From NCBI GenBank assembly GCA_034722955.1, contig JAYEOM010000056.1, forward strand, positions 1-14,953: a stretch of DNA of 14,953 bases. The letters run 5' to 3'. Shown one piece after another: positions 1 to 14,953 of the stretch. Both the position numbers and the translations under genes were made by a program. Each line of letters begins with the position of its first letter. The stretch's first letter is position 1. The stretch is from Campylobacterota bacterium (lineage in GTDB: Bacteria; Campylobacterota; Campylobacteria; Campylobacterales; Sulfurovaceae). The notes beneath the pieces are model-generated. The model ran no database searches. It was not told the DNA's origin and saw only the letters and a list, made by a program, of their open reading frames with translations.

Positions 1-1
1 T

Positions 2-85
2 AGTTTCAAGAAGCGACTGAAAGGTTATAAAGAGATGGGGTATCGCTATGATGAAAGTGGAAAGAGTGAGAATAGGTTGTTTTGA
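2..85 (+). CDS. 3' end (partial) of a probable DEAD/DEAH-box (SF2) helicase
   Basis: Open frame from the window edge reads SFKKRLKGYKEMGYRYDESGKSENRLF* (TGA 83-85). 'KRLKGYxxMGY' resembles the C-terminus of Res-like SF2 helicases, recalled from memory; only 27 aa are visible. Confidence 0.45.
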   Translation, partial: SFKKRLKGYKEMGYRYDESGKSENRLF

Positions 86-204
86 TAATAATGCTTATCG
101 TAGAGATGTCTCTTGAGTTTTGAGTGTAAATATTTTAGTATTAGTATTCAACTCTAATGAGCAGTGAAAAGATATAAGTAAATAATTTCACTATGAAATA
201 TTTC

Positions 205-233
205 TTCCACTTTTATAAAAATTCAACTATAAT
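205..233 (+). promoter_or_regulatory. Putative sigma70 promoter of the R-M operon
   Basis: TTCCAC (205-210), 17-nt spacer, perfect TATAAT (228-233), 27 nt before the ATG at 261. Confidence 0.5.
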
Positions 234-260
234 AAACTTTGAATAACAAAAAGGTTTCGT

Positions 261-1148
261 ATGCAACAAATGCCAATCATTACCCAGATACCACATACAG
301 AACAAAAAGAGTTTGATAACTTGATTAAAAAGTATCGCCAAAAGTATATTCGTAACTCTAAACTTATTGTAGATAGTGTCTATGAAGAGTCAAATAAGTA
401 TCATCAGAGTATATTGGCACAAAATGTAAGTGGAGCGATTCGTGACTTACGAGAAGAGGTTTGGCAACTATATCTTGAGGATGAAGTGACTTTCAATGCT
501 ATATTGATGAGAGAACTTTATCATAAGCTGGAGACACCTCAAAAAATATTGGATACACTTGTCAATGAAGATATTCTAAACAAAAAGGGAGATGACCTCT
601 CTAGCTCTATCAAAGATATCTGTGGAGAGTATGCGGGGCGAGTTTTTCCCTATGTCTATCGTCTCTCATTGAGCAATACACAATCTAGGCGATCTAGAGC
701 AGGAAGTACTTTTGAATCTATAGTTTACAAAATATATGAGAGCTTGGAGTATAGTTACGATTCACAAAAAAAGGTAGGTAGAAAAACCTTTGATGCTTTG
801 GGATTAGGGAAAAAAGTTGATTCTATCTTGCCTAGTGTGGAGTGTTATGAGAAGAGAAGAAACAAAACTATCATAGGAACTATGAAGACCACACTACGAG
901 AGCGATGGCAAGAGGTAGCTGAAGAGATCGAGAGAACAAAGATACCAGAGATACATCTCTTGACATTAGATGAAGATATCTCACTGAACAAAAGCAGAGA
1001 GATGTCTCAACACAATATTATCATAGTGACATATGATTGGGTAGCTCACAAAAAGGAACTTGCAGGTATGAAAAATATCATCAGCTTCGAAGAGTATCTC
1101 TTTGAGGAGCTACCAACCATACAAGAGTATTGGAGAGCAAATGACTAA
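261..1148 (+). CDS. Type II restriction endonuclease, SsoII/Ecl18kI/EcoRII-C-terminal family (probably CCNGG)
   Basis: Motifs QSRRSRAGSTFE, KKVD and MKTTLRERWQEV are the hallmark PD-(D/E)XK motifs of the CCGG family; adjacent to a C5 methyltransferase. Confidence 0.9.
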   Translation: MQQMPIITQIPHTEQKEFDNLIKKYRQKYIRNSKLIVDSVYEESNKYHQSILAQNVSGAIRDLREEVWQLYLEDEVTFNAILMRELYHKLETPQKILDTLVNEDILNKKGDDLSSSIKDICGEYAGRVFPYVYRLSLSNTQSRRSRAGSTFESIVYKIYESLEYSYDSQKKVGRKTFDALGLGKKVDSILPSVECYEKRRNKTIIGTMKTTLRERWQEVAEEIERTKIPEIHLLTLDEDISLNKSREMSQHNIIIVTYDWVAHKKELAGMKNIISFEEYLFEELPTIQEYWRAND

Positions 1149-2094
1149 ATATATGTCAACATCTACAGACAGCATCAAAATCATTGATCTATTTGCTGGG
1201 ATTGGTGGGATTCGGCTAGGGTTTGAACTCGCATCAAACAAGAAGATAGAGTGTGTCTTTAGCAGTGAGTGGAACAAATACTCTCGACAAACATATCAAG
1301 CCAATTTTGGTTTGGAAGAGATCTATGGAGATATCACAGAGGTAGATGAGAATGAAATACCAGCTCATGATATCTTGTTGGCTGGTTTTCCTTGTCAGCC
1401 ATTTTCTCAGGCAGGACTTAAGAGAGGTTTTGATGATATCAGAGGTACACTCTTTTTTGATATTGCTAGGATATTGGAAGCGAAAAAACCAAAAGCTTTT
1501 TTGTTAGAAAATGTCAAACAACTCAGAGGTCATGACAAAGGAAGAACACTTGAAGTAATCATGCAAACATTGAGAGATATAGGATATACCAATGTAGAGT
1601 ACAATCTTCTCAAAGCTAGGGATTTTGGCTTGCCTCAAAATAGAGAGAGGCTATATATCGTAGGTTTTCTTGATGAAGCAGTAGATTTCTCATTTCCAAA
1701 GCCTCTAGCTCTAGAGACAAGAGTGGGTGATATACTAGATGACGAAATAGCTGAAAAGTATACGATATCAGATAGACTATGGGCAGGTCACCAACGACGC
1801 AAACGAGAGAACAGACTCAAAGGGAAAGGGTTTGGTTATAGTATCTTTACCCATGATTCTCCCTATACGAGTACAATATCTGCGAGATATTATAAAGATG
1901 GGAGCGAAATACTCATAGAACAAGATGGCAAAAACCCTAGAAAGATAACCCCTAGAGAGGCTTCGAGACTCCAGGGATTCCCAGAAGATTTCAAGATACC
2001 AGTCTCTGATACACAAGCATATCAGCAGTTTGGCAACAGTGTTCCTGTGAGTGTGATAGAGGCACTAGCGAAGCAGATGTTGATACATCTATAG
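1141..2094 (+). CDS. dcm: DNA (cytosine-5) methyltransferase, M.SsoII/M.ScrFI-like
   Basis: Motif I DLFAGIGG, motif IV GFPCQPFS, motif VI ENV, motif VIII QNRER, motif X FGNSV. The target-recognition region GFGY...TISARYYKDGSEILI is typical of CCNGG/CCWGG enzymes. Start moved to ATG 1141 (overlaps the endonuclease stop); ATG 1153 is also possible. Confidence 0.93.
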   Translation: MTKYMSTSTDSIKIIDLFAGIGGIRLGFELASNKKIECVFSSEWNKYSRQTYQANFGLEEIYGDITEVDENEIPAHDILLAGFPCQPFSQAGLKRGFDDIRGTLFFDIARILEAKKPKAFLLENVKQLRGHDKGRTLEVIMQTLRDIGYTNVEYNLLKARDFGLPQNRERLYIVGFLDEAVDFSFPKPLALETRVGDILDDEIAEKYTISDRLWAGHQRRKRENRLKGKGFGYSIFTHDSPYTSTISARYYKDGSEILIEQDGKNPRKITPREASRLQGFPEDFKIPVSDTQAYQQFGNSVPVSVIEALAKQMLIHL

Positions 2095-2102
2095 CGGTCA
2101 AA

Positions 2103-3986
2103 ATGCTCAAAAAACAGTTCAGTAAAACATCATTGAAATATTGTCAAGATGTAGAGGTGATAGATGAGTGTTGGCAAGAGATAGAGCAGGGTTATAAGGG
2201 TAGACCTTATCACAATCTCAGACATCTTGACGCTCTCTATAAGGAACTCAAAATAGTTAAAGATGATATAGAGGATTGGGATGCTCTCTTTTATGCTCTC
2301 TGTTATCATGATATAGTCTACGATGTCCAAAGAAGTGACAACGAACTCCAGAGTGCCACTCTAGCTAGAGCAAAACTCAAAAACCTCAACCTCCCACCCA
2401 AGATAATAGAACGCATCTCTCAACACATCATCGCAACAAAAGAACATAGTAAAAGTGAAGATAGTGATAGCAATCTTTTGATAGATGCTGATTTGGCTAT
2501 ATTGGGCAGTGGCGATTATGAGTCATATCTGCAAGGTATCCGAGAAGAGTATGCTTGCTATAGTGATAGAGAGTTCTATGAGGGTCGTAGAGTGGCACTA
2601 GAATACTTTTTAATGCAAAAGCAGATATACAAAAGTGCCTATTTTTTTGATAGATATGAGGAGAAGGCTCGATGGAATTTGGAGAGGGAGTTGCAAAGTA
2701 TAGATATGAAAAAGATTATAAAACAAGAGTTCAAAAAATCTATTTGGCTGGGCATAGGAAGAGCCTACTTCCTCCAACAAGAATATCCAGAGATTAATTT
2801 CTCAAAATACATTCTCTATGCCTCACTCTATAACCAAGCGTATGATACACAATCAGAGGGTGATAGAGCTTGGTATCTATGGCAACTAATCAAGTCATCA
2901 CCTCAAAAAGAGAAATTAATTGACAAAATTTTACTAGCACTTAAAAGAGAAAAAGAAGAAAAAGTTTCTCTCTATCAGCTCTTTTCTCTAGCTAAATATT
3001 TTGTACTTGATGGAAATAAAAAAGCTCATAAGATCATATATGATAGATATAAAAAATCTCTAAAACATGGTTGTATTTGGTGTGGAGAATCTGATATCAT
3101 CGAGTTGGATGGTATTGATGGTGTTTTATTTGTCGCCAAGATCTATGGTAAAGCATATATGAAAGATAGTGGATACTATAATAACTCCTCCTATGATATA
3201 AAAGAGTATCAAGAGAAAAATAGGGATATTAATGTTATAAAAATATTGAAAAAAAAGGCAAAAAAGAGTAAAGACCTCAGATTCTATATCAAGCTATTGA
3301 AAGAGGAAGAAAGTAATAAATATATTAGAAAAACAAACCGATATAGTTACAAAACAGTCAAAAAATATATTAGCAAAGGGAGGATAGTAAATCACTTTAT
3401 AAGCAGACATCTAACTCAAAAAGAGATTAGGAAGTTAGCCAAAGATTTTTTGTATGAAAAAGAGTTAAAGAAAAAGGCTCTCTATTTGAGAGTTTTTTGT
3501 GATAGAAAGTTTCCTTATGGATATAAGATTTTAATGTATCTAGCAAAAAATACAAAAGATAGTAATAATAGACTTTTAGAGTATTCATTGTCTGCCTTAA
3601 AGCTGTTTTCATCATCAAAAATTAGAAAGTTTGCACTTGATAAATTATCTTCAACAGATAAACCTGAATACTATGTACCATTATTGATTCGTAACTATAG
3701 AGATGGTGATGAGATATTGTTAGAACAGATTGTTAGTAGATGTGACAATGAGGATGAGATTCATAATTTAGTCTTTGATTATTTAGAGATATATAGAAAC
3801 AACCAAACACCAAAATATCGTAAAATATTTGAGATATTTTATGAAAATATGAATTGTGGAATACATAGATATGATATATTGGATATCCTTGAAGAACAAG
3901 GGGTTCTCTCAGAGAAATTAAAAAGAGAGATGGAGTTTGACAGTAATGAGGAGGTGAGAAGGTTGTTTCAGGAGATTGAAGCCTAG
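2103..3986 (+). CDS. HD-superfamily metal-dependent phosphohydrolase (COG4339-like, N-terminal ~200 aa) fused to a Lys-rich helical domain of unknown function
   Basis: RPYHNLRH, YHDIVYD, DNE..SA, ATKEH, DADLAILG and IREEY motifs in the first 200 aa. An in-frame ATG at 2706 (MKKIIKQEF...) begins a more AT-rich second part. Confidence 0.75.
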   Translation: MLKKQFSKTSLKYCQDVEVIDECWQEIEQGYKGRPYHNLRHLDALYKELKIVKDDIEDWDALFYALCYHDIVYDVQRSDNELQSATLARAKLKNLNLPPKIIERISQHIIATKEHSKSEDSDSNLLIDADLAILGSGDYESYLQGIREEYACYSDREFYEGRRVALEYFLMQKQIYKSAYFFDRYEEKARWNLERELQSIDMKKIIKQEFKKSIWLGIGRAYFLQQEYPEINFSKYILYASLYNQAYDTQSEGDRAWYLWQLIKSSPQKEKLIDKILLALKREKEEKVSLYQLFSLAKYFVLDGNKKAHKIIYDRYKKSLKHGCIWCGESDIIELDGIDGVLFVAKIYGKAYMKDSGYYNNSSYDIKEYQEKNRDINVIKILKKKAKKSKDLRFYIKLLKEEESNKYIRKTNRYSYKTVKKYISKGRIVNHFISRHLTQKEIRKLAKDFLYEKELKKKALYLRVFCDRKFPYGYKILMYLAKNTKDSNNRLLEYSLSALKLFSSSKIRKFALDKLSSTDKPEYYVPLLIRNYRDGDEILLEQIVSRCDNEDEIHNLVFDYLEIYRNNQTPKYRKIFEIFYENMNCGIHRYDILDILEEQGVLSEKLKREMEFDSNEEVRRLFQEIEA

Positions 3987-4002
3987 CTATCTTACTGAGA
4001 AT

Positions 4003-4031
4003 TTTACAGAAAATATAAAACATGCTATAAT
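4003..4031 (+). promoter_or_regulatory. Sigma70 promoter of the toxin-antitoxin operon
   Basis: TTTACA (4003-4008), 17-nt spacer, TATAAT (4026-4031) with an extended -10 TG; GAGGAG ribosome-binding site before ATG 4064. Confidence 0.75.
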
Positions 4032-4063
4032 CATAATTATTGAAATAAACTTGAGGAGTTTAT

Positions 4064-4270
4064 ATGTCGTTAGATGAGATTAAAATGCTTACTGTATCAG
4101 AGCGAATAGTTTTAGTTGAAGAGATTTGGGACACTATCGAGCAAGAACAAAATAGTTTACTATTGTCTAAAGATGAAAAAGCCATATTAGATGAACGACT
4201 AGCTTCACTTGATAACAGTCCTCAAGATACTCTTTCGTGGGATGAGATAAAAAGAAAACTTAGAAGCTAA
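4064..4270 (+). CDS. Addiction-module antitoxin (TIGR02574-like)
   Basis: 68 aa, acidic, with ERIxLVEEIWD...LDERL...SWDEIK pattern; TAATG stop/start overlap with the downstream toxin. Confidence 0.85.
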   Translation: MSLDEIKMLTVSERIVLVEEIWDTIEQEQNSLLLSKDEKAILDERLASLDNSPQDTLSWDEIKRKLRS

Positions 4271-4566
4271 TGTATCCTATAAGTTTCAAATCAGAGGTAT
4301 ATGATGATGTAAAGACTGCCTATGATTGGTATGAGAAACAATATATTGGATTGGGTGAAGATTTTATCTTGATACTTGAAGATACCTATCAAGAGATTAG
4401 TCAATCACCAAAATTATATCAAAAAATTTATAAATCAGTGAGACGGAAATTGATGCGTAAATTTCCCTATGGGATATTTTTTGTGTTGAAAGAAAATCAA
4501 ATTATTGTCATCGCAATTATGCATACAAAACGAAATCCTATGGATTGGAGCAATCGCATAAAATAA
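4270..4566 (+). CDS. Type II toxin, RelE/ParE family
   Basis: 98 aa with AYDWYE..GLGEDF, RRxLMRKFPYGIFF and IAIMHxKRNP motifs; translationally coupled to the antitoxin. Confidence 0.88.
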   Translation: MYPISFKSEVYDDVKTAYDWYEKQYIGLGEDFILILEDTYQEISQSPKLYQKIYKSVRRKLMRKFPYGIFFVLKENQIIVIAIMHTKRNPMDWSNRIK

Positions 4567-4600
4567 GTTTTGTACACTTCTTTAGGCTCATATTGTGAGC

Positions 4601-6838
4601 TCAATCCACCAACAACTGCCCCACCAAAGCAGCATTGATAGCCCACTCTCTGTCGTATATCTCATCAGCTTCTAGTGGCTCTTCTACTAGTTCTAAGCCT
4701 TGGGCTTGGGCTTTGATCTCTAGCAATGTACCTATACTGAGATTGAGTTTACTCTCTAGTTTTGCTAGGAGTGCTTCTACTCCTGCTGAGTCTAGGTTTT
4801 GGACTCTTTGACCTTGGAAGCTCATCTCTATCCAGACTATCTCTGCCTTTTTGACATCTAGTACACCAAAGACCAAGCCTTTGCTCATGTTTTGGGTGAT
4901 GCGTATCTGATGCTGTACGCAGGATGGATCATAGGCGACACCTGTTCTCTTGGAGATTCTCATCTCATTTGCACTCTCCATCCAGCCTACTACTAAGTTG
5001 GGAGAGAGTTCACCCGATGTGTAGGCATTGGCTGTGAAGCTCACATAGTTGGCTCCAAGTTTGTTCAACATGTTGAGATCTATATCTATATACTCTGCTG
5101 TGCCTACTTTGTGTGGGATACTCTGTATATCACCACTATGTTTACACCCTGATATCTGTAGCCTAGAGTATGAACAGCTCTCGACTCTATGACTATAGGC
5201 TACACTACAGCTCAAATCCATATCGAGATGTTGTGCAGGGAGACCCTTGCCCCACTCCATAAAGAGACGCACCGTAGAGCCCTCCACAGTAAACCGACTC
5301 CCCATCAACGCAGATGGTATATCTTGCACCGTCTCTGATCTATCCCCTATCGCTAGTGGCATCTTGTAGAGCATAGGGTCGATATAGAGTGAGCTGTTTT
5401 CACTCTCTATCTCGCTATATCTTCTACTCATCTCATCCAAAAACAGTTGTTCTACCTCTGTTTGCATCTGCTCCAACTCTCTATCCTCATAGAGTGTAAG
5501 TGTTGCATTGGCTGGTATCTTTTTGTGTACTCCACCTAGTGCTTTGACACTTCGTATTTGTGATTTGTCAAAGTAAAATCCACTATAGATACTCAGCGTA
5601 GCCAAAAGTCTCGCTGGTATTTGAGCACTCACCTCTCTAAACTCTCTGAGTGTTTCACTAGAGCCAAACCAGAGCATCGTCGAGAAGAGAGAGCGAGCGA
5701 AAACACTTGGACGCTCTTTGAGCATCTCAAATACTCTCTCCTGATCCATAGCGTATCTCGCTTGGTTGAGTTCACCTTGCCATACACTATAGCGTTGGTT
5801 ATAAAATGTATCCAAGAGTTTGGCTAACTTCTCAAATCCCTTTCTCTTACTATACTCCGCTAGACGCAATGCACGGATGAACCGCACCCATATCTCTCGT
5901 TTTGGGTGCATGAGTTCACAAGATTTTTGGATATTTAGCTTTAGGTCATTGAGCCACTTGGCTACCATCTTGCACTCTGTGCGACTATATTTGAGTTTGA
6001 GATCTTCTCTATATTGGCTCGATTTATCTGCGATATTACGATCAAAATAGTTATCATTTTTGACTCTTCTCTCTACGATAGTTTTAGGCTCAACAAGTTG
6101 CAGTAAACCAGTTTTTTTGTACCATAGATAACGCAATATATCTTGAGGTGAGCCAAAGAGTCTACTAGCCTCTTGACTCTTCTCACTCGCTATCAGCTCA
6201 TCTATGACGAGCATCAGTGTCTCTTTCATCTCTATAGCCACAGTAGGGAGAGCAAAGTGCCGCATCAATATCTGCAAGCTATCTACCTGTGTAGCGTCCA
6301 ATGCTGTCTTGGAGAGGAGTAGGTCTCTCAAAAGAGCAGAGATATCCTTTTCACTATAGAGTTCTAAGACTATGAGTTTGGAGCCTTGACCGAGATAGAT
6401 CTCATCTGACGCATCAAAAGCCATACCACAATATGGACAGCCATTGTATCGCTCTAGTGGGAATGTCCCTTCAGGGATGAAATCCCCACAAGGTAGAGTC
6501 ACTCCTCTACCGTGTGGTAGGAGGTTGGCTATATATGTCCAGATATGGTCTATACTTGACTCACCTGTAGGCGTATCCCAGCCTCGTACGAGTGGCATCC
6601 AGCTCTTATCCACACCCATCACCTCTTTGAGTCTCTCTAGTATGAGCTTCTTCTGCGTGACTGATATCTGATTGATAGCTTGGAGCAGAGACTCTGAGAA
6701 CCCAAACCCTAGCTTAGCTACATTTGCCACGAGCAGAGAGGTGGTGGTATTTATCTTGTACGACTCAGAGAGTTCTCTCTGGGAGTCTATATAGAGTGCA
6801 TTGTTTCTCAATGTTACTTTGATTAACTCTTTTTTCAT
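4601..6838 (-). CDS. Large protein with degenerate prokaryotic RING-like segment, helical middle region and C-terminal TerD-like domain (MXAN_6230/SCO0854-like family)
   Basis: LPCGDFIPEGTFPLERYNGCPYCG in the N-terminal part; TerD-type motifs RLFMEW, DMDLS, HSGDIQS and AEYIDIDL in the C-terminal part. Family name recalled from memory. Confidence 0.75.
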   Translation of the reverse strand: MKKELIKVTLRNNALYIDSQRELSESYKINTTTSLLVANVAKLGFGFSESLLQAINQISVTQKKLILERLKEVMGVDKSWMPLVRGWDTPTGESSIDHIWTYIANLLPHGRGVTLPCGDFIPEGTFPLERYNGCPYCGMAFDASDEIYLGQGSKLIVLELYSEKDISALLRDLLLSKTALDATQVDSLQILMRHFALPTVAIEMKETLMLVIDELIASEKSQEASRLFGSPQDILRYLWYKKTGLLQLVEPKTIVERRVKNDNYFDRNIADKSSQYREDLKLKYSRTECKMVAKWLNDLKLNIQKSCELMHPKREIWVRFIRALRLAEYSKRKGFEKLAKLLDTFYNQRYSVWQGELNQARYAMDQERVFEMLKERPSVFARSLFSTMLWFGSSETLREFREVSAQIPARLLATLSIYSGFYFDKSQIRSVKALGGVHKKIPANATLTLYEDRELEQMQTEVEQLFLDEMSRRYSEIESENSSLYIDPMLYKMPLAIGDRSETVQDIPSALMGSRFTVEGSTVRLFMEWGKGLPAQHLDMDLSCSVAYSHRVESCSYSRLQISGCKHSGDIQSIPHKVGTAEYIDIDLNMLNKLGANYVSFTANAYTSGELSPNLVVGWMESANEMRISKRTGVAYDPSCVQHQIRITQNMSKGLVFGVLDVKKAEIVWIEMSFQGQRVQNLDSAGVEALLAKLESKLNLSIGTLLEIKAQAQGLELVEEPLEADEIYDREWAINAALVGQLLVD

Positions 6839-6860
6839 TGTAAATCCATTTATATTTTAG

Positions 6861-6937
6861 TCGAGGCAATCAATAGACTTTGTTTTTCAGGGTAGGAAAG
6901 TGCCTTTACGGCAGAAGTAAGTCTATTTTGACCTCGA
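6861..6937 (-). ncRNA. Candidate structured RNA, unit 1 of array
   Basis: Minus strand: TCGA-GGTCAAA-ATAGA-CTTACTTC-TGCCGTAAAGGCA-CTTTCCTACCCTGAAAAACA-AAG-TCTAT-TGATT-GCC-TCGA; the two ends pair. Confidence 0.65.
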
Positions 6938-6941
6938 TAGA

Positions 6942-7014
6942 GATGGAAATCAGAGAACTGCGTTTTAATCCAAATAAAATGCCTCTCGGCAGGAGTAAGT
7001 TCTCTTTGTCCATC
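6942..7014 (-). ncRNA. Candidate structured RNA, unit 2 of array
   Basis: Minus strand: GAT-GGACAAA-GAGAA-CTTACTCC-TGCCGAGAGGCA-TTTTATTTGGATTAAAACGC-AG-TTCTC-TGATT-TCC-ATC; same fold as unit 1 with compensatory changes and a GAGA (GNRA) tetraloop. Confidence 0.65.
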
Positions 7015-7020
7015 GTGTAA

Positions 7021-7336
7021 GGCTAACCCAAGGAGATAAGCATCCAAATAGCTTTATGAGGTTTTTCATAGACAAGGCAATCGTTTGCAGGACTAGCCTT
7101 AGCTAATTGCCCGCAGGAAATGCCCTTGGGGTGCAAAAACGATTAACGCAGTATATGGGAAACCTCATAAAGCCCGTAGGGAAGCCACATAGAGGGCAAT
7201 CTTCACAAAATATAATTCTTGCACCCAAGGGCATTTCCTGCGGGCAATTAGCTTTGGCTAGTCCTACGAATTATATTTTGCAAATCTCACCCTCTCTGTG
7301 GCTTCTATTTTGTGTGCTTATCTCCTTGGGCTAGCC
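7021..7336. mobile_element. 316-bp MITE-like non-autonomous element
   Basis: 22-bp terminal inverted repeats GGCTAACCCAAGGAGATAAGCA (7021-7042) and TGCTTATCTCCTTGGGCTAGCC (7315-7336), 21/22 matching; TAA on both flanks (7018-7020, 7337-7339); no transposase. Confidence 0.8.
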
Positions 7337-7337
7337 T

Positions 7338-7421
7338 AAACAGGGGTAATCATATATCTTCTATTCATGTGTGCGACATGGAGAAGGAGTAAGAAGTAAG
7401 GTATATTTGACCTTTCTGTTT
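7338..7421 (-). ncRNA. Candidate structured RNA, unit 3 of array
   Basis: Minus strand: AAACAGAAA-GGTCAAA-TATAC-CTTACTTC-TTACTCCTTCTCCATGTCGCACACATGAATAG-AAG-ATATA-TGATT-ACC-CCTGTTT; same conserved motifs, different interior, one mismatch in the inner stem. Confidence 0.6.
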
Positions 7422-7506
7422 ATGTGGAATATCTCAAAAGTCCTTAGCACATAGACTCTCAAATCAACAAATATTCCAACTCTTTTATTGTTGATAGGAG
7501 AAATAT

Positions 7507-7532
7507 ATAATAATATTTTGACATATTTTGTC
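7507..7532 (-). promoter_or_regulatory. Candidate operator/promoter for the array and the RING-TerD gene
   Basis: Palindrome GACA-N5-TGTC (7520-7532) overlapping ATATTTTG direct repeats 10 bp apart; followed on the minus strand by TATTAT hexamers (7507-7515). Confidence 0.3.
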
Positions 7533-7587
7533 CGATAGAAAAAAGATAGGGGTTTTGTAGTTATAGTTGATATGAGTTATATGAGGT

Positions 7588-7611
7588 CTTCCACCCCAAA
7601 GGGGGCAGAAG
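7588..7611 (-). terminator. Hairpin downstream of the icd remnant
   Basis: Minus strand CTTCTGCCCC-CTTT-GGGGTGGAAG forms a 10-bp stem with two G-U pairs, 9 nt after the remnant's stop; no clear U-tract. Confidence 0.45.
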
Positions 7612-7620
7612 CATCAACAC

Positions 7621-7701
7621 TTAGATGGCATCAATGATAGCATTGTGAGTAGCTGAAGGTCTCATAGCCTTCTCTGCTAGCTCGTCATTTGGATGGAAGT
7701 A
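7621..7701 (-). pseudogene. icd: 3'-terminal fragment of monomeric NADP-dependent isocitrate dehydrogenase
   Basis: Translates as YFHPNDELAEKAMRPSATHNAIIDAI*, matching the conserved monomeric IDH C-terminus (GGYYxP...AMRPSxTxNxIID). An in-frame TAG lies two codons upstream and the rest of the gene is absent. Confidence 0.8.
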
Positions 7702-7741
7702 TACCTATTTTTTACATATATCAAAGGTATGGACTGTCCCT

Positions 7742-8809
7742 CTAAAGAACCTCTACAACGAATTTGGTGATGACAAATCCACCCATAACAAGCCATACAA
7801 ACATTGTGCCTGCGGTATAGATCGGTGCGAGGCCTAAGCCTTTGAACTTGGAGAAGAGTGTTCCCATGCCTAGAGCGGTCATAGCCATAGTGAGCAGGAA
7901 GGTATCGATCTCGTTTATGATATCTACTATATTCTGAGGAGCTAGATGCAGTGAGTTGAAGCCTGCAACCATCACAAAGTAGAGAGCAAACCATGGTATG
8001 ACCAGCTTCATTTTCCCGCTTGCCCCATCACCTGCTTTTTTTGATTGCCAAGTTAGATATACTCCTAGTATGATAAGCATCGGTGCGATCATAATAACAC
8101 GCGTCATCTTGACGATGACTGCTGCATCTGCCATCTCTTTTGGAGAGCTAGGCACAGAGGCAGGCACAGCAACAACTTGTGCAACTTCGTGAATAGTCCC
8201 TCCTACATAGATGCCGAACTCTCTAGTTGTCATATGGAAGAAGCCTGTTGCATTTTCGATGATAGTGGTGTAGAGTATAGGATAGAGGAACATAGAGATA
8301 GTACCAAAGAGTACGACCATCGAGACCGCTACGGCAGTTTTGTACTCCTCTGCTTTGAGTACCGGTTCTGTAGCTAATACTGCAGCGGCACCACAGACTG
8401 ATGCACCAGATGCTGTCAGTATAGAAGTATCTCTATCCATACCAAATACTTTGGTACCGAGCCAGGCACCCAAGATCAGTGTCGATGAGAGCATGATCAG
8501 AGAGACAAGAAATCCATCCATCCCCACCTCCATAATCTCTTGAAAGGTGATGCGAAATCCATAAAAGACAATAGCAAATCTCAGTATCTTTTTTCCAGAA
8601 AATGTGATACCTCCTTGCCAAGCTTGGGGTGTTTGGTTGTGCAGTGTGTTAGCGTATAATATACCAATCACTATACCTATCACCAGGGGTGAAAGCCCCA
8701 GTACTCTGACAGGAGCAAGATCGGCTATGTATGTTGCGGCAGCAGCAAAGATAGCAACAAAAAGGATACCGCTTATGGTGCCTTTTCGTTTTTCTTTTGA
8801 GAAAGACAT
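7742..8809 (-). CDS. yeiH: YeiH-family (UPF0324, putative sulfate/sulfite exporter) membrane protein
   Basis: LRFAIVFYGFRIT, SVCGAAAVLA, GGTIHEVAQVVA and VKMTRV motifs; divergent from a LysR gene. Confidence 0.9.
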   Translation of the reverse strand: MSFSKEKRKGTISGILFVAIFAAAATYIADLAPVRVLGLSPLVIGIVIGILYANTLHNQTPQAWQGGITFSGKKILRFAIVFYGFRITFQEIMEVGMDGFLVSLIMLSSTLILGAWLGTKVFGMDRDTSILTASGASVCGAAAVLATEPVLKAEEYKTAVAVSMVVLFGTISMFLYPILYTTIIENATGFFHMTTREFGIYVGGTIHEVAQVVAVPASVPSSPKEMADAAVIVKMTRVIMIAPMLIILGVYLTWQSKKAGDGASGKMKLVIPWFALYFVMVAGFNSLHLAPQNIVDIINEIDTFLLTMAMTALGMGTLFSKFKGLGLAPIYTAGTMFVWLVMGGFVITKFVVEVL

Positions 8810-8927
8810 AGAAATCCTTCAGTTTTTTTGATAATTAATCTAAAAGTATACTATAAATTTGATATAATATAAAATCAAAATAATCGATTAATATAATCAA
8901 ATTTTATGAATCACGAAAGAGTATACT
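8810..8927. promoter_or_regulatory. Divergent yeiH/yeiE control region
   Basis: Very AT-rich; palindrome TTTGAT-N10-ATCAAA (8858-8879); TATAAT at 8863 and 8892; typical LysR divergent arrangement. Confidence 0.55.
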
Positions 8928-9821
8928 ATGAAATTAACCCTTCGTCAAATAGAGATCTTCCTCAATGTTGTCAGATCTGGTCACTTAACCAATGTTGCCA
9001 AAGAGATGAGCCTTAGTCAATCAGCAGTCTCTATGTCGATAAAAGAGATGGAGAGTATATTGGGTCGACCTGTTTTTGACCGTATCAATAAGAGGTTGAT
9101 CCTCAATGAGGTTGGAAGGGCATTTTACAAAGAGGTCGATCCTCTCTACAAAAAACTCTCTGATATTGAATATGAGTTTAAAAACTCACTCAATAAAGGG
9201 GTGATTCGCGTAGGAGCGAGTACAACAATAGTAGACTATCTCATGCCACCGATCATCTGCAACTATATGAACAATTACCCTGATGTCAAGATCTCACTCA
9301 AAGAGGGGAATAGCAAGGAGATAGTAGATCTGATCAAAAATGGAAATATAGATATAGGTTTTATTGAAGGTGTTGTTACAGATCATGAGATCATATCAGA
9401 GAAGATTGGTATAGATGAGTTGATCGTAGTGACAGCCGACAAGTTACTAGATGAGATCTACTATATTGATTCGCTAGCAGATAAGCGTTGGGTTCTTAGA
9501 GAGGAGGGGAGTGGCACTAGAGAGGTTTTTTTAGACTATATCAAGGAGAGGGTAGACTCATTAAATATCTTTTTGGAATTGGGACATACAGAATCCATAA
9601 AGAGTATCTTGATAAACCATAGCTGCTTGACATGTATCTCCAAGATAGCAGTCAAGAGAGAGATCGAGCAGGAGAGACTCTATCGAGTCAAGCTGCACAA
9701 CTTTAAGTGCAAGAGAGATTTTTTGATGATTTACCATAAAGACAAATACCATAGTGGACTGTTTGAAAAATTTTCATACTTTACTAGAAAAATGATAACT
9801 CAGATGCTTGCTACGGGCTAA
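8928..9821 (+). CDS. yeiE: LysR-family transcriptional regulator, YeiE/CysL-like
   Basis: N-terminal HTH (TLRQIEIF...LSQSAVS...FDR), GASTTI, GFIEG and LREEGSGTRE motifs; paired with yeiH. Confidence 0.88.
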   Translation: MKLTLRQIEIFLNVVRSGHLTNVAKEMSLSQSAVSMSIKEMESILGRPVFDRINKRLILNEVGRAFYKEVDPLYKKLSDIEYEFKNSLNKGVIRVGASTTIVDYLMPPIICNYMNNYPDVKISLKEGNSKEIVDLIKNGNIDIGFIEGVVTDHEIISEKIGIDELIVVTADKLLDEIYYIDSLADKRWVLREEGSGTREVFLDYIKERVDSLNIFLELGHTESIKSILINHSCLTCISKIAVKREIEQERLYRVKLHNFKCKRDFLMIYHKDKYHSGLFEKFSYFTRKMITQMLATG

Positions 9822-9825
9822 GAGT

Positions 9826-10422
9826 CTATCGGACTCCCTTTATATTTTTGAGTGCCTCTTCGTATTCATGAGGATGGTTGAGGTTGCCAAATGGCTTCTC
9901 ATCTTCAAAGAGAACAAAATGGCTCTTTGATGCCTTCAGAAGGGCATTGAGCTTATGGTTATTCTCTGCTATAAAAGTTTTGGCTATAGGGATGATAGAC
10001 TCTCTATAGATACCGCAAAGTGGTTGTCTGCCAGCTGGACTCTCTGCGACAATCGCATCTAGTGTGGAGTCACAGGAGGCATCATAGAGTGCATCAATCA
10101 CACCTTTGTCAACAAAAGGAGCATCTACACTAAGGACAAAACACTCATCTTCACCGATAGTATCAAATATTGAGATGAGTCCTACAAGCGGTGAGCTTTG
10201 GGGATATATATCAAAGATGAGTTCTGAACTAAATCCAAATTTCTGCTCTTTTGTACTGATGTAGACTTTATCAAATAGTTGCTTTAAGCGGTGATACTGG
10301 TACTCCGATAGAGTACTATACTCTCCAAAAGGGAGAAGGGATTTGTCCTCTCCCATTCGAGAGCTTTTGCCTCCGGCGAATATGACAGCAGTAGAGATCT
10401 CTGATCTTGGATTAGGTGACAT
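9826..10422 (-). CDS. mobA: Molybdenum cofactor guanylyltransferase
   Basis: AGGKSSRMGEDK, PLVGL, SVDAPF, QPLCGIY and NLNHP motifs. ATG at 10422 preferred over 10482 because it gives only an 11-nt overlap with the MFS gene. Confidence 0.9.
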   Translation of the reverse strand: MSPNPRSEISTAVIFAGGKSSRMGEDKSLLPFGEYSTLSEYQYHRLKQLFDKVYISTKEQKFGFSSELIFDIYPQSSPLVGLISIFDTIGEDECFVLSVDAPFVDKGVIDALYDASCDSTLDAIVAESPAGRQPLCGIYRESIIPIAKTFIAENNHKLNALLKASKSHFVLFEDEKPFGNLNHPHEYEEALKNIKGVR

Positions 10423-11560
10423 TGGGGTAAGCCTCCGAGGATCGATCTGCTCTTCTGTGTGTCTGCATAAAGAGTGCAGCAAAAGCGAAGAGTGCGATGA
10501 TCGCCTCTATCAAGAACATCGCCTCTCCATATATCTGACCAGCAAGCAGTGCACCGACTGAACCACCTAGACCAAAAGCGATACCTAGAAAAAATTGCTG
10601 TGCCAATCTCTTCTGTTTGTATAGTGTAAAGACATAAGAGATAGCAGCAGTATGATATAGTGCGAAGCTGACGGCATGGAGTGATTGGGAGGCGAATGTC
10701 ATAGGTACTGAGTCAGGGAAAAGGTAGAGAAGAAGCCATCTAAAGGCTGTGATAAGCGTAGCTGCTTTCAAGATATTTAAAAGATTTCTCTGTAGCAGCG
10801 GACCTTGAAAATATAACATAACGATTTCACAAATGACACCAAAGCTCCACATCCAGCTAGTGATCTCCAAGGAGACACCATGAGCTGTTTCATATATAGT
10901 AAAAAAGCTATAAAACCCTCCAAATCCTACCTGCATCAAGAATATGCTGATCCAAAACCATGGATAGAGCATTAGTGAGAAGTTACGATTGTCTTCTGTC
11001 ATCTCCAGGGTAGTGTTGCGGTCATAATAGGCGATCATTACGCCAGAGAGTAGAGTGAGAAGTGCAACTGTAGCCAAATAGTAGAGTGCTTCATATGGTA
11101 GAGAGAGTACTTGACCCAGCCAGATAGCAATCACCATAAAACCTATAGAGCCATAGAGTCGTACCTTTCCATATCGATTTTTGGAGAGTGTATGCAGAGA
11201 GATCGTCTCTACATAGGGTAGAGAGATACCCATAGCTGCACCAAAAAGAAGGTTGGCAGAGAGGTAAGCCCAGAAGTTCTCTACCGTCACCAAAAAGATC
11301 AATGACCCAAAGAGTATAAATATTAGAGAGAGTAGAAAGACCTTATGGTCAAGTGTGATAAAACGCCGAAAGACAAAAGGGATGAGAAAACGCATAAATG
11401 GTGCGGCGGCATATACCACACCCACTTCGGCATTGGTGTAGCCAAAGGAGAGGAGAACTTTTGGCATAAAGATAACATAGATACCCACAAGAGAAAAATA
11501 GAAAAAATAGAAAAGTGCTAGAGGGATCTCTAGAGGAGGAGATAGCCGATTAGATCTCAT
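10412..11560 (-). CDS. MFS transporter (HcaT/MFS_1-like)
   Basis: About 12 hydrophobic segments; YFFYF...FMP, YGKVRLYGSIGF, GVICEI and QSLHA motifs. Confidence 0.85.
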   Translation of the reverse strand: MRSNRLSPPLEIPLALFYFFYFSLVGIYVIFMPKVLLSFGYTNAEVGVVYAAAPFMRFLIPFVFRRFITLDHKVFLLSLIFILFGSLIFLVTVENFWAYLSANLLFGAAMGISLPYVETISLHTLSKNRYGKVRLYGSIGFMVIAIWLGQVLSLPYEALYYLATVALLTLLSGVMIAYYDRNTTLEMTEDNRNFSLMLYPWFWISIFLMQVGFGGFYSFFTIYETAHGVSLEITSWMWSFGVICEIVMLYFQGPLLQRNLLNILKAATLITAFRWLLLYLFPDSVPMTFASQSLHAVSFALYHTAAISYVFTLYKQKRLAQQFFLGIAFGLGGSVGALLAGQIYGEAMFLIEAIIALFAFAALFMQTHRRADRSSEAYPNVT

Positions 11561-11566
11561 CTCCTT

Positions 11567-12073
11567 TTAGGACTTCTCTGTATCGATGAGTACAGTTCCC
11601 GAAAGCAGATCGTGCAGGCATTTTCTATCTCGCCTAAAATATGCCATCATTAACCCGACAATAGTAACAATTGAGATGATCTCAAAGTAGTAACGAAGAG
11701 CAATAGCCAGGGGGTGTGCTTCTCTACCGGTTTTGCTATCTACAAGTCTAATGTTGTAGGCTCTGCACCCCGGTGTCTGTCCACTTTTCCAGAAGAAGAG
11801 AGAGACTACGATAAAGTTAGGGATCAATATGGTTATCCACCCCTCCACTTTGTTCTGAGAAAACTCCTGAAGTCCATCCATCACAAAATAGGCTACAATA
11901 TACATGATGGGCATCAGTAGCATAAAGGAGTCGGTTATGAAAGCTTTGGTTTTGTTACCTATGGAGGCATAGGGCAGCTTATCTTTTCGTTCTATCTTGC
12001 TCTGCTCCTCCCCCGTAGTATAGGGTAGAGGTTTTTTCTGTTTAACATCTCTAAAGCGTCTCTGTTGTGCCAT
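11567..12073 (-). CDS. RDD-family membrane protein
   Basis: AFITD, GQTPG...IRLVD, LRY and LHDLLSGT motifs. Confidence 0.88.
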   Translation of the reverse strand: MAQQRRFRDVKQKKPLPYTTGEEQSKIERKDKLPYASIGNKTKAFITDSFMLLMPIMYIVAYFVMDGLQEFSQNKVEGWITILIPNFIVVSLFFWKSGQTPGCRAYNIRLVDSKTGREAHPLAIALRYYFEIISIVTIVGLMMAYFRRDRKCLHDLLSGTVLIDTEKS

Positions 12074-12092
12074 TAAAAGCTCCTATTTATAA

Positions 12093-12109
12093 ATCTCCTT
12101 GGGGTAGCC
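12093..12109 (-). repeat. Solo copy of the MITE terminal inverted repeat
   Basis: Minus strand TAA|GGCTACCCCAAGGAGAT matches the MITE end GGCTAACCCAAGGAGAT at 16/17; the TAA is the gspF stop codon. Confidence 0.7.
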
Positions 12110-13327
12110 TTATATCTGTGATCCAAGGCTCATACTAAAGATCGGAAGAAGCATCGCTGCTACGATCACCCCGACAACCAAACCGATAAAGAGCATCATA
12201 AATGGTTCTAGCAGGCTGAGCATAAGTTTGAGGCGATCTTCATTCTCCTCTTGGTAGAGTTGAGAGATATTACCCAATATATTGGCAACTTCACTAGACT
12301 CTTCTCCTAGGGCTAGAGCCTGCATAAAGTTGCGTTTTAGGGGTACACCCCTAGATAGCTGTAGAGCATTGGAGAGTCTGTTACCCTCCAAGACCTTCTT
12401 GGAAGCATCCTCAAAGAGTGCTCTCAATGCACTATTGTTAAATGTAGTTGCCGCTAGCTGTACACCCTGTGCATAAGATACACCAGAGCTAAGCATAAGG
12501 GATAAAATATAGCTAAATCTCCCTAACTCATAATTTTGAATAAGTACTCCAATGATAGGCATTTTTAGCATAACCGTATCGATACTTTTTTTAAAATAAC
12601 CACTCTTTTTGTATGAGAGCTTGAACCCAATAATCATCAAAGCCAAAATGACCAATATCGCGATATAGTGTTCAATGAGAAAATCACTAGTGTTTAAGAC
12701 AAACTGAGTGATAGGGGGGAGCTCCTGTCCTGTATCTTTGAAGATACCAGTGATCTTGGGTACAACAAAAGCGATCAAAAATCCACTCATACCTATAGCT
12801 ACGATAAAGATAAAGAGGGGATAAGCCATCGCATTTCCAACCTGTTTTTTGATCTTGCTCTGTGCAGAGAAGAAGTTACCCATATTGGTCAAGACCTCTA
12901 CCATTTTGCCACTTTGACCAGCGATATTGATACTCTGAAGGAAAAAGTCAGGCAGTGCATAGACTTTCTGGGTATTTAGTGCGATATATAGAGACTTTCC
13001 CTCATCTATCATGGTCTTGATAGCACCTAGGAAATCACTATATCGCTTCTCATCTTGATGCTGGTTTTCTAGTAGTTTGATAGCAGTGATGACAGTCATA
13101 CCAGAGTTGAGGTATGAGGAGAGCTCTTTGGAGAAACTACTGAGTATGGGACCGGGCATTTGTCTTTTCGAGAAAGCCTCCATAGATAGCTTCTGTGTAG
13201 GCAGAAGTGTTTGGTAGTAGATCGATTGAGTGCGAAGTTTCTGCTTCGCCTCTTTGATACTGCTAGCGGTGATGGTTCCCTTGACACTCTTGCCTGAATG
13301 GTCAACGCCTTTATATTTAAAAAGCAT
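12110..13327 (-). CDS. gspF: Type II secretion / type IV pilus inner-membrane platform protein (GspF/PilC family)
   Basis: Two T2SSF repeats (EGKSL..AL, AMAYP, VVPKI...ELPPITQ, GEES, LLEP, MLLPIF); 405 aa. Confidence 0.9.
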   Translation of the reverse strand: MLFKYKGVDHSGKSVKGTITASSIKEAKQKLRTQSIYYQTLLPTQKLSMEAFSKRQMPGPILSSFSKELSSYLNSGMTVITAIKLLENQHQDEKRYSDFLGAIKTMIDEGKSLYIALNTQKVYALPDFFLQSINIAGQSGKMVEVLTNMGNFFSAQSKIKKQVGNAMAYPLFIFIVAIGMSGFLIAFVVPKITGIFKDTGQELPPITQFVLNTSDFLIEHYIAILVILALMIIGFKLSYKKSGYFKKSIDTVMLKMPIIGVLIQNYELGRFSYILSLMLSSGVSYAQGVQLAATTFNNSALRALFEDASKKVLEGNRLSNALQLSRGVPLKRNFMQALALGEESSEVANILGNISQLYQEENEDRLKLMLSLLEPFMMLFIGLVVGVIVAAMLLPIFSMSLGSQI

Positions 13328-13466
13328 TCTGCTCCTATACCTATGTTAAGTTTATATATTAGGTATTTAATGATTTATATTGAAGACCACTAGCTACTGG
13401 TATTCAGAGCTATCCATATATTTAGGAAGCTATTCAAGGTCTCTAGTCTTAGAGAATTTTACAACT

Positions 13467-13563
13467 AGAGACCTTTTAGACACCTGAGCTTTACTTAATG
13501 ATATGAATATGTTACTAGATGTGGCATAGATAGGTGAAACAAGGAGTTGTCTAAAAGTGCTCT
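13467..13563. repeat. 97-bp segment bounded by imperfect 19-bp inverted repeats (possible mini-MITE)
   Basis: AGAGACCTTTTAGACACCT (13467-13485) versus the reverse complement of 13545-13563, AGAGCACTTTTAGACAACT, 16/19 matching. Confidence 0.45.
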
Positions 13564-13623
13564 TGATAAAGGAGAGTATTATAACTCTCTTTCGATAGAG
13601 TTCAAGATAGAGATAGGAGTATA

Positions 13624-14733
13624 ATGGTAAAAAAAACAGATCTACACCCTTTTATTGTCTTTGCAATAATAATATTTTATGCATTTATTGAAGGCTTTAG
13701 AATGCCAAACCTTTGGTCAATCAACTATTATCTGCCGAGCTTTTTTGATGGCTTTTATCGACGAGCATTAATTGGAACAATATTAAGCTTTTTGGGTGAC
13801 TTGAGATTTAATTACTATACGATTGCAGTAGTACAGTTTTCCGTTCTAATCTCATTGATAGTATGGATCTACTATTTTTTTCAGAAAAATATTTTGATGA
13901 TGTTGGTCATTTCACTCTACCTAGTATCGCCTGCTGGAGCATATATATTTCATGAAGTAGGCTATATTGATCAACTGTTGTACTTGGTATTGTTCATTTC
14001 AATCTCTATATTTAAAAAACATAAAACTCTTAGTATAATACTATTTAGCAGCTCAATACTCATACATGAGTTAACCCTATTTGTTACTCTCCCGATCTAT
14101 TTTACATATTTATATTTGTCAACAGACGACTTAAGAAAATCTATTTTATACACTTTGCCTTCAATCACTCTCTTTTTGATTATTTATATTTTTTTTCAAA
14201 CAGTTCCAGAGGATAGAGTAGAACTCTTTATGGAGAATATTTCAAATTTTTCCAATTATGGATTACGAAGTGACTTTTATACAGTCTTTACAAATACATT
14301 TACTGGGTCAAGAAATAAAAGTTACTACTACTTAAATAGTCTAAATCAAATCCTGCTACTGCTCTCTGTGGCAAGCTTAACATCTTTGATTGTTTACACA
14401 GTAAGTAAAAAACAGATACTGTTATCACTATTGGTTCTCTTAGTTGGACTTTCGCCATTGGCTTTAGGGTTTTTTGGTTGGGATCCATATAGATGGTACT
14501 TTTTAAGTCTATCATCACTCACTACAATATTTGTAGTTGTACTTTTGCATTATAAAATTACTGTTACTGAAATAGCATCCATGCAATCAGTTGCTGTTTT
14601 ATATTTTATATTTTATATTTTATTGATTTCAAATATCTATCTAGGATATTTTGATGGATACAAACATAGACATTTGACTATCAATTCAATAGAAAAAGTG
14701 AAAATTGAATTTATGAAAATTCCTAATAGATAA
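13624..14733 (+). CDS. Polytopic membrane protein of unknown function (possible GT-C-type or surface-glycan-modifying enzyme)
   Basis: 369 aa, about 10 hydrophobic segments with conserved-looking polar motifs (GFYRRALIG, GYID, IHE, GWDPYRW); AGGAG ribosome-binding site; visibly more AT-rich than its neighbours. Confidence 0.7.
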   Translation: MVKKTDLHPFIVFAIIIFYAFIEGFRMPNLWSINYYLPSFFDGFYRRALIGTILSFLGDLRFNYYTIAVVQFSVLISLIVWIYYFFQKNILMMLVISLYLVSPAGAYIFHEVGYIDQLLYLVLFISISIFKKHKTLSIILFSSSILIHELTLFVTLPIYFTYLYLSTDDLRKSILYTLPSITLFLIIYIFFQTVPEDRVELFMENISNFSNYGLRSDFYTVFTNTFTGSRNKSYYYLNSLNQILLLLSVASLTSLIVYTVSKKQILLSLLVLLVGLSPLALGFFGWDPYRWYFLSLSSLTTIFVVVLLHYKITVTEIASMQSVAVLYFIFYILLISNIYLGYFDGYKHRHLTINSIEKVKIEFMKIPNR

Positions 14734-14746
14734 GAGAAACAATGAG

Positions 14747-14783
14747 AGTATATGGAAAACCTCATAAAGCCCATAGGGAAGCC
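14747..14783 (+). repeat. 37-bp dispersed copy of an internal MITE segment
   Basis: AGTATATGGAAAACCTCATAAAGCCCATAGGGAAGCC matches 7150-7186 at 35/37. Confidence 0.85.
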
Positions 14784-14802
14784 TAAAGTTTTTTACAACA
14801 TC

Positions 14803-14952
14803 TTATTGCTTCTTCTCTTCCTCTCCCTTCAATACCATCACAGAGGCTGTCAAGCCAAAACGAAGCTCAACCCCTTCTGGCAGTCTGTCCAATTTGATGC
14901 GAACAGGAATTCGTTGTGCGAGACGGATCCACTGAAATACAGGCTGGACACT
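14803..14952 (-). CDS. 3' end (partial) of a HlyD/EmrA/AaeA-family membrane fusion protein
   Basis: Translates as SVQPVFQWIRLAQRIPVRIKLDRLPEGVELRFGLTASVMVLKGEEEKKQ*; WxRLAQRIPVRI is the family signature. Confidence 0.85.
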   Translation of the reverse strand, partial: SVQPVFQWIRLAQRIPVRIKLDRLPEGVELRFGLTASVMVLKGEEEKKQ

Positions 14953-14953
14953 T

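Follow-up and report, generated by a model that had tools for sequence, protein, structure and literature searches.

A Family of Structured RNAs Encoded beside a Zn-Ribbon/TerD Protein Gene, with a Possible Likeness to Ro60 and Its Y RNAs

The window analyzed here, a stretch of 14,953 nucleotides from a Campylobacterota contig, carries three units of an RNA family that has a conserved structure and is exclusively tied, across phyla, to one protein family. The RNA family is undescribed, and Rfam (15) has no family that matches it. We favor, at a probability of roughly 55%, the view that the units encode small structured RNAs that act as dedicated partners of a RING(Zn-ribbon)-helical-TerD protein, in the manner of Ro60 and its Y RNAs; binding, processing, and function are what we infer here. 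The locus contains the following features.

4601..6838, minus strand: gene for the 745-aa partner protein (P0001), an open reading frame matching NCBIfam NF041916 (117.7 bits, E 4.8e-34)
4766..5290, minus strand: TerD-fold domain, aa 517–691, with an SGD signature
5399..6346, minus strand: all-helical repeat domain, aa ~165–480, possibly a TROVE-like ring
6404..6502, minus strand: Zn-ribbon/Prok-RING_4-like segment (Pfam PF14447), aa 113–145, C117-x-H119...C134-P-x-C137-G
6861..6937, minus strand: RNA unit 1 (model R1, 56.2 bits, E 7.7e-12), included in seed alignment A3
6941..7015, minus strand: RNA unit 2 (R1, 62.9 bits, E 1.9e-13)
7016..7340 (start 7015/7016), no strand assigned: MITE-like repeat found genome-wide, not part of the system
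7341..7416, minus strand: RNA unit 3 (R1, 40.4 bits, E 4.8e-08), outside the seed
7507..7534, minus strand: weak sigma-70-like promoter match, 9/12 consensus positions, ~90 nt upstream of unit 3

The Array in the Window

The three R1 matches lie within a few bases of the sites (6861–6937, 6942–7014, and 7338–7421) at which the first-pass annotation had placed three RNA units, and the window otherwise has no R1 match better than E 0.9. In unit 1, P1 pairs UCGAGGU with GCCUCGA, the internal loop is CAA/GAUU, and P2 (AAUAGACU/AGUCUAUU) is followed by UUACUUC; its interior contains a GCC-GUAAA-GGC hairpin. Unit 2 has P1 GAUGGA/UCCAUC, the same CAA/GAUU loop, P2 AGAGAACU/AGUUCUCU, and then UUACUCC, with a GCC-GAGA-GGC hairpin and a U-rich..GG..AAAAC stretch inside. 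Unit 3 keeps GGUCAA, a P2 with one mismatch (AUAUACCU/AGAUAUAU), and UUACUUC, and its outer stem is weak. The GAGA (GNRA) loop of unit 2 and the U-G pair of unit 1, both cited earlier in favor of the minus strand, are present. Compared with shuffled sequences, units 1 and 2 fold much better (z −5.06 and −3.92; 0/200 shuffles as good); the fold of unit 3 is weak (z −1.80; 11/200 as good).

Unit 1 ends 22 nt before the ATG at 6838, exactly as first read. The MITE-like element between units 2 and 3 gives ~100 BLAST match lines spread over many contigs, full-length copies being 85%–90% identical. The closest relative (L009) lacks it, its three units following one another without interruption, and the orthologue of unit 3 there (L009:518-594) scores 44 bits with R1. 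A 65-aa ORF on the minus strand (6850–7047), overlapping units 1 and 2, was rejected as coding, given 1- and 3-nt indels and compensatory stem changes in L009.

A Covarying Handle with Variable Interiors

The 80 metagenome loci include many near-identical gut sequences, and 150 aligned units reduce to 76 distinct ones. On these the refined consensus is P1(7 bp)-CAA-N7-UUACUYC-interior-A-N7'-NAUU-P1', in which the 5' strand of P1 ends in GGW and the 3' strand, P1', begins with AYC. The consensus originally written from three units needed this refinement, and the covarying stem is 8 bp, not 5. All units share a handle composed of P1 ending GGW/AYC, an invariant 3x4 internal loop CAA/NAUU, an 8-bp P2 whose sequence is free but covaries, and a single-stranded, likewise invariant UUACUYC; a variable interior module lies behind it. 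G5, G6, A9, A10, U18–U22, A100, and C115 are invariant in 76/76 units. Units are ~53–94 nt long, come in one to eight copies, and have a column identity of 54%–67% with one another, their interiors differing.

The covariation claimed for the stems is far above both shuffle and slide controls. In the A3 seed, 89.9% of cells are paired (57.0% in shuffles) with 158 double changes (46.6 in shuffles; 0/500 as high), and sliding the partners leaves 36%–49% paired; in A4, which holds the 76 distinct matches, 86.6% are paired versus 58.9%, with 336 double changes versus 106 (0/500), all counts that lean towards structure because the seed was chosen for pairing and A4 was fitted to the model. At one base pair, 49 units have GC and 27 have GU, consistent with an RNA read from the gene strand; outside that pair, GU (40) is barely above AC (31). 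Simple complement/swap controls are significant yet noisy, because many units are related (all seven of seven pairs in 48/81 versus 227/1620; Watson-Crick only, 29/81 versus 20/1620; full structures, 68/138 versus 122/1287), and we relied on the covariance-model counts over these. Hairpin-type elements of ~53–94 nt with no alternating spacers are not CRISPR on anatomical grounds, as had been said at the outset, and attC and REP elements are ruled out by anatomy together with distribution.

Linkage of RNA and Protein across Genomes

The motif GGWCAAA-N5-CTTACTYC occurs three times in the 2.51-Mb genome, each time in the array, and R1 finds only these three units there (150 of 1,516 first-look candidates were scored). 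Matches in five other genomes are confined to this locus, and across all six genomes nothing resembles the genome-wide scatter of a REP element. At E <= 0.01, R1 yields 198 matches from 87 sources, without exception on the gene strand. Of the 86 homologous loci, 84 carry a unit as predicted; the remaining two have less than 50 nt of upstream DNA each. A loose motif scan gives 265 upstream gene-strand matches versus two inside genes, three downstream, and three on the other strand, with at least one match in 81 of the 83 loci that have at least 300 nt upstream.

Linkage extends to distant relatives. On a viral contig encoding a 41%-identical relative, a unit ends 20 nt before the start codon. 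Rhodococcus phage Weasels2 encodes a homologue with 24% identity over 56% of the query, and directly after the gene are three significant R1 matches (29.8, 37.1, and 35.8 bits) and a weak fourth (12.2 bits). Two variant units (E 0.0097 and 0.034) likewise directly follow the gene of a 27%-identical Bacteroidota relative. Units downstream of the gene are seen in L008, L010, phage Weasels2, and L113. No significant R1 match was found beside the distant homologues in Bacillus mycoides, Clostridium perfringens, Salicola phage SCTP-2, Streptomyces halstedii, and G315, or at a Variovorax locus inspected by eye only.

The system is known from Campylobacterota and Bacteroidota, gut bacteria among the latter, as well as from plasmids and at least one actinophage. 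Its occurrence is sporadic (2/41 relatives and 8/301 Bacteroidota genomes), with 57%–62% identity across phyla, a distribution that looks horizontally transferred.

tRNA-Like Interiors in Relatives

In relatives, the interior of a unit can take the form of a stretch resembling a D-loop, of a T-arm, or of an entire tRNA-like domain; the tRNA-like part is absent from the window's own three units. Among 20 diverse loci, ten have a total of 12 elongated tRNA-like matches with a ~54-nt insert at the anticodon loop. The relatives' tRNA-like RNAs have canonical acceptor, D, and T arms and score 34.8–64.9 bits with the Rfam tRNA model (RF00005). Some RNAs are permuted: they are tRNA-like and hold the handle where the anticodon loop would be; such modules were located by complement search. 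In Bacteroidota, T-arms occur in some units and the module replaces the anticodon loop in some tRNA-like genes. Canonical tRNA-Phe genes lie inside two arrays of the 20 diverse loci. In the window and in seven loci ARAGORN reports neither tRNA nor tmRNA, and it recognizes none of the relatives' tRNA-like RNAs.

One phage unit folds into P1/P2 plus a V hairpin, a T-arm, a closed acceptor-like hairpin, and a D-arm, and so shows the T/closed-acceptor/D order of YrlA. Its interior also gives the best Y-type match, a weak one to YrlA of 26.4 bits, where gathering requires 69.

The Partner Protein

P0001 has thousands of homologues, and a profile of its helical domain recovers proteins from at least 500 clusters (50% identity). 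The description of the gene as RING/TerD is borne out, with a Prok-RING_4-like and a TerD part both present in its product. PF14447 matches P0001 below the gathering score (15 bits, E 0.023; gathering, 27 bits) and, at E <= 0.1, is found in 27 of the 56 family members (best E, 1.7e-05). The Zn-ribbon cysteines are invariant in alignment A2, in a segment where structure-model confidence is low. The conserved Zn ligands seen number four, too few to demonstrate a full cross-brace RING. The TerD domain (PF02342) is recognized by fold and/or profile. The architecture is shared along 672 of 745 residues (10–681) with the MXAN_6230/SCO0854 RING family (NF041916), which also has Prok-RING_4 and TerD parts. 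The 117.7-bit match is far below the 600-bit equivalog cut-off of NF041916, and P0001 is therefore assigned to a separate, related subfamily, not to that family itself. No R1 units were found beside a Streptomyces member of NF041916. The searchable literature records neither a function nor an RNA partner for SCO0854, MXAN_6230, Prok-RING_4, or the present subfamily. Searches for Prok-RING with TerD returned nothing, those for Ro60 with TerD only unrelated papers, and those for TROVE, TerD, and Y RNA only a jumbo-phage review that names them separately.

A structural comparison of the helical domain with VIA-align places Ro60 chains at ranks 1, 2, and 4 of 48,161, each match spanning most of the domain; other rows cover ~100 residues. 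Foldseek gives nothing at E <= 0.001 for the helical domain, and for the whole model it matches only the TerD part, plus meaningless long low-TM rows. The ESM Atlas structure search with the helical domain returns only its own family and the SCO0854 family (TM 0.70). No PDB entry matches P0001 by sequence. TROVE (PF05731) has no Pfam match to P0001 even at E <= 10, matches 0/56 family members at E <= 0.1, and was found neither in the organism's own genome nor in any of 151 genomes of its phylum; hhalign against nine Bacteroidota TROVE proteins gives probabilities of 0.4% and 0.2%.

Comparison with Ro60 and Y RNAs

Ro60, with its Y RNAs, is to our knowledge the one well-studied case of a bacterial protein that carries modular tRNA-mimicking adaptor RNAs. 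Bacterial Ro60/Y-RNA biology is still poorly understood. The analogy between this pair and the present locus has been strengthened by the tRNA-like and YrlA-ordered interiors, the GGUCAA motif, the Ro60 fold matches, and an rtcR gene 1.3 kb from the distant Variovorax homologue. As with Ro60 (Rsr) and YrlA/YrlB or Yrn1/Yrn2 (RF02553, RF01053), one to several small RNAs lie beside the protein gene. Chen et al. (2014, PMC4201824) describe Y RNAs as encoded beside rsr and polycistronic with tRNA, as having T/AS/D arms, and as bearing a 5' motif, GNCGAA(N)G, that resembles the Ro60-contacted GGUCCGA. Judged against that description, both systems have RNAs on the gene strand that are sometimes polycistronic with tRNA, and the 5' motif here, GGWCAA (GG and AA in 76/76 units), is similar, not identical. 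In both, a long stem is formed from the two RNA ends (here a covarying terminal stem), tRNA mimicry in T/closed-acceptor/D order is possible in the second module (here in relatives' units), and the placement of the tRNA-like part relative to the RNA ends varies. Both also occur in phages.

There are also differences. The units adjoin a co-oriented gene, but its product is not TROVE by Pfam or otherwise recognizable as such by sequence; it has TerD instead of the C-terminal vWA of Ro60 and adds an N-terminal Zn-ribbon/RING-like part. The RNAs have a distinct handle (CAA/NAUU loop, UUACUYC). The comparison with Rfam Y RNA and YrlA models that had been proposed earlier came out negative, the units matching none of RF00019, RF02553, and RF01053 at gathering. 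Y-type models find nothing in 6700–7700 at E <= 10, nothing in six loci at E <= 1, and nothing reaching gathering in 20 loci. More broadly, Rfam at gathering has no match in the window, and searches at permissive E-values likewise assign the units to no family. As a control, seven of nine canonical Bacteroidota Ro60 loci give sub-threshold matches to YrlA or Deinococcus Y models, and 0/9 give an R1 match at E <= 0.1.

Alternative Explanations

The units might instead act in cis within the leader of the gene's own mRNA, for instance as autoregulatory sites or attenuators, and not as separate RNAs, an explanation we consider unlikely. It would account for their lying on the gene strand and for the position of the last unit, which typically starts ~75–98 nt and ends ~20 nt (22 in the window) before the start codon. 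No terminator-like site was found on the minus strand between array and gene in the window, and in Bacteroidota a promoter-like TAnnTTTG box, identified by eye, immediately precedes the first unit, so the array and the gene probably share a single transcript. (The sigma-70-like match in the window belongs to a class barely above chance, with 12 found versus 7.3 expected from shuffles.) Leader elements do not, however, readily explain units downstream of the gene in the four loci named above, copy numbers from one to eight, or arrays in which full tRNA-like RNAs and canonical tRNA-Phe genes are processing substrates, and a single regulatory function does not need modular, diverse interiors. A role as leader and a role as partner RNAs are compatible; Ro60-type proteins can bind RNAs cut out of their own precursor.

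It is also improbable that the array's RNAs serve to inhibit a harmful protein, as an antitoxin or defense switch comparable to type III toxin-antitoxin systems, rather than forming part of a Ro60-like quality-control particle. Type III systems have near-identical short tandem repeats before an endoribonuclease toxin (ToxIN-like). The tandem RNA array directly beside a protein gene and the sporadic, apparently horizontal distribution, on plasmids and in phages, recall such systems, as do the neighbors: a type II R-M pair and a ParE-like toxin-antitoxin pair in the window, AbiV near the gene in L003, and WYL regulators near it in L003 and L004. The defense island suspected by the first-pass annotation is borne out in part: the window has these two pairs, but neighboring genes are not conserved between loci. 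Units here, however, are structurally modular and sequence-divergent rather than near-identical short repeats, no nuclease or other toxic domain is found in P0001 or 56 family members, PADLOC has no match for the protein, and simple inhibition leaves the tRNA-like interiors unexplained.

Action as DNA, whether as protein-binding palindromes, recombination sites, or decayed mobile-element ends, is highly improbable: every unit is an imperfect inverted repeat and a MITE sits within the array, but all 198 R1 matches are on the gene strand, the GC/GU pair never takes its reverse-strand equivalent, the invariant CAA and UUACUYC are asymmetric and unpaired, no units turn up elsewhere in six genomes, and the embedded T- and D-arms are RNA features. 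That the units are tRNA-gene relics or functionless chance hairpins, already disfavored, is scarcely credible even though the tRNA model scores some relatives' units, as ARAGORN finds no tRNA and the handle is kept between phyla with compensatory changes and always linked to one protein family.

A Proposed Ribonucleoprotein and Its Meaning

If the units are partner RNAs in the Ro60 manner, the array would be transcribed with or beside the gene and then cut into units, probably by tRNA-processing enzymes where tRNA-like parts exist. A search for RNA sequencing runs containing this stretch turned up none. The handle would be bound by the helical, possibly Ro60/TROVE-like, domain, with TerD taking the position of Ro60's vWA domain. 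The interiors could recruit or mimic tRNA-recognizing factors, and the complex might thereby be directed to RNA surveillance, repair, or conflict functions.

A more far-reaching reading, which we put forward tentatively and hold to be possible rather than probable, is that this is a second, unrecognized lineage of Ro60-like ribonucleoproteins. In it, a Zn-ribbon/helical-ring/TerD protein would read a universal handle and carry one to eight adaptor RNAs, ranging from bare hairpins to complete tRNA mimics with the handle for an anticodon loop. Such adaptors would display tRNA-like baits or recruit tRNA-recognizing enzymes, and the particle could sense attacks on the translation machinery, from phage or rival nucleases for instance, or repair their effects. 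A role of this kind would explain the sporadic, horizontal spread on plasmids, in phages, and beside R-M, Abi, WYL, and RtcR genes.

The locus suggests a system parallel to Ro60, with a different protein architecture and an RNA family of its own that is absent from Rfam 15. If this is correct, a large family of "hypothetical RING/TerD" proteins would gain a testable function, and hundreds of unannotated small RNAs would be defined, including tRNA-like genes missed by tRNA finders. Comparison of the two systems could then ask which features of RNA handle and tRNA mimic such particles need.

The units and the repeat that divides them

The covariance model of the unit family (R1) recovers all three of the hairpin-type, minus-strand units that the first-pass annotation had placed directly upstream of the 745-aa ORF (P0001; gene at 4601–6838, minus strand). 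The array is laid out as follows:

6861–6937, minus strand: unit 1, R1 56.2 bits
6941–7015, minus strand: unit 2, R1 62.9 bits
7016–7340, strand not given: MITE-like element with internal inverted repeats, from BLAST of the genome's contigs
7341–7416, minus strand: unit 3, R1 40.4 bits

Beyond these units, R1 matches nothing in the 14,953-base window at an E-value below 0.9. Units 1 and 2 fold far more stably than shuffled sequence (z −5.06 and −3.92; 0 of 200 shuffles equal either), which unit 3 does not (z −1.80; 11 of 200 as good). The interiors of units 1 and 2 hold a GCC-loop-GGC hairpin and then a U-rich..GG..AAAAC stretch. ARAGORN detects no tRNA in the window, and the units return nothing from Rfam 15 at gathering and nothing meaningful at E ≤ 10. 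Between array and gene the window shows no terminator-like site, and the sequence before unit 3 has only a weak promoter match.

The motif had been expected not to be scattered over the genome, and this is what we see: the 2.51-Mb genome (140 contigs) has three copies of GGWCAAA-N5-CTTACTYC, all at the array, and R1 finds the same three units there (150 of 1,516 first-look candidates scored). The 326-base spacer that separates unit 2 from unit 3 is a repeat, which BLAST places on many contigs (~100 hit lines), including full-length copies of ~318 bp at 85%–90% identity on four of them (C10, C29, C134, and C49). The closest relative, L009 (86% protein identity), lacks this repeat and has its three units side by side. 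The original observation is therefore confirmed, as is its remark that a MITE splits an array of otherwise adjacent units.

A unit family tied to one protein family

Close homologues of P0001, at 57%–62% identity, are present in Flavobacterium, Tenacibaculum, Aquimarina, and Sulfurovum, and Hymenobacter volaticus is another carrier of the locus. The gene is sporadic, being present in 2 of 41 relatives of the source genome and 8 of 301 Bacteroidota genomes. The comparison took in six loci from named genomes together with 80 metagenome loci, the best of 521 matches. A scan with a loose motif (G-W-CAA, 6–8 nt, U(U)AYUYC) gives 265 matches upstream on the gene strand; elsewhere there are two inside genes, three downstream, and three on the opposite strand. 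At least one match is present in 81 of the 83 loci having at least 300 nt upstream. By motif count an array has one to eight units, most commonly two or four, and the last unit usually starts 75–98 nt ahead of the start codon.

R1 was built from 31 MAFFT-aligned units (alignment A3). At E ≤ 0.01 it has 198 matches in 87 sources, 100% of them on the gene strand. The proposal that homologous genes also carry upstream units is borne out at 84 of 86 loci, the exceptions (L011 and L057) having just 41 and 44 nt of upstream sequence. In five more whole genomes, 12 of 12 R1 matches lie at the locus (150 candidates scored per genome). The units constitute a new RNA family of conserved structure, linked exclusively and co-directionally to one protein family across phyla.

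Structure of the handle

The predicted covariation of the stems stands out against both shuffled and slid controls. Over 16 proposed pairs in A3, whose seeds were picked for at least six of seven pairs per stem and so carry a selection bias, 89.9% of cells are paired versus 57.0% in shuffles, with 158 double changes versus 46.6 (0 of 500 shuffles as high); slid partners are 36%–49% paired. A second alignment, A4 (76 distinct rows among the 150 best R1 matches), gives 86.6% versus 58.9% and 336 versus 106 double changes (0 of 500 shuffles as high), with slid partners 34%–53% paired, counts that are biased towards structure by the fitting of the alignment to R1. Both-sided changes are seen in twelve pairs. 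A candidate pair 19–63 was rejected, being unpaired in 26 of 31 units, and the second stem (P2) therefore has 8 pairs.

Several positions are constant or almost so. Among the 76 distinct units, the 5' part has G5 and G6 (76/76), W7, C8 (75/76), A9 and A10 (76/76), then UUACU at U18–U22 (each 76/76), Y23, and C24 (75/76); the 3' part has A100 (76), A110 (72), U111 (75), U112 (72), and C115 (76). On these positions and stems, the handle is an outer stem (P1) ending in GGW/AYC, a 3×4 internal loop CAA/NAUU, a P2 of 8 bp that is free in sequence, and a single-stranded UACUYC. GU exceeds AC by 67 to 31 overall; without one P1 pair, for which 49 units have GC and 27 have GU, the figures are 40 to 31. 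GU is then barely above AC, so that the strand call rests mainly on that P1 pair, the asymmetric invariants, and the co-orientation with the gene.

Interiors and tRNA-like members

Judged by eye, units elsewhere have an interior that is short and resembles a D-loop (UUUUGGUAAAAC), one that forms a T-arm (GGUUCGAAUCC), or a longer combination. Elongated tRNA-like RNAs in Bacteroidota arrays are picked up by the Rfam tRNA model; examples are L004:3790–3910, which scores 54.6 bits and has an insert of 57 nt, and one at L003 (39.3 bits). Scanning 20 diverse loci at gathering level, we obtained 15 tRNA matches: 12 are elongated (93–136 nt) and spread over 10 loci, two are canonical tRNA-Phe(GAA) inside arrays, and one is a canonical tRNA outside an array. 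The four Campylobacterota-type loci among them had no tRNA match at gathering. In the elongated RNAs the handle is circularly permuted and sits at the anticodon-loop position, in the order P2 3' strand, AAUUAYC, short capped P1, GGUCAA, P2 5' strand, UUACUUC. The two tRNA-Phe(GAA) genes (L014:1264–1335, 70.0 bits; L074:1268–1339, 70.6 bits) have an anticodon complementary to the UUC of the invariant UUACUUC, which may be coincidence.

Distant relatives

By tblastn, near-full-length relatives at 22%–25% identity are found on plasmids of Variovorax, Bacillus mycoides, and Clostridium perfringens; others are in Streptomyces, with SCO0854-family annotation, and in the phages Salicola SCTP-2 and Rhodococcus Weasels2. 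In Weasels2 (L110), a tRNA cluster (Lys, Ile, Phe, Asn) precedes the gene, and four R1 units (29.8, 37.1, 12.2, and 35.8 bits) lie directly 3' of it, at 3782–4139. The fold of the third (dG −41.7 kcal/mol, z −3.5) combines P1 and P2 with a V hairpin, T-arm, closed acceptor-like hairpin, and D-arm. This tRNA-like interior is in the order of the bacterial Y RNA YrlA, and its match to the YrlA model is weak (26.4 bits, E 0.17).

In a viral-contig relative (41% identical), a unit scoring 49.1 bits lies 5' of the gene, its end 20 nt away. In a Bacteroidota relative (L113, 27% identical), the stop codon is immediately followed by two variant units in tandem (1541–1696, minus strand; R1 E 0.0097 and 0.034). 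They keep UUACUUC, their stems covary, and their loop has CUAUC in place of CAA. On Variovorax sp. WDL1 plasmid 2 (L106), rtcR lies 1.3 kb upstream of the 24%-identical homologue on the opposite strand:

1–1073: rtcR
5018–5160: region 3' of the homologue, where two candidate units of a UUCCUUC variant (spotted by eye) share GCCUUCCUUCUAA; it also has a TATAAT box and a terminator hairpin

One of these candidates reaches a fold z of −3.8, unlike the other; R1 is not significant at this locus, and finds nothing beside the Bacillus, Clostridium, Salicola-phage, Streptomyces, and G315 relatives.

Genomic surroundings

Besides genes of housekeeping type, the window holds the following other features:

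261–1148: EcoRII-C-like restriction nuclease, overlapping the methylase gene
1102–2094: Dcm methylase, C-5 cytosine type
2103–3986: 627-aa protein, no family
4064–4566: ParE-like toxin and antitoxin
13624–14733: 369-aa ORF, no Pfam, NCBIfam, or PADLOC family

Gene neighbours differ between homologous loci, and the RNA array and its gene look like a self-contained two-part module. A WYL-WCX regulator gene is divergent just upstream of the array at L004 (2540–3550, minus strand) and lies further upstream at L003 (227–1375, minus strand). Repeated CTGCGCA words and a TAnnTTTG box were noted by eye ahead of the first unit in Bacteroidota loci. An AbiV-type HEPN gene (L003:6320–6949) is directly 3' of the Flavobacterium homologue.

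The protein encoded beside the array

P0001 matches no Pfam family above threshold. Residues 113–145 match Prok-RING_4 (E 0.023), and the protein matches the MXAN_6230/SCO0854 RING family NF041916 of NCBIfam at E 4.8e-34 (117.7 bits; cut-off 600 bits). The C-x-H...C-P-x-C-G residues are invariant in an alignment of 20 homologues. An AlphaFold model (pLDDT 75.7) has a TerD fold at the C-terminus (Foldseek to 3ibz, 7e-04). Among 56 diverse relatives at E ≤ 0.1, Prok-RING_4 is found in 27, TerD in 11, and TROVE, the Ro60 domain, in none; the RING/TerD label of the first-pass annotation is thus a fair description. Our literature search returned nothing linking RING/TerD proteins with RNAs.

Residues from about 165 to 480 are all-helical. 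When this domain was folded alone (pLDDT 86) and the model aligned to 48,161 PDB representatives, Ro60 chains headed the list.

Ro60 chains matching the helical-domain model (rank; chain; protein; the three values listed for the alignment)
1; 9l5y_B; Thermus phage Ro60; 9.1; 5.2; 253
2; 2nvo_A; Deinococcus Rsr; 8.2; 4.8; 262
4; 1yvp_A; Xenopus Ro with RNAs; 7.1; 7.7; 274

Against TROVE kinship, Foldseek with the helical domain has no match at E ≤ 0.001, an ESM Atlas structure search returns only the protein's own kin, and the hhalign probability for nine Bacteroidota TROVE proteins is 0.4% (0.2% with the deeper 56-sequence alignment). We therefore keep a TROVE-like ring, at roughly even odds, as a lead rather than a finding.

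Comparison with Ro60 and Y RNAs

As a control, we took nine Bacteroidota TROVE genes from 9 of 121 genomes searched. YrlA or Deinococcus-Y matches at E ≤ 0.1, all below gathering, occur at seven of the nine loci, and R1 matches at none; hence each protein family has its own RNA family. At the canonical Ro60 loci L089–L095, YrlA-like and Deinococcus-Y-like matches reach 28–47 bits versus gathering cut-offs of 69–80, and would therefore be missed by Rfam annotation.

According to Chen et al. 2014 (PMC4201824), over 250 species and phages have bacterial Y RNAs encoded next to rsr and on its strand; these RNAs may share one precursor, being cut together with a tRNA in Deinococcus. Near the 5' end they have GNCGAA(N)G, a motif akin to the GGUCCGA with which Xenopus Ro60 makes contact, chiefly through the 5' strand, and their T, acceptor-like, and D arms are placed differently relative to the ends in YrlA and Yrn1. 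Each of these points has a counterpart in the unit family, whose own 5' motif is similar to that of these Y RNAs but not identical. The units nevertheless have no Rfam match, and P0001 is not TROVE by sequence and has TerD in the place of the vWA of Ro60.

For these reasons, we regard the system as one that would work like a Ro60/Y-RNA particle rather than as a member of that family. On balance (a probability of about 0.55), the unit RNAs would be processed partners of the protein, bound via their common handle in a particle of the Ro60/Y-RNA kind.
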